A stretch of DNA of 64,000 bases. Origin: Escherichia coli (GTDB taxonomy: Bacteria; Pseudomonadota; Gammaproteobacteria; Enterobacterales; Enterobacteriaceae). Below the pieces are notes generated by a model that saw only the letters and a list, made by a program, of their open reading frames with translations, had not been told where the DNA came from and made no database searches. How positions within the stretch are numbered: the stretch's first letter is position 1; each line of letters opens with the position of its first letter. Below are positions 1-64,000 of this stretch, in pieces. Where the stretch lies: NCBI RefSeq assembly GCF_013315695.1, contig NZ_CP054353.1; one strand, written 5' to 3'. The translations under genes were made by a program, and so were the position numbers.

Positions 1-100
1 TGAGCGTGAAGTTAACGTTATCCAACGCAACGACGCCGGGATAACGCTTATTTCCTGCCACCACTTTTGCTACCGGGACTGCTTCTGTTGCCGTGAACAT
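1..100 (-). CDS. yphE: ABC transporter ATP-binding protein, 5' end only (gene continues beyond window start)
   Basis: Minus-strand ATG at 100..98 preceded by a GAGG Shine-Dalgarno; translation MFTATEAVPVAKVVAGNKRYPGVVALDNVNFTL resembles the N-terminus of sugar ABC ATPases; position downstream of yphF fits the yph cluster. Confidence 0.55.
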   Translation of the reverse strand, partial: MFTATEAVPVAKVVAGNKRYPGVVALDNVNFTL

Positions 101-122
101 AGGGACCTCTGCGAATCAGCGA

Positions 123-1106
123 TTAGGGCAGACCATCAACGTGCGTTGCCAGCCACTGTTTACCGTCTTCCGTTTTGGTATAGAGATCGATAGGCACCTG
201 AATCACTTTTTCACCGTCGGCTTGTTTATTGATAACCTTCAAAGTTTGCGCGAAAACAGCATTGCCCATTTTCTTACCGGAAATATCCACCACCGCTTTC
301 AACACCTGATTGTTTTCCAGCTCCTGAGCAATTTCAGTGGTCATATCCGAACCGAAAACAGCAATTTTTCCGGCCTGATTTTGATTACGTACCGCTTTTA
401 CCGCGCCGAGTGTCGCTCCGCCCGATTCCCCCATAATGGCGTTGAGATCCGGCGTGGAGATAATCAGTTTTTCACCAACGGAAATCGCTTTATCTAAAAC
501 AGTCCCTTCCTGATTAGCGACTATTTGCGCGCCGGGAACGCGGGATTTTAATACTTCTTCAAATCCTTTACGTCGCTGCACACAAACTTCAAAGGCTTCG
601 CAATTGATGACGGCAATTTTCGGCTGGTCAATTTTGTTGGCAATAAAATAATCGGCGGCAGCATTACCCAGTTTTTTACCAAATTCCAGCGGATCGCCGA
701 CCAGATACGCCGAGACATATTTATCGACGCCTTTTTGATTAATACAGGTGTTGTAGCAAATCACCGGAATACCCGCTTCACTGGCGCGACGAACGGTACG
801 GCTACTGCCATTTTCAGACACTGCCGATAAAATAATGGCATCGACATTACGCGCCACGAGGGTATCAACAAAGGTACTTTCTTTCGAAATATCACCCTGG
901 GCGTTAGTTTCAATTAACTGTACCTGTACTGAAGAATCTTTTGCCGCATCCTGAACGCCCTGACGCACGCCAGCGTAATATCCCTGGGTATCAAGGTATA
1001 TTGCGCCAATGGTCATTTCTTTATCCGCAGCCCTGGCAAATAGTGCGCTACCTAATAGCGTAGCCATTAATAATAGATTACGGGTTGTTCTCATTTTTTT
1101 AGGCAT
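123..1106 (-). CDS. yphF: periplasmic sugar-binding protein of an ABC transporter
   Basis: 327-aa ORF with N-terminal signal peptide (MRTTRNLLLMATLLGSALFARA) and periplasmic binding protein fold features. Confidence 0.85.
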   Translation of the reverse strand: MPKKMRTTRNLLLMATLLGSALFARAADKEMTIGAIYLDTQGYYAGVRQGVQDAAKDSSVQVQLIETNAQGDISKESTFVDTLVARNVDAIILSAVSENGSSRTVRRASEAGIPVICYNTCINQKGVDKYVSAYLVGDPLEFGKKLGNAAADYFIANKIDQPKIAVINCEAFEVCVQRRKGFEEVLKSRVPGAQIVANQEGTVLDKAISVGEKLIISTPDLNAIMGESGGATLGAVKAVRNQNQAGKIAVFGSDMTTEIAQELENNQVLKAVVDISGKKMGNAVFAQTLKVINKQADGEKVIQVPIDLYTKTEDGKQWLATHVDGLP

Positions 1107-1202
1107 AGTGCCTCCTGTAGGGTTTTTATTTACAACGGCTTATTTTAATTATTTGAGCGTGAGCGGCAGCGCGTGCCGCTCAAATATTACAGTTAATAAG
1201 GT

Positions 1203-4200
1203 TTAGTGAACGCGGTTAAAAATAAAAGGCATCACGGTGGTGAATAATGCTGCTTTCGGCCAGGCCGGATTAATCGCCGTCAATTCAGCGCGAGCAGATT
1301 CATAGTGCGCAACCTCCCCGAGTCCCGCGGACGCCAGCATCGCCACCATCAGGCATTTTTCTTTATGCTGCTGTTGTAAATCGCCATACAGCGACAACAG
1401 GTCAGGTTGTGAAACAGCAAAGAAATCCGCCTCAATACTGGTTTTCGCCATCTCTTGCGCCCACTGTTTCATTTCACTAAACAGTTGCTGTGCGGTTTGC
1501 TGTTCACCCAGCAGTCGCAGCGCCATTCCTTGCCAGAAGAGATAATCAACCGGCTGATCGTTGTAATAACTGTGAATGTTAATGGTGCGATCGCCAGTCG
1601 CCGCCAGACGTAAACAACGCATCGCTTCAGTTTCATCACCCTGCGCGTTGGCGCATATCGCCTGCCAGAACCAGATGTCGTTATCAGTTTGCCCCGGTAA
1701 ACGGCCTTCGCTTAAATTCTCCGGATAATGCAGCGCGGCATGAAGCAGTTCGCTGGCCTGCTGCGACTCTCTGGCATCAAGATGCTGCCAGGCGCGTAAT
1801 AACTGGTTGAGGATAAACTGACTGGTGATCTTCCCTTCCCCGCCTTCCCACGGGTGGAATTTGCGCGTGGCGAGAATGTCCGCCGCTTTGTCTGCCTGCC
1901 CCGTGAGATGCCACAAATTGAGCAGTTCTGCGGTCATGTCGTCGCGTTTCAGCGCAATTTCCAGATTATTTTCCAGACGCGCCAGTCGTTTCTCCGGTGT
2001 GGCTCCGCTTAACTTATCCAGCAAATCCCGTTCGAAAAGCAGACGTGCATCCTGCGGCGCAAGCTGATAAGCATTATCAAGATAACGCGCGGCCAGCTCA
2101 TAATCGTGCTGCTTATTCCACGCATGGATCGCTAACCCGCGCCAGCCGTCGGCAAACTCCGGCGACATCTCTACGCAACGTTGCCATAAGGCAATGGCTT
2201 TGCCGTAGCTACGCTTGTTGTAGTAGAAGCAGGCCAATAAATGACGGGCAAACCAGCACTCTTCAATACTCTCCAGCGCCGCCACTTCTTCCAGCGTATT
2301 CGGGAAACGGACAAACTGTGGGAAGACATCAATGGCTTTTGCGACCAGTTCGCCGCGTTTAGCTTTCGGCAATAAACTCGCCTGCAGATAAAGCGGCAGC
2401 GTGCGCTGGCAGTCCAGTGCGTTCAGCATCTCTGCCGCCAGGGCGGGCATGCCCCAGTTAATCAGTTGCCCGGCGGTCATCAGGGCGTTAACGTCTCGTC
2501 CCTGACACAGACCGCGCCACTGCGCGAGGGCTGATTCGCTACGACCATCGAACCAGTTCAGCCACCACAGAGTGGCGTTCAGCGGATAATCGCGCAGCAG
2601 TTTCTCGCGCTGCAAACGCGCGTTGTCCTGACGACCACTTAACACCAGCAGCAGATTATGCAGGCAAAGCACTTCCTGATTGGTTGGGCAGGCGCGAAGA
2701 CTTTGTTGGCAAAAATCCAGACCAGCGTCGAAGTGACCATTACGCGCCGCCAGTCGTGCCAGACCATAATAGCCACCGGCTTTGCTGTTGCCGCTCCAGA
2801 CCGCCCGCCAGAAATCCTCTTCGGCTTGTTGATATTGTCCCTGACGTTCGTAAGCACTGGCGCGAATCAAACTGGCCTGTCCGCACTGCGGATTTTTGTT
2901 CAGCGCATGTGCGCGTTTTAGCGCCTGAGTGGCATACGCCACCGCTTGCGGGAAATCGGCGCGGTTATATTCCAGCATCGCCAGCGCCAGGTTACAGCGA
3001 TAATCCAGCGGATCCAGCGCCACGCCGCGCAGGTAGTAATCGAACGGTGAACGGCTGGCGTGATGATATTGCTCCAGATGCTGACCGATAAACCAGGCTT
3101 CATCTGTACTGGTAATGTCTTGTGCTGACAGTGGCGCTTTGGCGACGTCCGGCAACGGCAACGCTTGCGGCTGATGTTCCTGATAACTCAGTATGATATT
3201 GCCGTCGGCATCGGAGAGCTCAATGGTTAGTCTGTCAGGATTGATACCGTGCAACACGCCCTGGATGGCGGTCGCTGGCATCAGTGCCACGGCATCATCA
3301 AGTAACGCGTTGCATTTGCCGATTTCGCGGATCGCCAGGCGGTATCCGTTCAACGGAGAGATGGCATACAGCCCCCACTCAATCCCCCGCTCGCTACGCT
3401 GGAGTTTTATCACCGCATCGCGGGAGGCATTTTGCACCATGCCCAGAGAATGGTAAGGCAGGAAATACTGCTCGAAACGCTTCTCTTCGTACGCATCAAG
3501 CCAGGTAAAATCAGGCTGGTTATCGGCAAAAATACCGGTCATCAGTTCGATATATGGGCCGTTATTGTCGGTCAGGCTCTTATCCCACGCCTGGCCGAAT
3601 TCACTGTGTCCCCAGCTCCACTGTTTTTTACCTGGCGCGATGTGGTGGTTGGCAACGTGTAGCAAACCGCCATCTTCATCGTGACACCATGCGCCAACAA
3701 AATCGTACTGCGATTTTTCGGCCATATACGAAGTCGGCACTGGCACATTTTTATAGCGAGAGATGTCCACTCCGGCGGAGTAGTCCACTTTGTAGTAAGT
3801 GCCGGTGGCGATGGGGAAAGCGGAGACGGCCCGTTTGCCGTGATCAAACACCGCCGTTACATCCGGCGGGAAGACGCTCTGATGCCCTTCACCCCCTTTC
3901 ACTGCCGGGTTGGCCCACCACAAGAAATGACGCGGCGTGGCGTTGCCGTTATAGACGCGGCTGGCGATTTCCAGCGCCGCCCGGTCAGGGCGCAGGGTGA
4001 AACCTGTCATCACCTGTAAACCATGCATCGGCTCCGTTTCGCCTACCCACACCGTCTGTGCGCCGTCTTCATGGGCTTCGAGGGTGAAATCAACGGGCAT
4101 AAAGGTGGTCGGGCGATGGTGTTGCGGCCAGTTAAACTCAATCCCGCCGGAGATCCACGGTCCCAGCAGCCCCACCAGCGCAGGTTTAATGACTTCATTG

Positions 4201-4484
4201 TGATAGACAAAATCGCGCTGTTTCACTTTATCCCATGCGCGATGCACCCGACCGCCCAGTTCCGGCAGGATCATCACTTTGATGTAGTCGTTTTCCAGCC
4301 ACACCGTCTGCCAGGATTTCAGGGTTTTCTGCTCGCTCAGCGTATCGGTCACGCCGTAGGGATAAACCGCGCCGGACGATCCCTGATAAACGCGATTTTC
4401 CAGGAACATGGGATGTATATCCTGCGGCCCGGTTTCATAGGTCGGGATCTCAACGCGCTCTTGCCACACTTTTACTGGAGTCAT
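1203..4484 (-). CDS. yphG: large TPR-repeat protein of unknown function
   Basis: Long ORF (to 4577 in the track); I place the start at the internal ATG at 4484 (MTPVKVWQ...), which has a GAGG Shine-Dalgarno 7 nt upstream and leaves a normal divergent intergenic region with yphH. TPR-like repeats in the C-terminal half. Confidence 0.8.
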   Translation of the reverse strand: MTPVKVWQERVEIPTYETGPQDIHPMFLENRVYQGSSGAVYPYGVTDTLSEQKTLKSWQTVWLENDYIKVMILPELGGRVHRAWDKVKQRDFVYHNEVIKPALVGLLGPWISGGIEFNWPQHHRPTTFMPVDFTLEAHEDGAQTVWVGETEPMHGLQVMTGFTLRPDRAALEIASRVYNGNATPRHFLWWANPAVKGGEGHQSVFPPDVTAVFDHGKRAVSAFPIATGTYYKVDYSAGVDISRYKNVPVPTSYMAEKSQYDFVGAWCHDEDGGLLHVANHHIAPGKKQWSWGHSEFGQAWDKSLTDNNGPYIELMTGIFADNQPDFTWLDAYEEKRFEQYFLPYHSLGMVQNASRDAVIKLQRSERGIEWGLYAISPLNGYRLAIREIGKCNALLDDAVALMPATAIQGVLHGINPDRLTIELSDADGNIILSYQEHQPQALPLPDVAKAPLSAQDITSTDEAWFIGQHLEQYHHASRSPFDYYLRGVALDPLDYRCNLALAMLEYNRADFPQAVAYATQALKRAHALNKNPQCGQASLIRASAYERQGQYQQAEEDFWRAVWSGNSKAGGYYGLARLAARNGHFDAGLDFCQQSLRACPTNQEVLCLHNLLLVLSGRQDNARLQREKLLRDYPLNATLWWLNWFDGRSESALAQWRGLCQGRDVNALMTAGQLINWGMPALAAEMLNALDCQRTLPLYLQASLLPKAKRGELVAKAIDVFPQFVRFPNTLEEVAALESIEECWFARHLLACFYYNKRSYGKAIALWQRCVEMSPEFADGWRGLAIHAWNKQHDYELAARYLDNAYQLAPQDARLLFERDLLDKLSGATPEKRLARLENNLEIALKRDDMTAELLNLWHLTGQADKAADILATRKFHPWEGGEGKITSQFILNQLLRAWQHLDARESQQASELLHAALHYPENLSEGRLPGQTDNDIWFWQAICANAQGDETEAMRCLRLAATGDRTINIHSYYNDQPVDYLFWQGMALRLLGEQQTAQQLFSEMKQWAQEMAKTSIEADFFAVSQPDLLSLYGDLQQQHKEKCLMVAMLASAGLGEVAHYESARAELTAINPAWPKAALFTTVMPFIFNRVH

Positions 4485-4601
4485 GGTGCCCTCAATATTA
4501 ACAAGACATACTGAATTAAAAGATTTGTGGCAGTGTATTGAACAATCTGGCAATGTTTTCGCGGAATAATCACGCAATTAACTAAACAAGGTTTAGTGAA
4601 G

Positions 4602-5795
4602 ATGAGAGCCTGCATTAATAATCAACAGATTCGCCACCATAACAAATGCGTGATTCTGGAACTGCTGTACCGGCAAAAGCGCGCCAATAAATCAACGCTG
4701 GCCCGGCTGGCGCAAATTTCGATTCCGGCGGTCAGTAATATTTTGCAGGAACTGGAAAGCGAAAAACGGGTGGTGAATATCGACGATGAAAGTCAGACGC
4801 GCGGACATAGTAGCGGTACATGGCTGATTGCGCCGGAAGGTGACTGGACGCTGTGTCTGAACGTGACGCCCACCAGCATTGAGTGTCAGGTCGCTAATGC
4901 CTGTTTAAGTCCGAAAGGCGAATTTGAGTATTTACAGATTGATGCACCGACGCCGCAGGCGCTGCTGTCCGAAATCGAAAAATGCTGGCATCGCCACCGT
5001 AAATTGTGGCCGGACCGTACCATCAACCTGGCGCTGGCAATCCACGGTCAGGTTGATCCGGTGACTGGCGTGTCGCAAACCATGCCGCAAGCGCCGTGGA
5101 CAACGCCGGTTGAGGTAAAGTATCTGCTGGAAGAGAAGCTCGGCATTCGGGTGATGGTCGATAATGACTGCGTGATGCTGGCGCTGGCGGAGAAATGGCA
5201 AAATAATTCGCAGGAACGGGATTTCTGCGTGATCAACGTTGATTACGGTATTGGCTCGTCGTTCGTGATTAACGAGCAAATTTATCGCGGCAGTTTGTAT
5301 GGTAGCGGACAGATTGGTCACACCATCGTTAATCCGGATGGTGTCGTCTGCGACTGCGGACGTTACGGCTGCCTGGAAACCGTCGCCTCGTTAAGCGCAT
5401 TAAAAAAACAGGCGCGGGTATGGCTAAAATCACAACCGGTTAATACTCAGCTTGATCCTGAAAAACTGACAACAGCGCAGTTAATCGCTGCCTGGCAGAG
5501 TGGAGAACCGTGGATCACCAGTTGGGTTGATCGCTCTGCCAACGCCATTGGTTTGAGTCTGTATAACTTCCTCAACATCCTCAATATTAATCAGATTTGG
5601 TTGTACGGTCGCAGTTGTGCCTTTGGTGAGAACTGGCTTAATACCATTATTCGCCAGACGGGATTTAACCCGTTCGACCGCGACGAAGGACCGAGCGTGA
5701 AAGCGACGCAAATTGGCTTTGGGCAATTAAGCCGCGCACAGCAGGTGCTGGGAATTGGCTATTTGTATGTTGAGGCGCAGTTACGGCAGATTTAA
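4602..5795 (+). CDS. yphH: ROK-family (NagC/XylR-like) transcriptional regulator
   Basis: ORF with N-terminal HTH and ROK sugar-kinase-like motifs (CDCGRYGCLE); ATG at 4602 preferred over the upstream GTG at 4596. Confidence 0.85.
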   Translation: MRACINNQQIRHHNKCVILELLYRQKRANKSTLARLAQISIPAVSNILQELESEKRVVNIDDESQTRGHSSGTWLIAPEGDWTLCLNVTPTSIECQVANACLSPKGEFEYLQIDAPTPQALLSEIEKCWHRHRKLWPDRTINLALAIHGQVDPVTGVSQTMPQAPWTTPVEVKYLLEEKLGIRVMVDNDCVMLALAEKWQNNSQERDFCVINVDYGIGSSFVINEQIYRGSLYGSGQIGHTIVNPDGVVCDCGRYGCLETVASLSALKKQARVWLKSQPVNTQLDPEKLTTAQLIAAWQSGEPWITSWVDRSANAIGLSLYNFLNILNINQIWLYGRSCAFGENWLNTIIRQTGFNPFDRDEGPSVKATQIGFGQLSRAQQVLGIGYLYVEAQLRQI

Positions 5796-5972
5796 CTGAT
5801 ATAACAATGAGATGACTATTCTACAGAACTGCGATTGGTATATCCGCTGAAACATGATGCTGCAGATGTCACAAAGCAATTATCTGAAAAAATGAAGATT
5901 ATCAATTTTATCTTTAAAAAATCTTAGATGCCCGGTTATTATAAGTGATATTTTAAATACGGAATTATTGTT

Positions 5973-6170
5973 ATGGATAACCCTGGTCCTCTTGCTGCGC
6001 TTATGTTTGGCTTTGTTATGTTGGTGTTACTAATTTTCATGTTCGCCTTTTATTTCATTGGGCGCTCAATTAAAAATAAAATAATATCTACAATATTTAT
6101 TGTTCTCTCTACCATTTCATTAATATTGATAATTACATTTGCTTTTTTTATTATTCATATATTGCAATAA
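5973..6170 (+). CDS. hypothetical small membrane protein (65 aa, two predicted TM helices)
   Basis: ORF in a very AT-rich stretch between yphH and the glyA terminator; strongly hydrophobic translation; weak Shine-Dalgarno; followed by a stem-loop plus T-run at about 6190..6218. Confidence 0.3.
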   Translation: MDNPGPLAALMFGFVMLVLLIFMFAFYFIGRSIKNKIISTIFIVLSTISLILIITFAFFIIHILQ

Positions 6171-6235
6171 ACTTCACCTTTTTAGTCAAAAGGCTTCCCG
6201 AAGGAAGCCTTTTTTCAACAGATTAACCGTTTCGC

Positions 6236-7489
6236 TTATGCGTAAACCGGATAACGTGCGCAGATGTCGAGAACTTTACCTTTGATGCGCTCGATAACAG
6301 CTTCATCATTGATGCTGTCCAGCACGTCACACATCCAGCCAGCCAGTTCTTTCGCTTCGGCTTCTTTAAAGCCACGACGGGTAATCGCCGGAGTACCTAC
6401 ACGAATACCGGAAGTCACAAATGGGCTCTTCGGATCGTTCGGTACGCTGTTTTTGTTGACAGTGATGTTAGCACGGCCCAGAGCGGCGTCTGCTTCTTTA
6501 CCGGTCAGGTTTTTATCAACCAGATCAACCAGGAACAGGTGGTTATCAGTACCGCCGGAAACCACTTTGTAGCCGCGTTCGAGGAACACTTCTACCATCG
6601 CTTTGGCGTTTTTCGCGACCTGCTGCTGGTAAGTTTTGAACTCAGGTTCCATCGCTTCTTTCAGAGCAACCGCTTTACCGGCGATTACGTGCATCAACGG
6701 ACCGCCCTGACCACCAGGGAAAACGGCAGAGTTCAGTTTTTTGTACAGCTCTTCGCTACCACCTTTCGCCAGGATCAGGCCGCCGCGCGGACCCGCCAGG
6801 GTTTTGTGAGTGGTGGTAGTAACAACGTGAGCATGAGGAACCGGGTTCGGGTAGACGCCAGCAGCAACCAGGCCCGCAACGTGCGCCATATCAACGAACA
6901 GGTAAGCACCGATGCTGTCAGCGATTTCACGCATTTTCGCCCAGTCCACCACGCCGGAATATGCAGAGAAGCCACCGATAATCATTTTCGGTTTGTGTTC
7001 TTTGGCTTGTTTTTCCAGATCGGCGTAGTCGATATGACCGGTAGCATCGATACCGTAAGGAACGATGTTGTACAGTTTACCGGAGAAGTTAACCGGAGAA
7101 CCGTGAGTCAGGTGACCGCCATGCGCCAGATTCATACCCAGAACGGTATCGCCTGGTTCCAGCAACGCAGTGTACACCGCAAAGTTAGCCTGGGAGCCGG
7201 AGTGCGGCTGGACGTTAGCGTAGTCAGCGCCGAACAGTTCTTTCGCACGATCGATCGCCAGTTGTTCAACGATATCAACATACTCGCAACCGCCGTAGTA
7301 GCGTTTGCCCGGATAACCTTCAGCATATTTGTTGGTCAGCTGAGAACCCTGAGCCTGCATTACGCGCGGGCTGGTGTAGTTTTCGGAGGCGATCAGTTCG
7401 ATGTGCTCTTCCTGACGTACTTTTTCCTGCTCCATAGCCTGCCACAGTTCGGCATCATAATCGGCAATGTTCATTTCACGCTTTAACAT
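6236..7489 (-). CDS. glyA: serine hydroxymethyltransferase
   Basis: 417 aa from [22 protein letters not shown]; PLP-binding motifs; unmistakable GlyA sequence. Confidence 0.97.
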
Positions 7490-7817
7490 CCGCATCTCCT
7501 GACTCAGCTAACAATAAAATTTTTGGCCTTTATAGGCGGTCCTGTTGGACAACGGCGAACAGTATAACCGAATCATTGTGCGATAACAGGTCTTGACAAA
7601 GGAATTTACGCAAACGATTACCTTCAGGCTACGCAAGGCTTTGGAGAATAAAGAGCTTGCAACCGGAAACGGATTTCTTTTCAGGTTTGTGATGCAAATT
7701 TTTCACTTCATCACATTCTTTCTGAAAAACACCAAAGAACCATTTACATTGCAGGGCTATTTTTTATAAGATGCATTTTAGATACATCAATTAAGATGCA
7801 AAAAAAAGGAAGACCAT

Positions 7818-9008
7818 ATGCTTGACGCTCAAACCATCGCTACAGTAAAAGCCACCATCCCTTTACTGGTGGAAACGGGACCAAAGTTAACCGCCCATTT
7901 CTACGACCGTATGTTTACTCATAACCCAGAACTCAAAGAAATTTTTAACATGAGTAACCAGCGCAATGGCGATCAACGTGAAGCCCTGTTTAACGCTATT
8001 GCCGCCTACGCCAGCAATATTGAAAACCTGCCTGCGCTGCTGCCAGCGGTAGAAAAAATCGCGCAGAAGCACACCAGTTTCCAGATCAAACCGGAACAGT
8101 ACAACATCGTCGGTGAACACCTGTTGGCAACGCTGGACGAAATGTTCAGCCCGGGGCAGGAAGTGCTGGACGCGTGGGGTAAAGCCTATGGCGTCCTGGC
8201 TAATGTATTTATCAATCGCGAGGCGGAAATCTATAACGAAAACGCCAGCAAAGCCGGTGGTTGGGAAGGTACTCGCGATTTCCGCATTGTGGCTAAAACA
8301 CCGCGCAGCGCGCTTATCACCAGCTTCGAACTGGAGCCGGTCGACGGTGGCGCAGTGGCAGAATACCGTCCGGGGCAATATCTCGGCGTCTGGCTGAAGC
8401 CGGAAGGTTTCCCGCATCAGGAAATTCGTCAGTACTCTTTGACTCGCAAACCGGATGGCAAAGGCTATCGTATTGCGGTGAAACGCGAAGATGGCGGGCA
8501 GGTATCCAACTGGCTGCACAATCACGCCAATGTTGGCGATGTCGTGAAACTGGTTGCTCCAGCAGGTGATTTCTTTATGGCTGTCGCAGATGACACACCA
8601 GTGACGTTAATCTCTGCCGGTGTCGGTCAAACGCCAATGCTGGCAATGCTCGACACGCTGGCAAAAGCTGGCCACACAGCACAAGTGAACTGGTTCCATG
8701 CGGCAGAAAATGGCGATGTTCACGCCTTTGCCGATGAAGTTAAGGAACTGGGGCAAGCACTGCCGCGCTTTACCGCGCACACCTGGTATCGTCAGCCAAG
8801 CGAAGCCGATCGCGCTAAAGGTCAGTTTGATAGCGAAGGTCTGATGGATTTGAGCAAACTGGAAGGTGCGTTCAGCGATCCGACAATGCAGTTCTATCTC
8901 TGCGGCCCGGTTGGCTTCATGCAGTTTGCCGCGAAACAGTTAGTGGATCTGGGCGTGAAGCAGGAAAACATTCATTACGAATGCTTTGGCCCGCATAAGG
9001 TGCTGTGA
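7818..9008 (+). CDS. hmp: flavohemoglobin (nitric oxide dioxygenase)
   Basis: 396 aa with N-terminal globin domain and C-terminal FAD/NAD reductase domain; divergent from glyA as in E. coli. Confidence 0.97.
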
Positions 9009-9052
9009 TTTGATGTTGCCGGATGGAAACATCCGGCAACCCTTGACGCGGT

Positions 9053-9427
<375 letters not shown>

Positions 9428-9451
9428 CTAAACGTAACACATAACGCCAAT

Positions 9452-10786
9452 TCATTCCTTGAAATCGTTTGCATCCAGCTCGTGTCGGGAAAGCAGTTTA
9501 TAAAATTCTGTCCGGTTGCGCCCCGCCATTCTCGCCGCGTGGGTGACGTTGCCTTTGGTAATTTGCAGCAGCTTACGCAAATAGTTGAGTTCAAACTGAT
9601 TACGTGCCTCAACAAAGGTTGGCAGCGCCGTATTTTCACCCTCCAGCGCCTGCTCCACCAGCGCATCACTAATCACCGGAGATGAGGTCAGCGCCACGCA
9701 CTGTTCAATCACGTTGACCAACTGGCGCACATTACCCGGCCAGCTAGCGGTCATCAGGCGTTTCATCGCATCGGTGGAGAACGCGCGGACAAACGGTTTA
9801 TGTCGCTCTGCCGCCTGGCGCAACAGGTGATTTGCCAGTAGCGGAATGTCTTCTGTGCGCTCCGCCAGTGCCGGAATTTTCAGGCTGACAACGTTGAGGC
9901 GGTAATAGAGATCTTCGCGGAATTCCCCGCGCGCCATCGCTTTTGGCAGGTCGCGGTGAGTGGCAGAAATAATCCGCACGTCGATATCAATATCGCGGTT
10001 ACTGCCCAGCGGGCGCACTTTACGCTCCTGCAACACGCGCAGCAGTTTGACCTGCAACGGTGCGGGCATATCGCCAATCTCATCGAGAAATAGCGTACCG
10101 CCTTCCGCCGCCTGGAATAAACCTTCGCGATTGCTGACAGCGCCAGTAAACGCGCCACGCGCATGACCAAACAGCTCCGACTCCAGCAATTGCTCGGGCA
10201 ATGCGCCACAGTTAATAGCAATAAATGGTTTGCTGTTGCGCGGGCTGGCGTTGTGGATAGCCTGGGCGAAAATCTCTTTCCCGGTGCCGCTCTGGCCGTT
10301 AATCAAAACGCTAACGTCTGATTGCGCCACCAGCCGCGCCTGTTCCAGCAAACGCAGCATCAGCGGGCTGCGGGTGACAATCGCCTCGCGCCAGCGTTCG
10401 TCGGTGGCTGGCGCGGATTGTTCCAGCGCATCGTCAATTGCCTGATATAGCGCGTCTTTATCGACAGGCTTGGTGAGGAAACTAAAAACGCCCTGCTGTG
10501 TTGCTGCAACGGCATCGGGAATAGAACCATGCGCGGTAAGAATAATTACCGGCATTCCAGGCTGCACTTTCTGGATTTCAGCAAATAGCTGCATACCATC
10601 CATTTCATCCATTCGCAGGTCGCTGATGACTAAATCTACTTTTTCGCGATTCAGTACCCGTAATCCTTCAGCGCCACTTTCCGCTGTGACCACGCTGTAG
10701 CCTTCGCTGGTCAGACGCAGGCCAAGCAGTTTCAGCAATCCCGGATCGTCATCGACCAATAATAAATGCGCAGGTTTATGGCTCAT
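9452..10786 (-). CDS. glrR: sigma54-dependent two-component response regulator
   Basis: Receiver domain, AAA+ sigma54-activation domain (GAFTGA motif) and C-terminal HTH; start trimmed to [14 protein letters not shown] (444 aa). Confidence 0.93.
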
Positions 10787-11489
10787 CAGGAGTGACCTCA
10801 TCGGTGGATGGCGCGGGCTTTTCACTCTCGTGCGGCGTATCCGGCGAGAAATTTCCAGCCGGTTTGCGGGTCGAGAGCTGGCGTTCAATATCAGTCAGGT
10901 TTTCCAGCTTGCGGGTGGTGAGTTCCAGTTGCTGCTGTAGAACGTGATATTGCTGGCGCAAAGTATCCAGCTCGCTGTCGCTGGACTGCTGGAGTTTACT
11001 GTAGCGTTGGCGCTCTTCCGCCAGTTGCAGTTGCAGCGCCTGACCGTCGCGCCAAAGTTGATACAGAGGGCGAACCTGTGCCGGGATCTCGGTACTTAGC
11101 GCATCAATGCGCGCGACCAGCTGGCGGCACTCATACGGCGTAATTTTGGCGTCGGCGAGCAAAATCCCTTGTTTAAAGGTATTTTGCCAGCTGCCGTCGT
11201 CATATTGGCGGGCTTGCTGACGCGACTGCGCAGGCATTAAACGATCAGCACAATCCATCGCCCGCAGCCAGTAAAGCGGATTGGTTTCGGTTGATTTACC
11301 TTGCAGCGCCCAGATGTCGCTACATTCAGTAGAAAGATAGTCAGCCAGTTGATAAACCGGAATTTTTTCTTCTGCTGGCGTATCAATGGCTGGCTTATTG
11401 TGACTCTGCACGCAACCCAGCAATGCCAGACATGGCAGCCCTGCCAGCCACAGCCGTCGGGGCAATAATCGTTGAAAAATGTGTCGCAT
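10776..11489 (-). CDS. qseG: lipoprotein of the glrK-glrR two-component operon
   Basis: 237-aa ORF with lipoprotein signal (LALLGC), between glrK and glrR and overlapping the glrR start. Confidence 0.8.
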   Translation of the reverse strand: MRHIFQRLLPRRLWLAGLPCLALLGCVQSHNKPAIDTPAEEKIPVYQLADYLSTECSDIWALQGKSTETNPLYWLRAMDCADRLMPAQSRQQARQYDDGSWQNTFKQGILLADAKITPYECRQLVARIDALSTEIPAQVRPLYQLWRDGQALQLQLAEERQRYSKLQQSSDSELDTLRQQYHVLQQQLELTTRKLENLTDIERQLSTRKPAGNFSPDTPHESEKPAPSTDEVTPDEP

Positions 11490-11653
11490 ATTCACCAGAC
11501 TTAATGCCTATCCCAGTGGGCGTAATTGTTGCAGGCAGTTTGGACATGGACAGCGCGGAGAAACCGGAGCGTACACGTCGTACGTGAGGATTTCGAGCAC
11601 TGCCCGGGGCCGAACTGGCAAATAAAATAGCCTGATGGGATAGGCTGTTAGCA

Positions 11654-13081
11654 TTATTTCGTGTTTTTCGACGACGGTAATTCAATGCGGAAACAAACAT
11701 CTTGCCCGCTCTCGTCGACCAGATACAGTTCCCCTTGCATACGGCGAATACAATCCCTGGCAATGCTTAATCCCAGACCGCTGCCCTTCACCGCCCCTTT
11801 TCGCTGGTGGCTTCCCTGAAAAAAGGGTTCGAAGATCATGGCGCGTTCCTCTTGCGGAATGGGCGTGCCTGTATTGATGACATCAATATAAACCCGCGCA
11901 CCATGTAAACTGCTGCGAAGGCAAATGTTACCGGATTCAGCCCCGTAGTGCACCGCATTGGAGTAAAGATTATCCAGTACGCTCATCAGCAGCATTGGCT
12001 CCGCCAGGCAAGCTGTTGCTTTGAGATCAACGTCGGTATGCATCATTTTAGCCCGTGCGGGCAGGCTATGAGCAGAAACCACAGTCTCCACCAGCGGTGC
12101 TAACTCAACATTCTCCAGTTCCACCGCACTGTCCGCCTGTTTACGGTTGTAATCAAGCAGTTGTTCGATCAGTTTTTGCAAATTGCGGCTGCTGCTATCA
12201 AGAATGCTCACCACCTCTTTTTGCTCTGGCGTAAGCGGCCCGACAACCTGGTCAGCCAGTAATTCAGTGCCCTCGCGCATACTCGCCAGTGGCGTTTTTA
12301 ATTCATGAGATAAATGTCTTAAAAATTGATGGCGTTGGGATTCCAGCCATGACAGGCGCTCACTTAACCAAAGAATACGTTGCCCAACCGAGCGTAACTC
12401 GCTCGGTCCACTGAACGAAACGCTATTGCCCAGAGAACGCCCTTCCCCCAGCCGGTTGATCATGCGCTCGATATTTTTCACCGGACCGATAATCATCCTC
12501 GTGAAAAGCAGTACCATCACCAGACTCACCAGAAATAGCACCAGCGATTGCCAACCAAAATATTGCCCACGTTCGGCGATTTCACGCTGAAGTTGCTGCC
12601 CACGAGAGAACACCACTGTGCGCGTGGCCTGCACCATTTCGGTATTGGCACTGGCAAAGGCTTCAAGACGTGCGGCGGCAGCAGCATCGGGACCGCTGTT
12701 GTTACACTGAAGTTGAGCCAGATTATTCAAATCCTGACGTAATGCCTGGTAGAGTTTATCGTCCGGCAGCACGCCTGCGTGGGCATCGAGCATTTCGCTG
12801 TAACGCTTGCGCTGGCTTTGATAAACCTTCGCAAGCGTAGGGTCGTCCAGCACGCAATACTGACGGTAGCTACGCTCCATCTCCAGCGCCGCGTTGGTCA
12901 TCGCTTCACTACGCCGGGCATCAATAAGCGTAGTGCGGTTAACCAGCGCCGCCTGATCGCTAAGCGCATTCAGGCTTTGCCAGGCTTGCCATGCCAGCAC
13001 CAACAGGGGTAGCAGAATCAGCAAAAATGCCAGCATTACCAGTTGTCGTAATGAGCGGGGAAAAACGGGCCAGCGTTTCAA
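11654..13081 (-). CDS. glrK: sensor histidine kinase
   Basis: HAMP, HisKA and HATPase motifs; probable TTG start at 13081 (475 aa); the longer track ORF would overlap the glmY terminator. Confidence 0.9.
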   Translation of the reverse strand: MKRWPVFPRSLRQLVMLAFLLILLPLLVLAWQAWQSLNALSDQAALVNRTTLIDARRSEAMTNAALEMERSYRQYCVLDDPTLAKVYQSQRKRYSEMLDAHAGVLPDDKLYQALRQDLNNLAQLQCNNSGPDAAAAARLEAFASANTEMVQATRTVVFSRGQQLQREIAERGQYFGWQSLVLFLVSLVMVLLFTRMIIGPVKNIERMINRLGEGRSLGNSVSFSGPSELRSVGQRILWLSERLSWLESQRHQFLRHLSHELKTPLASMREGTELLADQVVGPLTPEQKEVVSILDSSSRNLQKLIEQLLDYNRKQADSAVELENVELAPLVETVVSAHSLPARAKMMHTDVDLKATACLAEPMLLMSVLDNLYSNAVHYGAESGNICLRSSLHGARVYIDVINTGTPIPQEERAMIFEPFFQGSHQRKGAVKGSGLGLSIARDCIRRMQGELYLVDESGQDVCFRIELPSSKNTK

Positions 13082-13139
13082 GGTGTTACTCTCGTCAGAC
13101 GCGAATAGCCTGATGCTAACCGAGGGGAAGTTCAGATAC

Positions 13140-13323
13140 AACAAAGCCGGGAATTACCCGGCTTTGTTATGGAATAAGGCGGTGCCTAACTCGACGTTTC
13201 GCCCGAGGGTTGATATAGCTACGCTGATATCAGAAGTTGGACGGCAGGCACCTTGTTGTGCGTCATTCGAATTTTATGTAGCACGTCCCGAAGGGGCTGA
13301 CATAAGTCGGTGAATGAGCCACT
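13140..13323 (-). ncRNA. glmY: small RNA GlmY
   Basis: Minus-strand sequence begins AGTGGCTCATTCACCGACTTATGTCAGCCCCTTCGGGACGTGC... and ends in a hairpin AAAGCCGGGTAATTCCCGGCTTTGTT; matches the GlmY sequence as I recall it; position between glrK and purL is as expected. Ends are approximate. Confidence 0.85.
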
Positions 13324-13332
13324 GGTTACTAT

Positions 13333-13350
13333 TATGCAGTAACTGTGCCA
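13333..13350 (-). promoter_or_regulatory. sigma54 (-24/-12) promoter of glmY
   Basis: Minus-strand TGGCAC-N5-CTGCA immediately upstream of the glmY 5' end, matching the sigma54 consensus TGGCAC-N5-TTGCA. Confidence 0.6.
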
Positions 13351-13657
13351 ATAAAGAAAATAGTTTGGTAACGTACTGATTATACGCTGCTTTGAGGGGT
13401 TTATGGCTTCTCCGCTATTTGAATGTAAATCAGCCACTGTGTCGCTAAAAAGAGACAACTTAAGATAATTTTATTAGATAATATTAAAATCAATGAGTTA
13501 AGTGTCGCCAGAAAGCGACATGGCAAACCACCCATTGTCGTGATTTACAGACACAAAAAAGCTCCCGGAGTTGGGAGCTTATGATAGTGGTTGGTGCTTA
13601 ATGCCGGATGCGGCGTGAATGCCTCATCCGGGCTGCAAAACCAATGAGTTTGACGGC

Positions 13658-16600
13658 TTACCCCAACTGCTTACGTGCATTGCGGAAAATGCGCATCCAT
13701 GGGCCATCCTCGCCCCAGTTTTCCGGATGCCAGGAGTTGCTGACAGTACGGAAAACACGTTCCGGGTGCGGCATCATAATAGTGACTCGACCACTTTCAG
13801 TCGTGACCGCCGTAATACCATTCGGAGAACCGTTCGGGTTAGCCGGGTAGGTTTCAGTGACTTTGCCGAAGTTATCGACATAGCGCAGTGCCACCAGCCC
13901 TTTACTTTCCAGCGCCACCAGATGCGCCGCATCACGCACTTCCACGCGCCCTTCACCATGAGAGACAGCAATCGGCATTTGCGAGCCCACCATCCCCTGC
14001 AATAGCAGCGACGAGCTTTGGGTTACTTCAACCAGGCTGAAACGCGCTTCAAAGCGATCGGAGGTATTGCGCACAAAACGTGGCCACAACTCACTACCTG
14101 GGATCAGTTCGCGCAGATTAGACATCATCTGGCAACCGTTACATACCCCCAGCGCCAGCGTTTGCGGACGGTGGAAGAAGGTTGCAAACTCATCGCGTAC
14201 ACGGTCATTGAACAGGATAGACTTCGCCCAGCCTTCACCAGCACCCAGCACGTCACCGTAGGAGAATCCGCCGCACGCTACCAGAGCGTGGAAATCCTCC
14301 AGGCCCGTGCGTCCAGCCAGCAGGTCGCTCATATGCACATCGATTGCATCGAAGCCTGCACGGTGGAAAGCTGCCGCCATTTCAACATGCGAGTTCACCC
14401 CCTGCTCACGCAGCACGGCAACTTTCGGACGCGCACCAGTGGCAATATACGGTGCTGCCACATCTTCGTTGATATCGAACGACAGTTTCACATTCAGGCC
14501 CGGATCGGCGTCGTTTGATTTCGCCTGGTGCTCCTGGTCGGCACACTCCGGGTTGTCACGCAGGCGCTGCATCTGCCAGGTAGTTTCTGCCCACCAGACA
14601 CGCAACGTAGTGCGGCTTTCGCTGAATACAGTCTGCCCGTTGGCGGTAATCACAAAACGGTCACCGGAAACCGCCTGCCCTACATAATGGACGCAATCCG
14701 CAACCCCATGCAGTGCCAGTACGGACTCGACCGCTTCACGGTCAGCGGCACGAACCTGAATCACCGCACCCAGTTCTTCGTTAAACAACGCCGCCAGGCG
14801 ATCGTCACCCAGAGAGGCGATATCTGCGTCAATGCCACAATGACCAGCAAACGCCATTTCCGCCAGCGTTACCAGCAGGCCGCCATCAGAGCGGTCGTGA
14901 TACGCCAGCAGCTTACGCTGTGCTACCAGCGCCTGAACCGCGTCATAGAAACCTTTCAGTTGCGCGACATCGCGTACATCTGCCGGTTTGTCGCCAAGCT
15001 GACGATAAACCTGCGCCAGCGCCGTTGCACCCAACGCGTTATTGCCTTTGCCCAAATCAATCAGCAACAGTGCGTTATCTTCGGTAGAAAGCTGCGGCGT
15101 GATGGTGTGACGCACATCTTCCACACGGGCAAATGCGGAAATCACCAGCGACAGCGGCGACGTCATTTCGCGCTCTTCGTTACCTTCCTGCCAGCGGGTT
15201 TTCATCGACATAGAGTCTTTACCCACCGGGATCGTCAGGCCCAGCGCCGGACAAAGTTCTTCGCCCACAGCTTTAACGGCTTCATACAGGCCCGCATCTT
15301 CACCAGGGTGGCCTGCCGCCGCCATCCAGTTGGCGGAAAGTTTAATGCGTTTGATATCGCCAATCTGTGTTGCGGCAATATTGGTTAACGCTTCACCGAC
15401 CGCCAGACGGGCAGAGGCGGCGAAATCCAGCAGCGCAACCGGCGCACGCTCGCCAATCGCCATCGCTTCGCCGTAGTAGCTATCGAGGCTGGCGGTAGTG
15501 ACCGCGCAGTTAGCGACCGGCACCTGCCACGGACCCACCATCTGATCGCGCGCTACCATGCCGGTTACGCTGCGATCGCCGATGGTCACCAGAAAGGTTT
15601 TCTCCGCCACAGTCGGCAGATGTAACACACGTTTCACCGCGTCAGCGATGGTGATCCCTTCACGGGCCAGCGCGTCGCCTTTCGCTTTCAGCGTTTGTAC
15701 ATCGCGAGTCATCTTCGGCGTTTTGCCGAGTAGCACGTCCAGCGGCAGATCGATGGGTTGATTATCAAAATGACGATCGTGCAGAGAAAGATGTAATTCT
15801 TCGGTGGCCTCGCCAATCACCGCGTAGGGTGCTCGTTCACGCTTACACAGTTCGTCAAACAGCGGTAACTGATCGGCAGCAACCGCCAGCACGTAGCGTT
15901 CCTGGGATTCGTTACACCAGATCTCCAGCGGGCTCATGCCCGGTTCGTCGCTCAGGATATCGCGCAGTTCAAATTTACCGCCGCGCCCGCCGTCGCTCAC
16001 CAGTTCCGGCATGGCGTTAGAAAGACCGCCTGCGCCAACGTCGTGGATAAACAGGATTGGGTTGGCATCACCAAGCTGCCAGCAACGGTCGATCACTTCC
16101 TGGCAGCGACGCTCCATCTCCGGGTTGTCGCGCTGTACGGAAGCAAAGTCGAGGTCCGCATCAGACTGACCAGATGCCATAGAAGACGCCGCGCCGCCGC
16201 CAAGACCGATGTTCATTGCCGGGCCGCCGAGAACGACCAGCTTCGCACCAACGTTGATCTCGCCTTTTTGTACGTGATCGGCGCGAATGTTGCCGATCCC
16301 ACCCGCCAGCATGATCGGTTTGTGATAACCGCGCAGCTCTTCGCCATTGTGGCTGTTCACTTTTTCTTCATAGGTACGGAAGTAGCCGTTCAGTGCCGGA
16401 CGACCAAATTCGTTGTTAAATGCCGCGCCGCCCAGCGGACCTTCTGTCATGATGTCCAGCGCGGTGACAATGCGCTCAGGCTTACCGAAATCTTCTTCCC
16501 ACGGTTGTTCAAAGCCAGGAATACGCAGGTTGGATACGGAGAAACCGACCAGGCCAGCTTTCGGCTTCGCGCCGCGGCCGGTGGCACCTTCATCGCGGAT

Positions 16601-17545
16601 TTCACCGCCGGAACCGGTCGCCGCGCCCGGCCACGGAGAAATCGCCGTCGGGTGGTTGTGGGTTTCAACTTTCATCAGAATATGCGCCGGTTCCTGATGG
16701 AAATCGTAGCGGCCCGTTTCGTGGTCGGCAAAGTAGCGACCCACTTCAGAACCTTCCATTACGGCGGCGTTATCTTTATAAGCAGAGAGAACGTGGTCTG
16801 GCGTGGTTTCGAAGGTGTTTTTGATCATCTTGAACAGCGATTTCGGCTGCTGTTCACCGTCGATAATCCAGTCGGCGTTAAAAATTTTGTGACGGCAGTG
16901 CTCGGAGTTCGCCTGCGCGAACATATACAGCTCGATGTCGTTCGGGTTACGACCAAGCTTTGTGAACGCATCCTGCAGATAGTCAATCTCATCTTCCGCC
17001 AGCGCCAGACCAAGACGCAGGTTAGCGTCGATTAGCGCCTGACGGCCCTGCCCCAGCAAATCAATGCTGGTGACCGGGGTTGGCTGATGATGAGCAAACA
17101 ACTGCTCTGCATCATCTAAAGCAAAAAAGACCGTTTCCATCATGCGGTCGTGCAGTTCAGCGGTCACCTGCTGCCATTGTTCATTGGTCAGCGTACCGGC
17201 TTCTATATAGTAAGCCACGCCGCGCTCAAGGCGGTTAACCTGTTGCAGCCCGCAGTTATGGGCAATATCGGTCGCTTTCGAAGACCAGGGAGAGATGGTG
17301 CCAGGACGCGGGGTCACCAGCAGGAGTTTGCCTTGCGGGGCGTGGCTGGCGAGTGCCGGGCCATATTTCAGCAGGCGTTCAAGTTGTGCGTGCTCATCAT
17401 CGTTTAACGGCGCATTGAGGTCAGCAAAATGGACATACTCGGCGTAAATAGTGTGAACCGGGAGCCTGGCAGCCTGAAAACGTGCCAGCAGTTTGTTGAT
17501 TCGGAATGCCGACAATGCAGGCGAACCACGCAGAATTTCCATCAT
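13658..17545 (-). CDS. purL: phosphoribosylformylglycinamidine synthase
   Basis: 1295-aa ORF with C-terminal glutamine amidotransferase domain; full length. Confidence 0.98.
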
Positions 17546-17621
17546 AAGTCTCTCGTCTTCTAAGCTTTCGGTGTACCCAAGGGGGGGAAACGGGCGTCAT
17601 TATAAAGAATCTGATGCGCTG

Positions 17622-17637
17622 ACGAAACCGTTTGCGT
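17622..17637. promoter_or_regulatory. PurR operator (PUR box) in the purL control region
   Basis: ACGAAACCGTTTGCGT, whose reverse complement ACGCAAACGGTTTCGT matches the PurR box consensus ACGCAAAC-GTTTGCGT. Confidence 0.6.
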
Positions 17638-17802
17638 GGAAATAAAATCACCATCGTGAATTAGCAACGCGTGCCGCCAATGGCTGTAATAAGTTGCCAA
17701 CTGGCGCAGGTTTACGCAAAATGCCGCTCATTTATGAGTAAACCTTTCACTATTATTACGTTTTTTCAAGCTGGGACGCGCACGACACAGAGAATTAACT
17801 AA

Positions 17803-19904
<2,102 letters not shown>

Positions 19905-19916
19905 CTATGCTTTACT

Positions 19917-20552
19917 CTATTCCAGTTGCTGGAGTTCACCGCGCGGGGTTACTCGCCAACGATGCTGACAGAAATAAAGCAGCGGGTTGTCCTGATTACT
20001 GTCGCTATAGCCACTGTACAGCCGCAGCGGCGTGCCGATTTTGCGCTCCAGTTGCGCGACCTTCTCATGCCCGAGGCAACGCATCGTCAATACCCAACCA
20101 CCATAGCCACGCTGAATCTGACTGGCGATAAGATTAACCCGCGGCAGCCAGGGCGTATCGAAATAAACCGCTTCAACCAGCGGCTGCGGAGAGCCGGTAA
20201 TCAACCAGATATCAGCATCGGAACTTAACAGGTAGGTGGTTAATCGCTCCTGAACCAGCGGAAAGGCGGTAACATTGTCACGAAACCAGCGTACGAAATC
20301 GGCCTGCAACGCCTGCAAACGCGCTTCATTGTGACCAAAAGTGCATCCCCACAGAAGCAGACTCATCGGCCAGCGTGCCGCACGGCCTTTTATCAATAAC
20401 GCAATGGCTATGATCGGCAACAACGGCAGGACAAGCAACGCATTCAGCGGTTGGCGACGCAGTAAATAACGCAAAAAACTGCCGAACATATCCTGCTGAT
20501 GCAATGTTCCATCTAAGTCAAAAAACACCACACGACGCTCGTGAGTTGCCAA
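19917..20552 (-). CDS. pgpC: phosphatidylglycerophosphatase C (HAD-like phosphatase)
   Basis: 211-aa ORF with DxDGT HAD motif (FFDLDGTL) and N-terminal membrane segment. Confidence 0.85.
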   Translation of the reverse strand: MATHERRVVFFDLDGTLHQQDMFGSFLRYLLRRQPLNALLVLPLLPIIAIALLIKGRAARWPMSLLLWGCTFGHNEARLQALQADFVRWFRDNVTAFPLVQERLTTYLLSSDADIWLITGSPQPLVEAVYFDTPWLPRVNLIASQIQRGYGGWVLTMRCLGHEKVAQLERKIGTPLRLYSGYSDSNQDNPLLYFCQHRWRVTPRGELQQLE

Positions 20553-20760
20553 ACCATACTCCTCTGGACTGAAACATCCTGATTAATTTTCGCTACTACA
20601 TAGCCTAACAGATAGATCATCACTTTTCCGGCAACAATCGACCGCATCATGGCTAACTGGAATTTTTAATTCATGGCAATTAGCGGCAATGGAATATAAA
20701 ATTCACTCGCGTGTGTCTCATATTGCCTGTTGTCGCCATTATTTCATCGCGAGGAAAGAT

Positions 20761-21609
20761 ATGAACGGCTTACTTCGTATCCGTCAACGTTACCAGGGGC
20801 TTGCCCAGAGTGATAAAAAACTGGCGGATTATCTGCTGCTACAACCTGATACGGCGCGCCATTTAAGCTCTCAGCAACTGGCCAACGAAGCCGGAGTCAG
20901 TCAGTCCAGCGTCGTGAAGTTCGCGCAAAAACTCGGCTATAAAGGTTTTCCGGCGCTTAAGTTGGCGTTGAGTGAAGCGCTGGCAAGCCAGCCGGAATCT
21001 CCCTCCGTGCCCATTCATAACCAAATCCGCGGTGATGATCCGTTACGGCTGGTCGGCGAAAAACTGATTAAAGAAAATACTGCCGCTATGTATGCAACGT
21101 TAAACGTTAATAGTGAAGAGAAACTGCATGAATGCGTAACAATGTTGCGCTCTGCGCGGCGGATAATTCTGACCGGTATTGGCGCTTCGGGTCTGGTGGC
21201 GCAAAACTTTGCCTGGAAGCTGATGAAGATTGGCTTCAATGCTGCCGCAGTGCGCGATATGCATGCGCTACTCGCTACAGTACAGGCGTCGTCCCCTGAC
21301 GATCTGTTATTAGCCATTTCCTACACCGGTGTACGGCGCGAGTTAAACCTGGCGGCAGATGAGATGCTGCGAGTGGGCGGAAAAGTGCTGGCGATTACCG
21401 GCTTTACTCCCAATGCCCTGCAACAGCGTGCTTCTCATTGCCTGTATACCATTGCCGAAGAACAAGCGACAAACAGTGCTTCAATCTCTGCTTGTCACGC
21501 GCAGGGAATGTTAACGGATTTGCTGTTCATTGCGCTGATTCAGCAGGATCTGGAACTGGCACCAGAACGTATTCGTCATAGCGAAGCGCTGGTGAAAAAA
21601 CTGGTCTGA
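20761..21609 (+). CDS. yfhH: RpiR-family transcriptional regulator (HTH plus SIS domain)
   Basis: 282 aa from MNGLLRIRQRYQGLAQSDKKLADYLL; HTH_6 and SIS domain features. Confidence 0.8.
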   Translation: MNGLLRIRQRYQGLAQSDKKLADYLLLQPDTARHLSSQQLANEAGVSQSSVVKFAQKLGYKGFPALKLALSEALASQPESPSVPIHNQIRGDDPLRLVGEKLIKENTAAMYATLNVNSEEKLHECVTMLRSARRIILTGIGASGLVAQNFAWKLMKIGFNAAAVRDMHALLATVQASSPDDLLLAISYTGVRRELNLAADEMLRVGGKVLAITGFTPNALQQRASHCLYTIAEEQATNSASISACHAQGMLTDLLFIALIQQDLELAPERIRHSEALVKKLV

Positions 21610-21628
21610 GTAAAGAATGCGCGTATAA

Positions 21629-21925
<297 letters not shown>

Positions 21926-22118
21926 TATTCTGCTCTGGAAGTAGAGTGTTAATTATCTTATAGAGAAACCTTAACGCTATTATATTTATTTGATTGATGA
22001 AATTAGCATAATCATTCACTAAGTAAATTTATATAGTATCTGCCCAGACACTTATTTATAGTTATTAAAGGCGCGTCCGATTGGTTCACCGAACGCACCT
22101 TAAGTACGTTTCCTTGTG

Positions 22119-22199
22119 TTATAAGAACAGAAGGATCAGCTGTAAAACAGCAATGATGATTTTGATAACCCGTTTAATCAGGTATCGGCAATCAGTCAT
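22119..22199 (-). CDS. shoB: type I toxin-antitoxin small toxic membrane peptide ShoB (26 aa)
   Basis: Minus-strand ORF translating exactly to MTDCRYLIKRVIKIIIAVLQLILLFL followed by TAA; missing from the six-frame track because it is under 60 aa. The antisense sRNA ohsC should lie divergently upstream; I did not map it. Confidence 0.85.
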   Translation of the reverse strand: MTDCRYLIKRVIKIIIAVLQLILLFL

Positions 22200-22619
22200 T
22201 CGTTTTTCCTTAAACAAGGAATGCAGCCGTTCAGATTAGCCCTTAATCACCCCAAAACTGAACGTGCGAGTTATTGGAATCGAGTGCTGCACTCCACACC
22301 AGAGCTTTGACGACACCACTCGTTTCAATGGGGGAATTCAGTGGCATGGTGTAAAGCACAGCAATATTGCCAATAACGAAACCGATTTTAATGTACTTAT
22401 CAAAAAGCGGTCACGTTAATCTTTTCATCAATGTCGATTTCTTCGTAAAGGCTCGCGTTTTTTATGTCAGAGATTGCAAGTTGCTTGTACAGGATAACGA
22501 AATTGATCCATAATCATTTCTGTTGGAATCGTGTGCTGCACAAAATTAAAGTTGTAAAGTGAACCCCCCCGTTCCTTACCAGTTCGGGGGTTTTACTTTA
22601 TAAAGAGAACGGTATTTTT

Positions 22620-23000
22620 TTAACTTTCAATAATTACCGTGGCACAAGCATAGTGGCGTTCATCTGCCAGCGTTACATGCATATTTACAACGCCGAGCTT
22701 TTCCGCCAGTTTTAATGCCTCACCCCATAGCCGTAGCCGTGGTTTGCCGAGCTCATCATTGAATACTTCAAACTGATTAAACGCCAAACCATTGCGGATC
22801 CCGGTGCCAAACGCTTTTGCCGCCGCTTCTTTCACAGCAAAACGCTTTGCCAGAAAACGCACCGGCTGGTGGTGCGTTTTCCAAATTTCCCATTCGTTAT
22901 CGCTTAATACGCGGCGTGCCAGGCGCTCACCGGATCGGGCGATCACCGATTCAATGCGAGCGATCTCCACAATATCCGTACCTAAACCTAATATTGCCAT
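22620..23000 (-). CDS. acpS: holo-[acyl-carrier-protein] synthase
   Basis: 126-aa [20 protein letters not shown]..., canonical AcpS. Confidence 0.95.
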
Positions 23001-23731
23001 TAGCCACGCGCTTCCAGCATCAAACGCTTCATTTCTGCCACCGCATCTTTCAGTCCAGTCATCACTGCACGACCAATAATGGCATGACCGATATTCAGTT
23101 CATGCATCTCAGGGATGGCGGCAATGGCTTTCACGTTGTGATAGGTCAGACCGTGACCAGCGTTAACTTTCAGACCGAGACTAGCGGCAAAGGTCGCGGC
23201 TTTGGCGATACGCGCCAGCTCTTGCGCCTGTTCGGCGTCAGTTTTGGCATCAGCATAGCAACCGGTGTGGATCTCGATAAACGGTGCGCCAACCTCTGCC
23301 GCAGCTTTGATCTGCTCTTCATCGGCGTCGATAAACAGAGAAACCTGGATCCCGGCCTCCGCCAGACGTTTGCAGGCATCGCGCATTTTTTCACGCTGTC
23401 CAGCGACGTCCAGGCCGCCTTCGGTTGTTACTTCCTGACGCTTTTCCGGTACCAGACAGCAAAAATGTGGCTTCGTCTCAACGGCGATCGCCAGCATCTC
23501 TTCGGTCACCGCCATCTCCAGATTCATGCGGGTATCCAGCGTCTGACGCAGGATGCGCACATCGCGGTCGGTAATGTGGCGGCGATCTTCACGTAAATGC
23601 ACGGTAATGCCGTCTGCTCCCGCCTGCTCGGCAATAAACGCCGCCTGCACCGGATCCGGGTAAGCAGTACCGCGTGCGTTACGCAGCGTTGCAATATGGT
23701 CAATGTTGACGCCTAACAGTAATTCAGCCAT
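23000..23731 (-). CDS. pdxJ: pyridoxine 5'-phosphate synthase
   Basis: 243 aa from [21 protein letters not shown]; overlaps the acpS start. Confidence 0.95.
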
Positions 23732-23742
23732 GACAATCCTCA

Positions 23743-24471
23743 TCATTCATAATGTGTTTTCACCGTTCGCTTAGGCATAAACTGCCGGAACAGTTCCCTG
23801 CTCTTTAATGGTTTACCGCCAAGATACGGCTTAAGCGCCATGCGGGTAAAGCGTTTCGCGGCGCGCAGTGTGTCTGCGTCAGGAAATTCCCGCACGTTTA
23901 ACGCTTTTAACTGCCTTCCGGTGAATGTTTTATTGTCGATAACGACGCTTGCGATAAACCCTTTTTCTTCGCGATAACGATACGTCATGGTGTCATCTAC
24001 CGGCTCGCCGCTACCCGCACAATGAGTAAAATTGACGCCATAGCCCAGATGCCCGAGCAGTGCCAGTTCAAAGCGGCGCAGCGCGGGTTCTGGCGTACCA
24101 GTGGCACCTGCAAGTGACTGAATGCAGTGCAAGTAATCGAAAAAGAGTTCAGAGAAGCGCGTCTCGTATTCCAGTACGCGGGAGAGAAGTTCGTTGATGT
24201 ACAGACCGCTGTAAAGCGTGATACCGCTTAATGGCAGCGCCAGCGAGACAGCTTCAGCACTGCGCAGCGTTTTGACTTCGCCACGCCCGCCAAAACGTAG
24301 CAAGAGAGGGGTGAAAGGCTGTAATGCACCTTTCAGAGTAGAGCGTTTAGAGCGTGCGCCTTTGGCAACCAGACGCACGCGACCCGATTCCTCCGTGAAG
24401 ACGTCCAGCATCAGGCTGGTTTCGCTCCACGGGCGACTATGCAGGACAAATGCGCGCTGCCAGCCTTCCAT
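23743..24471 (-). CDS. recO: DNA repair protein RecO
   Basis: 242-aa [36 protein letters not shown]... Confidence 0.95.
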
Positions 24472-24482
24472 CGGAGTTACTC

Positions 24483-26095
<1,613 letters not shown>

Positions 26096-26337
26096 TCAGC
26101 ACACGAAACAGACCTGATATACATGGCTCTGCTAACTGCTTCGCTGCAGTTTCAGTTTACCGGTATATGGGGACCAACGCTGTTTCGTGTGCCGTGGCAA
26201 CCTGGAGGTGCCAACCTTAAACTTCGGGGGAATATTCTATACACAACGACGGGGGATGTCGTTAGCCACGGGAGATTTATCTCATAAATAATTCACGTTG
26301 TCGCCATAACGGCGACAACGTGAACGAAGATGGGCTA

Positions 26338-27312
26338 TTAATGGATGCCGCCAATGCGGCTTAAGCGCACACCTGTCGGCCATTCGCCTTCTTGCTTATC
26401 GAAGCTCATCCAGATAGCCGTTGCCCGACCGACCAGATTCGCTTCCGGCACTAAGCCCCAGTAACGGCTGTCCGCGCTGTTGTCGCGGTTGTCACCCATC
26501 ATGAAGTATTGTCCCGGCGGAACAATCCAGGTTGCCAGTTGTTGCCCTGGCTGCTGGTAATACATCCCCACCTGGTCCTGCGCAATCGGCACTGTCAGAA
26601 TACGATGCGTCACATCACCCAGTGTCTCTTTACGCTCGGAAAGACGAATTCCATTTTCTTTGGTTTCGTTTTTCGGCACTTCAAAGAATCCGCTGGTCGC
26701 TTCCCCACCATTACGGCGTGAGAAGGTCTGAACGAAATCGCTCGGTTCCACGTTGGAGTAGGTGACCGGCAGCGCGTTTTCACATGCCTGGCCGGAACTG
26801 CATCCCGGTTGAATCGTCAGCTCTTTCGAGACCGGATCATAAGTGACTTTATCGCCCGGTAAACCCACCGCGCGCTTGATGTAATCAAGCTTTGGATCTT
26901 CCGGATATTTAAAGACCACGATATCGCCGCGTTTCGGATGACCGGTTTCGATCAGCGTTTTCTGGTAGATAGGATCTTTAATGCCATAAGCAAACTTCTC
27001 TACCAGAATAAAATCACCGATTAACAGAGTCGGCATCATCGAACCTGACGGGATCTGGAACGGTTCATAAATAAACGAACGCACAATCAATACGATAGCC
27101 AGTACCGGAAAAACAGAAGCACCGGTTTCCAGCCAGCCAGGCTTCGGCGCAACCTTTTTCAGTGTTGCTTTATCCAGTGAATCCCCGGCAGCAGCTTGCG
27201 CCGCTGCCTGACGTTCCCGTCGTTTAGGTGCGAAAAAGAATTTATCCACGCACCATAAAATGCCCGTCACCAGTGTGGCAATCACCAGAATCAGGGCAAA
27301 CATATTCGCCAT
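26338..27312 (-). CDS. lepB: signal peptidase I
   Basis: 324 aa with catalytic Ser motif (SGSMMPTL) and conserved Lys region. Confidence 0.97.
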   Translation of the reverse strand: MANMFALILVIATLVTGILWCVDKFFFAPKRRERQAAAQAAAGDSLDKATLKKVAPKPGWLETGASVFPVLAIVLIVRSFIYEPFQIPSGSMMPTLLIGDFILVEKFAYGIKDPIYQKTLIETGHPKRGDIVVFKYPEDPKLDYIKRAVGLPGDKVTYDPVSKELTIQPGCSSGQACENALPVTYSNVEPSDFVQTFSRRNGGEATSGFFEVPKNETKENGIRLSERKETLGDVTHRILTVPIAQDQVGMYYQQPGQQLATWIVPPGQYFMMGDNRDNSADSRYWGLVPEANLVGRATAIWMSFDKQEGEWPTGVRLSRIGGIH

Positions 27313-27327
27313 GCCAACTCCTAAGGG

Positions 27328-29127
<1,800 letters not shown>

Positions 29128-29324
29128 AAAGTATGATTATTGTGCCTTAATGCCCGGTTAACCAGGCTTTTAGAAGTCGCTGTTCTGAGCTTAACGTCTG
29201 TATTAATAGAAACGCCGCATTCTACACTACAACATTGAGGCGAGGAAATGTTCATACCGTATGGATTGTGGTATCTGGAAACGTCCTCGCATTTGTTATG
29301 CAAAATGCAACAAAGCCAGTGAAA

Positions 29325-29804
29325 TCACTGGCTCGCGTCTTCCGAAGATGTTTCAAATCGCACAAGGCCAGGCGGCAAGGCCACGCTTAAGATGATCGGT
29401 TGCCATTCTGCCCGGGCAGCAAACTTACGCGAGTAGCCACGTGCAATCAGGAATCCACCAACGCCACCGAGAATCGCACCGCATAATGCTGCAATATCTG
29501 AAGCAAAGAGTAGCTGAAATAGTGAAGCGATGAGGAATAGTCCCACCAACGGCGACATATAAACCAGTAATGCGGAGCTAAGCAGGCTGCCTTCGGCGAT
29601 TCCTAATTCTACTTTTTGCCCCGGCACTAACGGTTCATCACAGGGTACGACAATGGTATGCGTAGTTTGCGGGCCAAGTTTATTCAACACGCGGCTACCG
29701 CAACCGGCGCGTGAAGCGCAGCTGCTGCATGAGGCTTTAACATCACAACTAACCAGCGCCTGCCCGTTTTCCCAGGAGACGACGGTAGCCCACTCTTTGA
29801 TCAT
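29325..29804 (-). CDS. rseC: sigma-E regulatory protein RseC
   Basis: 159-aa ORF in the rpoE-rseABC operon; membrane protein. Confidence 0.9.
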   Translation of the reverse strand: MIKEWATVVSWENGQALVSCDVKASCSSCASRAGCGSRVLNKLGPQTTHTIVVPCDEPLVPGQKVELGIAEGSLLSSALLVYMSPLVGLFLIASLFQLLFASDIAALCGAILGGVGGFLIARGYSRKFAARAEWQPIILSVALPPGLVRFETSSEDASQ

Positions 29805-30757
29805 TGCGCTGCCCCGAACTTAATATTCTCGGCAATGCGTTTCGCCGTTTGCGGCGGCAGTTCACCGACAATGGTGATTTCGGCGTTATCACGTACGCTT
29901 GTACTGACGGTTCTGCGTCCGGTGCGCAACATCTGATCGGTGCTCGATGGCGTAGCGCGGTTAACGTTTACCGAAAAGCTGAATAATCCGTCGGAATAGA
30001 GACGTGATTCGATAGGCATGTTGTCCATCGTCGGTAGCGGACGTCGACTACTGGAAACTTCGCTAAAACCCTGTGGCAACCAGGTTGGCGTCCAGCTGAA
30101 TTTAGCTTTTTCACCTACAGGAACAGAAAGCAACGGCGGCAAATTTGCCTTCGCCAGCGTCTGCATACTGCTGCTGATATCCTGATTGACATTAAAAGCA
30201 ATCACGCGAAATTGTTCCAGCGTTTCACCATCGCGATCAAGGAGATCAACCCTCATCGGTAATTTCGATTCGGTGTCCATCCACACGATGTAGCTGTAGC
30301 GTGTACCATCTCGGGCAACCACGCGAATAACTTCGCAAAGACGATCAGCAATACGCGTGCGCCCGACGGAGATAAAGTCGTAGTAAGGAGAAAGGCGTTT
30401 GAAATCGGTATAGATGAGCGATGGCAGAGAATCAACAATGTAATCGCCATTAAGCGTGAACGGTTCAAGTCCCGGTTCAAAATAGCTGATCTCATTGCCG
30501 CGCTGTACCACTTCCCGGCGCGGGCCATCCATTTGCAACAATTGTGCAAGAGGACGGTTATCGAGGCGTGCATGTCGATAACGCAGAGACTCAACACCCT
30601 GTTTATTGATGCTGATGAATGACAGCTCGTAATTCAGTGACTGACTGGCCAGGTTCATCTGCTGTAATAACGCCCCGGACGCGGGAGTGGCCGAGGCGTT
30701 AGCAGAGAATAACAGGCTACCTGTCACTAATGACATGGCAAACCAAAGTTGCTTCAT
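29801..30757 (-). CDS. rseB: sigma-E regulatory protein RseB
   Basis: 318 aa with signal peptide, operon context. Confidence 0.93.
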   Translation of the reverse strand: MKQLWFAMSLVTGSLLFSANASATPASGALLQQMNLASQSLNYELSFISINKQGVESLRYRHARLDNRPLAQLLQMDGPRREVVQRGNEISYFEPGLEPFTLNGDYIVDSLPSLIYTDFKRLSPYYDFISVGRTRIADRLCEVIRVVARDGTRYSYIVWMDTESKLPMRVDLLDRDGETLEQFRVIAFNVNQDISSSMQTLAKANLPPLLSVPVGEKAKFSWTPTWLPQGFSEVSSSRRPLPTMDNMPIESRLYSDGLFSFSVNVNRATPSSTDQMLRTGRRTVSTSVRDNAEITIVGELPPQTAKRIAENIKFGAAQ

Positions 30758-31407
30758 TACTGCGATTGCGTTCCTAAAGTTTGAATTCCTGGCACCTGTA
30801 CAGCGGCTTGCTGAGTTTGCGCCTGCTCAAACTGAAGCTGTTCAGAGTGGAGTCGGCGTTGCAGTTCGTAATCCTGCAACATTGCATTAATGCGACGACG
30901 CTGCTCCTGTACCTGCTGCTGTTGACCATTGTTTGCGGTCGCTTCAGAAGGTACTCCCAGGCTTACCGGGCTGGCTTTACCCATCATCGGCAGTGTATTA
31001 AATACCGGCGTTTCGGGCTGCTGGGACGTTTCAGATTGTCCATTATAGTGCTGGACGCCAACGATAACTGCAAGCGATACGCATGCGGCTACGCCCATTT
31101 GGGTAAGCTGTGCCGCCCACGGACGTACTTTCTGCCAGAATGGCATTTTCTGCCATTGATGCGGCGCAGGCTGGGCTTCCGGGATCAATGTCGCCGGTTG
31201 ACGTACTGGCTCTTCTTCAATGGCGGCCATCACGCGTGAAGAGATATCGAAATGGAGCACCTCGGGAGTATCACCCCGCATTGAGTCACGGATTAAGTGA
31301 TAGTTTTCCCAGGTTTTCTGCATTTCTGGGTTATGAGCCAGTTCGTTAAGCAGCTCACTATCCAGCGTTTCGCCATCCATTAAAGCGGAAAGTTGTTCTT
31401 TCTGCAT
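30757..31407 (-). CDS. rseA: anti-sigma-E factor RseA
   Basis: 216 aa from MQKEQLSALMDGE; single TM segment; start overlaps the rseB stop. Confidence 0.93.
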   Translation of the reverse strand: MQKEQLSALMDGETLDSELLNELAHNPEMQKTWENYHLIRDSMRGDTPEVLHFDISSRVMAAIEEEPVRQPATLIPEAQPAPHQWQKMPFWQKVRPWAAQLTQMGVAACVSLAVIVGVQHYNGQSETSQQPETPVFNTLPMMGKASPVSLGVPSEATANNGQQQQVQEQRRRINAMLQDYELQRRLHSEQLQFEQAQTQQAAVQVPGIQTLGTQSQ

Positions 31408-31439
31408 GCCTAATACCCTTATCCAGTATCCCGCTATCG

Positions 31440-32015
31440 TCAACGCCTGATAAGCGGTTGAACTTTGTTATCAATAGCTTCCCTCGCTCGGAAGATACGT
31501 GAACGCACCGTACCTACCGGACAATCCATGATAGCGGCTATCTCTTCATAGCTCAGGCCATCCAGCTCCCGCAAGGTTATTGCCATGCGTAAATCTTCCG
31601 GGAGGGACTCAATAGTTCGGAAAACTATCTGTCTCAGTTCTTCTGACAACATTAAGTTCTCAGGGTTCGAAATTTCTTTCAACGCGCCGCCACTTTCGAA
31701 GTTTTCAGCTTCAATGGCATCCACATCACTGGAAGGTGGACGACGCCCCTGAGCAACCAGGTAATTTTTCGCTGTATTTACAGCAATCCGATACAGCCAT
31801 GTATAAAAAGCGCTATCTCCCCGGAACGAATCCAGCGCACGATAGGCTTTAATAAAAGCTTCTTGTACCACATCGGGAACATCACCCGACGGCACATAGC
31901 GGGAAACCAGACTCGCCACTTTATGCTGATAGCGCACTACCAGTAAGTTAAAGGCTTTCTGATCTCCCTTCTGGACCCGTTCAACCAGGACCTGGTCCGT
32001 TAACTGCTCGCTCAT
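31440..32015 (-). CDS. rpoE: RNA polymerase sigma-E factor
   Basis: 191 aa from MSEQLTDQVLVERVQKGDQKAFNLLV; ECF sigma regions 2 and 4. Confidence 0.97.
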   Translation of the reverse strand: MSEQLTDQVLVERVQKGDQKAFNLLVVRYQHKVASLVSRYVPSGDVPDVVQEAFIKAYRALDSFRGDSAFYTWLYRIAVNTAKNYLVAQGRRPPSSDVDAIEAENFESGGALKEISNPENLMLSEELRQIVFRTIESLPEDLRMAITLRELDGLSYEEIAAIMDCPVGTVRSRIFRAREAIDNKVQPLIRR

Positions 32016-32097
32016 CCGAGGTAAAGTCTCCCCAAACCAAATTTCCACGCGCTATCGAAACGCCACTCCATTAGCTGCAATTTGAGCAAGCAAAGGG

Positions 32098-32125
32098 TTA
32101 GAGTGTCTCGTTTTTGTAAAGTTCC
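32098..32125 (-). promoter_or_regulatory. sigma-E-dependent promoter of rpoE (autoregulated)
   Basis: Minus-strand GGAACTT-N16-TCTAA matching the sigma-E consensus (GGAACTT -35, TCnAA -10) upstream of rpoE. Confidence 0.55.
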
Positions 32126-32413
32126 GTAACGCATCTGTTTTTGTTTGTCATGCTGTAGACGGATCATTATCTATCATTATAAGTCTACAGAATCTGAACA
32201 TCGCATTATCTGTGTAGAAATGCCCATTTAACTGCCTGAAGAGTAACCCAACGGCCTTTTTATTTCACCACCTAATCCTCCACCAGCCAGTAACTTCTCT
32301 TTTTCTCGCCGCCCTGCGTCAGCGTGTTTAGCAACTGTAACAAATATTAAAATAGCAGGTGTTTATCCGCACAACATGATGCTATGCTGACCAAACCATG
32401 TTTAGTAAATTAA

Positions 32414-34767
<2,354 letters not shown>

Positions 34768-34898
34768 GAAAATAAAACCTTGCAGGAAAAACAGCGATAG
34801 CACCGGGTGAGAACAATACCCGAGAAGCGATATCCATACAAACAGATGAAGATTGCAGCCGTAACGTCTATAATCAGCGCCCCACACAGAGGTAGAAC

Positions 34899-36233
34899 AT
34901 GACTGTAACGACTTTTTCCGAACTTGAACTCGACGAAAGCCTGCTGGAAGCCCTCCAGGATAAAGGTTTCACTCGCCCGACCGCCATTCAGGCTGCCGCC
35001 ATTCCGCCTGCGCTCGATGGCCGTGATGTACTCGGTTCTGCGCCGACAGGCACCGGTAAAACGGCGGCGTATCTGCTGCCAGCGTTGCAGCACCTGCTCG
35101 ATTTCCCACGTAAGAAATCCGGTCCGCCGCGTATTTTGATCCTCACCCCAACTCGCGAGCTGGCGATGCAGGTGGCCGATCATGCCCGCGAACTGGCGAA
35201 ACATACGCATCTGGATATCGCCACCATCACAGGCGGCGTAGCCTATATGAACCACGCGGAAGTGTTCAGCGAAAATCAGGACATCGTGGTCGCCACGACC
35301 GGACGTCTGCTGCAATACATAAAAGAAGAGAACTTCGATTGCCGCGCGGTTGAAACGCTGATCCTCGACGAAGCAGACCGTATGCTGGATATGGGCTTCG
35401 CTCAGGATATCGAACATATTGCTGGCGAAACGCGCTGGCGTAAACAGACCCTGCTCTTTTCGGCAACGCTGGAAGGCGATGCGATTCAGGACTTTGCCGA
35501 GCGTCTGCTGGAAGATCCGGTGGAGGTTTCTGCCAATCCGTCCACCCGTGAGCGCAAAAAAATTCATCAGTGGTATTACCGCGCCGATGACCTGGAACAT
35601 AAAACCGCATTGCTGGTGCACCTGTTAAAACAGCCGGAAGCGACCCGCTCAATTGTGTTTGTGCGTAAGCGTGAGCGTGTGCATGAGCTGGCAAACTGGC
35701 TGCGCGAAGCGGGCATCAACAACTGCTATCTCGAAGGTGAGATGGTACAGGGCAAGCGTAACGAAGCGATCAAGCGTTTGACCGAAGGTCGCGTAAACGT
35801 ACTGGTTGCAACCGATGTTGCCGCGCGCGGTATCGACATTCCTGACGTCAGCCACGTCTTTAACTTCGATATGCCGCGCAGTGGTGATACTTATTTGCAC
35901 CGTATCGGACGTACCGCGCGCGCCGGTCGTAAGGGAACAGCGATTTCGCTGGTTGAAGCTCATGACCATCTGCTGCTGGGCAAAGTAGGCCGCTATATTG
36001 AAGAGCCAATTAAAGCTCGCGTTATTGATGAGTTACGCCCGAAAACGCGTGCGCCAAGCGAAAAGCAGACCGGCAAGCCATCGAAGAAAGTACTGGCTAA
36101 ACGTGCCGAGAAGAAAAAAGCTAAAGAGAAAGAGAAGCCGCGGGTGAAAAAACGCCATCGCGACACCAAAAATATTGGTAAGCGCCGTAAACCAAGCGGA
36201 ACGGGCGTGCCACCGCAAACGACAGAAGAGTGA
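34899..36233 (+). CDS. srmB: ATP-dependent DEAD-box RNA helicase SrmB
   Basis: 444 aa with Walker A (APTGTGKT), DEAD and SAT motifs and a basic C-terminal tail. Confidence 0.95.
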
Positions 36234-36239
36234 TCTTAA

Positions 36240-36440
36240 TTCCGGGTTTAAGCCCGGAATTAAAAGTGCTGGCAAACGCAAAACTGCCTGATGCGCTACG
36301 CTTATCAGGCCTACATGGCTCATGCAATATATTGAATTTGCACGATCTTGTAGGCCGGATAAGGCGTTCACGCCGCATCCGGCATGAACAAAACGCACTT
36401 CGTCGACAAGTTGGGTGCCGGGTTTAAGCCCGGCATTATT
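36240..36440. repeat. REP/BIME-type extragenic palindrome cluster flanked by two identical palindromes
   Basis: REP-like units (GCCTGATGCGCTACGCTTATCAGGCCTAC; GTAGGCCGGATAAGGCGTTCACGCCGCATCCGGCA) bracketed by two copies of CCGGGTTTAAGCCCGG at about 36242 and 36419. Confidence 0.6.
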
Positions 36441-36441
36441 T

Positions 36442-37323
36442 TTATCCCGGCAAAAAACACTCTTCAACACACTGAATAAAAATGTGCATCGCCGGGCTAA
36501 CCGCTTTTCCGGCATGGTGAGCGCACATTGCCGTAATGGTCTGCGACTGTTCGCCAAAAGGCAATTCGATTAATTCGCCACTCGCAAGTTCATTTGCCAC
36601 TGTAAAGCGCGGCAGGTAACTGACCCCGATATTTGCCGCGACACAACGCTTGATGCTTTCGATACTTATAAGCTCAATGGTGTTTTCCACCGTGATCCGT
36701 CGCTGGCGCAGCGTGCTCTCAAATATCTGGCGGAAGACACATTGCGGTTCATTGATAATAAAACTACAGGCGTTATGTCTTCCCTGCTCAGTAAAATCGA
36801 CATCTGCAATTTGCGGTGAAGCCACCAGCACCAGCGATTGTTCACCCAACTCTCGCCGGTTCAGAGCATTATCATTCCCTACGCGATAAAAAACCCCGAC
36901 ATCGGCCTCATCATTCAGTAGCGCATCACGGATCACGTAACAGTTCAGAGACTGCAACGATAAACGCACTTTTGGTGCGCGTTGCCGAAAACGCTGCAAC
37001 ACCTGCGGCATTCGGTAAGAGAGCAACGTTTCGCCTGAAACAACGCGTAGTTCCCCGTCCGGATCCGACTCTTTTTTGGCAGCCTCACGAAGGGTATCCA
37101 TCACTCTGGTGAGTTCATAAATGTGCGGCAGCAGCTTTTTTCCTTCGCGGGTAAGGCACATTCGTCGACCAATTTTCTCAAATAACTGGACTGAGAACTC
37201 CTGCTCAAGCTGCTGAATATGAAAAGTCACCGTCGATTGTGTGCAGCACAATTTTTGCGAAGCTCGCAAGAAGGAACCCTCTTCCACCACGGTTTTAAGC
37301 GTAATAAAACGGCGCAGATCCAT
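36442..37323 (-). CDS. yfiE: LysR-family transcriptional regulator
   Basis: 293 aa from MDLRRFITLKTVVEEGSF; N-terminal LysR HTH. Confidence 0.8.
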   Translation of the reverse strand: MDLRRFITLKTVVEEGSFLRASQKLCCTQSTVTFHIQQLEQEFSVQLFEKIGRRMCLTREGKKLLPHIYELTRVMDTLREAAKKESDPDGELRVVSGETLLSYRMPQVLQRFRQRAPKVRLSLQSLNCYVIRDALLNDEADVGVFYRVGNDNALNRRELGEQSLVLVASPQIADVDFTEQGRHNACSFIINEPQCVFRQIFESTLRQRRITVENTIELISIESIKRCVAANIGVSYLPRFTVANELASGELIELPFGEQSQTITAMCAHHAGKAVSPAMHIFIQCVEECFLPG

Positions 37324-37425
37324 AACCCCAAACCTATCGAAAATATCGAATTTAGAATGTAAAAACATTCATTTTTTTTAATGTTCCGTGTCGGGTACTG
37401 TCTACCAAAACAGAGGAGATAACAA

Positions 37426-38013
37426 GTGACACCGACCCTTTTAAGTGCTTTTTGGACTTACACCCTGATTACCGCCATGACGCCAGGACCGAACAATATT
37501 CTCGCCCTTAGCTCAGCTACAACGCACGGATTTCGTCAGAGTACTCGCGTGCTGGCAGGGATGAGTCTGGGATTTTTAATCGTCATGTTGCTATGCGCGG
37601 GAATTTCGTTTTCACTGGCTGTTATCGACCCGGCAGCAGTGCATCTGTTGAGTTGGGCAGGGGCGGCATATATTGTCTGGCTGGCGTGGAAAATCGCTAC
37701 CAGTCCAACAAAGGAAGATGGGCTTCAGACAAAACCAATCAGTTTTTGGGCCAGCTTTGCTTTGCAGTTTGTGAACGTCAAAATCATTTTGTATGGCATT
37801 ACAGCACTGTCGACGTTTGTCCTGCCGCAAACGCAGGCGCTAAGCTGGATAATTGGCGTCAGCGTTTTGCTGGCGATGATTGGGACGTTTGGCAATGTGT
37901 GCTGGGCGCTGGCGGGGCACCTGTTTCAGCGATTGTTTCGCCAGTATGGTCGCCAGTTAAATATCGTGCTCGCGCTGCTGCTGGTCTATTGCGCGGTACG
38001 CATTTTCTATTAA
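37426..38013 (+). CDS. eamB: cysteine/O-acetylserine exporter (LysE/RhtB family)
   Basis: 195-aa multi-TM ORF with GTG start; LysE-type translocator. Confidence 0.85.
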   Translation: MTPTLLSAFWTYTLITAMTPGPNNILALSSATTHGFRQSTRVLAGMSLGFLIVMLLCAGISFSLAVIDPAAVHLLSWAGAAYIVWLAWKIATSPTKEDGLQTKPISFWASFALQFVNVKIILYGITALSTFVLPQTQALSWIIGVSVLLAMIGTFGNVCWALAGHLFQRLFRQYGRQLNIVLALLLVYCAVRIFY

Positions 38014-38067
38014 TGAAAAAAGCGGAAGAGGTCGCCCTCTTCCGCTTAGTAACTTGCTACTTAAGCC

Positions 38068-38451
38068 TTACAGGCTTTCAGTAAAGGTACGAGCGATAAC
38101 GTCGCGCTGCTGTTCCGGAGTCAGAGAGTTAAAGCGAACTGCATAACCGGATACACGGATGGTCAGCTGCGGATATTTTTCCGGATGCTTAACTGCATCT
38201 TCCAGAGTTTCACGACGCAGAACGTTTACGTTCAGGTGTTGACCACCTTCAACGCGAACTTCTGGTTTCACTTCTACTGGAACTTCACGGTACTCAATGT
38301 CACCCAGTTTGCTTACTGCAACCACTTCGTCTTCTGCAAAACCTGCTTTCGCAACGATGCAACGCGCTTCGCCTTTTTCGCTGTCCAGCAGCCAGAAAGA
38401 GTTCAGCAGATCGTCGTTAGCGGCTTTAGTAATCTGGATACCTGTAATCAT
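38068..38451 (-). CDS. grcA: autonomous glycyl radical cofactor
   Basis: 127 aa from [16 protein letters not shown]; glycyl radical motif RVSGYAV near the C-terminus. Confidence 0.93.
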
Positions 38452-38558
38452 GTGATGCCTCCCCGGCAAAATTATTTGATTTGTTCAGCCTGTCGCGGCC
38501 AATTGGTAAAACCATTGTTGCTTGAGTGTATATATACTCCTCAAACACCCTTGATTCT

Positions 38559-38625
38559 TTGATTTAAATCAATAAAAACCACATATCGAATGTGGTCACA
38601 AATGGATTTTATTGTTTTACATCAA
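38559..38625. promoter_or_regulatory. two FNR boxes in the grcA promoter region
   Basis: TTGATTTAAATCAA (38559..38572, perfect TTGAT-N4-ATCAA) and TTGTTTTACATCAA (38612..38625), centres about 53 bp apart, upstream of grcA. Confidence 0.6.
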
Positions 38626-38755
38626 CTTATGCAGGTGTGAAATTTTACCAATTTACATTTTTTTGCATGTCTTTTTGTCTATAAAATGAGCATGATTTTG
38701 TTCTGTAGAAAGAAGCAGTTAAGCTAGGCGGATTGAAGATTCGCAGGAGAGCGAG

Positions 38756-39445
38756 ATGGCTAACGAATTAACCTGGCATGATGTGCTGGCTGAAGAGAAG
38801 CAGCAACCCTATTTTCTTAATACCCTACAGACCGTCGCCAGCGAGCGGCAGTCCGGCGTCACTATCTATCCGCCACAAAAAGATGTCTTTAACGCGTTCC
38901 GCTTTACAGAGTTGGGTGACGTTAAAGTGGTGATTCTCGGCCAGGATCCTTATCACGGACCGGGACAGGCGCATGGTCTGGCATTTTCCGTTCGCCCCGG
39001 CATTGCGACACCGCCGTCACTGCTGAATATGTATAAAGAGCTGGAAAATACTATTCCCGGTTTCACCCGCCCTAATCATGGTTATCTTGAAAGCTGGGCG
39101 CGTCAGGGCGTTCTGCTACTCAATACTGTGTTGACGGTACGCGCAGGTCAGGCGCATTCCCACGCCAGCCTCGGCTGGGAAACCTTCACCGATAAAGTGA
39201 TCAGCCTGATTAACCAGCATCGCGAAGGCGTGGTGTTTTTGTTGTGGGGATCGCATGCGCAAAAGAAAGGGGCGATTATAGATAAGCAACGCCATCATGT
39301 ACTGAAAGCACCGCATCCGTCGCCGCTTTCGGCGCATCGTGGATTCTTTGGCTGCAACCATTTTGTGCTGGCAAATCAGTGGCTGGAACAACGTGGCGAG
39401 ACGCCGATTGACTGGATGCCAGTATTACCGGCAGAGAGTGAGTAA
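38756..39445 (+). CDS. ung: uracil-DNA glycosylase
   Basis: 229 aa with UDG motifs ([18 protein letters not shown]; HPSPLS). Confidence 0.97.
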
Positions 39446-39492
39446 ATTTGCGGGAAAATGCCGGATGGCAGAGTTGCCACCCGGCTGATTTA

Positions 39493-40530
39493 TCAGGCTT
39501 TATTCTGACGCCACCATTCGCCAAGAAGAACGCCGGTTGCAACAGAGATATTTAGCCCGGCAACGTTGCCAGTACCATCAATCTTCACGCGCAAATCGTT
39601 CGGATCGCGTGCGGCATCCGGTAACCCTTCATATTCCTGACCCAGCACCAGTACCATTTTCGCTGGCAGACTGGTTTTGAACAGCGGTTTCCCCTGCTCG
39701 CTGGAAGTGGTCACTACGGTGTAACCTGCCTGACGGAAATCATCCAGCACGTTAACAATGTTGTCGCCAGTAATCGGCTGAACGTGCTCTGCGCCGCCTT
39801 CTGCGGTACGGATAGCCGCACCCGACTCCAGCAGTGCCGCATCCTGCACCACAACGCCTTTCACGCCGAAGTGCGCGCAGCTGCGCATCATGCCACCCAG
39901 GTTATGCGGGTTAGATTCGTTTTCCAGCGCCAGTACACAATCCTGCGCGCCTGCCTGGCTTACCCACTGCTGCACGGTTGTACCGTTACGCTTTTTGATC
40001 AGGAAGCAAACGCCGCCGTGATGTTCCGTGCCTGACGCTTTTGTCAGTTCCGCTTCATCTACCACATGGTACGCTTTGCGATTTGCTGCCATCCAGCGCA
40101 AGGCTTCTTTAAAACGCGGCGTTACACTCTGGATAAACCAGGCGCGAACAATCGCTTCCGGACGGCTCTGGAACAGTGCCTGACAGGCGTTTTCTCCGTA
40201 GACGCGGGTTTCTTCCGCACGCTGACGACGCAAAACTTCCGGATCAATAAAACTTTTACCACTGATACCACCGTGATCGGCCTTTTCCGGCGTCTCATCA
40301 CCCGGCGCGCGGGAAACCGTGCGCCACGGCGAATCTTCCCACTTGCGGTCACGGTGCTGACTCTGTTTGTCATCGCGGGCGGGGCGACGGCCACCGTCAG
40401 CACGAGATTTTCCTGGACGCCCGCCCCCTTTCCCGGTACGCGGGTTGTGGGTACGTTTATCAGAATCATCATCACTGCGGACATACATCACTTTGACCTT
40501 GCCGCTTTTACCTTTCATTTCATCGTTCAT
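39493..40530 (-). CDS. yfiF: SpoU-family RNA 2'-O-methyltransferase
   Basis: 345 aa from [14 protein letters not shown]; basic N-terminal region and C-terminal SpoU methylase domain. Confidence 0.85.
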
Positions 40531-40736
40531 GCTTTTCTCCACCAGCGCTGCGCGAAGCGCGCAGATTACCCGAAGTCCGCGCGGTTCGCCATGATTTCGT
40601 TCCAAAGCCTGTGTCTATCATACCCATTGAATAAAACAGATTGTTGTCTGGAACAATGTCCCCGATAATATGTAACATATTAGAAACATACCGGCGTCGT
40701 TGCCGATAAGTCTCCTTACTCATCCCGAGGTTAGTT

Positions 40737-41156
40737 ATGAATACCGTTTGTACCCATTGTCAGGCCATCAATCGCATTCCCGACGATCGGATCGAAGATG
40801 CGGCAAAATGCGGACGCTGCGGTCACGACTTGTTTGACGGAGAGGTGATTAATGCGACCGGTGAAACGCTCGACAAATTGCTGAAAGATGATCTACCTGT
40901 GGTGATCGACTTCTGGGCACCGTGGTGCGGCCCCTGCCGTAATTTCGCACCAATTTTTGAAGATGTCGCGCAAGAGCGTAGCGGTAAAGTGCGCTTTGTG
41001 AAAGTGAATACCGAAGCTGAACGTGAATTAAGCAGTCGCTTTGGAATTCGTAGTATACCGACGATCATGATTTTCAAAAACGGTCAGGTTGTCGACATGC
41101 TTAATGGCGCAGTACCGAAAGCGCCGTTTGATAGCTGGCTGAACGAATCTCTTTAA
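40737..41156 (+). CDS. trxC: thioredoxin 2
   Basis: 139 aa with N-terminal zinc-finger cysteines (CTHCQ...CGRCGH) and WCGPC active site. Confidence 0.95.
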
Positions 41157-41224
41157 TCTTACCGGGGCGCATCTTGTGCCCCGTTTTCTCCTCTGCGACA
41201 ATGGCGTTTTTTCGACGCTCTCTT

Positions 41225-41923
41225 ATGACCGAAAACGCTGTTCTCCAGTTACGCGCCGAGCGTATTGCGCGCGCAACACGTCCTTTTCTTGCCCGCGGTA
41301 ATCGCGTTCGTCGCTGCCAACGCTGTCTTTTGCCAGAGAAATTATGTCTCTGTTCGACAATTACCCCAGCACAAGCAAAAAGTCGCTTCTGTTTGCTGAT
41401 GTTCGACACCGAGCCAATGAAGCCCAGTAATACCGGGCGTCTGATTGCTGATATTTTGCCTGATACCGTTGCGTTTCAATGGTCGCGTACCGAACCCTCG
41501 CTAGATTTGCTGGATCTGGTACAAAACCCGGACTATCAGCCAATGGTGGTCTTTCCCGCCTCGTATGCTGATGAGCAACGGGAAGTGATCTTCACACCAC
41601 CTGCCGGTAAGCCTCCGCTATTTATCATGCTCGATGGTACCTGGCCGGAAGCTCGCAAGATGTTTCGTAAAAGTCCGTATCTGGATAATCTTCCCGTCAT
41701 TTCCGTCGATCTTTCCCGGCTTTCTGCCTATCGCCTGCGTGAAGCCCAGGCTGAAGGCCAATATTGTACTGCCGAGGTAGCCATCGCACTGTTAGATATG
41801 GTCGGCGATACCGGGGCGGCGGCAGGGTTAGGCGAGCATTTTACCCGCTTTAAAACACGCTATCTGGCAGGAAAAACGCAACATCTGGGTAGCATCACAG
41901 CAGAACAGTTAGAAAGCGTTTAA
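41225..41923 (+). CDS. yfiP: DTW-domain protein (tRNA aminocarboxypropyltransferase-like)
   Basis: 232 aa from MTENAVLQLRAERIA; DTW motif (LDGTWPEA) and CxxC pair. Confidence 0.8.
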   Translation: MTENAVLQLRAERIARATRPFLARGNRVRRCQRCLLPEKLCLCSTITPAQAKSRFCLLMFDTEPMKPSNTGRLIADILPDTVAFQWSRTEPSLDLLDLVQNPDYQPMVVFPASYADEQREVIFTPPAGKPPLFIMLDGTWPEARKMFRKSPYLDNLPVISVDLSRLSAYRLREAQAEGQYCTAEVAIALLDMVGDTGAAAGLGEHFTRFKTRYLAGKTQHLGSITAEQLESV

Positions 41924-41954
41924 AATCATTCGGTCACTTCTGCGGGAGACCGGT

Positions 41955-44615
41955 ATGAGTCAGCGAGGACTGGAAGCACTACTGCGACCAAAATCGATTG
42001 CGGTAATTGGCGCATCGATGAAACCCAATCGCGCAGGTTACCTGATGATGCGTAACCTGCTGGCGGGAGGCTTTAACGGACCGGTACTCCCGGTGACGCC
42101 TGCCTGGAAAGCAGTGTTGGGTGTGTTGGCCTGGCCGGATATTGCCAGCTTGCCCTTTACACCAGACCTTGCGGTTTTATGTACCAATGCCAGCCGTAAT
42201 CTTGCTCTTCTGGAAGAGCTCGGCGAGAAAGGCTGTAAAACCTGCATTATTCTTTCCGCCCCGTCATCGCAACACGAAGATCTCCGCGCCTGCGCCCTGC
42301 GCCATAACATGCGCCTGCTTGGACCAAACAGTCTGGGTTTACTGGCTCCCTGGCAAGGTCTGAATGCCAGCTTTTCGCCTGTGCCGATTAAACGCGGCAA
42401 GCTGGCGTTTATTTCGCAATCGGCTGCTGTCTCCAACACCATCCTCGACTGGGCGCAACAGCGTGAGATGGGCTTTTCCTACTTTATTGCGCTCGGCGAC
42501 AGCCTGGATATCGACGTTGATGAATTGCTCGACTATCTGGCACGCGACAGTAAAACCAGCGCCATCCTGCTCTATCTCGAACAGTTAAGCGACGCGCGAC
42601 GCTTTGTTTCGGCGGCCCGTAGTGCCTCGCGCAATAAACCGATTCTGGTGATTAAAAGCGGACGTAGCCCGGCGGCTCAACGTCTGTTGAACACCACGGC
42701 AGGAATGGATCCGGCGTGGGATGCGGCTATTCAGCGTGCCGGTTTGTTGCGGGTACAGGATACCCACGAACTGTTTTCGGCGGTGGAAACCCTTAGCCAT
42801 ATGCGCCCGCTGCGTGGTGACCGGTTGATGATTATCAGCAACGGTGCTGCGCCTGCCGCGCTGGCGCTGGATGCCTTATGGTCACGCAATGGCAAGCTGG
42901 CAACGCTAAGCGAAGAAACCTGCCAGAAACTGCGCGATGCACTGCCAGGACATGTGGCAATCTCTAACCCTCTCGATCTGCGCGATGACGCCAGCAGCGA
43001 GCATTATGTCAAAACGCTGGACATTCTGCTCCACAGCCAGGATTTTGATGCGCTGATGGTTATTCATTCGCCCAGCGCCGCTGCTCCCGCAACAGAAAGC
43101 GCGCAAGCATTAATTGAAGCGGTAAAGCATCATCCCCGCAGCAAGTATGTTTCTCTGCTGACGAACTGGTGTGGCGAGTACTCCTCGCAAGAGGCACGAC
43201 GATTATTCAGTGAAGCCGGGCTGCCGACCTATCGCACACCGGAAGGAACCATCACTGCTTTTATGCATATGGTGGAGTACCGGCGTAATCAGAAGCAACT
43301 ACGCGAAACGCCGGCGTTGCCCAGCAATCTGACCTCCAATACCGCAGAAGCGCATCTTCTGTTGCAACAGGCGATTGCCGAAGGGGCTACGTCGCTCGAT
43401 ACCCATGAAGTTCAGCCCATCCTGCAAGCGTATGGTATGAATACTCTCCCTACCTGGATTGCCAGTGATAGCACCGAAGCGGTACATATTGCCGAACAGA
43501 TTGGCTATCCGGTGGCACTGAAATTGCGCTCGCCGGATATTCCACATAAATCGGAAGTTCAGGGCGTCATGCTGTACCTGCGTACAGCCAATGAAGTCCA
43601 GCAAGCGGCAAACGCTATTTTCGATCGCGTAAAAATGGCCTGGCCGCAGGCGCGGGTCCACGGCCTGTTGGTGCAAAGTATGGCTAACCGTGCTGGCGCT
43701 CAGGAGTTGCGGGTTGTGGTTGAGTACGATCCGGTTTTCGGGCCGTTGATCATGCTGGGCGAAGGCGGTGTGGAGTGGCGTCCTGAAGATCAAGCCGTCG
43801 TCGCGTTACCACCGCTGAACATGAACCTGGCCCGCTATCTGGTTATTCAGGGGATCAAAAGTAAAAAGATTCGTGCGCGCAGTGCGCTACGCCCCTTGGA
43901 TGTTGCAGGCTTGAGCCAGCTTCTGGTACAGGTTTCCAACTTGATTGTCGATTGTCCGGAAATTCAACGGCTGGATATTCATCCTTTGCTGGCTTCTGGC
44001 AGTGAATTTACCGCGCTGGATGTCACGCTGGATATCGCGCCGTTTGAAGGTGATAACGAGAGCCGGCTGGCTGTGCGCCCTTATCCGCATCAGCTGGAAG
44101 AGTGGGTAGAATTGAAAAACGGTGAACGCTGCTTGTTCCGCCCGATTTTGCCAGAAGATGAGCCACAACTTCAGCAGTTCATTTCGCGAGTCACCAAAGA
44201 AGATCTTTATTACCGCTACTTTAGCGAGATCAACGAATTTACCCATGAAGATTTAGCCAACATGACGCAGATCGACTACGATCGGGAAATGGCTTTTGTG
44301 GCGGTACGACGTATTGATCAAACAGAAGAGATCCTTGGCGTCACGCGTGCGATCTCCGACCCTGATAACATCGATGCCGAATTTGCCGTGCTGGTTCGCT
44401 CGGATCTCAAAGGGTTAGGCTTAGGTCGACGCTTAATGGAAAAATTGATTACCTATACGCGAGATCACGGACTGCAACGTCTGAATGGTATTACGATGCC
44501 AAACAATCGTGGCATGGTGGCGCTGGCCCGCAAGCTCGGGTTTAACGTTGATATCCAGCTCGAAGAGGGGATCGTTGGGCTTACGCTAAATCTTGCCCAG
44601 CGCGAGGAATCATGA
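41955..44615 (+). CDS. patZ: protein lysine acetyltransferase (CoA-binding, ATP-grasp and GNAT domains)
   Basis: 886-aa ORF with N-terminal CoA-binding/succinyl-CoA-synthetase-like domains and C-terminal GNAT domain. Confidence 0.92.
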   Translation: MSQRGLEALLRPKSIAVIGASMKPNRAGYLMMRNLLAGGFNGPVLPVTPAWKAVLGVLAWPDIASLPFTPDLAVLCTNASRNLALLEELGEKGCKTCIILSAPSSQHEDLRACALRHNMRLLGPNSLGLLAPWQGLNASFSPVPIKRGKLAFISQSAAVSNTILDWAQQREMGFSYFIALGDSLDIDVDELLDYLARDSKTSAILLYLEQLSDARRFVSAARSASRNKPILVIKSGRSPAAQRLLNTTAGMDPAWDAAIQRAGLLRVQDTHELFSAVETLSHMRPLRGDRLMIISNGAAPAALALDALWSRNGKLATLSEETCQKLRDALPGHVAISNPLDLRDDASSEHYVKTLDILLHSQDFDALMVIHSPSAAAPATESAQALIEAVKHHPRSKYVSLLTNWCGEYSSQEARRLFSEAGLPTYRTPEGTITAFMHMVEYRRNQKQLRETPALPSNLTSNTAEAHLLLQQAIAEGATSLDTHEVQPILQAYGMNTLPTWIASDSTEAVHIAEQIGYPVALKLRSPDIPHKSEVQGVMLYLRTANEVQQAANAIFDRVKMAWPQARVHGLLVQSMANRAGAQELRVVVEYDPVFGPLIMLGEGGVEWRPEDQAVVALPPLNMNLARYLVIQGIKSKKIRARSALRPLDVAGLSQLLVQVSNLIVDCPEIQRLDIHPLLASGSEFTALDVTLDIAPFEGDNESRLAVRPYPHQLEEWVELKNGERCLFRPILPEDEPQLQQFISRVTKEDLYYRYFSEINEFTHEDLANMTQIDYDREMAFVAVRRIDQTEEILGVTRAISDPDNIDAEFAVLVRSDLKGLGLGRRLMEKLITYTRDHGLQRLNGITMPNNRGMVALARKLGFNVDIQLEEGIVGLTLNLAQREES

Positions 44616-44728
44616 GTAAGGTACTGGAAATGTTGACCACTTAATCGGGACTGGTGTTATTATTGCCCGCTTATGTCGTCTGCATTGCACAGAGGACCCT
44701 TCAATGAACAGAGAAGAAATGCACTGTG

Positions 44729-46084
44729 ATGTTGTCAAAATTTAAGCGTAATAAACATCAACAACACCTTGCCCAACTACCCAAGATTTCTCAATCAGTT
44801 GATGATGTCGATTTCTTTTACGCTCCCGCCGACTTCCGGGAGACGCTGCTGGAAAAAATAGCCAGCGCGAAGCAGCGCATTTGCATTGTCGCCCTGTATC
44901 TCGAACAGGATGACGGTGGCAAAGGCATTCTGAACGCGTTGTATGAGGCTAAAAGGCAGCGTCCGGAACTGGATGTACGGGTGCTGGTCGACTGGCATCG
45001 TGCACAACGTGGACGCATTGGCGCTGCGGCATCTAACACTAACGCTGACTGGTACTGCCGCATGGCGCAGGAAAATCCGGGCGTAGATGTTCCGGTTTAT
45101 GGCGTTCCAATCAATACCCGTGAAGCCCTTGGTGTTCTGCACTTTAAAGGCTTTATCATCGACGATAGCGTACTTTATAGCGGTGCCAGCCTGAACGATG
45201 TTTACCTGCATCAGCACGATAAATATCGCTACGACCGTTATCATCTGATCCGTAACCGTAAGATGTCAGACATTATGTTTGAATGGGTTACACAGAATAT
45301 TATGAATGGCCGCGGCGTTAATCGTCTGGATGATGTTAATCGGCCAAAAAGCCCGGAAATCAAGAACGACATTCGCCTGTTCCGCCAGGAGCTGCGTGAT
45401 GCCGCTTATCATTTCCAGGGCGATGCCGACAACGATCAGCTTTCCGTAACGCCGCTAGTGGGGCTGGGGAAATCGAGTCTGTTGAACAAGACCATTTTCC
45501 ATCTTATGCCTTGTGCCGAGCAGAAACTAACCATCTGTACGCCATACTTCAACCTGCCAGCAATCCTTGTGCGCAATATTATCCAGTTGCTGCGCGAAGG
45601 GAAAAAGGTCGAAATTATTGTTGGTGATAAAACCGCGAATGACTTCTACATTCCGGAAGATGAACCTTTCAAGATAATTGGCGCATTGCCTTATCTCTAT
45701 GAGATCAATCTGCGTCGTTTCCTGAGCCGTTTGCAGTATTACGTCAATACTGACCAGTTAGTGGTTCGGTTATGGAAAGACGACGACAACACCTATCACC
45801 TGAAAGGGATGTGGGTTGATGATAAGTGGATGCTGGTAACCGGCAATAACCTGAACCCGCGCGCCTGGCGTCTGGATCTGGAAAACGCCATTTTGATCCA
45901 CGATCCACAACTGGAGCTTGCGCCGCAGCGAGAGAAAGAACTGGAGCTGATCCGCGAGCATACCACCATCGTTAAGCACTATCGCGATCTGCAAAGTATT
46001 GCCGATTATCCGGTGAAGGTTCGTAAACTCATCCGCCGTTTGCGCCGTATCCGCATCGACCGATTAATTAGCCGCATCCTGTAA
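44729..46084 (+). CDS. pssA: CDP-diacylglycerol--serine O-phosphatidyltransferase
   Basis: 451 aa from MLSKFKRNKHQQHLAQLPKISQ; PLD-like HKD motifs. Confidence 0.95.
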   Translation: MLSKFKRNKHQQHLAQLPKISQSVDDVDFFYAPADFRETLLEKIASAKQRICIVALYLEQDDGGKGILNALYEAKRQRPELDVRVLVDWHRAQRGRIGAAASNTNADWYCRMAQENPGVDVPVYGVPINTREALGVLHFKGFIIDDSVLYSGASLNDVYLHQHDKYRYDRYHLIRNRKMSDIMFEWVTQNIMNGRGVNRLDDVNRPKSPEIKNDIRLFRQELRDAAYHFQGDADNDQLSVTPLVGLGKSSLLNKTIFHLMPCAEQKLTICTPYFNLPAILVRNIIQLLREGKKVEIIVGDKTANDFYIPEDEPFKIIGALPYLYEINLRRFLSRLQYYVNTDQLVVRLWKDDDNTYHLKGMWVDDKWMLVTGNNLNPRAWRLDLENAILIHDPQLELAPQREKELELIREHTTIVKHYRDLQSIADYPVKVRKLIRRLRRIRIDRLISRIL

Positions 46085-46129
46085 TCACAACCCCGTCCTG
46101 TACGGGGTTTGTTTTTTGGAGGCCACGTT

Positions 46130-46453
46130 TTGCGTATTCTTTTTGTCTGTTCGCTATTGTTACTTTCTGGATGCAGCCATATGGCTAACGATAGCTGGAG
46201 CGGGCAGGATAAAGCTCAACACTTTATCGCCTCGGCGATGCTTTCCGCCGCCGGAAATGAATATTCACAGCATCAGGGGATGAGCCGGGATCGCAGTGCC
46301 ATGTTTGGATTGATGTTCTCTGTCAGTTTGGGGGCGTCAAAAGAGCTTTGGGATAGCCGCCCCGAAGGGAGCGGCTGGAGCTGGAAGGATTTGGCCTGGG
46401 ATGTCGCAGGTGCAAGCACCGGCTATACCGTCTGGCAACTGACCCGTCACTAA
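46130..46453 (+). CDS. yfiM: lipoprotein YfiM
   Basis: Probable TTG start at 46130 with GGAGG 8 nt upstream (107 aa); lipobox LLLSGC. The track ORF (from 46109) begins inside the pssA terminator hairpin. Confidence 0.7.
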
Positions 46454-47748
46454 AGACGCATCCCCTTCCCTTTGCGATGTAGCATCAAAGAAACCAGAAA
46501 CGCCACCACGGCCATCAAGGTCACATACCAGAAGAAGGCTGTTTCCATTCCTATTGATTTCAGCGACAACGCTACGTACTCCGCCGAACCACCAAATATA
46601 GCATTAGCGACCGCATATGACAGACCAACGCCTAATGCGCGAACCTGTGCCGGGAACATCTCAGCCTTCAGTATTCCACTGATTGATGTATAAAAACTCA
46701 CTATCAGCAGGGCACACATCACCAGACCAAAAGCGGCATAAGGCGAGGAAACGTTTTGCAATGCTGAGAGAATAGGAACGGTAAAAATGGCTGCCAGCGA
46801 ACCGAAACATAACATTGAGGTACGGCGACCAATCTTATCCGACAGCGCGCCAATGAGTGGTTGAATAAGCATGAATACAAACAATGCGGCAGTCATAATG
46901 CCACTCGCCACGTTGGCATGCATTCCCGCAGTATTTACCAGATACTTCTGCATATAAGTGGTGAAGGTATAGAAACAAAGGGAGCCCGCAGCGGTAAAAC
47001 CGAGAACCATGATGAATGCACGGCGATTGCGCCATAATCCTTTCAGAGATCCAGCTTCTTTTAAAGCGCGCGTTTCTTGTTGTGAAGTTTCATCTAACTG
47101 ACGACGTAACCACAACGCCACAACAGCTAACACAGCTCCTAACGCGAAAGGAATACGCCATCCCCACTCTCTGAGTGCAGCGTCTTCCATGGTGTGTTGT
47201 AAAACCACGACAACCAGTAGAGCTAGCAGTTGCCCGCCGATCAACGTCACATACTGAAATGATGCGTAAAAACCTTTGCGCCCTTCAACGGCAACTTCAC
47301 TCATATAGGTGGCGCTGGTGCCATATTCTCCGCCAACGGATAATCCCTGGAATAAACGAGCAAGAAGCAATAATGCCGGAGCCCAGGTACCGATTGTTTC
47401 GTAGCCTGGCAAACAGGCGATAACCAGTGAGCCGAAACACATCATACACACCGATAATAGCATCGATTTTTTGCGACCATGTTTATCGGCTATGCGGCCA
47501 AATAGCCAACCGCCTATTGGGCGCATCAGAAATCCCGCAGCAAAAACACCTGCTGTTTGTAGTAGTTGAGTCGTCGTGTTCCCGGAAGGGAAGAAGATGT
47601 GGGCAAAGTAGAGTGAACAGAACGAGTAGACATAGAAATCGAACCACTCGACCAGATTACCTGAAGAGGCCCCCACAATCGCCCAAATGCGGCGACGAGT
47701 ATCACTACTTGTCAGTTTTCTGTCTGCCGTTACAGTACTTTCAGCCAT
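46450..47748 (-). CDS. kgtP: alpha-ketoglutarate:proton symporter (MFS)
   Basis: 432 aa, 12-TM MFS transporter. Confidence 0.95.
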
Positions 47749-47927
47749 GCCATTATGTCTCCTGCCGTAATCCGATGCTTTTGTCGGTCACTTTTGTTTA
47801 TTTCTTTTGGTAAAGAAAATGTTATGCATTTGTTGCGTATCATTATGCAACCTTAACCATGAATTTAGTTAGCAGGAAAATGGTTATTGAGGAGCTTAAG
47901 GATAAATTTCTGGTAAGGAGGACACGT

Positions 47928-47990
47928 ATGGAAGTAGGCAAGTTGGGGAAACCGTATCCGTTGCTGAATCTGGCATATGTGGGAGTATAA
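47928..47990 (+). CDS. candidate small ORF (20 aa: MEVGKLGKPYPLLNLAYVGV)
   Basis: ATG at 47928 preceded by a near-perfect Shine-Dalgarno AAGGAGG (47915..47921) with 6-nt spacing; TAA stop at 47988; lies between kgtP and the rRNA operon terminator. Not a gene I recognise. Confidence 0.25.
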   Translation: MEVGKLGKPYPLLNLAYVGV

Positions 47991-48030
47991 GACGCGCAGC
48001 ATCGCATCAGGCATTTTTTTCTGCACCAAT

Positions 48031-48062
48031 GCAAAAAGGCCATCCTGACGGATGGCCTTCTG
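48031..48062 (-). terminator. rRNA operon terminator
   Basis: Minus-strand hairpin AAGGCCATCCGTCAGGATGGCCTT followed by a T-run, immediately downstream of the 5S gene. Confidence 0.65.
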
Positions 48063-48071
48063 CTTAATTTG

Positions 48072-48191
48072 ATGCCTGGCAGTTCCCTACTCTCGCATGG
48101 GGAGACCCCACACTACCATCGGCGCTACGGCGTTTCACTTCTGAGTTCGGCATGGGGTCAGGTGGGACCACCGCGCTAAGGCCGCCAGGCA
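48072..48191 (-). rRNA. rrf: 5S ribosomal RNA
   Basis: 120 nt whose reverse complement is TGCCTGGCGGC...GGAACTGCCAGGCAT, the canonical E. coli 5S sequence. Confidence 0.97.
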
Positions 48192-48285
48192 AATTCTGTT
48201 TATCAGACCACTTCTGCGTTCTGATTTAATCTGTTATCAAGCTTACTTATCGATGTCTCTTCCGCCAAAACATCTTCGGCGTTGT

Positions 48286-51190
<2,905 letters not shown>

Positions 51191-51383
51191 CACAACCCGA
51201 AGATGTTTCTTTCGACTCATCATCGTGTTGCGAAAATTTGAGAGACTCACGAACAACTTTCGTTGTTCAGTGTTTCAATTTTCAGCTTGATCCAGATTTT
51301 TAAAGAGCAAATATCTTAAACATGACTCGTAAGTCATCTTTAACGATATTAAGGTCGGTGACTTTCACTCACAAACCAGCAAG

Positions 51384-51459
51384 TGGCGTCCCCTAGGGGA
51401 TTCGAACCCCTGTTACCGCCGTGAAAGGGCGGTGTCCTGGGCCTCTAGACGAAGGGGAC
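51384..51459 (-). tRNA. tRNA-Glu in the 16S-23S spacer
   Basis: Reverse complement is GTCCCCTTCGTCTAGAGGCCCAGGACACCGCCCTTTCACGGCGGTAACAGGGGTTCGAATCCCCTAGGGGACGCCA (76 nt). Confidence 0.97.
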
Positions 51460-51545
51460 GTATCAGTCTGCTTCGCAAGACGCCTTGCTTTTCACTTTCT
51501 ATCAGACAATCTGTGTGAGCACTTCAAAGTACGCTTCTTTAAGGT

Positions 51546-53086
<1,541 letters not shown>

Positions 53087-53267
53087 AAAAGTTTGATGCT
53101 CAAAGAATTAAACTTCGTAATGAATTACGTGTTCACTCTTGAGACTTGGTATTCATTTTTCGTCTTGCGACGTTAAGAATCCGTATCTTCGAGTGCCCAC
53201 ACAGATTGTCTGATAAATTGTTAAAGAGCAGTGCCGCTTCGCTTTTTCTCAGCGGCGCGGGGTGTGC

Positions 53268-53414
53268 ATAATACGCTTTCCCGCTACAGAGTCAAGCATT
53301 TATTTTTGCTTTCTCTGCCGGAATTCTCAGGAGAACCCCGCTGACCCGGCGGCGTGTTTGCCGTTGTTCCGTGTCAGTGGTGGCGCATTATAGGGAGTTA
53401 TTCCGGCCTGACAA
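53268..53414 (-). promoter_or_regulatory. rRNA operon tandem promoters P1 and P2
   Basis: Minus strand: P1 TTGTCA-N16-TATAAT (53387..53414) followed by the GCGC discriminator; P2 TTGACT-N16-TATTAT (53268..53295); AT-rich UP region upstream of P1. Confidence 0.7.
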
Positions 53415-53498
53415 GAGGAAAATATAAAAACTTTATCGTTCGCTCATTTTTCAGGCAAAACATCTTAAATATAGTCTTTCCCGTCTAACTTATAGACA

Positions 53499-53525
53499 AA
53501 AACGAGCCCCGAAGGGCTCGTTTTA
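53499..53525 (-). terminator. clpB terminator
   Basis: Hairpin AAAACGAGCCCCGAAGGGCTCGTTTT directly after the clpB stop; palindromic, so potentially bidirectional. Confidence 0.6.
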
Positions 53526-53529
53526 TCAT

Positions 53530-56103
53530 TTACTGGACGGCGACAATCCGGTCTTCATTAACTTCCAGGCGAATCACTTTACCCGGAACCAATTCACCAG
53601 ACAGTATTTGCTGTGCCAGCGGGTTTTCGATCTGCTGCTGAATTGCACGTTTCAGAGGACGTGCACCATAGACCGGATCGTAACCGTTCTCGCTCAGCAG
53701 TTTCAGCGCCTCGTCAGAAATGTGGATTTCATAACCACGTTCTTCCAGACGTTTATACAGACGTTTCAACTGAATCTGCGCAATCGACGCAATGTGCTGT
53801 TCACCCAGCGGATGGAAGACCACCACTTCATCGATACGGTTAATGAATTCCGGACGGAAGTTATGGCTTACCACACCGAGCACCAGCTCTTTCATGTGCG
53901 CATAATCCAGTTCACCGAAGCGTTCCTGAATCAAATCGGAACCGAGGTTAGAGGTCATAATGACAACCGTATTACGGAAGTCGACCGTTCTCCCCTGCCC
54001 GTCAGTCAGACGCCCATCATCCAATACCTGCAACAGAATGTTGAAGACATCCGGATGCGCTTTTTCCACTTCATCCAGCAGGATGACGGAATACGGACGA
54101 CGACGCACCGCTTCGGTCAGGTAGCCACCTTCTTCATAACCGACATATCCCGGAGGCGCACCAACCAGACGAGACACCGAGTGTTTCTCCATAAACTCGG
54201 ACATATCGATACGGACCATCGCCTCGTCGCTATCAAACATAAAGTTCGCCAGCGCCTTACAAAGCTCAGTTTTCCCCACACCCGTTGGGCCGAGGAACAG
54301 GAATGAACCAATCGGGCGATTTGGATCCGCCAGCCCCGCACGGCTACGACGAATAGCGTTAGATACCGCATCAACCGCTTCGTTCTGACCAATAACGCGA
54401 TGGTGCAGTTCTTGCTCCATACGCAGCAGTTTTTCGCGCTCGCTTTCCATCATGCGAGAAACCGGAATCCCCGTCCAACGCGCCAGCACTTCAGCAATTT
54501 CGGCATCGGTCACTTTATTACGCAACAGACGCATAGTTTTGCCTTCGAGCTGCGTTGCGGCTTCCAGTTGCTTTTCCAGTTCCGGGATTTTGCCGTATTG
54601 CAGTTCAGACATCCGCGCCAGGTCACCCACACGGCGAGCCTGTTCAATAGCGATTTTCGCCTGTTCCAGTTCCGCTTTAATGGTCTGCGTACCAGAAAGC
54701 GATGCTTTCTCTGCTTTCCACTCTTCTTCTAACTCGGAGTACTGACGTTCTTTGTCGCTCAGTTCTTCGTTGAGCATATCCAGGCGTTTTTTACTGGCTT
54801 CATCAGACTCTTTCATTAACGCCTGTTGTTCCAGTTTGAGCTGGATGATACGGCGATCGAGTCGGTCGAGTTCTTCTGGTTTTGAGTCAATCTGCATACG
54901 AATGCTGGATGCTGCTTCATCGATCAGGTCGATGGCTTTATCTGGCAGCTGACGGTCAGCAATGTAGCGATGAGACAACGTCGCCGCTGCAACAATTGCC
55001 GGGTCAGTAATTTGCACATGGTGGTGCAATTCGTAACGTTCTTTCAGGCCACGCAGAATCGCAATGGTATCTTCAACAGAAGGCTCGGCAACAAACACTT
55101 TTTGGAAACGACGTTCCAGCGCAGCATCTTTTTCGATGTACTGGCGATATTCGTCAAGCGTCGTGGCACCTACGCAGTGCAATTCACCACGCGCCAGCGC
55201 CGGTTTCAGCATGTTTCCGGCGTCCATTGCGCCATCGGCTTTACCCGCGCCGACCATGGTATGTAATTCGTCGATAAACAGGATGACGTTGCCTTCCTGT
55301 TTGGCAAGATCGTTAAGTACGCCTTTTAAACGTTCTTCAAACTCACCGCGATATTTCGCCCCAGCCACCAGCGCGCCCATATCCAGCGCCAGTACGCGGC
55401 GGCCTTTCAACCCTTCGGGCACTTCGCCGTTGATAATACGCTGCGCCAGACCTTCAACGATGGCAGTCTTACCGACGCCGGGTTCACCAATCAGTACCGG
55501 GTTATTTTTAGTACGACGTTGCAGCACCTGAATGGTACGGCGAATTTCTTCATCACGACCAATCACCGGATCGAGTTTACCCTGTTCGGCTCGTTCGGTA
55601 AGGTCGATGGTATATTTTTTCAAAGCCTGACGTTGGTCTTCAGCACCTTGATCGTTCACGCTTTCACCTCCACGCATTTGTTCAATCGCTTGAGTAATGT
55701 TGGCGGTGGTCGCCCCTGCTGCTTTCAGGATGTCGGCCAGCGTGCCGCGAGACTCAAGTGCCGCCAGAACGAACAGTTCTGACGAGATAAAGTTATCACC
55801 ACGTTTTTGCGCCAGCTTGTCGCAAAGATTAAGAACGCGCACCAGATCCTGTGATGGCTGGACATCACCACCAGTACCTTCAACCTGCGGTAAACGATTT
55901 AATGCCTGATTGATATCTGTGCGCAACTGGCCAGCATTTATGCCAGCGGATGTTAATAAAGGACTAACCGAACCCCCTTCCTGATTCAGCAGGGCGCTCA
56001 TTAAATGAAGTGGTTCGATGAATTGGTTGTCGTGCCCGAGTGCAAGTGATTGGGCATCGGCAAGAGCAAGCTGGAATTTATTAGTAAGACGATCCAGACG
56101 CAT
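53530..56103 (-). CDS. clpB: ClpB disaggregase chaperone (AAA+)
   Basis: 857 aa from [18 protein letters not shown]; two AAA+ modules with Walker A/B and a coiled-coil middle domain. Confidence 0.97.
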
Positions 56104-56141
56104 AACTCCTCCCATAACGGATCAAAGTTGCTACTGGAGAT

Positions 56142-56171
56142 TAAATGAGGTCATCCCTCAATTATTCAAGG
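56142..56171 (-). promoter_or_regulatory. sigma32 heat-shock promoter of clpB
   Basis: Minus-strand CTTGAA-N14-CCTCATTTA, matching the sigma32 consensus (CTTGAA / CCCCATnT) upstream of clpB. Confidence 0.55.
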
Positions 56172-56232
56172 TTATTGACCAGATTAATGTGAAAAGAAAA
56201 TCACGCGTACCGGATCGTCTTGATTCTTTAGG

Positions 56233-56964
56233 TTATATCAGCCAAATGAAACTTGCCATACGACCGGTGGTCTTGTCGCGACGATAAGAGAAGAAAGTCT
56301 CATTTTCCGTATATGTACAACGGCCGCCGCCGAAAATTTGTTCAACGCCAACGCTCGCCAGACGCTGTCGGGCAAGGAGATAAATATCCGCCAGATACTT
56401 ATCACCATGCTGAATGAAAGCTGTACTCGCTTTGGCGTCTACTGCCATAAACGCCTCGCGAACCTCCGCCCCCACTTCAAACGCGCGTGGACCAATTGCC
56501 GGCCCTAACCAGGCGAGAATATTTTCCGGATTATCAGCAAAACAAGAAACCGTCTCTTCCAGCACGCCAGAACACAGCCCGCGCCAGCCTGCATGAGCGG
56601 CGGCAACTTCCGTTCCCGTACGATTGCAAAACAGCACAGGGAGGCAGTCAGCCGTCATCACTGCGCAAACCGTGCCGGGCGTATTGCTATAAGAGGCATC
56701 AGCTCGTTTTGAGGCATAAGGTTCGCCAGTAAGCTTAAGCACATCTTTGCCGTGTACCTGCTCAAGCCAGACCGGTTTTGAAGGCAAATTGCCCGCAGCA
56801 AAAAGTCGCTTGCGATTCTCTTCAACGTGATCCGGGTTATCGCCACAATGGGCACCGAGGTTGAGCGAGTCATACGGGGGCAAGCTCACGCCGCCGATAC
56901 GAGTAGAGCTACAAGCCGCAACACCTTTTGGCAGCGGCCACTGCGGGACAATCAGCTTACTCAT
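56233..56964 (-). CDS. yfiH: polyphenol oxidase-like / purine nucleoside phosphorylase-like protein (DUF152)
   Basis: 243-aa ORF; conserved partner of rluD. Also known as pgeF. Confidence 0.9.
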   Translation of the reverse strand: MSKLIVPQWPLPKGVAACSSTRIGGVSLPPYDSLNLGAHCGDNPDHVEENRKRLFAAGNLPSKPVWLEQVHGKDVLKLTGEPYASKRADASYSNTPGTVCAVMTADCLPVLFCNRTGTEVAAAHAGWRGLCSGVLEETVSCFADNPENILAWLGPAIGPRAFEVGAEVREAFMAVDAKASTAFIQHGDKYLADIYLLARQRLASVGVEQIFGGGRCTYTENETFFSYRRDKTTGRMASFIWLI

Positions 56965-57941
56965 AACCAGTCCACTTCATCTTTATGCTCTTCGAAATCG
57001 GCGCGCATCACCTCAATCAGCTCCACCATATCTTGTGGAATAGGCGCATGCCATTCCATTTCGATACCGGAGATCGGGTGATAAAGACGCAGCATGGTTG
57101 CATGAAGCGCCTGGCGGTCAAATTTACGCAGCGTGGAGATAAACGCTTCCGAAGCACCTTTTGGCGGACGCGGACGGCCACCATAAACCGGATCGCCCAC
57201 CAGCGGATGAGTGATATGGGCCATATGCACGCGGATCTGGTGCGTACGTCCAGTTTCCAGACGCAACCGCAGACGCGTGTGCACACGGAAGTGTTCCATG
57301 ATGCGATAGTGAGTCACCGCTGGTTTGCCCATCGGATGCACCGCCATGTGAGTACGTTTGGTCGGGTGGCGACTGATTGGCTCATCCACCGTACCACCAG
57401 CGGTCATATGACCAATTGCGACAGCTTCATACTCACGAGTAATTTCACGCCGTTGCAAAGATTCGACTAAACGCGTCTGAGCCGGAACGGTTTTTGCCAC
57501 AACCATCAGGCCAGTGGTGTCTTTATCCAGACGATGGACGATGCCCGCACGCGGTACATCGGCAATGGGCGGATAATAATGAAGCAATGCATTCAGTACC
57601 GTGCCATCCGGGTTACCCGCGCCAGGATGTACCACCAGGTCGCGTGGTTTATTAATGACGATGATATCTTCATCTTCATAGACGATATCCAGCGGGATAT
57701 CCTGCGGTTCAAAACGCGCTTCTTCTTCAATCTCAGCGTTGATGGCCACCTGCTCGCCACCCAATACTTTTTCTTTCGGCTTATCACAAACTTTGCCGTT
57801 AACCAGCACGCGCTGGTCGAGGATCCATTCTTTTATCCGCGAACGTGAATAATCCGGGAACATTTCGGCCAAAGCCTGATCTAAGCGTTGACCGAGTTGG
57901 TTTTCGGACACCGTTGCAGTGAGCTGTACTCGTTGTGCCAT
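56961..57941 (-). CDS. rluD: 23S rRNA pseudouridine synthase D
   Basis: 326 aa with S4 domain and RluA-family catalytic motif (HRLDKDTTGL); stop overlaps the yfiH start. Confidence 0.95.
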   Translation of the reverse strand: MAQRVQLTATVSENQLGQRLDQALAEMFPDYSRSRIKEWILDQRVLVNGKVCDKPKEKVLGGEQVAINAEIEEEARFEPQDIPLDIVYEDEDIIVINKPRDLVVHPGAGNPDGTVLNALLHYYPPIADVPRAGIVHRLDKDTTGLMVVAKTVPAQTRLVESLQRREITREYEAVAIGHMTAGGTVDEPISRHPTKRTHMAVHPMGKPAVTHYRIMEHFRVHTRLRLRLETGRTHQIRVHMAHITHPLVGDPVYGGRPRPPKGASEAFISTLRKFDRQALHATMLRLYHPISGIEMEWHAPIPQDMVELIEVMRADFEEHKDEVDWL

Positions 57942-58075
57942 ATATACTGCTTCTTCGTTTATCGTTGGGGTTTTACGGCTTTGCCGTTTAATATAGTGTG
58001 CTATTGTAGCTGGTCTTAACCGGGAGCAGGAACAGAGAATCTCCCGTATTACATTTTGAGGAAAGTCAAAACGTC

Positions 58076-58813
58076 ATGACGCGCATGAAATATCTGGTGG
58101 CAGCCGCCACACTAAGCCTGTTTTTGGCGGGTTGCTCGGGGTCAAAGGAAGAAGTACCTGATAATCCGCCAAATGAAATTTACGCGACTGCACAACAAAA
58201 GCTGCAGGACGGTAACTGGAGACAGGCAATAACGCAACTGGAAGCGTTAGATAATCGCTATCCGTTTGGTCCGTATTCGCAGCAGGTGCAGCTGGATCTC
58301 ATCTACGCCTACTATAAAAACGCCGATTTGCCGTTAGCACAGGCTGCCATCGATCGTTTTATTCGCCTTAACCCGACCCATCCGAATATCGATTATGTCA
58401 TGTACATGCGTGGCCTGACCAATATGGCGCTGGATGACAGTGCGCTGCAAGGGTTCTTTGGCGTTGACCGTAGCGATCGCGATCCTCAACATGCACGAGC
58501 TGCGTTTAGTGACTTTTCCAAACTGGTGCGCGGCTATCCGAACAGTCAGTACACCACCGATGCCACCAAACGTCTGGTATTCCTGAAAGATCGTCTGGCG
58601 AAATATGAATACTCCGTTGCCGAGTACTATACAGAACGTGGTGCATGGGTTGCCGTCGTTAACCGCGTAGAAGGCATGTTGCGCGACTACCCGGATACCC
58701 AGGCTACGCGTGATGCGCTGCCGCTGATGGAAAATGCATACCGTCAGATGCAGATGAATGCGCAAGCTGAAAAAGTAGCGAAAATCATCGCTGCAAACAG
58801 CAGCAATACATAA
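58076..58813 (+). CDS. bamD: outer membrane protein assembly factor BamD
   Basis: 245-aa lipoprotein (LFLAGCSG) with TPR-like repeats; divergent from rluD. Confidence 0.95.
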
Positions 58814-58850
58814 CAAAAACCTGAAACACAAAACGGCAGCCCTTGAGCTG

Positions 58851-60276
58851 TAATGCCGATCAGTTAAGGATCAGTTGACCGATCCAGTGGCTGTGTAAGA
58901 ATCCGGAAACGCTCACTTGTTTCCGGATTTTTTTATGCACATTGGACAGGCTCTTGATCTGGTATCCCGTTACGATTCTCTGCGTAACCCACTGACTTCT
59001 CTGGGGGATTACCTCGACCCCGAACTCATCTCTCGTTGCCTTGCCGAATCAGGTACTGTAACGCTACGCAAGCGCCGTCTTCCCCTCGAAATGATGGTCT
59101 GGTGTATTGTTGGCATGGCGCTTGAGCGTAAAGAACCTCTTCACCAGATTGTGAATCGCCTGGACATCATGCTGCCGGGCAATCGCCCCTTCGTTGCCCC
59201 CAGTGCCGTTATTCAGGCCCGCCAGCGCCTGGGAAGTGAGGCTGTCCGCCGCGTGTTCACGAAAACAGCGCAGCTCTGGCATAACGCCACGCCGCATCCG
59301 CACTGGTGCGGCCTGACCCTGCTGGCCATCGATGGTGTGTTCTGGCGCACACCGGATACACCAGAGAACGATGCAGCCTTCCCCCGCCAGACACATGCCG
59401 GGAACCCGGCGCTCTACCCGCAGGTCAAAATGGTCTGCCAGATGGAACTGACCAGCCATCTGCTGACGGCTGCAGCCTTCGGCACGATGAAGAACAGCGA
59501 AAATGAGCTTGCTGAGCAACTTATAGAACAAACCGGCGATAACACTCTGACGTTAATGGATAAAGGTTATTACTCACTGGGACTGTTAAATGCCTGGAGC
59601 CTGGCGGGAGAACACCGCCACTGGATGATACCTCTCAGAAAGGGAGCGCAATATGAAGAGATCAGAAAACTGGGTAAAGGCGATCATCTGGTGAAGCTGA
59701 AAACCAGCCCGCAGGCACGAAAAAAGTGGCCGGGACTGGGAAATGAAGTGACAGCCCGCCTGCTGACCGTGACGCGCAAAGGAAAAGTCTGCCATCTGCT
59801 GACGTCGATGACGGACGCCATGCGCTTCCCCGGAGGAGAAATGGCGGATCTGTACAGTCATCGCTGGGAAATCGAACTGGGATACAGGGAGATAAAACAG
59901 ACGATGCAACTGAGCAGGCTGACGCTGAGAAGTAAAAAACCGGAGCTTGTGGAGCAAGAGCTGTGGGGTGTCTTACTGGCTTATAATCTGGTGAGATATC
60001 AGATGATTAAAATGGCGGAACATCTGAAAGGTTACTGGCCGAATCAACTGAGTTTCTCAGAATCATGCGGAATGGTGATGAGAATGCTGATGACATTGCA
60101 GGGCGCTTCACCGGGACGTATACCGGAGCTGATGCGCGATCTTGCAAGTATGGGACAACTTGTGAAATTACCGACAAGAAGGGAAAGGGCCTTCCCGAGA
60201 GTGGTAAAGGAGAGGCCCTGGAAATACCCCACAGCCCCGAAAAAGAGCCAGTCAGTTGCTTAACTGACTGGCATTA
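58851..60276 (+). mobile_element. insertion sequence IS4 (complete, 1426 bp)
   Basis: 18-bp terminal inverted repeats TAATGCCGATCAGTTAAG (58851..58868) and CTTAACTGACTGGCATTA (60259..60276), 16/18 complementary; length 1426 bp; encodes the IS4 transposase. The 11-13 bp flanks do not match (CCCTTGAGCTG vs CAGCCTTCGGG), so there is no target-site duplication. Confidence 0.95.
58938..60263 (+). CDS. insG: IS4 transposase (DDE family)
   Basis: Translation [35 protein letters not shown]...[17 protein letters not shown] matches the IS4 transposase as I recall it; the track ORF starts 7 codons earlier (58917). Confidence 0.9.
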
Positions 60277-60308
60277 CAGCCTTCGGGCTGGCATTTTTTA
60301 TGGTTGAG

Positions 60309-61181
60309 TTACCAGCGACCGGACGCGCCGCCACCGCCAGAAGAACCGCCCCCGCCGCTAAATCCGCCGCCACTTGAGCCGCCACCGGAACCGCTGTTGT
60401 CTGAATGATAACTTCTACCAGATGCTTTTTTCTGAAGTACACATAAACAGGTAAAGACCATAATGGTGGTGAAAGTAAAAAAGAAGAAAAATACAGCAAT
60501 GGAAAAAGTTTTATCGGAGAACAGGAATAAATCTAAAAGATAGATTGCTGAAATACAGACACTGCTTTTACATGCGCGACAAAAATTACTGCCTTGATGA
60601 AAAAACCAGAAAGGGAAGAACATCACTGCAAATACCCAAAAAATAGCAAAGTAATAATGATCACTGGAAGACGCTGATTCAATTTCTGAAGGATTAGCCG
60701 GATATTGGTGTTGTGAAGTGAGTTGGTTATTCAAAGCGTTTATAGCTAGCTCTAATCCCTGAGCTAATTTTTGTTGTTTAAATGCGGGTATCATGTTGCT
60801 ACGGATGATATCTCCAGCCAGAGCATCGGTTACCTTTTCTTCCAGCCCATAACCTACCTGGATGCGGACAGTGCGATCCGACCAGGCAACAATGATCAGT
60901 ATCCCATCATTGCGTTTGGCATCTCCTAAACGCCAATTGTTAAAAACCCTTGTAGCATATTGTTCAATTGTCTCGTCTTTGGTTGTGGGAATAATTAATA
61001 CAGCAATTTGTACTTGGGTATTATTGAAAATAGATTCTAACTTCCGCGTCAGTTCTTTCTTTTCTTGTGAGTTTAAGCTACTCGTAAGATCCGTAACTTG
61101 TTGCTGTAATTGTGGGACAATAGTTGGTTGGGCTGCAACAAAGGAACACACGAATGTGAATATTAGTATGAAATAGCGCAT
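60309..61181 (-). CDS. ygcG: TPM-domain membrane protein
   Basis: 290 aa from [19 protein letters not shown] (signal peptide), TPM domain, TM segment and a Gly/Ser-rich low-complexity C-terminal tail. Confidence 0.85.
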
Positions 61182-61474
61182 TATAAATGTCCCATTAAAG
61201 CTGGATAAATAAATTGACGGCGGCATCGGTAATTTGAGATTCGTTATAATTAAAAACGAACACAGAAAAAATAAGTATAATTTCGGTGAATGTTTTTGAC
61301 ATGATTAAATCCCTTTACTTTATTTATTTCTGACATAATACGTTACTTCCTTTTATTATTAACGATCTGTTTCTCATTTTTCTTTAAACCTGCCTGTAAC
61401 AGAATGTTAATAAGACATGATTGTTGTGGCAGGATCTGCAATAATTAACAATTATCCACTTCACAGAGAATGCT

Positions 61475-62146
61475 ATGCAGTACCCGATTAACGAGATGTT
61501 CCAGACCCTGCAAGGTGAGGGTTACTTTACCGGCGTCCCCGCCATTTTTATTCGTTTACAGGGATGTCCGGTCGGCTGTGCCTGGTGCGACACCAAACAC
61601 ACCTGGGAAAAGCTTGAGGATCGGGAAGTCTCCCTTTTCAGCATTCTGGCGAAGACCAAAGAGAGTGATAAGTGGGGGGCGGCGAGCAGTGAAGATTTGC
61701 TGGCTGTCATTGGTCGTCAGGGATACACCGCGCGGCATGTGGTGATTACGGGTGGTGAGCCTTGCATTCATGATTTGCTGCCACTGACTGACCTGCTCGA
61801 AAAGAACGGTTTTAGCTGCCAGATAGAAACCAGCGGCACTCACGAAGTACGTTGCACACCGAATACCTGGGTTACTGTTTCGCCAAAACTGAACATGCGC
61901 GGCGGCTATGAAGTGTTGTCACAGGCACTGGAGCGCGCTAACGAAATTAAACATCCTGTTGGGCGTGTTCGTGACATCGAAGCGCTGGATGAGCTATTAG
62001 CAACGCTGACCGATGATAAACCACGAGTCATTGCACTGCAGCCGATTAGCCAAAAGGATGATGCCACTCGTTTGTGCATTGAAACCTGCATTGCGCGTAA
62101 CTGGCGTTTGTCGATGCAAACACATAAATATCTAAATATTGCCTGA
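61475..62146 (+). CDS. queE: 7-carboxy-7-deazaguanine synthase (radical SAM)
   Basis: 223 aa with radical-SAM cysteine motif (CPVGCAWCDTKHTW); divergent from ygcG. Confidence 0.95.
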   Translation: MQYPINEMFQTLQGEGYFTGVPAIFIRLQGCPVGCAWCDTKHTWEKLEDREVSLFSILAKTKESDKWGAASSEDLLAVIGRQGYTARHVVITGGEPCIHDLLPLTDLLEKNGFSCQIETSGTHEVRCTPNTWVTVSPKLNMRGGYEVLSQALERANEIKHPVGRVRDIEALDELLATLTDDKPRVIALQPISQKDDATRLCIETCIARNWRLSMQTHKYLNIA

Positions 62147-62485
62147 TTAAACATTTATAAGCGTTATAAATGGGTGGAACCTGTAAAGACTTCTACTCAT
62201 TTATATTGTTTGTCGCCTCTGAAAACTCATCCATCTTGCCCATCCTGAACTAATCATTATCATTCTCTACAAATTCTGTGGCGTTAATTTTTCGCTGGAG
62301 TGAAAATTATTGCGGTAAAGTTTGGTAGATTTTAGTTTGTATAGAGTTATTTTAAATATTTACCTTTTTAATCAATGGATTAAGTGCTCTTTAACATAAT
62401 GGATGTGTTGTTTGTGTGATACTGTAAAGTTGGTAGATTGTGACTGGCTTAAAAAATCATTAATTAATAATAGGTTATGTTTAGA
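62147..62485 (+). promoter_or_regulatory. CRISPR leader (AT-rich) of the main array
   Basis: AT-rich non-coding stretch directly upstream of the first repeat, in the orientation where repeats read GTGTTCCCCGCGCCAGCGGGGATAAACCG; the crRNA promoter is expected inside it. Confidence 0.5.
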
Positions 62486-63307
62486 GTGTTCCCCGCGCCA
62501 GCGGGGATAAACCAAATACAGGACCAATATTTTGATATATATAATCGTGTTCCCCGCGCCAGCGGGGATAAACCGGTGATTCTGGCAATACTGGCACTTC
62601 CGTTTTGGTGTTCCCCGCGCCAGCGGGGATAAACCGGGCGGTTAACTGGTCCTGTGCGGATATGCGCTGTGTTCCCCGCGCCAGCGGGGATAAACCGATG
62701 TGGAAAGGCGAGCTGAGGGTGGCCTACGCGTGTTCCCCGCGCCAGCGGGGATAAACCGGCTGAGGAAATTGCTAAACCCTCGCAGGATCCGTGTTCCCCG
62801 CGCCAGCGGGGATAAACCGTTGCCGGTACAGCTCCAGCATTAATCCCCACCGTGTTCCCCGCGCCAGCGGGGATAAACCGTTGCGACGTGGTGCGCGCTC
62901 GAGCACAACGTTGTGTTCCCCGCGCCAGCGGGGATAAACCGATGTAAACCCCTCGCGCATCGAGTCAAATGTCGTGTTCCCCGCGCCAGCGGGGATAAAC
63001 CGCCACCTCAGCCTGCGCGCCCGCTGAATATTCCGTGTTCCCCGCTCCAGCGGGGATAAACCGGGACGCGTTCCATCAGGGCGGGTCCAGGGAATGTGTT
63101 CCCCGCGCCAGCGGGGATAAACCGCAGGCGGCGCAGTGGCGCATGAATCCGTTCGCGTGTTCCCCGCGCCAGCGGGGATAAACCGGAGTTTGTGAATTTA
63201 ACAGAATTCCGCGCCCGGTGTTCCCCGCGCCAGCGGGGATAAACCAGCCAATTGCCATATATGCCATCGCCAGCAGCCGTGTTCCCCGCGCCAGCGGGGA
63301 TAAACCA
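62486..63307 (+). CRISPR. CRISPR array with type I-E repeats: 14 repeats, 13 spacers of 32 bp
   Basis: 29-bp repeat GTGTTCCCCGCGCCAGCGGGGATAAACCG at a perfect 61-bp period starting 62486, 62547, 62608 ... 63279. Variants: repeat 10 has CGCTCCAG; repeats 1, 13 and 14 end in A. Spacer 1 is AATACAGGACCAATATTTTGATATATATAATC, spacer 2 is GTGATTCTGGCAATACTGGCACTTCCGTTTTG. No cas genes in the window. Confidence 0.95.
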
Positions 63308-63775
63308 CCATATAACCCGTTATCTCTTTCTCAAGTTTTTATATTAGCTGTACTTGTAATAAGCAACATATCCACATAACACCTCATGTTCAAAATAGTT
63401 CCCCATGCCAGATAAGTTCACAATTATCGATACAAAAAATCAAATTTAATCAAAGTGTTATTTGTATAATCCTTAAACCGTTAAGAAATTTTAATATATT
63501 ATTTTTTTAATATTAATTAATGCCTGTTAATTTTTTCTTTAGAATAACAGTGTATTTTTTAAGCTTGTTATTCATTGATTAAGTAATAAATCTGGAAGTT
63601 TGTCTTTGTTTTGAGGCTAATGAGTGGTTTTACATAACCGCCTCTATACGCTGTTGATGAATAGTTCTTATGAATAAAGATATCCAGTTCATACTTTAAG
63701 TGAAAATTGATAAAGTGCGATTCGTATTGTCTTTTATTCTAAAGACATCGAGTGTAGTTAATATTCCTTGTAAAA

Positions 63776-63897
63776 ACAGGGATAAACCGAACTAGTTAAA
63801 GTTTTTATTATGTTCCCTGCATCAGCGGGGATAAACCGGACTTGTTATCATTTTTTAAGTTGTCGAACTTATGTTCCCCGCGTCAGCGGGGATAACC
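63776..63897 (+). CRISPR. vestigial second CRISPR array (two degenerate repeats plus one truncated repeat)
   Basis: Truncated repeat (..CAGGGATAAACCG, 63776..63789), a 20-bp spacer, ATGTTCCCTGCATCAGCGGGGATAAACCG (63810..63838), a 32-bp spacer, then ATGTTCCCCGCGTCAGCGGGGATAACC (63871..63897); preceded by its own AT-rich leader-like region (63308..63775). Confidence 0.6.
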
Positions 63898-64000
63898 ATT
63901 CAGGTATGTTCAGGCCGGGCAGTTTCCCGCCCGGCCTTCCTCACTTACGCATTCGACCAGCTCTGGATCGAATCCGCATTCCCCAATTCCCCATGCATCA

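What the first reader, a model, noticed from the sequence alone, without database searches (positions are those of the whole stretch)
1..5795. Uncharacterised yph carbohydrate-type locus with a very large TPR protein
An ABC transporter ATPase (partial), a periplasmic sugar-binding protein and a divergent ROK-family regulator flank a roughly 1100-aa protein with TPR-like repeats and no obvious catalytic signature. The substrate and function of the cluster are, to my knowledge, not established. The annotated start of the large gene is ambiguous: the ATG at 4484 has a good Shine-Dalgarno, whereas the longest ORF start at 4577 would leave only about 25 bp to the divergent yphH start.
Basis: inference. 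Interest (0 to 1): 0.3.

Follow-up and report, generated by a model that had tools for sequence, protein, structure and literature searches.

The report
Orphan sugar operon with mutarotase-fold giant
This is the real but still unexplained E. coli yph sugar-uptake operon; its 1,093-residue "TPR protein" YphG is predicted to carry a sugar-mutarotase-type domain and belongs to a large, widespread family that nobody has characterised.

Summary
Window 1-5795 is the E. coli yphE'(first 33 codons)-yphF-yphG / yphH locus, present in 5,425 of 5,426 complete E. coli genomes. No function is published for any yph gene in the searchable literature.

Two points of the reading need correcting.

1. The start is not really ambiguous. 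ATG 4484 (1,093 aa) is used by current RefSeq and K-12 annotation. It is the conserved N-terminus in all orthologues. The TTG-4577 extension carries in-frame stops in other genera and lies inside a conserved non-coding motif.

Across 80 species the protein is cytoplasmic. It travels with a sugar regulator (ROK or AraC), a monosaccharide-class transporter and, often, beta-/alpha-galactosidase-type enzymes.

Best reading: YphG is a cytoplasmic enzyme that processes an imported free sugar, possibly galacto-configured, by ring-opening chemistry. The substrate and reaction remain unknown.

Interest is moderate: a deorphanisation target, not a surprise.

The parts
1..100 (-). 5' end of yphE (first 33 codons of the ABC transporter ATP-binding subunit); the rest lies beyond the window edge
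   Evidence: Translation MFTATEAVPVAKVV...; RefSeq annotation of the identical region; full protein is most similar to AraG/XylG/AlsA/MglA-type ATPases, all below equivalog cut-offs.
123..1106 (-). yphF, periplasmic sugar-binding protein (327 aa)
   Evidence: Pfam Peripla_BP_4 116 bits. Weak, sub-threshold similarity to allose, galactose, AI-2, rhizopine and ribose binding proteins. Nearest solved structure is 5hsg, whose deposited name gives no ligand or function.
1203..4484 (-). yphG CDS including stop, 1093 aa, cytoplasmic DUF5107 + TPR protein
   Evidence: RefSeq and K-12 annotation; homologues of 1084-1109 aa aligning over 99-100%; AF2 model pLDDT 94.7, pTM 0.92.
3450..4340 (-). YphG residues 49-345: aldose-1-epimerase (mutarotase)-fold domain (Pfam DUF5107), the candidate catalytic or sugar-binding domain
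3150..3449 (-). YphG residues 346-445: second, poorly conserved beta-sandwich domain
   Evidence: DSSP of the AF2 model; only 1% of columns >=90% conserved.
1206..3107 (-). YphG residues 460-1093: TPR-type helical solenoid of about 35 helices
1833..1865 (-). YphG residues 874-884, conserved loop FHPWEGGEG inside the helical region
   Evidence: Only conservation hotspot in the helical part (F876 0.94, E880 0.97, G881 0.90); non-helical in the model. Its role as an active-site lid is inference.
4489..4493 (-). Shine-Dalgarno GAGGG of yphG, 4 nt upstream of ATG 4484-4482
   Evidence: Sequence; 'TTGAGGG' plus ATG conserved in Escherichia, Enterobacter, Klebsiella and Budvicia.
4575..4577 (-). TTG start of the longest ORF (1124 aa); rejected as the start
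   Evidence: In-frame stops between this position and the ATG in Enterobacter, Klebsiella, Budvicia, Rahnella and Aeromonas. All homologue N-termini begin M..VKVWQE. The TTG lies inside the conserved non-coding motif.
4570..4597 (-). Conserved intergenic motif ACTAAACcttGTTTAGTtaATTGCGTGA (7-bp inverted repeat), candidate YphH operator abutting the yphH start
   Evidence: Unique in the 64-kb window, 0 expected by chance. A degenerate form occurs only in the 13 ROK-type loci, at the same position, and in no AraC-type locus; alignment. Binding by YphH is inferred, not shown.
4602..5795 (+). yphH, ROK-family transcriptional regulator (397 aa), divergent from yphG
   Evidence: Pfam ROK 113.9 bits and N-terminal MarR/HTH_24-like winged helix. 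The sequence contains CDCGRYGC, which I recognise as the ROK zinc motif. Similar to NagC and Mlc but far below their equivalog cut-offs. Same start in RefSeq and K-12.

Best explanation
The yph cluster is a repressor-controlled uptake-and-conversion system for a free, monosaccharide-sized sugar that has not been identified. YphH (ROK) is proposed to repress the divergent yphGFEDCB operon through the conserved motif at 4570-4597, until the sugar or a derivative binds it. YphDEF import the sugar. YphG, in the cytoplasm, binds it in an aldose-1-epimerase-type pocket and carries out ring-opening acid/base chemistry: anomer or ring-form interconversion, possibly extended to an isomerisation. The TPR solenoid acts as an integral structural shell, and its conserved FHPWEGGEG loop contributes to or closes the site. 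YphB (a true mutarotase) and YphC (a Zn-dehydrogenase with an aldose-dehydrogenase-like C-terminus) are accessory steps. Shown here: gene content, the start codon, the predicted fold, the conservation pattern, the inferred cytoplasmic location (no signal-peptide-like N-terminus) and the conserved genomic partners. Inferred: the chemistry, the role of the loop, repression by YphH and the galacto-configured nature of the sugar.

For: Conservation: it is concentrated in this domain, with 20% of columns >=90% conserved against 1-6% in the helical parts. Many are invariant His/Glu/Asp/Asn/Lys/Arg.

Context in 80 species: an AraC or ROK regulator within 3 genes in 57 loci and a sugar transporter in 53 (MFS Sugar_tr in 42, ribose-type ABC in 11). 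The transporter type is swapped between relatives: Aeromonas has ROK-YphG-MFS-epimerase. Several genomes have only regulator + MFS + YphG.

Compartment: 79/80 YphG homologues and all mutarotases lack a signal peptide. In Bacteroidota the co-located GH2-like enzymes, GH97, sulfatases and esterases have one. YphG therefore acts after the secreted exo-glycosidases and the transporter, i.e. on the released sugar.

Sugar identity hint: recurrent partners are a GH2-like enzyme (33/80) whose closest solved homologue, 8u01 (E 1e-112), is placed in subfamily GH2_20, reported as beta-galactosidase (PMC12243196). GH35, GH36, GH97 and GalM also recur.

Operon: same-strand genes with 11-96 bp gaps and no terminator-like site between yphG and yphF.
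Against: No biochemical, genetic or expression evidence exists for any step. Sequence-level kinship to aldose-1-epimerases is not detectable: there is no Pfam Aldose_epim hit and hhalign probability is 2.4%. Equivalence of GalM's catalytic His/His/Asp/Glu could not be established. Only a non-significant alignment pairs E313 with the catalytic Glu, and the Arg of the mutarotase 'NRI' motif appears replaced. If YphG were simply a mutarotase, a second mutarotase-type gene in the same locus would be redundant; one lies within three genes in 14 of 80 loci (gene orders). An 1,100-residue protein is also extravagant for a reaction that proceeds spontaneously. I could not inspect model coordinates, so the proposed contact between loop 874-884 and the pocket is untested. 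The galactose theme comes from non-enterobacterial loci and may not transfer to E. coli, which already has Mgl and GalP.
Confidence: 0.45

Rival explanations
1. YphG is a glycoside hydrolase (or phosphorylase/lyase) of a new family. A small glycoside is imported, YphG cleaves it in the beta-supersandwich domain, and the partner mutarotase (YphB/GalM) equilibrates the released anomer.
Confidence: 0.22
2. YphG is not an enzyme but a sugar sensor or scaffold. The mutarotase-like domain only binds the sugar, and the TPR solenoid transmits this to the regulator or transporter by protein-protein contact.
For: Genuine TPR repeats above Pfam cut-offs resemble protein-binding scaffolds such as OGT, SPINDLY and Ctr9. 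YphG is almost always adjacent to a regulator and a transporter. In several loci no other enzyme is present.
Against: The partner regulator (ROK vs AraC) and transporter (ABC vs MFS) families are swapped between lineages while YphG stays the same, which argues against a conserved docking partner. ROK and AraC regulators bind their effectors directly (established knowledge). The helical part is poorly conserved on the whole (1-6% of columns), apart from one Glu/Gly-rich loop that looks like a catalytic or lid element rather than a binding surface. The N-domain has far more invariant charged residues than binding alone would need.
Confidence: 0.12
3. The locus is a cryptic or decaying remnant in E. 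coli with no current physiological role.
For: No phenotype or inducing condition is reported. No sigma-70 consensus promoter was found in the yphG-yphH spacer. Some database clusters contain truncated E. coli YphG forms, and IS1 lies nearby in some strains.
Against: The 8-kb region is kept in 5,425/5,426 complete genomes, with >=80% coverage in 5,406. The main full-length cluster has 18,305 member sequences. The ORF, its SD, the regulator and the intergenic motif are conserved across genera.
Confidence: 0.1

Closest known systems
Free-standing aldose 1-epimerases / galactose mutarotase (GalM, YeaD, yeast hexose-6-P mutarotase, and YphB itself, PDB 3nre)
   Different: Only 8-15% identity and no detectable sequence-profile relationship. 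YphG is three to four times larger, with an extra beta-domain and a 630-residue TPR solenoid. The conserved residue set differs (e.g. HH-R at 122-124, KK at 286-287, DNQPD at 321-325). Catalytic equivalence is unproven.
PDB 5cd6 (BDI_1685, Parabacteroides distasonis; structural-genomics 'TPR-domain containing protein')
   Different: About half the length (575-580 aa), so it lacks most of the solenoid. The deposited name assigns no function, and no paper in the searched library mentions the entry.
Ribose/arabinose/xylose-type (monosaccharide-class) ABC importers with a ROK or AraC regulator, e.g. rbs, ara, xyl, als, mgl, ytf systems
   Same: YphF is Peripla_BP_4; YphD resembles RbsC/AraH (E 1e-65 to 1e-67); YphE is a duplicated ATPase like AraG/XylG (E 1e-130 and below). 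A divergent sugar-responsive regulator is present.
   Different: No subunit reaches any equivalog cut-off, so specificity is unassigned. None of those systems contains a DUF5107/TPR protein.
NagC / Mlc / XylR ROK repressors
   Same: ROK domain, N-terminal winged helix and a CxCGxxGC motif (which I recognise as the ROK zinc motif); divergent arrangement next to the regulated operon.
   Different: Scores of 112 and 109 bits against cut-offs of 650 and 530. YphH forms its own small, long-branched cluster with an atypical linker motif (PMC4288165). The candidate operator ACTAAAC-N3-GTTTAGT does not look to me like the AT-rich NagC/Mlc operators; this was not compared here.

Membership tests
Pfam DUF5107 (PF17128) | HMM match above the gathering score | tested here: met
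   189 bits vs cut-off 24.4, residues 39-324.
TPR-repeat proteins | TPR HMM matches above cut-off and an alpha-solenoid fold | tested here: met
Aldose 1-epimerase family (Pfam PF01263, GalM-type) | Sequence-profile match to the family | tested here: not met
   No Aldose_epim hit at E <= 0.01; hhalign vs YphB+GalM profile gives probability 2.4%.
Aldose 1-epimerase family (Pfam PF01263, GalM-type) | Galactose-mutarotase beta-supersandwich fold | tested here: met
Aldose 1-epimerase family (Pfam PF01263, GalM-type) | Catalytic His/His/Asp/Glu constellation (L. lactis GalM H96, H170, D243, E304; established knowledge) | tested here: inconclusive
   E313 and H122/H123 are plausible counterparts in non-significant alignments. 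The counterpart of H170 was not identified, and the 'NRI' Arg seems replaced.
Aldose 1-epimerase family (Pfam PF01263, GalM-type) | Mutarotase activity on a reducing sugar | not testable with these tools
   Needs NMR or polarimetric assays.
Glycoside hydrolases / polysaccharide lyases (CAZy) | Sequence match to a GH/PL family or closest fold match to a GH/PL catalytic domain | tested here: not met
Ribose-type (monosaccharide-class) ABC sugar importer: YphDEF | Peripla_BP_4 binding protein, BPD_transp_2 permease, tandem-ABC ATPase | tested here: met
Ribose-type (monosaccharide-class) ABC sugar importer: YphDEF | Equivalog-level match that would assign a substrate | tested here: not met
   All hits are far below curated cut-offs, e.g. 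YphF 64 vs 335 bits for the allose binding protein.
ROK transcriptional repressors: YphH | ROK domain plus N-terminal DNA-binding winged helix and Zn motif | tested here: met
   ROK 113.9 bits; MarR/HTH_24 hits at residues 16-54; CDCGRYGC present in the translation (identification as the ROK zinc motif is my own knowledge).
ROK transcriptional repressors: YphH | Orthology to NagC or Mlc | tested here: not met
   111.7 vs 650 and 108.9 vs 530 bits; a separate cluster in PMC4288165.

The most novel reading that the evidence does not exclude
YphG/DUF5107 founds a new class of cytoplasmic sugar-converting enzymes. In this class a mutarotase-fold pocket is completed by a loop from an integral TPR solenoid. 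It catalyses a reaction not yet catalogued, for example a ring-form, configurational or aldose-ketose conversion of a galacto-configured sugar released by beta-galactosidases, or cleavage of a small glycoside by a fold not yet known to do so. The class is conserved from E. coli to Bacteroidota, Firmicutes, Bifidobacterium and some eukaryotes.
Probability: 0.3. Interest if true: 0.6.

Novelty: new variant of a known kind. Interest (0 to 1): 0.4.

Why it matters
YphG is a core gene of the best-studied bacterium, yet it belongs to a family with no characterised member. The family comprises about 3,900 clusters at 50% identity and was found in at least 597 species. It is prominent in gut Bacteroidota and Firmicutes and in marine flavobacteria, next to plant- and algal-glycan degrading enzymes. 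Identifying its reaction would close a gap in E. coli metabolism and assign a substrate to one of E. coli's orphan sugar ABC transporters (YphDEF) and its third ROK regulator. It would also annotate a recurrent, unexplained component of polysaccharide-utilisation loci. The analysis turns "large TPR protein" into concrete experiments: a defined start codon, a candidate pocket with named residues, a candidate operator and a short list of sugars.

Tried and rejected
- Upstream TTG-4577 start: rejected. Other genera carry in-frame stops, the N-termini are conserved, and the TTG lies in a conserved non-coding motif.
- Sequence-level link to aldose-1-epimerases: hhalign is not significant. Focused sub-alignments gave only a suggestive register for E313.
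- Secreted or periplasmic YphG: rejected; no signal-peptide-like N-terminus in 79/80 homologues (a crude hydrophobicity heuristic).
- CRP site in the intergenic motif: by eye the right half-site does not fit TGTGA-N6-TCACA; not pursued.
- Known RNA elements: Rfam found none in 1-7900.
- Promoter/terminator scan: nothing above background, and no sigma-70 consensus in the yphG-yphH spacer.
- Literature: six full-text searches for yph genes, DUF5107, PF17128, 5CD6, b2549 and P76585 gave only incidental mentions such as microarray lists and PCR targets.
- AFDB fold search: library unavailable.
- First AF2 submission: alignment too large.
- Substrate from YphF: the nearest solved relative carries no ligand or function in its deposited name.
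Full report
**What is there**

The window is E. coli chromosome. The first 8 kb match 5,425 of 5,426 complete E. coli genomes, at 100% identity to a UK bloodstream isolate.

RefSeq annotation of the identical region and the ORF list give the following genes:
- yphE: only its first 33 codons, window 1-100, minus strand.
- yphF: 123-1106 (-).
- yphG: 1203-4484 (-).
- yphH: 4602-5795 (+).
- glyA and hmp follow.

The rest of the operon (yphD permease, yphC Zn-dehydrogenase, yphB aldose-1-epimerase) lies just beyond the window's left edge. The genes are on the same strand with 11-96 bp gaps. No terminator-like site lies between yphG and yphF. This fits a yphGFEDCB transcription unit divergent from yphH.

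**The start codon**

The longest ORF starts at TTG 4577 (1,124 aa). ATG 4484 gives 1,093 aa and is preceded by GAGGG at 4489-4493. Four lines of evidence favour ATG 4484:
- Both PGAP and the current K-12 record (NP_417044.4, a revised record) use it.
- Full-length homologues are 1,084-1,109 aa and align over 99-100% of the 1,093-aa form. Their N-termini all begin M(1-3 residues)VKVWQE.
- In Enterobacter, Klebsiella, Budvicia, Rahnella and Aeromonas the region equivalent to the 31-codon extension contains in-frame stops. The TTGAGGG-ATG element is conserved.
- The TTG lies inside a conserved non-coding motif.

**Regulatory region**

The 117-bp spacer contains ACTAAACcttGTTTAGTtaATTGCGTGA at 4570-4597. 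It has a perfect 7-bp inverted repeat and abuts the yphH start.
- It occurs once in 64 kb, with none expected by chance.
- A degenerate version is found only in the 13 loci that have a ROK regulator, always at the same position, and in no AraC-type locus.
- Across genera the sequence is kept rather than the pairing. This favours a protein operator over an RNA hairpin.

That YphH binds it is inference. YphH has a ROK domain, an N-terminal winged helix and a CxCGxxGC motif, which I recognise as the ROK zinc motif. It is far below the NagC and Mlc equivalog cut-offs. The literature describes it as uncharacterised (PMC4288165, PMC9308461).

**What YphG is**

Pfam finds DUF5107 (E 1e-55, residues 39-324) plus several TPR families. 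The only solved relative by sequence is 5cd6, a structural-genomics entry without an assigned function.

An exhaustive search with residues 1-480 found 3,920 clusters at 50% identity, 886 of them below 1e-30. Most of the best hits are 1,000-1,170 aa long, down to about 35% identity in the N-terminal region. The solenoid is therefore an inherited, integral part of the protein.

An AlphaFold2 model built from 69 diverse sequences is very confident (pLDDT 94.7, pTM 0.92). It shows beta-structure to residue 435, then about 35 helices.

- They include 3nre, which is E. coli b2544, i.e. YphB from the same operon, and L. lactis GalM.

Foldseek agrees.

At sequence level the kinship is invisible. There is no Aldose_epim hit and hhalign probability is 2.4%. 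YphG is therefore not a demonstrable member of that family, only of its fold.

Conservation is concentrated in the mutarotase-like domain. There, 20% of columns are >=90% conserved, including E116, N118, H122, H123, R124, D208, H215, E313, D325 and E333. The figure is 1-6% elsewhere. The single helical hotspot is the loop FHPWEGGEG at 874-884.

A focused alignment pairs E313 with the epimerases' catalytic Glu but is not significant. I could not access model coordinates. Equivalence of the catalytic residues and contact between the loop and the pocket therefore remain untested.

**Genomic context**

I analysed the best 80: Enterobacterales, Aeromonas, Photobacterium, Lachnospiraceae, Paenibacillus, Bacillus, Bifidobacterium, Prevotella, Parabacteroides, Mucilaginibacter, Chitinophaga and marine Flavobacteriia.

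Clustering of neighbouring ORFs and Pfam annotation gave these counts per 80 loci:

| Neighbour | Loci |
|---|---|
| AraC-family regulator | 47 |
| ROK regulator | 13 |
| MFS Sugar_tr transporter (median 84 bp away) | 45 |
| Ribose-type ABC system | 12-17 |
| GH2-like protein of ~930 aa (median 194 bp away) | 33 |
| YphB-type epimerase | 12 |
| GalM-type epimerase | 7 |
| Zn-dehydrogenase | 10 |
| GH35 | 8 |
| GH36 | 6 |

GH97, GH31, SusC/D, sulfatases and GDSL esterases also occur.

Further points from the context:
- In Aeromonas the module is ROK / YphG-MFS-epimerase.
- In several Bacteroidota it is only AraC / MFS-YphG.
- Regulator and transporter families are exchanged between lineages while YphG stays constant.
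- YphG homologues (79/80) and all the mutarotases lack signal peptides. In Bacteroidota the co-located GH2-like enzymes, GH97, sulfatases and esterases carry them. In Firmicutes the GH2-like enzymes do not (a simple hydrophobicity heuristic).

YphG therefore always acts in the cytoplasm, downstream of the glycosidases and the transporter.

The GH2-like partner's closest solved homologue is 8u01 (E 1e-112). The CAZy group places it in subfamily GH2_20, which has beta-galactosidase activity on decorated plant glycans (PMC12243196). Together with GH35, GH36, GH97 and GalM this gives a galactose-flavoured context outside the enterobacteria.

**Interpretation**

The best-supported reading is that YphG is a cytoplasmic enzyme acting on an imported, monosaccharide-sized free sugar. 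It would use a mutarotase-type pocket for ring-opening chemistry, with the TPR solenoid as an integral shell. The yph cluster would then be its uptake and regulation system in E. coli (confidence about 0.45).

Weaknesses of this reading:
- A second mutarotase-type gene within three genes in 14/80 loci would be redundant if YphG only anomerises.
- The protein's size is unexplained.
- The catalytic residues are unverified.

Rivals:
- A new glycosidase family (0.22). It fits the hydrolase + mutarotase pairing but not the fold ranking, the transporter classes or the compartment pattern.
- A non-catalytic sensor or scaffold (0.12). The swapped partners and the conservation pattern argue against it.
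- A cryptic remnant (0.10). Near-universal conservation argues against it.

**Novelty and verdict**

What this analysis adds:
- The fold assignment.
- The residue-level conservation map.
- The cross-phylum partner set and the compartment logic.
- The resolved start codon.
- A candidate operator.

YphG is best filed as a new variant of a known kind: a mutarotase-fold domain in an undescribed architecture. Interest is moderate (0.4). It is a good deorphanisation target in a core E. coli gene and in gut and marine glycan loci, but it would not surprise a specialist.

Noticed in passing
window 5796-6189 (between yphH and glyA): An AT-rich segment of about 390 bp replaces the REP-like element that K-12 has here. 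It is present in full in only 2 of 5,426 complete E. coli genomes. It carries a 65-codon, very hydrophobic ORF (5973-6170) with promoter-like hexamers at 5913-5942 and 6126-6154. There is no Pfam, plasmid or phage match. A GC-rich hairpin plus T-run (about 6189-6216) follows it.
   Followed up: partly
window 4570-4597 and the equivalent position in L002, L008-L010, L012-L014, L016-L018, L021: A conserved intergenic motif with a 7-bp inverted repeat, restricted to loci with the ROK regulator. It is a candidate YphH operator and overlaps the rejected TTG start and the alternative GTG 4596 of yphH.
   Followed up: partly
L016, L017, L018, L020, L021 (Citrobacter, Cedecea, Hafnia, Enterobacter) vs L002/L003 (Klebsiella): Enterobacteria carry two YphG lineages. 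One is the yph type (74-83% identical, with the ABC transporter and Zn-dehydrogenase). The other is 54-56% identical and linked to an MFS transporter and a YphB-type epimerase instead. Klebsiella species appear in both lineages: K. pasteurii (P0018) in the yph type and K. oxytoca (P0115) in the second.
   Followed up: partly
L030, L046, L048 (Paenibacillus, Ruminiclostridium), next to the YphG homologue: A free-standing ~331-aa protein weakly matches both DUF5107 (E 7e-8) and DUF4432 (E 9e-6). It looks like a short paralogue of the YphG N-domain, located where E. coli has YphB.
   Followed up: no
protein clusters P0009, P0033, P0002, P0028, P0040; hits H2, H3, H5: There are sizeable clusters of truncated E. 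coli YphG (900 aa with 1,109 members; 692 aa with 1,402 members). Some strains have an IS1A insertion within the 8-kb region. I did not determine whether these are assembly fragments or real disruptions.
   Followed up: no
protein P0021: A YphG 74% identical to the E. coli protein is labelled 'Beauveria bassiana D1-5' (a fungus). The high identity suggests bacterial contamination of that assembly.
   Followed up: no
L001 5439-6533 (yphC, outside the window): YphC matches the 'glucose dehydrogenase C-terminus' Pfam family (E 2e-10). It also gives sub-threshold hits to L-threonine 3-dehydrogenase and scyllo-inosose 3-dehydrogenase (IolM), among other Zn-dehydrogenases. It could be an aldose or cyclitol dehydrogenase, for which the anomer supplied by YphB/YphG would matter.
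   Followed up: no

Follow-up and report, generated by a model that had tools for sequence, protein, structure and literature searches.

A 65-codon open reading frame (ORF) in the AT-rich DNA between yphH and glyA of Escherichia coli is very probably a genuine coding gene, and comparison with its relatives makes it probable that this is a real member of a family of hairpin membrane proteins sharing the motif NPGPLAAL, carried on an acquired islet. The ORF lies on the plus strand of the 64,000-nucleotide stretch of E. coli DNA analysed here (contig NZ_CP054353.1, hereafter the window), whose gene content includes yphG, yphH, glyA and hmpA. It starts with ATG at 5973, ends at 6170 and encodes MDNPGPLAALMFGFVMLVLLIFMFAFYFIGRSIKNKIISTIFIVLSTISLILIITFAFFIIHILQ, a hydrophobic protein with two predicted transmembrane (TM) helices, as an earlier note on this DNA had reported; we refer to this protein as type A. 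The same note had proposed an unannotated small membrane protein, and this proposal is borne out by codon-level conservation with two 65-aa relatives at a place where RefSeq carries no gene. Judged from its sequence, type A is best regarded as a new and divergent addition to an uncharacterised family of small, 65-aa membrane proteins, carried on a newly described islet. The features of the locus are collected in Table 1.

Table 1. Features of the yphH–glyA locus in the window.
Feature	Coordinates	Strand	Basis and remarks
yphH (ROK family)	4596..5795	+	left flank of the islet
AT-rich islet, 395 bp, 29% GC	5794..6188	.	alignment with 63-bp and K-12-type alleles; BLAST; composition
Sigma-70-like promoter candidate, TTTAAA-18 nt-TATTAT	5913..5942	+	consensus scan, 9/12 matches; inferred
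Shine-Dalgarno core GGA	5961..5963	+	9 nt before ATG; read from sequence
IS1 target site, 9-bp duplication TTGTTATGG	5968..5976	.	AF14 junctions; same junction in OZ546911
Putative 65-aa two-TM helical-hairpin membrane protein gene (type A)	5973..6170	+	ORF, relatives, dN/dS, AlphaFold2
Bidirectional intrinsic terminator of yphH and glyA	6188..6213	.	11-bp stem, GAAG loop, T-run 6210-6215
glyA	6236..7495	-	right flank; gene and its terminator untouched

The interval between the end of yphH (5795) and the stop codon of glyA (6236-6238, minus strand) spans 440 bp (5796-6235) and has a GC content of ~29% versus 51% for the window, in agreement with the AT-rich gap described in the earlier note. 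In 200-bp windows, GC was 0.27-0.33 within the interval and 0.49-0.58 in both flanking genes; the block 5794-6188 has 29.1% GC, compared with 51.3% for yphH, 52.6% for glyA and 51.2% for the full window. When the flanks and the interval were used as a BLAST query against 5,426 complete E. coli genomes, yphH and glyA were present everywhere and the islet was found in five (~0.1%). AF3, a blood isolate that is 100% identical to the window over 6.4 kb around the interval, and MSB1_4I carry it intact, AF14 and OZ546911 carry it interrupted by IS1, and in MS 21-1 IS1 is accompanied by a deletion. Some 3,485 further genomes (~64%) match only 6185/6189-6235 of the interval, comprising the terminator and the glyA end; theirs is the 63-bp spacer, the commonest in E. 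coli. Most of the remaining E. coli genomes have a 197-bp K-12-type spacer. Alignment of the alleles showed that the islet stands in place of 18 bp, GATGGCGCAATAACGTAG, of the common 63-bp yphH–glyA spacer, in which the order is stop codon, 18 bp and then hairpin. In the islet allele the yphH stop codon TGA is changed to TAA, and the YphH protein is unaltered. The claim that the interval is absent from K-12 and longer than there also held when aligned, since the K-12-type spacer has a different content: its extra sequence consists of palindromes resembling, and which we take to be, REP (REP/BIME intergenic repeats). The window allele shares none of that sequence, and no REP palindromes were found in its spacer.

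The islet carriers differ from one another by only 0-1 SNP in 440 bp, which indicates a recent gain in one clone. The islet is a rare, clonal, lineage-restricted and recently acquired insert, so that the small horizontally acquired insert suggested earlier is confirmed by a block that is present in 5 of 5,426 complete genomes and missing from K-12. The ends of the islet carry neither direct nor inverted repeats, no DNA relatives of it were found elsewhere in E. coli (complete genomes, BLAST), and a distant-mode DNA search against plasmids and phages returned chance matches of 34-73 bp only. The stem-loop and T-run pointed out earlier downstream of the ORF proved to be a perfect 11-bp stem (6188-6198/6203-6213) followed by TTTTTT, with a folding energy of -16 kcal/mol and z = -4.2 versus shuffles; a simple terminator scan did not list it. 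This hairpin is present in the 63-bp allele; it predates the islet and is not part of the insert. It presumably now also ends the islet transcript, and the yphH transcript would now have to cross the islet before reaching its terminator.

The ORF by itself is only weakly improbable and is not strong evidence for a gene. In a dinucleotide-preserving shuffle test, an ORF of at least 65 aa occurred in 6.2% (ATG start) to 10.9% (any start) of the shuffles. Because the strand is T-rich and T occupies 61% of second codon positions in the ORF, the hydrophobicity of the product (Phe, Leu, Ile; GRAVY of +1.72) follows largely automatically. The ORF was judged to be a gene because of the comparison with relatives, not because of its length. 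RefSeq/PGAP annotation calls no gene at the type A ORF; the exact type A protein is present on 889 contigs, and GenBank submitters label it hypothetical. A word-indexed search of 5.8 billion proteins returned near-identical E. coli sequences only, and the single-contig variants of type A include missense changes and one nonsense change.

A HMMER scan of 1.84 billion representative proteins identified one distant cluster, represented by a frameshifted 40-aa fragment, which led to WP_001531630.1 (UniProt A0A1U9U2G3 / A0A5R8TDT1; MSNPGPLAALVYGFILIVLLSVSLILYSIGRTIKNEIGKGIAYALTGILLILSLLVGAFILTLLT), here called type B. Types A and B are both 65 aa long and align in BLASTP with 48% identity, 65% positives and 0 gaps (pairwise E 9e-18). 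They share the motifs M-x-NPGPLAAL, GF, IGR(S/T)IKN and LIL, the predicted hairpin, the GGA and low GC; they differ in that helix 2 is largely different in sequence, the locus is another one, and type B is annotated by PGAP, as a hypothetical protein, whereas type A is not. The type B gene is located in a ychF-adjacent, integrase-bearing island of roughly 20 kb in E. coli, and IS91 and IS21 pseudogene fragments directly follow it. It was found in 511 of the 5,426 complete E. coli genomes (~9%), including ST131 strains such as JJ1886, and is thus ~100 times commoner than type A with its 5 genomes. The name 'Tic20 family' given to type B in IMG had no Pfam support and was rejected.

A profile search recovered only these two types and a third 65-aa subtype, B' (P0057), whose protein is 46% identical to type A and 74% identical to type B. 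The type B' gene, seen on ~4 contigs, is located upstream of rcnB, of the yeh fimbrial operon and of apbC, and only 174 bp of contig precede it. The RcnB and YehD proteins encoded next to it fall into clusters, at 90% identity or more, with proteins of Salmonella enterica, and the DNA reaches only ~76% identity to E. coli. The three copies occupy three unrelated loci in two genera, and no conserved partner gene was found beside any of them. The three-way alignment showed M-[DS]-NPGPLAAL-x-[FY]-GF in helix 1 and Y-x-IGR-[ST]-[IV]-KN at the turn as shared motifs, and M1, N3-L10, G13, F14, L19, L20, Y27, I29-R31, K34, N35, L45, L50-L52, I60 and L64 as invariant. An upstream 30-aa ORF (5835-5927) had no family match, is not kept in types B or B', and was discarded. 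In a 15-billion-protein collection including metagenomes, HMMER again detected types A, B and B' and nothing else. No relatives were confirmed by peptide-pattern scans, which were run twice over 100,044 species-representative genomes and also over IMG/VR; the representative genomes evidently lack this accessory gene. In tblastn searches of phages and plasmids with types A and B, nothing was found except one 542-kb E. coli record listed as a plasmid (type B), and looking up the motif, accessions and locus in the literature was without result.

The comparison of the three genes shows that the protein is the conserved unit. NPGPLAAL is kept between types A and B despite five synonymous third-position changes. 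Nei-Gojobori estimates for the A-B pair were dN 0.53 and dS 1.50, a ratio of 0.35, with 0.2 in residues 1-36 and 0.65 in residues 37-65; the B-B' ratio was 0.5, and these constraint statistics come from a tiny family of three sequences. Helix 2, with dN/dS of 0.65-0.9, represents a half of the protein constrained only in composition. When the same 87 A-B substitutions were placed at random, 17.5±2.6 identical amino acids were expected versus 31/65 observed; 0 of 20,000 simulations reached the observed identity (P < 5e-5), and 5.6% stayed stop-free. The corresponding B-B' permutation gave 42.9±2.3 expected versus 48 observed (P = 0.022). Alternative frames are full of stops in both the type A and the type B gene. 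The DNA of B and B' is 83% identical within the ORF and not alignable outside it, and upstream of the ORF all three have in common only a patchy ~40 nt (TATTAT/TATTAA block, ATATTT, GGA). Conservation confined to the ORF, together with the constraint tests, thus points to the protein. Purifying selection acts on the gene, most strongly in helix 1 and at the turn. The check for conservation and synonymous-substitution bias proposed in the earlier note was run, yielding two gapless 65-residue relatives and a dN/dS of ~0.35, and the possibility raised there that the ORF is non-coding has become unlikely given this codon-level conservation.

AlphaFold2, run on the three-sequence alignment, predicted a helical hairpin with helices at 4-32 and 36-64 (mean pLDDT 90). 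Charged residues are absent from both helices and there is no extramembrane tail. Based on the positive-inside rule, the topology would be N-out/C-out, with the basic loop G30-R-S-I-K-N-K36 in the cytoplasm and both termini in the periplasm; the corresponding turn in type B is GRTIKNEIGKG. A9-x-x-x-G13 is a conserved small-residue motif of a kind typical of helix packing. In an AFDB50 fold search, type B was the only match with E below 1, and the other matches were dismissed as generic helical hairpins (encapsulated ferritins, flavivirus E stems, sorting nexins). No hit with an E value under about 0.05 came from Pfam, NCBIfam, PHROGs, PADLOC or PDB sequences, and Rfam on the islet DNA gave no match at gathering score. 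The gene would function in the manner of other small, hydrophobic proteins of the inner membrane that the accessory genome encodes. Among the families tested, the protein belongs only to its own unnamed family, and it shares with the WP_001531630.1-like NPGPLAAL hairpin proteins full-length gapless similarity, the motifs and the signature of purifying selection.

The candidate promoter lies ~30 nt upstream of the ORF, and such matches are not above shuffle expectation in AT-rich DNA; the TATTAT/TATTAA and ATATTTT block is partly common to the upstream regions of types A and B. The consensus scan gave no minus-strand promoter match. The Shine-Dalgarno sequence had been called weak, a fair description of a modest GGA 9 nt from the ATG. 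Types B and B' keep this GGA (GGATGATTATG and GGATGGTTATG), there at a shorter distance ahead of the start codon.

IS1 has entered this gene repeatedly. In three of the five complete type A genomes, IS1 is at or in the 5' end of the ORF: the IS1A element of AF14 and OZ546911 lies between the Shine-Dalgarno sequence and the ORF, parting the ORF from promoter and Shine-Dalgarno sequence, and in MS 21-1 an IS1-associated deletion of 5615-5979 takes away the 3' end of yphH, the region ahead of the ORF and its start codon. Many of the 'partial' proteins in the databases arise where the reading frame runs on into an IS1 end (SEHKTLSISWSHYLV-M..., ...VMLPTY*, ...VMTPTY*, ...GDAANLLI* and ...GNGANLLI*). 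Read-through at contig ends places a further insertion in type A at about codon 55, and type B has about eight, at codons of roughly 30, 33, 40 (three junction kinds), 46, 47 and 53. Of 511 complete genomes with the type B segment, 12 have it interrupted, compared with 1/507 and 0/507 for two neighbouring 371-bp island segments (Fisher P = 2e-5, counting events that are not phylogenetically independent). IS1 favours AT-rich targets, and the type B gene segment, with 36% GC versus 43% and 58% in the comparison segments, is the most AT-rich of them. These data show that the gene is dispensable and the site an IS1 hot spot; toxicity does not follow from them.

Several other readings of the islet were weighed against this evidence. 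Hok, Ldr, TisB, Ibs, ShoB and GhoT are small, very hydrophobic inner-membrane peptides encoded by short stand-alone loci, and GhoT/OrtT is a type V toxin of 57 aa with two TM helices. Type A resembles them in size and hydrophobicity, and GhoT also in its two helices, but it is longer than typical type I toxins and has no GhoS-like gene. It could accordingly be asked whether the ORF encodes a stand-alone selfish or addiction membrane toxin (type I/V-like), whose hairpin would oligomerise and depolarise the inner membrane, which H-NS or low translation would keep silent, and whose cost would be removed by selected IS1 insertions. A very hydrophobic peptide on AT-rich acquired DNA that matches no known family would suit such a toxin, as would IS1 at the ORF 5' end in 3/5 complete type A genomes, the read-throughs within codons 30 to 53 of type B, and the 12/511 interruptions of type B versus 1/1,014 for the neighbouring segments. 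The excess of IS1 insertions is weakened by the AT preference of IS1, the 36% GC of the gene segment and the non-independence of the interrupted genomes, and most carriers have an intact gene (exact type A on 889 contigs; type B in 499/511 genomes). Searches for type I toxin families (Hok, Ldr, TisB, Ibs, ShoB, Fst and others) in Pfam, NCBIfam and PADLOC gave no match with E below 0.1; there was no GhoT/OrtT Pfam match and no second gene in the islet that could correspond to GhoS. No antitoxin gene, conserved antisense or overlapping sRNA, or structured 5' UTR was found (Rfam, no match at gathering score), the flanks of the family members being unalignable even between B and B', and the protein has two fully apolar helices rather than one helix with a polar tail. 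We regard the toxin as unlikely, although it is the strongest of these competitors. Class II holins likewise have ~65-70 aa and two TM helices, but they carry a charged C-terminal tail and occur with an endolysin in a phage context, whereas type A is flanked by yphH and glyA and lacks such a tail because the protein ends inside helix 2 (...FFIIHILQ); PHROGs gave no significant match (best E 0.37), and phage and viral collections held no relative.

Two-TM bacteriocin and microcin immunity proteins (MchI, Cvi-type) are of similar size, form a hairpin and are encoded by AT-rich accessory-genome genes. An orphan immunity-type protein against a competitor's bacteriocin or microcin or a phage product, with the cognate toxin gene absent, would agree with the size, two-TM architecture, low GC and island or islet location of our genes, with the integrase-bearing island of type B, and with specific motifs conserved at the periplasmic N-terminus and the cytoplasmic loop, which suggest a defined partner. 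Yet neither sequence nor profile comparison with Pfam and NCBIfam detected similarity to an immunity family, no bacteriocin, export, processing or maturation gene lies beside any of the three copies, and plasmids and phages hold no relative save the 542-kb record with type B, so that an immunity protein seems rather improbable. We consider it quite improbable that the DNA is AT-rich junk without coding function, or what a decayed insertion has left behind, with the ORF a by-product of the T-rich strand: an ORF this long arises in 6-11% of shuffles, T fills 61% of second codon positions, the Shine-Dalgarno sequence is weak, RefSeq annotates nothing and one single-contig variant has a nonsense change among other missense variants, but three diverged copies keep start, stop and 65 codons without gaps, their protein identity is far higher than random substitution would leave, and conservation is limited to the ORF. 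A Phe-rich leader peptide with an attenuator regulating a downstream gene can be practically dismissed. The idea came from Rfam, where Phe_leader matched weakly at 6149-6217 (25.5 bits, E 0.07), far below the gathering threshold of 55; the hairpin is already present in genomes without the ORF, and gene order rejects this reading, as no plus-strand gene follows because glyA converges.

In the explanation that we prefer, a real gene of the NPGPLAAL hairpin family on an acquired islet, the islet lies exactly in the gap between the stop codon of yphH and the terminator that yphH and glyA share, and carries one self-contained small gene with a candidate promoter, the GGA and a 65-codon ORF, its termination being provided by the pre-existing hairpin. 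Transcription could come from the weak AT-rich promoter at 5913-5942 or from yphH read-through. H-NS silences low-GC DNA, and at 29% GC the islet is probably H-NS-silenced under laboratory conditions. The product would insert in the inner membrane as an almost wholly buried hairpin, only the GR(S/T)IKN loop facing the cytoplasm, and may act via intramembrane helix-helix contacts, with which A9-x-x-x-G13 would fit. As its likeliest role we tentatively propose that it assists or protects another membrane protein while being itself dispensable (a modulator or immunity-like partner), a suggestion that falls somewhat short of an even chance. This role is ranked first because specific motifs rather than bulk hydrophobicity are conserved, and because no antitoxin and no conserved antisense RNA or UTR was found. 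It ranks above the stand-alone membrane toxin, which appears less likely; the remainder would be other roles or no function. It seems doubtful that the gene is a new kind of selfish membrane toxin, of the size of a single gene and lacking an antitoxin, or a new immunity determinant, H-NS-silenced and, being costly, recurrently knocked out by IS1, and that, as a bare ~250-400-bp unit, it is spreading into terminator-proximal intergenic sites in Escherichia and Salmonella.

Nothing mechanistically surprising has so far emerged about the islet gene, and its practical value is modest: it is one more candidate for small-protein screens and a handy marker of one E. coli lineage. Our data suggest that a genuine small membrane-protein gene at yphH–glyA has been left unannotated by the NCBI RefSeq pipeline, and link it to a hypothetical protein that ~9% of complete E. 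coli genomes encode, among them genomes of the pandemic ST131 clone. The recurrent IS1 insertions hint at a product that may carry a cost, or that the cell can at least readily do without. Types A, B and B' would define a small family with clear motifs that is covered by no profile library, and the islet would be an example of a single small gene fitted exactly between a stop codon and a shared terminator, with its neighbours undisturbed.

Insertion of IS1 was recurrent in both E. coli members of the family, the 65-aa two-TM protein encoded in the AT-rich islet between yphH and glyA (type A) and its 65-aa relative in a ychF-adjacent island (type B). At least four IS1 junctions lie within or at the type A gene, and about eight fall in codons 30-53 of the type B gene. 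Of the 511 complete genomes with type B, 12 had the gene interrupted, compared with 0-1 of 507 for adjacent segments. In the JJ1886 island, a pseudogene fragment of an IS91-family transposase begins in overlap with the type B stop codon, and beyond this fragment lie an IstB fragment of IS21 and then ISEc24. The small gene might have been carried by IS91-type one-ended transposition, although the flanks of type A are free of IS91-like sequence. Just upstream of type B, the same island encodes a pair of membrane proteins, DUF2339 and DUF3999, the latter being frameshifted in JJ1886 and intact in other island carriers. For the third 65-aa relative, found beside rcnB (type B′), all contigs carrying the Salmonella-like copy stop 174 bp upstream of the gene, suggesting that a repeat or IS element is also present upstream of type B′.

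Coordinates of the features described (L numbers, retrieved comparison sequences)
Feature	Location	Strand	Details
IS1 target regions	window 5968-5980; L019 720-740, 1495-1510; L004 2234-3000		
IS1-targeted type B gene	L009 8001-8198		
IS-fragment region at type B stop	L016 14335-14792 = JJ1886 1371265-1371722		
DUF2339-DUF3999 pair	L016 9610-13659		
Type B′ upstream segment	L018 1-174; L017		
Minimal spacer	L003 597-659		63 bp; one bidirectional terminator; ~64% of genomes
K-12-type spacer	L002 597-793		197 bp; REP-like palindromes
Substitution regions	L005 3965-4100; L006 4030-4260 (together equivalent to window 5937-6228)		
Sigma-70-like match	window 6126-6154	+	TTGATA, 17 nt, TATTAT; 10/12

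The yphH-glyA spacer is polymorphic among E. coli genomes, and two forms, minimal and K-12-type, were described outside the window. In the K-12-type spacer, the downstream T-run of the terminator and the sequence beyond it are replaced by the palindromes. Two draft assemblies from one project, GCA_902849715 and GCA_902849735, each showed six substitutions relative to the window, all confined to the 440-bp AT-rich interval, and no substitutions were detected in the 4-8 kb of their flanks compared. The two assemblies do not share the same set, and a nonsense codon occurs in one of them; the changes seem most likely to be errors of low-coverage assembly in AT-rich DNA.

The top sigma-70-like match of the region is internal to the type A ORF, at its 3′ end, and is probably a chance product of AT-rich DNA. 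Transcription from it would stop after about 50 nt, at the terminator shared by yphH and glyA.

What the first reader, a model, noticed from the sequence alone, without database searches (positions are those of the whole stretch)
13140..13350. glmY sRNA with a sigma54 promoter, upstream of its own regulators glrK-qseG-glrR
The glrK-purL intergenic region encodes the GlmY sRNA on the minus strand (5' AGTGGCTCATTCACC..., terminator hairpin just before the glrK start) with a TGGCAC-N5-CTGCA element directly upstream. GlrR, encoded two genes downstream, is a sigma54 activator, so the whole regulatory module is contained in the window. This is known biology, but the six-frame track would mis-call it as a 79-aa ORF (13219..13458).
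Basis: partly seen in the sequence, partly recalled or inferred. Interest (0 to 1): 0.3.

Follow-up and report, generated by a model that had tools for sequence, protein, structure and literature searches.

The report
E. coli glmY small RNA gene

Summary
The finding is correct and is textbook biology. Window 13323→13140 (minus strand) is glmY. It is 182/184 identical to the annotated K-12 gene b4441, and it matches Rfam GlmY (RF00128) at 145 bits against a threshold of 33. It lies between purL and glrK(qseE)-qseG-glrR(qseF), as in K-12. The σ54 core, TTGGCACAGTTACTGCA (13351..13335), ends 12 nt before the RNA 5′ end. It is identical to the σ54 ChIP-seq site published for glmY.

These are the overlapping σ70 −10 (CATAAT), three GlrR sites (TGTC-N10-GACA at −117 to −230) and two exact IHF consensus sites.

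The two differences from K-12 fall in unpaired loop positions and leave the predicted fold unchanged. The RNA lacks the glmS-pairing site that defines its paralogue GlmZ.

The 79-aa ORF exists mechanically. It has no family match and no Shine-Dalgarno sequence, and its start lies upstream of the mapped transcription start.

One claim is overstated: that the "whole regulatory module" is in the window. RpoN, IHF, RapZ, GlmZ and glmS are not at this locus, and qseEGF has its own promoter.

Novelty: already known. Interest: low.

The parts
13140..13323 (-). glmY primary transcript, 184 nt (5' end at 13323, 3' end at 13140)
   Evidence: 182/184 identical to K-12 ncRNA b4441 and collinear with it. 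MFE fold is -66.7 kcal/mol, z = -4.8 against shuffles, with three stem-loops.
13176..13323 (-). Portion matching the Rfam GlmY model. At 148 nt it has the length of the processed, active GlmY species
   Evidence: RF00128, 145.2 bits, E = 2.4e-32, model positions 1-163. The 184-nt and 148-nt sizes come from PMC4152352. The processing site itself was not tested here.
13140..13168 (-). glmY intrinsic terminator (stem-loop 3): AACAAAGCCGGG-TAAT-TCCCGGCTTTGTT
   Evidence: The consensus terminator scan missed it, apparently because its stem extends into the U-tract.
13335..13351 (-). σ54 promoter core TTGGCACAGTTACTGCA (GG at -26/-25, GC at -14/-13 counted from 13323)
   Evidence: Unique in the window, 0.15 expected. 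Offsets. Identical to σ54 ChIP-seq site OS24 assigned to glmY (PMC4591121). Identical to K-12.
13331..13336 (-). -10 hexamer CATAAT of the overlapping σ70 promoter (-13 to -8)
   Evidence: Sequence. The element is described in PMC3045617. Not tested functionally here.
13369..13381 (-). Proximal IHF consensus site AATCAGTACGTTA (-58 to -46)
   Evidence: Exact match to WATCARNNNNTTR. IHF sites flanking ABS3 are described in PMC3045617.
13440..13457 (.). GlrR/QseF binding site, promoter-proximal (ABS3 by inference): TGTCTCTTTTTAGCGACA, -134 to -117
   Evidence: One of the three TGTC-N10-GACA matches in the 64 kb, all of them in this intergenic region, against 0.72 expected. Offsets. Motif from PMC3045617.
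13488..13500 (+). Distal IHF consensus site AATCAATGAGTTA (-165 to -177, opposite orientation)
   Evidence: Exact consensus match. The distal IHF site is essential for the σ54 promoter in K-12 (PMC3045617).
13503..13520 (.). GlrR/QseF binding site, middle (ABS2): TGTCGCTTTCTGGCGACA, -197 to -180
13536..13553 (.). GlrR/QseF binding site, distal (ABS1): TGTCTGTAAATCACGACA, -230 to -213. It abuts the purL terminator T-tract
13559..13580 (-). purL intrinsic terminator, which insulates glmY from the upstream gene
   Evidence: Terminator scan. The purL CDS ends at 13658.
11654..13081 (-). glrK/qseE sensor histidine kinase, 475 aa, TTG start
   Evidence: Pfam HAMP, HisKA and HATPase_c. PGAP names it in a record that differs from the window at 3 of 10,581 positions.
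13106..13106 (-). [quoted passage not shown]
   Evidence: Offset taken from PMC6075780 and applied to sequence identical to K-12. Inference only; the consensus scan found no promoter here.
10776..11489 (-). qseG (yfhG) lipoprotein, required for QseE/QseF activity
   Evidence: Pfam Lipoprotein_20/YfhG, 3.9e-79.. PMC6075780.
9452..10786 (-). glrR/qseF response regulator and σ54 enhancer-binding protein
   Evidence: Pfam Response_reg 7.5e-32, Sigma54_activat 7e-74, AAA_lid_14..
13219..13458 (-). Spurious 79-aa ORF overlapping the glmY promoter and 5' half
   Evidence: Listed mechanically. No Pfam family. No SD-like sequence in the 20 nt before the TTG. The start lies at -135, upstream of the mapped TSS. 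No CDS is called there by PGAP or in K-12.

Best explanation
This locus is the E. coli glmY gene. It encodes a 184-nt small RNA that is trimmed to about 148 nt and acts as a protein decoy rather than a base-pairing RNA.

The mechanism below comes from K-12 literature and is inferred for this strain from near-identity. [quoted passage not shown] Phosphorylated GlrR binds the three TGTC-N10-GACA sites 117-230 bp upstream of glmY. IHF bends the intervening DNA. GlrR's AAA+ domain then opens the σ54-RNA polymerase complex sitting on TTGGCACAGTTACTGCA, and transcription starts at the A at 13323. A weak σ70 promoter, whose -10 (CATAAT) overlaps the σ54 -12 element, gives basal transcription from the same start.

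GlmY mimics its paralogue GlmZ and sequesters RapZ. GlmZ therefore escapes RapZ-directed RNase E cleavage, pairs with the glmS leader and raises GlmS synthesis. GlmY-bound RapZ can no longer activate QseE/QseF, and this closes a negative feedback loop.

Shown here: the identity of the RNA, its fold, all cis elements at the published offsets, the neighbouring genes, and the absence of a glmS-pairing site. Inferred from the literature: every binding, processing and regulatory step.
For: - RNA identity: Rfam RF00128 at 145.2 bits against a threshold of 33, full-length model.
- Match to K-12: 182/184 identity to K-12 glmY b4441, with the promoter region identical from -63 onward.
- Substitutions: both (nt 54 and nt 117) lie in unpaired internal loops, and the MFE structure and energy are unchanged.
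- Fold: stable three-hairpin structure, z = -4.8.
- σ54 core: unique in the window and identical to the ChIP-seq-verified glmY site (PMC4591121).
- GlrR sites: all three TGTC-N10-GACA matches in the 64 kb fall in this one intergenic region, at the positions described for GlrR sites (PMC3045617).
- IHF sites: two exact consensus sites flank the proximal GlrR site, as published.
- Neighbouring genes: glrK, qseG and glrR are confirmed by Pfam and by PGAP annotation of a near-identical record.
- GlmY versus GlmZ: against the known GlmZ target (-41 to -19 of glmS), GlmZ gives -19.2 kcal/mol at nt 149-170 (14/500 shuffles as good). This RNA gives -11.9 kcal/mol (369/500 shuffles as good).
- Distribution: the gene is single-copy and chromosomal in 5,425 of 5,426 complete E. 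coli genomes.
- Mechanism: PMC4152352, PMC7073468, PMC6075780.
Against: Nothing in the data contradicts the identification. There are three limits. No expression, processing or binding data exist for this particular strain. The σ70 consensus scan found no promoter here, which fits the published description of that promoter as weak but does not confirm it. The terminator scan did not flag the glmY terminator, although the hairpin and U-rich tail can be read directly and the K-12 annotated 3' end coincides with it.
Confidence: 0.97

Rival explanations
1. The 79-aa ORF (13219..13458, minus strand) or the antisense 76-aa ORF (13083..13313, plus strand) is a real small-protein gene, and the RNA match is secondary.
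For: Both ORFs exist mechanically. The 79-aa ORF is also intact in K-12, and 3 of the 5 nucleotide differences inside it are synonymous in that frame. With only five sites this is not significant.
Against: Neither ORF has a Pfam match. The 20 nt before the TTG start contain no Shine-Dalgarno-like sequence. The start codon lies 135 nt upstream of the only mapped transcription start, inside a GlrR binding site. The Rfam family consensus differs from this sequence by indels of 3, 5, 1, 1 and 1 nt within the ORF span, so the frame is not conserved across the family. Neither K-12 curators nor PGAP call a CDS here.
Confidence: 0.01
2. The RNA is the paralogue GlmZ (or a GlmZ-like base-pairing activator of glmS) rather than the decoy GlmY.
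For: GlmY and GlmZ belong to the same Rfam clan, CL00011, and share sequence and fold: 133 identical columns out of 218 in a global alignment with K-12 GlmZ. A lower-scoring overlapping match from the same clan was suppressed in the Rfam scans.
Against: The best clan member is GlmY. The locus is purL-glrK, whereas glmZ sits between aslA and hemY. The 15-nt glmS-pairing site is absent, while the GlmZ positive control recovers it.
Confidence: 0.005
3. In this non-K-12 strain, glmY is mainly the 5' part of a glmY-qseE-qseG-qseF operon transcript, as reported for Proteus mirabilis, so that GlrR autoregulates its own synthesis through the σ54 promoter.
For: All four genes are on the same strand, with only 58 nt between the terminator and the glrK start. 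An operon arrangement is reported for P. mirabilis (PMC8745638 abstract).
Against: The terminator and the glmY-glrK spacer are 100% identical to K-12. In K-12, reporter fusions and RT-PCR show almost no read-through and no autoregulation, and qseEGF has its own σ70 promoter (PMC6075780).
Confidence: 0.05

Closest known systems
E. coli K-12 glmY (b4441; formerly tke1/sroF), Rfam RF00128
   Same: Same gene. It has the same 184-nt length and the same flanking genes, and the σ54/σ70 promoter, the GlrR and IHF sites and the terminator are all identical.
   Different: Two substitutions in unpaired loop positions, nt 54 A>U and nt 117 A>C. They leave the predicted structure and energy unchanged. About half of complete E. 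coli genomes are within one mismatch of the window's allele.
GlmZ (sraJ/ryiA), Rfam RF00083, same clan CL00011
   Same: Homologous first two stem-loops. Both RNAs bind RapZ (PMC4152352).
   Different: GlmZ carries a single-stranded glmS-pairing site between stem-loop 2 and the terminator, and this RNA does not. In E. coli, glmZ lies between aslA and hemY and has only a σ70 promoter (PMC3045617).
Other protein-sequestering decoy sRNAs (CsrB/CsrC for CsrA)
   Same: They act by titrating a regulatory protein rather than by base pairing (PMC4152352).
   Different: GlmY mimics one specific sRNA substrate of an RNase adaptor. CsrB and CsrC instead carry many short binding motifs. There is no sequence or structural relationship.

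Membership tests
GlmY (Rfam RF00128) | Scores above the curated gathering threshold of the GlmY covariance model over its full length | tested here: met
   145.2 bits against 33, model positions 1-163 of 163, E = 2.4e-32.
GlmY (Rfam RF00128) | Orthology to the experimentally characterised K-12 gene | tested here: met
   182/184 identical and collinear across the whole purL-glrK spacer.
GlmY (Rfam RF00128) | Conserved synteny: immediately upstream of qseE(glrK)-qseG-qseF(glrR) | tested here: met
   Gene order purL, glmY, glrK, qseG, glrR, glnB on one strand. The synteny is described as conserved in PMC6075780.
GlmY (Rfam RF00128) | σ54 promoter with upstream GlrR sites (TGTC-N10-GACA) and IHF sites | tested here: met
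   All elements are present at the published offsets. The σ54 17-mer is identical to the ChIP-seq site. Occupancy in this strain was not tested.
GlmY (Rfam RF00128) | Three-hairpin architecture ending in an intrinsic terminator | tested here: met
   MFE and centroid folds, z = -4.8. The structure agrees with the Rfam consensus.
GlmY (Rfam RF00128) | Lacks the glmS base-pairing site present in GlmZ | tested here: met
   -11.9 kcal/mol against glmS -41..-19, no better than shuffles (369/500). The GlmZ control gives -19.2 kcal/mol at nt 149-170.
GlmY (Rfam RF00128) | 3' processing to ~148 nt, followed by binding and sequestration of RapZ | not testable with these tools
   Known for K-12 (PMC4152352, PMC7073468). 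Only the 148-nt length of the Rfam-matching core is consistent with it.
GlmZ (Rfam RF00083) | Single-stranded site complementary to the glmS leader; aslA-hemY locus | tested here: not met
   No pairing site. Different locus. GlmY is the best-scoring member of the clan.
σ54-dependent bacterial enhancer-binding protein (GlrR/QseF) | Receiver domain plus σ54-interaction AAA+ domain | tested here: met
   Response_reg 7.5e-32, Sigma54_activat 7e-74, AAA_lid_14 6.6e-22. No Pfam DNA-binding (HTH) domain reached the 0.001 cut-off. The C-terminal HTH is taken from the literature (PMC3045617).

The most novel reading that the evidence does not exclude
The unprocessed 184-nt GlmY may have a second, direct role. 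Its single-stranded linker (nt 144-155, GCCUUAUUCCAU, window 13180..13169) can form 11 consecutive base pairs (two of them G-U, -15.1 kcal/mol; 2 of 1000 linker shuffles do as well) with positions 24-34 of the glmU-glmS spacer. That site lies just downstream of the RNase E processing site at the glmU stop codon.

Several points argue against it. The match was found post hoc. The target is mostly buried in a stable hairpin (mean unpaired probability 0.31). The active 148-nt form lacks most of the linker. Published genetics place GlmY strictly upstream of GlmZ. Conservation in other enterobacteria could not be tested with the scans available.
Probability: 0.03. Interest if true: 0.45.

Novelty: already known. 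Interest (0 to 1): 0.05.

Why it matters
It matters only as annotation hygiene. glmY is a central regulator of cell-envelope precursor (GlcN6P) homeostasis and, in pathogens, of virulence. Yet the PGAP-annotated E. coli records I inspected leave this 184-nt gene blank, and a naive ORF caller could put a false 79-aa protein over it. No new biology follows from the finding.

Tried and rejected
(1) Full-length RNA duplex prediction of GlmY or GlmZ against the whole glmS leader. It gave meaningless end-to-end duplexes, and shuffled GlmZ scored better than real GlmZ, so I discarded it.

(2) Using the MFE-defined 'linker' of each sRNA against the whole leader. This cut off the known GlmZ pairing region, so it could not discriminate. 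I replaced it with a test against the published -41..-19 target, where the GlmZ control works.

(3) The σ70 promoter and terminator consensus scan. It found neither the weak glmY or qseE σ70 promoters nor the glmY terminator. Those elements therefore rest on direct reading, identity to K-12 and the literature.

(4) A search for a σ54 core upstream of rpoE, the other reported GlrR target, allowing up to 3 mismatches to TGGCAC-N5-TTGCW. Nothing was found within 500 nt, and I did not pursue it.

(5) I considered protein homology searches for the 79-aa ORF and decided they were not worth the shared-compute cost, given the evidence against coding.

Full report
**Observation.**
- The sequence AGTGGCTCATTCACC begins at 13323.
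- A GC-rich hairpin with a U-rich 3' side (AACAAAGCCGGG-TAAT-TCCCGGCTTTGTT) spans 13168..13140.
- TGGCAC-AGTTA-CTGCA is at 13350..13335.
- The glrK reading frame (MKRWPVF...) starts with TTG at 13081.
- The mechanical ORF list contains the 79-aa TTG-initiated ORF at 13219..13458 (-), and also an antisense 76-aa ORF at 13083..13313 (+).

The σ54-type pattern TGGCACN5YTGCW occurs once on both strands of the 64 kb, against 0.15 expected from shuffles. Its last base is at -12 relative to the RNA 5' end.

**Identity of the RNA.**
- Rfam RF00128 (GlmY_tke1) matches 13176..13323 (-) at 145.2 bits, against a gathering score of 33. E = 2.4e-32 and the match covers model positions 1-163.
- The region is E. 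coli. The 581-nt spacer is found in 5,425 of 5,426 complete E. coli genomes, always on the chromosome.
- The 10.6 kb around it differs at only 3 positions from strain MS 21-1.
- K-12 MG1655 annotates glmY (b4441) as a 184-nt ncRNA between glrK and purL.
- Base-by-base alignment places that gene at window 13323→13140 with 182/184 identity.
- The two differences, nt 54 A>U (13270) and nt 117 A>C (13207), lie in unpaired internal-loop positions of both the Rfam consensus structure and the MFE fold. The predicted structure and energy are the same for both alleles.
- The 186-nt stretch 13323→13138 folds into three hairpins at -66.7 kcal/mol, z = -4.8, and none of 200 shuffles folds as well.
- 2,888 complete genomes are at least 99% identical to the window's allele, so it is a common variant.

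**Control region.** From column 280 of the alignment onward (-63 relative to the start), the promoter is identical to K-12.
- *σ70 promoter.* The -10 CATAAT of the σ70 promoter (13336..13331, -13 to -8) overlaps the σ54 -12 element. Overlapping σ70 and σ54 promoters that start at the same nucleotide are described in PMC3045617.
- *GlrR sites.* Three TGTC-N10-GACA motifs lie at -134..-117, -197..-180 and -230..-213. They are the only three matches in the 64 kb, against 0.72 expected.
- *IHF sites.* Two exact matches to the IHF consensus WATCARNNNNTTR lie at -58..-46 and -177..-165. They flank the proximal GlrR site, as published.
- *σ54 site.* The 17-mer TTGGCACAGTTACTGCA is letter-for-letter the σ54 ChIP-seq site OS24 assigned to glmY in K-12, listed there as a confirmed promoter and with one of the highest signal values among the sites in the excerpt I read (PMC4591121).
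- *purL terminator.* It lies at 13580..13559, directly upstream of the distal GlrR site.

**Neighbours.** Pfam confirms the downstream genes, and the names agree with the PGAP annotation of the near-identical record.
- glrK/qseE (11654..13081): HAMP, HisKA and HATPase_c.
- qseG (10776..11489): YfhG lipoprotein family, 3.9e-79.
- glrR/qseF (9452..10786): receiver domain plus Sigma54_activat (7e-74) plus AAA lid.
- glnB (9053..9391).

**GlmY or GlmZ?** The two RNAs are paralogues in one Rfam clan. Three tests separate them.
- The better-scoring clan member is GlmY.
- The locus is purL-glrK, not aslA-hemY.
- GlmZ's defining glmS-pairing site is absent. Against the published target (-41 to -19 of glmS; PMC4152352), K-12 GlmZ pairs through nt 149-170 at -19.2 kcal/mol, and 14 of 500 shuffles do as well. 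The window RNA reaches only -11.9 kcal/mol, and 369 of 500 shuffles do as well.

Two earlier versions of this test did not discriminate and were dropped.

**The ORFs.** Neither overlapping ORF has a Pfam family. For the 79-aa ORF:
- It has no Shine-Dalgarno-like sequence.
- It starts inside a GlrR site, 135 nt upstream of the transcription start.
- It spans a region where the GlmY family consensus differs from this sequence by indels that are not multiples of three.
- It is not called as a CDS in K-12 or by PGAP.

PGAP records annotate nothing at all under glmY.

**Mechanism.** This is established for K-12 and inferred here from near-identity.
1. [quoted passage not shown] QseG is required for that activity (PMC6075780).
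2. GlrR~P binds the three upstream sites. IHF is needed for the σ54 promoter (PMC3045617).
3. The 184-nt transcript is trimmed to a 148-nt form, which is the active species (PMC4152352). That is exactly the length of the Rfam-matching core.
4. The processed RNA sequesters RapZ, sparing GlmZ from RNase E. GlmZ then activates glmS.
5. GlmY-bound RapZ no longer activates QseE/QseF, which limits the response (PMC7073468).

The window holds the cis elements and the three-component signalling system. It does not hold the whole module: σ54, IHF, RapZ, GlmZ and glmS are not at this locus, and none was seen in the parts of the window I examined (in K-12, glmZ and glmS map more than 1 Mb from glmY). In K-12, qseEGF is transcribed from its own weak σ70 promoter starting 25 bp upstream of qseE (window about 13106). 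Read-through from glmY is almost absent and there is no autoregulation (PMC6075780). The terminator and spacer here are identical to K-12.

**Verdict.** The feature is already known and is ordinary for E. coli. Interest is low.

Noticed in passing
window 13169..13180 (-), against the K-12 glmU-glmS spacer (L004): The GlmY linker GCCUUAUUCCAU can form 11 consecutive base pairs (2 of them G-U, -15.1 kcal/mol; 2/1000 shuffles as good) with positions 24-34 downstream of the glmU stop codon, near the RNase E processing site. The target is mostly paired in a stable hairpin (mean unpaired probability 0.31), and the processed 148-nt GlmY lacks most of the linker. Probably chance.
   Followed up: partly
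window 13596..13633, indel at 13607..13624: A REP-like palindrome lies just after the purL stop (weak naRNA4/REP match, 22 bits, E = 0.13). It contains 18 nt (AGGCATTCACGCCGCATC) that K-12 lacks. This indel may account for much of the finding that only 10 of 5,425 E. coli genomes are ≥99% identical across the spacer.
   Followed up: partly
window 32015 (-) rpoE start; 32399..32416 and 32325..32342: rpoE, reported as the other direct σ54/QseF(GlrR) target (rpoE P2; PMC6075780), is also in this window about 19 kb away. Two TGT-N12-ACA motifs lie 309 and 383 nt upstream of its ATG. I found no σ54 core within 3 mismatches of the consensus in the 500 nt upstream.
   Followed up: partly
L001 (NZ_CP146670.1) and the listed hits: The PGAP/RefSeq E. 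coli records I inspected annotate nothing under glmY ('none' under every listed match). Only the curated K-12 record carries the ncRNA feature.
   Followed up: no
E. coli genome collection: One of 5,426 complete E. coli genomes has no match to glmY or its spacer, and one genome has two copies. The accessions were not identified.
   Followed up: no
window 22522..22599 (+), 26011..26225 (-), 29009..29840 (+), 36307..36349 (-), 48074..53086 (-), 56084..56222 (-): Other Rfam matches above gathering score: ohsC (antitoxin sRNA of shoB), rncO, AsrC (antisense of rseC), ES036/CssrF, a complete rRNA operon (16S, a spacer tRNA, a StyR-44 match, 23S, 5S), and RyfD.
   Followed up: no

What the first reader, a model, noticed from the sequence alone, without database searches (positions are those of the whole stretch)
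21926..22619. shoB type I toxin locus, with a near-identical 19-bp motif repeated 249 bp apart
The 700-bp interval between yfhL and acpS has no track ORF but encodes the 26-aa toxin ShoB (exact peptide match) on the minus strand. The same interval carries two copies of TTGGAATCG(A/T)GTGCTGCAC at 22274..22292 and 22523..22541, and a GC-stem plus T-run hairpin at about 22565..22595. The repeated motif could be a promoter or operator for the toxin/antisense pair or a trace of a duplicated module.
Basis: partly seen in the sequence, partly recalled or inferred. Interest (0 to 1): 0.35.

Follow-up and report, generated by a model that had tools for sequence, protein, structure and literature searches.

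The report
OhsC antitoxin RNA pairing site on shoB
The repeated 19-base motif is the already published stretch through which the small antitoxin RNA OhsC base-pairs with the leader of the shoB toxin mRNA in E. coli, so the finding is real but ordinary; this strain carries a common alternative "lock-and-key" version of the motif.

Summary
The 19-mer occurs at 22274-22292 and 22523-22541 (18/19 identical), with none expected by chance. The interval is the known E. coli shoB/ohsC type I toxin-antitoxin locus.

Copy 2 is nucleotides 2-20 of the OhsC sRNA (Rfam RF02495, 22522-22599, + strand). Copy 1 lies in the 5' UTR of the shoB mRNA (- strand), 75-93 nt upstream of the start codon. A direct repeat transcribed in opposite directions gives two complementary RNAs. 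This is the published [quoted passage not shown]. It is not a promoter or operator, and I found no trace of a larger duplication. The hairpin is the OhsC terminator.

Three results go beyond that:
- The central 9 nt exist as two alleles that switch together at both sites. The window type is in about 31% of 5,426 complete E. coli genomes and the K-12/ancestral type in most of the rest. I found only one mixed genome.
- Cross-allele duplexes are predicted to be 11-20 kcal/mol weaker than cognate ones.
- The window allele has a central U·U mismatch.

The 5' end of shoB is also predicted to mask the same target and covaries with it, which fits a tisB-like standby model. That last step is inferred, not shown.

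Verdict: already known, low interest.

The parts
22119..22199 (-). shoB coding sequence (26-aa hydrophobic toxin plus stop codon)
   Evidence: The translation is identical to the annotated K-12 ShoB, WP_000128776.1.
22206..22221 (-). shoB Shine-Dalgarno AAGGAA (22211-22206) in a small predicted hairpin with UUCCUU (22221-22216)
   Evidence: The published RBS is AAGGAA (PMC11264685). The hairpin appears in the MFE and consensus folds and is invariant in 12 haplotypes. RBS sequestration is a prediction.
22274..22292 (-). Repeat copy 1: the OhsC target in the shoB 5' UTR (mRNA nt about 87-105, 75-93 nt upstream of the AUG)
   Evidence: for the motif. The predicted duplex with the OhsC 5' end is -34.2 kcal/mol. 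It changes allele together with copy 2.
22347..22377 (-). 5' end of the shoB primary transcript (nt 2-32), predicted to pair with nt 78-109 and so mask the OhsC target
   Evidence: Consensus fold. In 9 distinct haplotypes 99.4% of cells are paired, and pairs 9-102 (GC/AU/GU) and 11-100 (GC<->AU) covary. The opening energy of the target drops from 14-18 to 6-9 kcal/mol when 20 nt or more are trimmed. This is inferred.
22385..22414 (-). shoB promoter: -35 GTGACC (22414-22409), -10 TAAAAT (22390-22385); start site inferred at about 22377-22379
   Evidence: Promoter scan. PMC11264685 Table 2 names the same hexamers. A start near 22378 and an end near 22060 give about 319 nt, against the published ~320-nt transcript (PMC5668327).
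22060..22101 (-). shoB terminator hairpin (22068-22101) followed by a U-rich tail
   Evidence: Fold of -22.4 kcal/mol, z = -5.9. Haplotypes show compensatory changes in the stem.
22485..22514 (+). ohsC promoter: -35 TTGTAC, -10 CATAAT
   Evidence: Promoter scan. PMC11264685 reports the TTGTAC variant in 33.1% of strains and CATAAT in 100%.
22522..22599 (+). OhsC antitoxin sRNA
   Evidence: Rfam RF02495 ohsC_RNA: 88 bits against a gathering score of 50, full length 1-77.
22523..22541 (+). Repeat copy 2: the pairing region at the OhsC 5' end (nt 2-20)
   Evidence: The literature states that the OhsC 5' end shares 19 nt of complementarity with the shoB 5' UTR (PMC3919570).
22556..22599 (+). It is nearly palindromic and may also end the convergent acpS transcript.
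   Evidence: Rfam structure line and fold. PMC11264685 notes the near-palindrome. The bidirectional role is inference.

Best explanation
The interval is the chromosomal shoB/ohsC type I toxin-antitoxin locus. shoB is transcribed leftward and ohsC rightward from divergent promoters whose start sites are about 144 bp apart.

The two 19-bp direct repeats are read from opposite strands. The shoB mRNA therefore carries the reverse complement of copy 1 in its 5' UTR, and OhsC carries copy 2 at its extreme 5' end. The two RNAs can form a 19-20 bp duplex. In this strain the duplex is 9 bp, then a U·U mismatch, then 9 bp, plus a terminal G·U pair. Pairing represses ShoB synthesis.

The steps rest on different bases:
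- Shown here: the sequence identities, the RNA family match, the complementarity, and the concerted allele change.
- Taken from the literature for K-12: ShoB toxicity is abolished by OhsC; only a ~280-nt 5'-processed form of the ~320-nt mRNA is translated; there is an RNase III cleavage site in the duplex region.
- Inferred: the target lies too far from the RBS to occlude it. The most likely mechanism is therefore tisB/istR-1-like. The first ~35 nt of the primary transcript mask the site. 5' processing exposes it as a ribosome standby or loading region for an RBS that sits in a small hairpin. OhsC competes for that region and triggers RNase III cleavage.
For: **The repeat and the RNA.** The repeat is exact in position and not due to chance. 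Copy 2 is nt 2-20 of a full-length Rfam OhsC match. The ShoB peptide is identical to the K-12 protein.

**Promoters.** The promoter hexamers found by scan are the published ones (PMC11264685).

**Published complementarity and mechanism data.** PMC3919570, PMC5397157 and PMC2887945 describe the 19-nt complementarity of the OhsC 5' end to the shoB 5' UTR. PMC5668327 and PMC5397157 report the ~320-nt inert and ~280-nt active forms. PMC6212723 reports an RNase III site in the duplex.

**Concerted allele change.** K-12 and four other Escherichia lineages have TTGAGGGTGC(A/G)TGCTGCAC at both sites. The window type has TTGGAATCG(A/T)GTGCTGCAC at both. The rest of the 5' UTR is almost invariant.

**Population counts.** 1,690 of 5,426 genomes have window-type copy 2 and about 1,696 have window-type copy 1. 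Only one mixed genome was found.

**Differences between the two copies.** In the ancestral-type haplotypes every single-base difference between the copies has A in copy 1 and G in copy 2. That gives a G·U wobble in the RNA duplex, at position 7 in L019, position 9 in L012, and position 11 in L007, L008, L011, L012 and L015. This is a strand-specific signature of RNA pairing.

**Duplex energies.** Cognate duplexes are -34.2 kcal/mol (window) and -41.4 (K-12). Cross-allele duplexes are -21.5 and -23.0.

**Masking helix.**
Against: No experiment was done on this strain, and transcript ends here are inferred from promoter position, the Rfam match and published lengths.

- The window allele has a central U·U mismatch. 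It is predicted to be 7 kcal/mol weaker than the K-12 duplex, so repression strength in this lineage is unknown.
- One natural strain (Z1323CEC0015) carries a non-cognate pair and is evidently viable, so pairing may not be essential under all conditions.
- The masking helix rests on few independent substitutions, and the structure was derived from the same sequences.
- After in-silico trimming the target still has about 7-9 kcal/mol of local structure.
- The primary paper (Fozo 2008) could not be read.
Confidence: 0.9

Rival explanations
1. The 19-mer is a DNA operator. The same DNA-binding protein (for example CpxR, which is reported to bind two boxes in this intergenic region) binds both copies to co-regulate the divergent genes.
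For: CpxR regulates shoB and ohsC and shifts DNA from this region (PMC9600279). PMC11264685 places box CB2 over the ohsC -35. A repeated motif near divergent promoters is a classic operator layout.
Against: - Both copies are downstream of the start sites (+2..+20 and about +87..+105).
- The motif contains no GTAAA half-site (direct reading; the CpxR consensus GTAAA-N5-GTAAA is from general knowledge).
- A protein site would not tolerate replacement of 7 of its 9 central bases.
- The consistent A(copy 1)/G(copy 2) asymmetry makes sense only for RNA wobble pairing.
Confidence: 0.03
2. The repeat is a functionless remnant of a larger segmental duplication, that is, a duplicated toxin/antisense module.
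For: A trans-encoded antisense must have arisen somehow, and duplication of the target segment is one plausible origin. RNAduplex on the full RNAs draws a long collinear but gappy pairing.
Against: - Flanks on either side of the 19-mers align no better than shuffled sequence (scores 14 against 12.9-13.2 ± 2.1-2.2, p = 0.34-0.40).
- The promoter regions are not alike (p = 0.76).
- A neutral remnant would not switch allele in concert at both sites while the neighbouring UTR stays invariant.
Confidence: 0.03
3. The pairing is the same but the mechanism is different. Either OhsC acts mainly by RNase III-dependent destruction of the mRNA, or it interferes with translation of an upstream reading frame coupled to shoB (as in mok/hok), rather than by competing with standby ribosomes.
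For: An RNase III site was detected in the shoB/OhsC duplex region (PMC6212723). In all 12 other haplotypes a 50-codon frame runs through the OhsC target and ends in UGA overlapping the shoB AUG (AUGA).
Against: - The upstream frame has no Shine-Dalgarno sequence.
- Its AUG (nt 32) lies in the segment removed by the ~40-nt processing that yields the active mRNA.
- Its substitutions between haplotypes are all non-synonymous.
- It is truncated by a frameshift in this very window.
- For tisB and zorO, RNase III cleavage accompanies repression and the site competed for is a standby site (PMC4147584, PMC5668327). Nothing decisive is known for shoB.
Confidence: 0.25

Closest known systems
shoB/ohsC of E. 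coli K-12 (formerly ryfB/ryfC; Kawano 2005, Fozo 2008)
   Same: - Same chromosomal site (yfhL-acpS).
- Identical ShoB peptide.
- Same promoter hexamers.
- OhsC matches the Rfam family over its full length.
- Same 19-nt register of complementarity.
   Different: - 7 of the 9 central bases of the pairing block differ from K-12 at both sites.
- The duplex has a U·U mismatch where K-12 is perfect.
- The interval is only 91% identical to K-12.
- The window also carries a rare 1-nt deletion in the 5' UTR (10 of 5,396 genomes) and a weaker OhsC terminator stem.
tisB/istR-1 (E. coli)
   Same: - Divergent, non-overlapping genes.
- The antitoxin 5' end pairs about 20 nt to a site roughly 100 nt upstream of a sequestered RBS.
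- The primary transcript is inert and a 5'-processed form is active.
- RNase III cleaves the duplex.
   Different: - For tisB the standby site and its 5' masking structure are experimentally shown (PMC7708055). For shoB they are only predicted here.
- tisB is under LexA control, whereas shoB/ohsC is reported to be under CpxR.
- The toxins are unrelated.
zorO/orzO (E. coli O157:H7)
   Same: - Divergent arrangement.
- 18-nt pairing by the 5' end of the sRNA to a long 5' UTR.
- Variation in the pairing block gives paralogue or allele specificity (OrzP does not repress zorO).
   Different: In zor/orz the specificity variants are tandem paralogues within one genome. In shoB/ohsC they are alternative alleles of a single-copy locus.
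hok/sok and ldr/rdl (classical cis-encoded type I systems)
   Same: Each has a small hydrophobic toxin, an antisense RNA antitoxin and an inert full-length mRNA.
   Different: In those systems the antisense is transcribed from the opposite strand of the same DNA, with 60 nt or more of perfect complementarity. Here the antitoxin gene is about 230 bp away and the complementarity comes from a short direct repeat.

Membership tests
shoB/ohsC type I toxin-antitoxin locus | 26-aa hydrophobic ShoB ORF | tested here: met
   window 22199..22119 (-) gives MTDCRYLIKRVIKIIIAVLQLILLFL, identical to the annotated K-12 ShoB. No NCBIfam HMM exists for it.
shoB/ohsC type I toxin-antitoxin locus | OhsC sRNA gene | tested here: met
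   Rfam RF02495: 88 bits (gathering score 50), model positions 1-77 of 77, at 22522-22599 +.
shoB/ohsC type I toxin-antitoxin locus | Position between yfhL and acpS, single copy, chromosomal | tested here: met
   Flanking ORFs. 5,425 of 5,426 E. coli genomes match at this site, all on chromosomes.
shoB/ohsC type I toxin-antitoxin locus | 19 nt of complementarity between the OhsC 5' end and the shoB 5' UTR | tested here: met
   18 of 19 Watson-Crick pairs plus one U·U, and a flanking G·U; duplex -34.2 kcal/mol. K-12 has 19 of 19 in the same register.
shoB/ohsC type I toxin-antitoxin locus | ShoB is toxic and OhsC relieves the toxicity | not testable with these tools
   Reported for K-12 (Fozo 2008, as cited in PMC5668327). 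Not tested for this allele.
Divergent trans-encoded type I systems (tisB/istR-1, zorO/orzO, dinQ/agrB, shoB/ohsC) | Toxin and antitoxin genes are divergent and non-overlapping | tested here: met
   The shoB start is at about 22378 (-) and the ohsC start at 22522 (+). The promoters sit back to back.
Divergent trans-encoded type I systems (tisB/istR-1, zorO/orzO, dinQ/agrB, shoB/ohsC) | The antitoxin target lies in the 5' UTR, distant from the RBS | tested here: met
   The target at 22274-22292 is 75-93 nt upstream of the AUG at 22199.
Divergent trans-encoded type I systems (tisB/istR-1, zorO/orzO, dinQ/agrB, shoB/ohsC) | Inert primary transcript in which a 5' element masks the standby/antitoxin site, with activation by 5' processing | tested here: inconclusive
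   A predicted helix pairs nt 2-32 with nt 78-109. It is paired in all 9 haplotypes, with 2 covarying pairs. Trimming lowers the target opening energy by 7-10 kcal/mol and leaves the RBS unchanged. These are predictions only. Processing is reported in the literature for K-12.
Divergent trans-encoded type I systems (tisB/istR-1, zorO/orzO, dinQ/agrB, shoB/ohsC) | Ribosome standby at the target site; RNase III cleavage of the duplex | not testable with these tools
   An RNase III site in the duplex region is reported for MG1655 (PMC6212723). Standby binding has not been studied for shoB (PMC5397157, PMC5668327).
Cis-encoded antisense type I systems (hok/sok type) | The antisense RNA is transcribed opposite its target from the same DNA | tested here: not met
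   The OhsC gene (22522-22599) does not overlap the shoB transcription unit (about 22060-22378).
Protein operator (for example a CpxR box) | The motif lies in a promoter or operator position and matches the binding consensus | tested here: not met
   Both copies lie inside transcribed regions. The 19-mer has no GTAAA half-site (direct reading). Its central 9 nt are replaced between alleles.

The most novel reading that the evidence does not exclude
E. coli maintains two mutually incompatible specificity alleles of the single-copy shoB/ohsC pair, in about 31% and about 69% of genomes. The switch was made in concert at three places: the OhsC 5' end, the shoB target, and the 5' end of shoB's own mRNA. 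This would imply that the mRNA's 5' end is a cis-acting mask competing with OhsC for one standby-like site that 5' processing exposes. The derived allele keeps a central U·U mismatch. One natural recombinant (Z1323CEC0015) carries a non-cognate pair. The 2024 survey left open whether pairing is preserved across strains; the counts here suggest that it is.
Probability: 0.45. Interest if true: 0.4.

Novelty: already known. Interest (0 to 1): 0.2.

Why it matters
For the scan, the result explains the finding away. The repeat is the known antitoxin-target pairing determinant of a characterised locus.

It is still a useful worked example. A short direct repeat that straddles divergent promoters, with one copy at the very start of a terminator-bearing small RNA, is the genomic footprint of a trans-encoded antisense pair. 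The same signature could flag uncharacterised pairs elsewhere.

The side results have some modest value for specialists:
- They give a natural specificity swap with which to test OhsC pairing rules.
- They give a concrete, testable model for why only the 5'-processed shoB mRNA is active.
- They address a point that PMC11264685 explicitly left open.

Tried and rejected
- **Extended homology around the two copies.** Tested in case of a duplicated module: none was found. The long collinear "duplex" that RNAduplex drew on the full RNAs is therefore not meaningful beyond the first 20 nt.
- **Homology between the two promoter/5' regions as an inverted duplication.** None was found (p = 0.76). The two RNA 5' ends resemble each other only marginally (p about 0.03), as expected from sharing a target.
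- **The second repeat family.** D2 (14 nt, 22373/22494), D3, D4 and the inverted pairs were considered. D2 is not a repeat in K-12 or the other haplotypes, and the rest are 10-nt two-copy matches. I treated all of them as chance.
- **Terminator scan.** It found nothing, which is a limit of its loop-size rule. Folding and Rfam show both terminators.
- **NCBIfam scan of ShoB.** No model matched.
- **Primary papers.** Fozo 2008 (PMC2597788) and Fozo 2012 (by DOI and by a guessed PMC id) are not held. What I say about them comes from papers that cite them.
- **Supplement of PMC11264685.** No motif strings were found in it.
- **Genome-collection scan with the OhsC terminator 19-mer.** Real loci were found only in Escherichia. 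The Euryarchaeota MAG hit is an unrelated chance match, and the 231-bp Terasakiella contig looks like E. coli contamination. E. albertii and E. whittamii loci were cut before copy 1.
- **Engineered 131-mers with pair 11-100 broken.** They have no exact match in 5,426 genomes. This is weak evidence, because only two sequence backgrounds were tested.

Full report
**1. The observation**

Allowing two mismatches, they are the only matches in the 64-kb window, and none is expected in shuffled sequence.

The interval lies between yfhL (ends 21925) and acpS (22620-23000, - strand). The minus-strand ORF 22199..22119 encodes MTDCRYLIKRVIKIIIAVLQLILLFL, identical to the annotated K-12 ShoB.

The window is E. 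coli. This interval is 100% identical to strain MS 21-1 and only 91% identical to K-12.

**2. What the two copies are**

Rfam's ohsC_RNA model (RF02495) matches 22522-22599 on the + strand over its full length, at 88 bits against a gathering score of 50. Copy 2 is therefore nt 2-20 of the OhsC antitoxin sRNA. It sits directly downstream of a promoter with -35 TTGTAC and -10 CATAAT (22485-22514).

On the other strand, a GTGACC-18-TAAAAT promoter at 22414-22385 places the shoB start near 22378. A strong hairpin at 22068-22101 (z = -5.9) ends the transcript near 22060. The length is therefore about 319 nt, which agrees with the published ~320-nt shoB mRNA (PMC5668327, PMC5397157). Both pairs of promoter hexamers are the ones listed for this locus in PMC11264685.

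Copy 1 thus lies at about +87..+105 of the shoB mRNA, 75-93 nt upstream of the AUG.

Because the two copies are direct repeats transcribed in opposite directions, the two RNAs are complementary there. [quoted passage not shown] The predicted duplex in this strain is 10 pairs (including a terminal G·U), a U·U mismatch, then 9 pairs, at -34.2 kcal/mol.

**3.

- *Promoter or operator.* Both copies are inside the transcribed regions, not in the promoters.
- *Duplicated module.* Sequence on either side of the 19-mers aligns no better than shuffles (p = 0.34-0.40), and the two promoter regions are unrelated.

**4. Conservation**

I fetched eight E. coli haplotypes spanning 86-98% identity to the window. 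I also fetched loci from six Escherichia genomes in the species-representative collection.

The shoB ORF and almost the whole 5' UTR (22097-22365) are nearly invariant, even across Escherichia species. The central 9 nt of the motif come in two forms:

| Form | Sequence at both sites | Found in |
|---|---|---|
| K-12 / ancestral type | TTG-AGGGTGC(A/G)T-GCTGCAC | K-12 and the other Escherichia lineages |
| Window type | TTG-GAATCG(A/T)GT-GCTGCAC | the window haplotype |

Seven of the nine positions differ between the two forms, and the change is present at both sites together.

I then queried all 5,426 complete E. coli genomes with chimeric sequences.

- 1,690 genomes carry window-type copy 2 and about 1,696 carry window-type copy 1. 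This is about 31%, which matches the 33.1% reported for the linked TTGTAC -35 variant in PMC11264685.
- About 3,128 carry the K-12-type copy 2.
- Only one genome has a mixed configuration: strain Z1323CEC0015, with a K-12-type target and a window-type OhsC. It carries a short window-type patch (22490-22533) in a K-12-like background.

Predicted cross-allele duplexes are -21.5 and -23.0 kcal/mol, against -34.2 and -41.4 for cognate pairs.

In the ancestral-type haplotypes, every single-base difference between the two copies has A in copy 1 and G in copy 2. This occurs at position 7 in L019, position 9 in L012, and position 11 in L007, L008, L011, L012 and L015. In RNA each is a G·U wobble. That strand-specific asymmetry fits RNA pairing and does not fit a DNA-binding site. 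The window type is the exception, with a true U·U mismatch.

[quoted passage not shown] The counts here indicate that the variation is concerted.

**5. Mechanism**

*From the literature.* OhsC abolishes ShoB toxicity. The ~320-nt primary transcript is not translated, whereas a ~280-nt 5'-processed form is (PMC5668327, PMC5397157). An RNase III cleavage site maps to the duplex region (PMC6212723). How OhsC blocks translation from 75-93 nt upstream has not been studied.

*From folding and alignment.* Nt 2-32 of the shoB mRNA are predicted to pair with nt 78-109, which covers the whole OhsC target. In nine distinct haplotypes 99.4% of the cells are paired. Pair 9-102 appears as G-C, A-U and G·U, pair 11-100 switches G-C to A-U with the allele, and pair 13-98 switches U-A to U·G. 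The controls are weak, because there are few independent events and the structure was derived from the same sequences.

Removing 20-44 nt from the 5' end in silico lowers the energy needed to open the 19-nt target from 14-18 to 6-9 kcal/mol. The RBS opening energy stays at about 7 kcal/mol. The Shine-Dalgarno sequence sits in a small invariant hairpin.

*Best-supported model (inferred).* As for tisB/istR-1, the 5' end masks an upstream loading (standby) site, processing exposes it, and OhsC competes for it and recruits RNase III.

*Rivals I cannot exclude.* One is mainly RNase III-driven decay. The other is coupling to an upstream 50-codon frame that ends in AUGA at the shoB start in every other haplotype. 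That frame has no SD sequence. Its AUG lies in the segment removed by processing. Its substitutions are all non-synonymous. It is frameshifted in this window by a rare deletion (10 of 5,396 genomes).

**6. Comparison and verdict**

The locus meets every sequence-level criterion of shoB/ohsC and of the divergent trans-encoded class of type I systems. It is not a cis-overlapping antisense system and not an operator. The finding itself is already known.

The window differs from the K-12 reference in four ways:
- the alternative pairing allele with its U·U mismatch;
- the TTGTAC -35 variant;
- a weaker OhsC terminator stem;
- a rare 1-nt deletion in the UTR.

The allele dimorphism, the three-site covariation and the masking model are incremental and need experiments. 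Interest is low (0.2).

Noticed in passing
window 22243-22347 (- strand); L001 597-761 (-): In all 12 other haplotypes examined, including other Escherichia species, a 50-codon frame starts at the AUG at shoB mRNA nt 32 (with an in-frame GUG at nt 20). It runs through the OhsC target and stops at a UGA overlapping the shoB AUG (AUGA). In the window it is cut to 34 codons by a 1-nt deletion near 22246. The frame has no SD sequence, and its substitutions between haplotypes are all non-synonymous.
   Followed up: partly
window 22246-22250: The window has a 1-nt deletion plus a C>T change in the otherwise invariant shoB 5' UTR. Only 10 of 5,396 complete E. coli genomes share this 76-nt stretch exactly.
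   Followed up: partly
L018 (NZ_CP148423.1, strain Z1323CEC0015), equivalent to window 22490-22533: This is the only genome found with a non-cognate pair: a K-12-type shoB target with a window-type ohsC promoter and 5' end. It appears as a short mosaic patch. The predicted duplex is only about -21 kcal/mol.
   Followed up: partly
L009 (NZ_CP144930.1) and L020 (NZ_CP135595.1): Insertion sequences (an IS5-like ISKpn26 and an IS1A) have replaced or interrupted shoB while ohsC remains. These are antitoxin-only loci of the kind PMC11264685 reports.
   Followed up: no
window 21926-22060: The AT-rich spacer between yfhL and the shoB terminator is by far the most variable part of the interval. It has many substitutions in L007, L008 and L012 and a deletion of about 77 bp in L015. 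No feature was identified there.
   Followed up: no
window 22068-22101 (-) and 22556-22599 (+): The shoB terminator stem shows compensatory changes between haplotypes. The window's OhsC terminator has CCCCCCC/GUGAA where K-12 has AAAACCCCC. The whole OhsC RNA folds at -19.5 kcal/mol in the window against -28.5 in K-12. The hairpin is nearly palindromic and may also terminate acpS.
   Followed up: no
window 13176-13323, 26011-26225, 29009-29840, 36307-36349, 48074-53086, 56084-56222: Other Rfam matches above gathering score are: GlmY (-), rncO (-), AsrC antisense of rseC (+), ES036 (-), an rRNA operon with a tRNA and StyR-44 (-), and RyfD (-). All are expected for this E. coli region.
   Followed up: no
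L016 (Euryarchaeota MAG PBMR01000007.1) and L017 (Terasakiella sp. PR1, 231-bp contig): The 19-mer from the OhsC terminator loop hits an archaeal MAG in an unrelated sequence context, which is a chance match. It also hits a 231-bp "Terasakiella" contig that matches K-12-type E. coli ohsC over the stretch examined, which is probably contamination of that assembly.
   Followed up: no

What the first reader, a model, noticed from the sequence alone, without database searches (positions are those of the whole stretch)
36240..36440. REP cluster bracketed by two identical 16-bp palindromes downstream of srmB
Two REP-like units lie between two exact copies of the palindrome CCGGGTTTAAGCCCGG (about 36242 and 36419). 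The arrangement looks like a composite BIME-like element; the outer palindromes may act as terminators for the convergent srmB and yfiE transcripts.
Basis: seen in the sequence. Interest (0 to 1): 0.2.

Follow-up and report, generated by a model that had tools for sequence, protein, structure and literature searches.

The report
BIME-1 repeat flanked by duplicated terminator
The two "palindromes" are two copies of the ordinary transcription-terminator hairpin of the srmB gene, duplicated when a well-known 152-bp E. coli repeat (BIME-1) inserted there; at least eight other copies of this repeat show a matching flanking repeat, which hints at how it spreads.

Summary
CCGGGTTTAAGCCCGG occurs exactly twice, at 36242-36257 and 36418-36433, 176 bp apart.

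Between the copies lies a standard 152-bp BIME-1 (RIP/RIB) element: A motif, Y-REP, L linker with an IHF-like site, Z1-REP, B motif.

The outer palindromes are not part of the repeat family. They are two copies of the local srmB intrinsic-terminator stem-loop.
- E. albertii, Citrobacter and about 45% of E. coli genomes have one stem-loop plus T-run and no BIME. That form is exactly 176 bp shorter.
- About 55% of E. coli genomes have stem-loop, BIME-1, stem-loop.
- One Escherichia sp. genome has a tandem array of three stem-loops and two BIME-1 copies.

Only the right copy keeps the T-run and looks like a terminator, for srmB. The left copy has no U-run on either strand. yfiE has no canonical terminator here.

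The pattern is general. Nine of 23 independent BIME-1 loci carry a locus-specific repeat abutting both element ends, and eight of the nine fold as hairpins. Three further loci have single-hairpin empty sites.

This implies a palindrome-length target duplication on BIME-1 insertion. The literature I could read does not mention it, and key 1990s papers were unavailable.

The element itself is already known, so interest is moderate.

The parts
34899..36233 (+). srmB coding sequence (DEAD-box RNA helicase); stop codon TGA at 36231-36233
   Evidence: ORF of 444 aa. 100% identical to NCBI 'ATP-dependent RNA helicase SrmB'. Annotated as srmB in matching genomes.
36238..36261 (.). Left copy of the duplicated terminator stem-loop (AATTCCGGGTTTAAGCCCGGAATT). 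The palindrome extends to 36236-36263. No T/U-run follows it on either strand.
   Evidence: I2, D2. RNA fold -17.4 kcal/mol with a 12-bp stem. Homologous to the single stem-loop of empty-site strains.
36262..36413 (+). Complete 152-bp BIME-1 (RIP/RIB) element, the inserted DNA
   Evidence: Absent as a block, together with one stem-loop (176 bp in total), in empty-site genomes. 89.9% identical to the consensus of 23 independent BIME-1 loci. Element length is constant at about 153-155 bp across loci.
36262..36285 (+). A motif, the left flank of BIME-1 (AAAAGTGCTGGCAAACGCAAAACT). Together with the B motif it forms a roughly 15-nt terminal inverted repeat.
   Evidence: Aligns to TGAGACTGATGACAAACGCAAAACT, which is shared by other BIME-1 loci.
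36286..36314 (+). Y-type REP / palindromic unit (GCCTGATGCGCTACGCTTATCAGGCCTAC)
   Evidence: Conserved in all BIME-1 loci aligned.
36315..36349 (.). L linker of BIME-1. It contains TGCAATATATTGAATTTGCA (36323-36342) and an IHF-consensus-like site at 36325-36337 on the - strand (ATTCAATATATTG, 12 of 13 matches to WATCAANNNNTTR).
   Evidence: Rfam RF02751 ES036/CssrF scores 48.1 bits, above its gathering score, at 36307-36349 on the - strand. The same family hits the L linker of other BIME-1 loci.
36350..36384 (+). Z1-type REP / palindromic unit (GTAGGCCGGATAAGGCGTTCACGCCGCATCCGGCA), inverted relative to the Y REP
   Evidence: (I1, I3). Partial Rfam naRNA4 (a REP-derived family) match. IS1397 and IS621, both REP-targeting insertion sequences, are found in this BIME in other strains.
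36385..36413 (+). B motif, the right flank of BIME-1 (TGAACAAAACGCACTTCGTCGACAAGTTG)
   Evidence: Aligns to TGAACAAAGCGCACTTTGTCAACAATCTG, which is shared by other BIME-1 loci.
36414..36437 (+). Right copy of the duplicated stem-loop (GGTGCCGGGTTTAAGCCCGGCATT). Together with the T-run it is the predicted intrinsic terminator of srmB.
   Evidence: I12. It is the only terminator-like site found in 35900-36800.
36438..36445 (+). T-run ATTTTTAT following the right stem-loop. It overlaps the yfiE stop codon (36442-36444 on the - strand).
   Evidence: The same run follows the single stem-loop in empty-site strains, E. albertii and Citrobacter.
36442..37368 (-). yfiE (LysR-family regulator) ORF, convergent with srmB. 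The K-12 annotation is 882 bp, so the true start is probably internal to this ORF.

Best explanation
The ancestral srmB-yfiE gap was 32 bp long. It held one intrinsic terminator for srmB: the stem-loop AATGCCGGGTTTAAGCCCGGCATT followed by a T-run that overlaps the yfiE stop codon.

A 152-bp BIME-1 element (A motif, Y-REP, L linker with IHF site, Z1-REP, B motif) inserted at this stem-loop. In doing so it duplicated the whole 24-bp palindrome, giving stem-loop, BIME-1, stem-loop plus T-run. This much is shown.

The consequences are partly shown and partly inferred.
1. srmB transcripts probably read through the left stem-loop, which has no U-run, and through the BIME. They would then stop at the right stem-loop plus U-run, so the BIME-1 becomes part of the srmB 3'UTR. 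There its REP hairpins and IHF site can act as in other BIME-1 copies, in mRNA 3'-end protection or attenuation and in IHF binding. This step is inferred.
2. The two 24-bp direct repeats make the 176-bp unit unstable by repeat-mediated deletion or amplification. This explains copy numbers of 0, 1 and 2 among Escherichia. The copy-number states are shown; the process is inferred.
3. The left stem-loop has been kept paired through compensatory changes: G-C to G.U to A-U in the K-12 lineage, and ATGCC/GGCAT to ATTCC/GGAAT in this window. This suggests selection on RNA structure in the srmB sense. The evidence is weak.

Insertion mechanism (inferred, about 40% confidence). The duplicated segment equals the stem-loop, give or take 1-2 nt, here and at other BIME-1 loci. 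The target was therefore probably cut on the two strands at opposite bases of the extruded hairpin or cruciform. That is a stagger of palindrome length. Gap filling after joining of the element would then produce the duplication. The enzyme is unknown; the REP-associated HUH transposase (RAYT/TnpA-REP) is the obvious candidate.
For: Anatomy.

Empty versus occupied site
- The 701-bp query is covered in full in 2524 genomes. Most of the others match over 524-525 bp, which is 176 bp shorter.
- The occupied-specific left junction is present in 2975 of 5426 genomes.
- Empty-site sequences of CFSAN061768, ST131 and O157:H7 show exactly one stem-loop plus T-run in a 32-bp gap.

Polarity
- E. albertii has a single stem-loop.
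- Three Citrobacter species have a single orthologous stem-loop, ATGCCGGG...CCCGGCAT, plus T-run and a convergent yfiE.

Single origin and instability
- The same A and B flanks are found in K-12, the window, Escherichia sp. MOD1-EC7003 and E1V33.
- E1V33 has three stem-loops at a 176-bp period and two BIME-1 copies.

BIME-1 identity
- The window copy is 89.9% identical to a 23-locus consensus.
- Element length is constant at about 153-155 bp.
- IS1397 and IS621 are inserted in this BIME in other strains.

Generality of the duplication
- Same-locus left-versus-right flank alignments were compared with 506 cross-locus controls (mean 6.3, maximum 14). Five loci exceed every control and nine lie in the top 1.2% or so.
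- In all nine the repeat abuts the element ends within 4 nt. Eight of the nine fold as hairpins of -7 to -16 kcal/mol.
- Single-hairpin empty sites were verified at yqjG-yqjF, ymdF-rutG and metE-ysgA.
- Elements with flanking repeats are closer to the family consensus: 90.7% versus 82.7%, p = 0.004.

Terminator asymmetry.

Compensatory alleles: 1562 genomes carry CCAGG/CCTGG, 1209 carry CCGGG/CCTGG, and none carries the ancestral arm next to the A motif.
Against: - No transcript 3'-end data for srmB or yfiE could be retrieved, so termination at the right copy and read-through of the left copy rest on sequence rules only.
- Fourteen of the 23 BIME-1 loci show no clear flanking repeat. Decay with age fits, but insertion without duplication cannot be excluded. 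The rhlE-ybiA and glpD loci were uninformative.
- The staggered-cut model has no enzymatic support. IS200/IS605-type HUH transposition, the model usually invoked for REP/BIME, makes no target duplication (PMC3333891).
- The compensatory-change argument rests on two or three substitution events.
- In K-12 the right copy has a stem mismatch, so terminator strength may differ between lineages.
Confidence: 0.8

Rival explanations
1. The occupied form, with two stem-loops plus the BIME, is the original state within E. coli. Empty sites are all secondary precise deletions between the two 24-bp direct repeats. On this view the polymorphism reflects recurrent loss, not presence or absence of an insertion.
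For: The same insertion, with identical A and B flanks, occurs in E. coli and in two divergent Escherichia sp. lineages, which suggests it is old. Direct repeats of 24 bp can support RecA-independent deletion (PMC5426353, listed). The tandem array in E1V33 shows that the repeats do recombine.
Against: This concerns only the history within Escherichia. It still requires the original insertion and duplication, because E. albertii and Citrobacter have a single stem-loop. A precise deletion regenerates the ancestral sequence, so ancestral and revertant empty sites cannot be told apart with these data.
Confidence: 0.35
2. One reading: the outer palindromes are integral modules of a composite BIME-like repeat, and they function as a pair of terminators for the convergent srmB and yfiE transcripts.
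For: Both copies form stable stem-loops on both strands. REPs between convergent genes are reported to overlap bidirectional terminators in some cases (Harris 2026 bioRxiv).
Against: The 16-mer occurs nowhere else in the window. Other BIME-1 copies carry different, locus-specific hairpins. Empty sites retain one copy. The left copy lacks a U-run on either strand, and the right copy has one only on the + strand. srmB-yfiE is absent from the list of 306 bidirectional terminators.
Confidence: 0.05
3. The duplication was not made by staggered cleavage. It arose by replication template switching: a nascent strand stalled at the terminator hairpin, switched to copy a BIME-1 elsewhere, then re-annealed upstream of the hairpin and copied it a second time.
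For: Hairpins stall replication and promote slippage (general knowledge). This model equally predicts a duplicated unit equal to the stem-loop that abuts the insert. It needs no enzyme that recognises non-REP hairpins.
Against: It does not explain why the inserted segment always has the same precise 152-bp ends with a terminal inverted repeat. No microhomology between element ends and target flanks is apparent at the four loci with empty sites.
Confidence: 0.2
4. The palindromes are protein-binding operators, for example for the adjacent LysR-type regulator YfiE, and not terminators or insertion scars.
For: This is a dyad-symmetric sequence next to a LysR-family gene.
Against: The site lies at the 3' ends of both genes, not in a promoter region. 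No promoter-like site is nearby. Its architecture of stem-loop plus T-run is conserved in Citrobacter, while the loop sequence differs between Citrobacter and Escherichia. Copy number tracks the presence of the BIME.
Confidence: 0.02

Closest known systems
BIME-1, also called RIP or RIB elements (Gilson 1991; Oppenheim 1993; Boccard and Prentki 1993; summarised in PMC3333891 and PMC1187871)
   Same: One Y and one Z1 palindromic unit in inverted orientation, separated by the conserved L linker carrying an IHF consensus site. Extragenic, at the 3' end of transcription units. About 140-150 bp long and single copy per locus. Present or absent among E. coli isolates. All the sequence features are met here.
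   Different: Nothing differs in the element itself. The flanking duplicated stem-loops are not part of the described BIME-1 architecture in the sources I could read. The tandem array in Escherisia sp. E1V33 departs from the statement that BIME-1 'occur as single copies'.
Rho-independent (intrinsic) transcription terminators
   Same: The ancestral single site and the right copy are G+C-rich stem-loops followed directly by a T-run, immediately after the srmB stop codon.
   Different: The left copy has lost the T-run, which the BIME A motif replaces. On the yfiE strand neither copy is followed by a U-run.
MITEs and classical transposon target-site duplications
   Same: A short non-coding element of constant length, with terminal inverted repeats of about 15 nt and flanking direct repeats of target origin. 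Clean empty sites contain one repeat copy.
   Different: The duplication is 16-26 bp long, varies in length, and coincides with a stem-loop. It is not a fixed 2-14 bp stagger set by a DDE transposase. No cognate transposase with matching inverted repeats is known.
REPINs mobilised by RAYT / TnpA-REP, related to the IS200/IS605 family (PMC3116915, PMC2817692, PMC3333891, PMC8266576)
   Same: A doublet of inverted REPs forming a long hairpin, proposed to be a non-autonomous mobile unit. The dissemination mechanism is stated to be unresolved.
   Different: IS200/IS605-type single-strand transposition makes no target duplication, whereas BIME-1 copies here are flanked by duplicated target stem-loops. 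The association of this copy with RAYT was not tested.
REP-targeting insertion sequences IS1397 (IS3 family) and IS621 (IS110 family)
   Same: Both are found inserted inside this very BIME-1 in other E. coli strains, as expected for genuine REPs.
   Different: They are secondary insertions into the BIME. They are absent from the window and are not related to the outer palindromes.

Membership tests
BIME-1 (RIP/RIB) | One Y-type and one Z1-type palindromic unit in inverted orientation | tested here: met
   Y at 36286-36314 and Z1 at 36350-36384. The arms CTTATCAGGCCTACA and TGTAGGCCGGATAAG are 93% complementary. Both align with 22 other BIME-1 loci.
BIME-1 (RIP/RIB) | Conserved long L linker carrying an IHF consensus site | tested here: met
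   TGCAATATATTGAATTTGCA is an exact match. ATTCAATATATTG on the - strand matches WATCAANNNNTTR at 12 of 13 positions.
BIME-1 (RIP/RIB) | Actual binding of IHF | not testable with these tools
   Sequence match only.
BIME-1 (RIP/RIB) | Conserved outer motifs (A and B) and an overall length of about 140-155 bp | tested here: met
   The projected length is 154 bp, within the 149-164 bp range of the other loci, most of which are 153-155 bp. Identity to the consensus is 89.9%.
BIME-1 (RIP/RIB) | Extragenic position, at the 3' end of a transcription unit | tested here: met
   It lies between the stop codons of the convergent genes srmB and yfiE.
BIME-1 (RIP/RIB) | The outer 16-bp palindromes belong to the repeated family | tested here: not met
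   The palindrome is unique to this locus. Other BIME-1 loci have different flanking hairpins.
Intrinsic terminator | G+C-rich stem-loop immediately followed by a U-run on the transcribed strand | tested here: met
   Met by the right copy on the + strand only. Not met by the left copy on either strand, nor by the right copy on the - strand.
Intrinsic terminator | Transcript 3' ends map at the U-run | not testable with these tools
   Term-seq supplements were either not held or did not mention srmB. The gap is absent from the bidirectional-terminator list.
MITE / transposon with target-site duplication | Terminal inverted repeats | tested here: met
   In the consensus the ends are GAGACTGATGACAAA and TTTGTCAACAATCTG, with about 12 of 15 positions complementary.
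MITE / transposon with target-site duplication | Short target-site duplication of fixed length | tested here: not met
   The repeats are 16-26 bp, vary in length, and coincide with the stem-loop.
REPIN / RAYT system | Inverted REP doublet able to form a long hairpin | tested here: met
   (I1). The centroid fold of the 3'UTR pairs the Y and Z1 regions.
REPIN / RAYT system | Mobilisation by the RAYT transposase without target duplication | tested here: inconclusive
   No enzymatic test was possible. The flanking duplications are not what the IS200/IS605 model predicts.

The most novel reading that the evidence does not exclude
BIME-1 insertion regularly duplicates the complete stem-loop of the resident transcription terminator, producing a structure-defined target duplication of palindrome length (16-26 bp). 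On this reading:
- The element spreads as a discrete 152-bp unit with terminal inverted repeats.
- It enters DNA that is cut at the two bases of an extruded hairpin or cruciform.
- This is a mode different from the duplication-free single-strand transposition usually assumed for REP/RAYT.
- It would also explain why BIME-1 sits in 3'UTRs upstream of a still-functional terminator.
As far as the literature I could read goes, this signature has not been described.
Probability: 0.3. Interest if true: 0.7.

Novelty: already known. Interest (0 to 1): 0.4.

Why it matters
For the window itself the finding is ordinary. It is a known BIME-1 repeat sitting in the srmB 3'UTR. The "bracketing palindromes" are the srmB terminator present twice.

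What matters more is the by-product. How REP/BIME elements disseminate is still described as unresolved in papers from 2012, 2021 and 2026.

A clean footprint is now visible at four loci with empty sites, and statistically at nine of 23 loci. The insert is a constant 152 bp, and the duplication equals the target stem-loop. This gives concrete and testable constraints:
- what the target is (terminator hairpins);
- what the stagger is (the length of the palindrome);
- what the mobile unit is (A motif to B motif, with inverted ends).

It also explains the copy-number instability of 0, 1 or 2 units at such loci. And it explains why these insertions are tolerated: a hairpin plus U-run remains downstream, so termination of the flanking gene is preserved.

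Tried and rejected
1. The key older papers are not held: Bachellier 1997 Genetics, Gilson 1991 NAR, Boccard and Prentki 1993, Clement 1999. I therefore cannot exclude that direct repeats flanking BIME-1 were noted there.
2. Full-text searches for BIME together with target-site duplication, terminator or empty site found no description of the hairpin duplication.
3. Transcript 3'-end data could not be obtained. Supplements for Dar and Sorek 2018 and for the 3'-UTR valves paper are not held, and the TERMITe supplements do not mention srmB or yfiE.
4. I searched E. coli complete genomes for the tandem (two-unit) form using the B-motif/stem-loop/A-motif junction. Only two-piece, 82%-identity matches at other loci came back, so there is no evidence of the tandem form in E. 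coli.
5. The rhlE-ybiA and glpD-downstream BIME-1 loci have a hairpin on one side only. Comparator genomes differ there by larger rearrangements, so no clean empty site was available.
6. The idea that the palindrome is a general repeat was rejected, because it is unique in the window.
7. The idea that it is a YfiE operator was rejected on position and on its conservation as a terminator.
8. The copy of NC_000913.3 held by the tool lists no REP features anywhere, including REP189. The lack of annotation at srmB-yfiE is therefore uninformative.

Full report
**Observation**

The 16-mer CCGGGTTTAAGCCCGG occurs exactly at 36242-36257 and 36418-36433, with a spacing of 176 bp. Allowing two mismatches, shuffles give 0.08 matches on average; four are observed, two sites counted on both strands.

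The 16-mer is an imperfect palindrome with a central T.G. The direct repeat extends to 21 nt at 95% identity.

srmB (+ strand, 444 aa, stop codon TGA at 36231-36233) and yfiE (- strand, stop codon at 36442-36444) converge on this gap. The window matches E. coli strain MS 21-1 at 100% over the 701-bp query.

**What lies between the palindromes**

| Part | Coordinates | Evidence |
|---|---|---|
| Y-type REP, GCCTGATGCGCTACGCTTATCAGGCCTAC | 36286-36314 | |
| L linker, containing TGCAATATATTGAATTTGCA | 36315-36349 | |
| IHF-consensus-like site, 12 of 13 matches, - strand | 36325-36337 | |
| Z1-type REP, inverted relative to Y | 36350-36384 |, I1 and I3 |

This is the Y-L-Z1 architecture of BIME-1, also called RIP or RIB, as summarised in PMC3333891 and PMC1187871.

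I collected other copies by scanning metagenome contigs for the L motif and clustering them by their flanks. This gave 23 independent BIME-1 loci. Alignment shows that the family unit is longer than Y-L-Z1. It includes a left A motif (TGAGACTGATGACAAACGCAAAACT) and a right B motif (TGAACAAAGCGCACTTTGTCAACAATCTGA). The outermost 15 nt or so of these two motifs are inverted repeats of each other.

The projected length (A-motif start to B-motif end) is close to constant: 149-164 bp, with most loci at 153-155 bp. Empty-site comparisons put the inserted segment itself at 152 bp. The window copy spans 36262-36413 and is 89.9% identical to the consensus.

**The outer palindromes are not part of the repeat**

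A 701-bp query across the gap is fully covered in 2524 of 5426 complete E. coli genomes. Most of the others match over only 524-525 bp, which is exactly 176 bp less.

A junction probe specific for the occupied state (srmB 3' end, stem-loop, A motif) is present in 2975 genomes, or 55%.

Empty-site sequences were read from strain CFSAN061768, an ST131 strain and an O157:H7 strain. Each reads: srmB TAA, tctc, AATGCCGGGTTTAAGCCCGGCATT, ATTTTTAT, then the yfiE stop (GTTTTTAT in the ST131 strain). That is one stem-loop plus a T-run in a 32-bp gap.

Loci from other species were obtained with SrmB as the query. They fix the polarity of the change:
- E. albertii has the same single stem-loop.
- Three Citrobacter species have an orthologous single stem-loop, ATGCCGGG...CCCGGCAT, followed by a T-run and a convergent yfiE.
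- Salmonella arizonae and other genera have a single terminator of their own.

The ancestral state is therefore one intrinsic terminator for srmB. The derived state is stem-loop, BIME-1, stem-loop.

The cleanest copy is in Escherichia sp. E1V33. There the duplicated unit is the entire 24-bp palindrome, and the inserted DNA is 152 bp.

That genome carries three stem-loops at a 176-bp period with two BIME-1 copies between them. The direct repeats therefore support amplification as well as, presumably, precise loss. No such tandem form was detected in E. coli complete genomes.

K-12, the window and two divergent Escherichia sp. lineages share the same A and B flanks. All of these copies therefore descend from one insertion event. 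The insertion is either old with recurrent loss, or it has moved between lineages by recombination. The window's insert is closest to the copy in strain MOD1-EC7003 (98.3%), whereas its srmB is closest to K-12 (98.5%).

**Function of the two copies**

Only the right copy is followed by a T-run (GGCAUUAUUUUUAU on the + strand). It is the only terminator-like site the scan finds in 35900-36800.

The left copy folds very stably, at -17.4 kcal/mol with a 12-bp stem. It is followed by AAAAG on the + strand and by AAGAUCAC on the - strand. It is therefore not a canonical terminator in either direction.

On the yfiE strand the right copy is followed by CCCAAC.

I infer that srmB transcripts run through the left stem-loop and the BIME-1 and end after the right stem-loop. 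The BIME-1 would then lie inside the srmB 3'UTR. This is the position reported for RIB elements, and it is where REPs are thought to stabilise or attenuate transcripts.

I could not obtain 3'-end mapping data. The srmB-yfiE gap is not among the 306 bidirectional terminators listed in Table S16 of Harris et al. 2026. That fits the view that the site is not a bidirectional terminator.

The left stem-loop has stayed paired while its sequence changed:
- The ancestral arms CCGGG/CCCGG are seen in E1V33.
- 1209 E. coli genomes have CCGGG/CCTGG, which gives a G.U pair in the srmB-sense RNA.
- 1562 genomes have CCAGG/CCTGG, which gives an A-U pair.
- The window has ATTCC/GGAAT, where MOD1-EC7003 has the mismatched ATGCC/GGAAT.

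This hints at selection on RNA structure, but it rests on only a few substitution events.

**A general signature of BIME-1**

For each of the 23 loci I aligned the 45-50 nt to the left of the element with the 45-50 nt to its right. As controls I used all 506 left/right pairings between different loci (mean score 6.3, maximum 14).
- Five loci beat every control, and nine fall in the top 1.2% or so.
- In all nine the repeat abuts the element ends within 4 nt.
- Eight of the nine repeats fold as hairpins of -7 to -16 kcal/mol.
- The hairpins differ between loci and match within a locus, so they derive from the target.

Three further loci have clean empty sites in E. coli genomes, each with a single terminator hairpin:

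| Locus | Occupied in | Empty site |
|---|---|---|
| yqjG-yqjF | 78 genomes | about 177 bp shorter |
| ymdF-rutG | 1734 genomes | 174 bp shorter |
| metE-ysgA | no E. coli genome | E. coli is about 171 bp shorter than the occupied metagenome contig |

Elements that have flanking repeats are closer to the family consensus: 90.7% against 82.7%, one-sided Mann-Whitney p = 0.004. This is as expected if the repeats are made at insertion and decay afterwards.

**Mechanism**

What is shown: a 152-bp unit is inserted, and the target stem-loop, give or take 1-2 nt, is duplicated.

What I infer (about 40% confidence): the two strands were cut at opposite bases of the extruded hairpin or cruciform, and the gaps were filled after joining. 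The enzyme is unknown.

The RAYT/TnpA-REP model derives from IS200/IS605, which makes no target duplications. Either a different mode of action or a different enzyme is therefore needed. A template-switch model is the main rival. It explains the constant element ends less well.

**Comparison with what is known, and novelty**

The element is an ordinary BIME-1, and BIME-1 presence/absence among isolates is known (Bachellier 1997, as cited in PMC1187871). The specific finding is therefore already known in kind and modest in interest.

The stem-loop-sized target duplication is not mentioned in any source I could read. Reviews and primary papers up to 2026 still call the dissemination mechanism unresolved. 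The 1990s papers most likely to have noted it were not available.

**Side observations**
- IS1397 and IS621 are inserted in this same BIME in other strains.
- The Rfam family RF02751 (ES036/CssrF "sRNA") is simply the BIME-1 L linker. It matches copies at four further unrelated loci.

Noticed in passing
L197:2444-2983 (yqjG-yqjF), L096:2630-3169 (ymdF-rutG), L104:1235-1774 (metE-ysgA); empty sites in L205, L206, L209: At three other loci BIME-1 is likewise flanked by two copies of the local terminator hairpin. E. coli genomes without the BIME have exactly one hairpin and are 171-177 bp shorter.
   Followed up: yes
L008:3844-4219 (Escherichia sp. E1V33, downstream of srmB): A tandem array of three identical 24-bp stem-loops at a 176-bp period, with two BIME-1 copies between them. 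BIME-1 is described in the literature as single copy per locus.
   Followed up: partly
L207:2922-4270 (E. coli PS_131_S11) and L208:415-1395 (E. coli AH01): In these strains the srmB-yfiE BIME-1 carries an IS1397 insertion (IS3 family) or an IS621 insertion (IS110 family). Both insertion sequences are known to target REPs.
   Followed up: partly
window 36307-36349 (- strand); also L104:1479-1519, L008:3909-3951 and 4085-4127, L197:2688-2728, L096:2883-2925: Rfam RF02751 (ES036/CssrF 'sRNA') scores above its gathering threshold on the L linker of BIME-1 at unrelated loci. The family therefore models a dispersed repeat, not a unique sRNA gene.
   Followed up: yes
consensus of 23 loci; window 36262-36276 and 36399-36413: BIME-1 has terminal inverted repeats of about 15 nt (GAGACTGATGACAAA ... 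TTTGTCAACAATCTG). They lie outside the two REPs, giving a MITE-like outline of a constant 152-154 bp.
   Followed up: partly
window 34899-38013 compared with L001, L007, L008: The region is a mosaic. srmB is closest to K-12 (98.5%), but the 176-bp insert is closest to Escherichia sp. MOD1-EC7003 (98.3%, against 95.4% to K-12). yfiE is only 94.4% identical to K-12. This suggests recombination across the region.
   Followed up: partly
window 36231-36241: The srmB stop codon is TGA here and the following bases are CTTAATT. Every other strain examined has TAA followed by CTCAATG or CATAATG. These changes extend the left palindrome to 28 bp (36236-36263).
   Followed up: partly
L106:5375-5914 (rhlE-ybiA): The terminator of rhlE, another DEAD-box helicase gene, is ATGCCGGGCtatGCCCGGCAT, very like the srmB stem-loop. 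A BIME-1 sits directly after it, but no second hairpin copy lies on the far side.
   Followed up: partly
window 13603-13632 and 31445-31459: Weak REP-like matches to the Z-type arm (3 mismatches each), possibly a solitary REP near 13.6 kb. They were not examined.
   Followed up: no
L005 (record titled E. coli strain SCPM-O-B-8794): This genome is labelled E. coli, yet its srmB is only 95.4% identical to the window's and its yfiE 89.9%. That is more distant than the 'Escherichia sp.' E1V33 genome at both genes, so it probably belongs to a cryptic Escherichia lineage. It has the empty site, with a perfect palindrome CCGGGTTTAAACCCGG.
   Followed up: no

Follow-up and report, generated by a model that had tools for sequence, protein, structure and literature searches.

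A known two-site FNR promoter upstream of grcA (yfiD) in Escherichia coli: box strength, spacing and conservation across Enterobacterales

The stretch of Escherichia coli DNA that was analysed (the window, 64,000 nucleotides) carries the genes grcA (yfiD) and ung, which diverge from an AT-rich intergenic region of 304 bp (36% GC). A 1.5-kb query taken from this locus matched annotated E. coli chromosomes at 100% identity; these have eamB, grcA, ung and yfiF at this place, and the gene order is the same in MG1655. The allele in the window has 100% identity to that of strain 2014C-3075 and 99.9% to that of IAI39. The genome annotation describes the product of grcA as an autonomous glycyl radical cofactor. 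The genes and the two FNR boxes are located as follows.

38068-38451, minus strand: coding sequence of grcA (yfiD), 127 aa, placed by the list of open reading frames, read from an inner ATG, and by the annotation of the 100%-identical E. coli genomes and of MG1655.
38756-39445, plus strand: ung, the divergent neighbour, lying outside the FNR module, placed by the list of open reading frames and the E. coli annotation.
38458-38462, minus strand: Shine-Dalgarno sequence GGAGG of grcA, found by reading the sequence.
38020-38047, minus strand: intrinsic-terminator-like hairpin 3' of grcA, a 12-pair stem followed by a T run.
38559-38572: FNR box I, a perfect palindrome, TTGATTTAAATCAA, found by a sequence scan; centre at 38565.5, position -40.5.
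38612-38625: FNR box II, TTGATGTAAAACAA on the grcA strand and TTGTTTTACATCAA on the plus strand; centre at 38618.5, position -93.5.

An earlier inspection of the letters (the sequence-only reading) had claimed a perfect TTGAT-N4-ATCAA box and a second, near-consensus box about 53 bp further upstream, and both are present. Box I matches the FNR inverted repeat TTGAT-N4-ATCAA with no mismatches; box II, which is farther from grcA, deviates once, with A in place of T at position 11 (window position 38615), and the distance between the two centres is exactly 53 bp. The interval given by that reading, 38470-38755, does hold both boxes, but it spans nearly the whole grcA-ung intergenic region and does not delimit the boxes themselves. 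Box I is the only exact TTGAT-N4-ATCAA in the 64-kb window, the chance level being 0.05 on average in shuffled sequences, with at least one exact box in 5 of 100 shuffles. One-mismatch boxes by themselves are not rare in the window (five found, 2.66 expected); for a perfect box accompanied within 120 bp by a box with no more than one mismatch, analytic estimates give ~3e-4 pairs per 64 kb and ~2e-5 pairs in a 304-bp stretch of 36% GC. The observation of the two boxes is confirmed and far beyond chance, and the interpretation originally attached to it is half right.

A position weight matrix (PWM) for FNR was built from 61 published ChIP-bound sites of other promoters, both grcA sites being left out, and this matrix ranked box I first (21.1 bits) and box II second (15.8 bits) among the ~64,000 positions of the window. 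Both box sequences are given, 53 bp from each other, in Table S6 of Myers et al. 2013 as predicted sites under an FNR ChIP-seq peak in K-12, with PatSer scores of 17.25 for box I, the highest within the examined part of that table, and 13.87 for box II; the same table has both boxes overlapping IHF ChIP-chip enrichment. The published K-12 ChIP-seq data, obtained on identical sequences, speak for occupancy by FNR in vivo. The gene is grcA and the boxes are FNR sites, as the sequence-only reading had said, and its filing of them as expected biology is correct too. The next-best matches to the matrix are TTGAGGAAAGTCAA at 58056-58069, between rluD and bamD, and TTGATGCTGATGAA at 30606-30619, inside rseB; in the published table, both are predicted FNR sites lying outside FNR ChIP-seq peaks, and they provide a negative contrast to the grcA pair.

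The remaining elements of the promoter are listed below.

38525, minus strand: putative transcription start site (+1) of grcA, placed by published numbering (FNR box I at -40.5; ArcA box at -10/+22).
38531-38536, minus strand: -10 element TATATA, found by reading the sequence.
38501-38517, at +9 to +25: PdhR-like inverted repeat AATTGGTAAAACCATTG, with two mismatches to the PdhR consensus AATTGGT-N3-ACCAATT.
38504-38535, plus strand: predicted ArcA box of three direct repeats, TGGTAAAACCATTGTTGCTTGAGTGTATATAT, under the ArcA ChIP peak of Park et al. 2013, the window sequence being identical.
38577-38597, minus strand, about -73 to -48: inverted repeat GACCACAT-N5-ATGTGGTT, followed by TTTTTA, with the T run reaching 38572.

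The start site was put at 38525 because two independent published tables lead to that position: Myers et al. 2013 give the yfiD FNR site at -40.5, marked as activating, and Park et al. 2013 give a predicted ArcA box at -10/+22, where U00096.2 2714524-2714555 corresponds to window positions 38504-38535. Counted from this +1, box I is centred at -40.5 and box II at -93.5. Between the centre of box I and the first base of TATATA (38536) there are 29.5 bp, as is normal for class II promoters; a -35 hexamer is absent and, as read from the sequence, box I occupies its position, so that, using the published +1, the promoter has both the site near -41.5 over the -35 region and the -10 spacing of class II. 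A sigma-70 consensus scan of 37900-38900 found no full promoter, an outcome that is expected for an activator-dependent promoter without a -35 element and is therefore uninformative. The distance of 53 bp corresponds to ~5.05 helical turns, and both FNR dimers should therefore be on the same face of the DNA. A peak listed at 2714546 in supplementary file 2 of Myers et al. 2013 corresponds to window position 38526; it is possibly a peak of RNA polymerase or sigma-70.

This promoter is already known and has been dissected since 1998, and it contains no new kind of element. The K-12 yfiD (grcA) promoter (Green, Baldwin & Richardson 1998; Marshall et al. 2001) is the same locus and has its FNR sites at -40.5 and -93.5. 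The window matches it exactly in both 14-bp boxes and their 53-bp spacing, in the -10 element and the +1 region, and in the PdhR box and 5' UTR, but it carries the allele of a different E. coli lineage, with six substitutions in the spacer and a polymorphic patch at 38667-38682. According to later papers on Green et al. 1998, activation of the class II type comes from the proximal site (-40.5), and the distal site (-93.5) is described, including in the title of Green et al. 1998, as down-regulating even when the proximal site is occupied. Promoter variants in which box II was mutated or deleted are reported to be much stronger than the wild type, and the activity of the wild-type K-12 promoter is reported to be higher under microaerobic than under fully anaerobic conditions. 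In the b-number-keyed tables of the supplement of Myers et al. 2013, yfiD appears as 'Activated' with a value of 0.11. Barnard et al. 2003, as cited, found strong repression in synthetic tandem promoters when the upstream FNR site lay between -85 and -95. The literature calls the inhibitory contact made by FNR at -93.5 unknown. Three points are taken here from these published sources: that FNR occupies the promoter in vivo, where transcription starts, and that the two sites have opposite signs.

The pair in the window corresponds to the yfiD-type 'microaerobic' architecture of Marshall et al. 2001, in which a strong proximal site is combined with a weaker distal site at about -93.5 (21.1 vs 15.8 bits with the present matrix, and 17.25 vs 13.87 in the published scores). 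With a probability of roughly 0.93, the feature is the native, already characterised grcA (yfiD) two-site FNR promoter with a built-in brake. It has little weight as a discovery; the check corrects the sequence-only reading, in that the second box is a brake and not a co-activator. The present analysis itself shows where the sites lie, how strong they are statistically and how they rank, what geometry they form, and that both the sites and their spacing are conserved.

The sequence-only reading had spoken of a tandem FNR activation arrangement. The spacing and the activation from the proximal site agree with this description, but the distal site down-regulates according to the literature consulted; that reading had itself named a start-site mapping with the boxes at non-activating positions as evidence against it, and the published numbering does put the distal box at such a position, -93.5. 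The idea that both FNR dimers activate together, in the class III tandem style of some CRP promoters, draws on the common helical face of the two sites (53 bp, ~5.05 turns) and on the fact that tandem activator sites are known for both CRP and FNR, the yfiD and acsP2 promoters being mentioned together in one of the sources. It is nevertheless very improbable, since an upstream site that raises expression does not agree with the down-regulation reported from -93.5, with the repression by upstream FNR sites between -85 and -95 in the synthetic promoters, or with the much stronger K-12 promoter obtained when box II is mutated or deleted; judged against this literature, synergistic tandem activation does not describe grcA.

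Two further explanations concern the identity of the boxes and the gene that box II serves. CRP and FNR recognise related inverted repeats, and the boxes might accordingly belong to CRP, or to CRP and FNR jointly; the chance of this is close to negligible, as in the CRP frame the two dyads show three and five mismatches to TGTGA-N6-TCACA, both boxes read TTGA...[TA]CAA, which is the FNR-type core and not the CRP-type GTGA/TCAC, the published FNR ChIP-seq peak covers both of them, and the value of 0.11 stands against yfiD in the b-number-keyed expression table of the Myers supplement. Of the scan for FNR and CRP sites proposed by the sequence-only reading, the FNR matrix put the boxes in the first two ranks of the window, and the comparison with the CRP core gave poor matches. 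Box II might also serve ung, or another factor with an overlapping site, its effect on grcA being incidental: it lies 137 bp upstream of the ung ATG, the conservation around it goes beyond the 14-bp core, as it might at a composite site, the region overlaps with IHF ChIP-chip enrichment, and ArcA is said in the literature to disrupt FNR binding here. However, ung (b2580) was not found in the Myers et al. 2013 supplementary files that were searched, including the b-number-keyed expression tables that list yfiD (b2579), and the distance of 53 bp to box I is fixed even where the flanks have diverged, which would tie box II to the grcA promoter; a role of box II for ung or another factor, with only an incidental effect on grcA, is very improbable.

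Comparison with other FNR promoters places the brake of grcA in context. The single-site class II promoters narG, nirB, dmsA and ynfE likewise have an FNR box near -41.5 in place of the -35 element, but in the published list they have one activating site, whereas grcA has an additional upstream site, which scores lower and is inhibitory. In the melR-derived synthetic tandem FNR promoters (Barnard, Green & Busby 2003), a second site at -85 to -95 strongly represses, and box II of grcA falls into that interval. The melR-derived promoters are engineered, whereas the grcA arrangement occurs in nature and has been kept across Enterobacterales. FNR is a repressor overall at cydA and ndh, whereas at grcA the result is net activation with a ceiling. 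Table S6 of Myers et al. 2013 gives 52 bp between the FNR sites of cydA, a distance similar to the 53 bp of the grcA pair. The literature also records a use of the grcA promoter in metabolic engineering, as a part that responds to oxygen.

A GrcA scan with one genome per species returned 80 loci, and the best FNR-like pair upstream of grcA was spaced by exactly 53 bp in 55 of the 80 loci and by 52 bp in 6 more. These pairs span Escherichia, Citrobacter, Enterobacter, Klebsiella, Hafnia, Edwardsiella and Yersinia, and they are also found in Serratia, Rahnella, Dickeya, Pectobacterium, Brenneria, Erwinia and Mixta; in every 53-bp locus, GTATA keeps the same distance from box I. In an ungapped profile of 56 sequences (the 55 loci with 53-bp pairs and the window), the information content was ~1.8 bits per position in the box cores vs 0.57 bits in the spacer between them; the conservation of the cores is partly circular, the loci being anchored on box matches, and the loci are also related by descent. 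At position 11 of the distal box, 50 of the 56 sequences have A and only 3 have the consensus T. Conservation in the 56 sequences also extends to the inner 'spacer' of this box (N-TAA) and to the flanking TAA on the upstream and A-N-AA on the downstream side, and the conserved pattern around box II, TAA-N-TTGAT-N-TAAAACA-A-N-AA, exceeds the 14-bp core. Neither the circularity nor the kinship of the loci accounts for the retained non-consensus base or for the exact spacing. A pair of the 53-bp type was not found in three Pantoea loci and in one locus of a Plesiomonas MAG; a box with at most one mismatch is present in two of these four loci, and the other two have only a two-mismatch match.

The breadth of the 53-bp spacing and the conservation of a sub-optimal distal box, together with the corrected sign of the distal site, are what is newly added here to the knowledge of this promoter. 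The order-wide spacing and the imperfection of the distal box support selection on the microaerobic peak of this PFL-repair gene, and the conserved imperfection probably sets the lower affinity of box II. A more far-reaching proposal, which we consider tentative and rather unlikely, is that the brake represents an ancient selected design and not a peculiarity of K-12, with a tuned ratio of affinities and with the TGTGGTTTTT element as a part of the mechanism. If it were true, grcA expression would peak at an oxygen level set by the relative affinities of the two sites, a setting open to evolution, and the conserved TGTGGTTTTT between the boxes would be an undescribed part of the mechanism, e.g., a docking site for alpha-CTD or IHF, or, alternatively, a terminator shielding the promoter from yfiF read-through.

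The promoter in the window has the same boxes, -10 element, +1 region and PdhR box as that of MG1655, and all differences lie elsewhere; six substitutions relative to K-12 fall into the 39-bp spacer between the boxes. Both boxes are invariant in nine Escherichia alleles, and across the compared E. coli alleles no change falls into the FNR boxes, -10 element, PdhR box or 5' UTR; the substitutions cluster in two patches, 38580-38600, at the top of the inverted repeat in the middle of the spacer, and 38667-38682. The latter patch lies ~150 bp upstream of +1, and as many as 6 of 10 neighbouring bases in it are not those of K-12; no significant fold was found in this patch on either strand in comparison with shuffled sequences. 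This allele is expected to behave like that of K-12 because it shares with it both boxes and their spacing, the -10 element, the +1 region, the PdhR box and the 5' UTR.

The inverted repeat between the boxes scores as terminator-like on the grcA strand, and the predicted hairpin is modest (-9.5 kcal/mol, z -2.8). The motif [CC]AC...GTGTGGTTTTT is conserved in Enterobacteriaceae, with an A-rich stretch instead of it in the Yersinia, Serratia and Hafnia loci. Covariation within the repeat did not rise above that of shuffled sequences (0.215 vs 0.198, with 87 of 500 shuffles as high). A role as an RNA structure or terminator is unsupported, given the modest stability, the instability of the structure in most genera and the lack of significant covariation. 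A compensatory change that seems to distinguish this allele from K-12 is only apparent, being bridged by mismatch-bearing alleles. The repeat is kept here as a conserved motif; it could be a docking site for alpha-CTD or IHF, serve in DNA bending or act as a shield against read-through. An Rfam scan of 38300-38900 at E<=10 returned only three chance matches, all to eukaryotic families, and no convincing match to IHF (WATCAANNNNTTR), ArcA, TyrR or NarL motifs overlapping box II was seen by eye.

Two further regulators have sites near the start of transcription. The PdhR-like block is conserved in Enterobacteriaceae, and the repression of yfiD by PdhR is on record in the literature consulted, where the regulation of yfiD is summarised as 'ArcA (+) FNR (+/-) PdhR (-)'. 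ArcA is said to work via disruption of FNR binding at yfiD, and the published sign of its effect disagrees, being '+' as cited from Wyborn 2002 and '-' in Park 2013. The predicted ArcA triple repeat (38504-38535) and the PdhR-like box (38501-38517) overlap each other and the start site; the binding of ArcA, PdhR and RNA polymerase should therefore be mutually exclusive.

The grcA product is reported to repair pyruvate formate-lyase damaged by oxygen, and for the work of its two-site promoter with a built-in brake, occupancy in the order of affinity is the best-supported model. As oxygen falls, active FNR dimers would fill the perfect box I at -40.5 first, and FNR bound there, in place of a -35 element, would activate RNA polymerase as at class II promoters. 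Under full anaerobiosis, abundant active FNR would also fill the weaker box II at -93.5, and FNR on box II, five turns upstream on the same face, would damp the activation; expression would therefore peak microaerobically. ArcA would add a redox input, and PdhR, a pyruvate-sensing repressor, an input from pyruvate.

FNR-like pairs of another spacing were also seen. In seven loci of Pasteurellaceae (L045, L048, L052, L053, L055, L060 and L066), FNR-like boxes lie 42-44 bp apart (~4 turns), 80-140 bp upstream of grcA, and the upstream box is the better one, often perfect. Assuming that the conserved extended -10-like TGATAAAAT is the -10 element, these boxes would be centred near -90 and -47.5.

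Directly 5' of the grcA start codon, the sequence reads …CATCACATG, with ACA at 38451-38453 on the minus strand, overlapping the A of the ATG; ACA is the cleavage motif of MazF. The yfiD mRNA is reportedly one of those made leaderless by MazF, as work of 2011 by Vesper and colleagues is said to have found. A 2009 paper has YfiD among the proteins still produced after MazF induction. In published E. coli 3'-end data, one 3' end lies on the minus strand, antisense to ung, at U00096.3 2717222, approximately window position 39224 (the coordinate was converted from the grcA start), which suggests that transcription leaving yfiF heads toward the grcA promoter.
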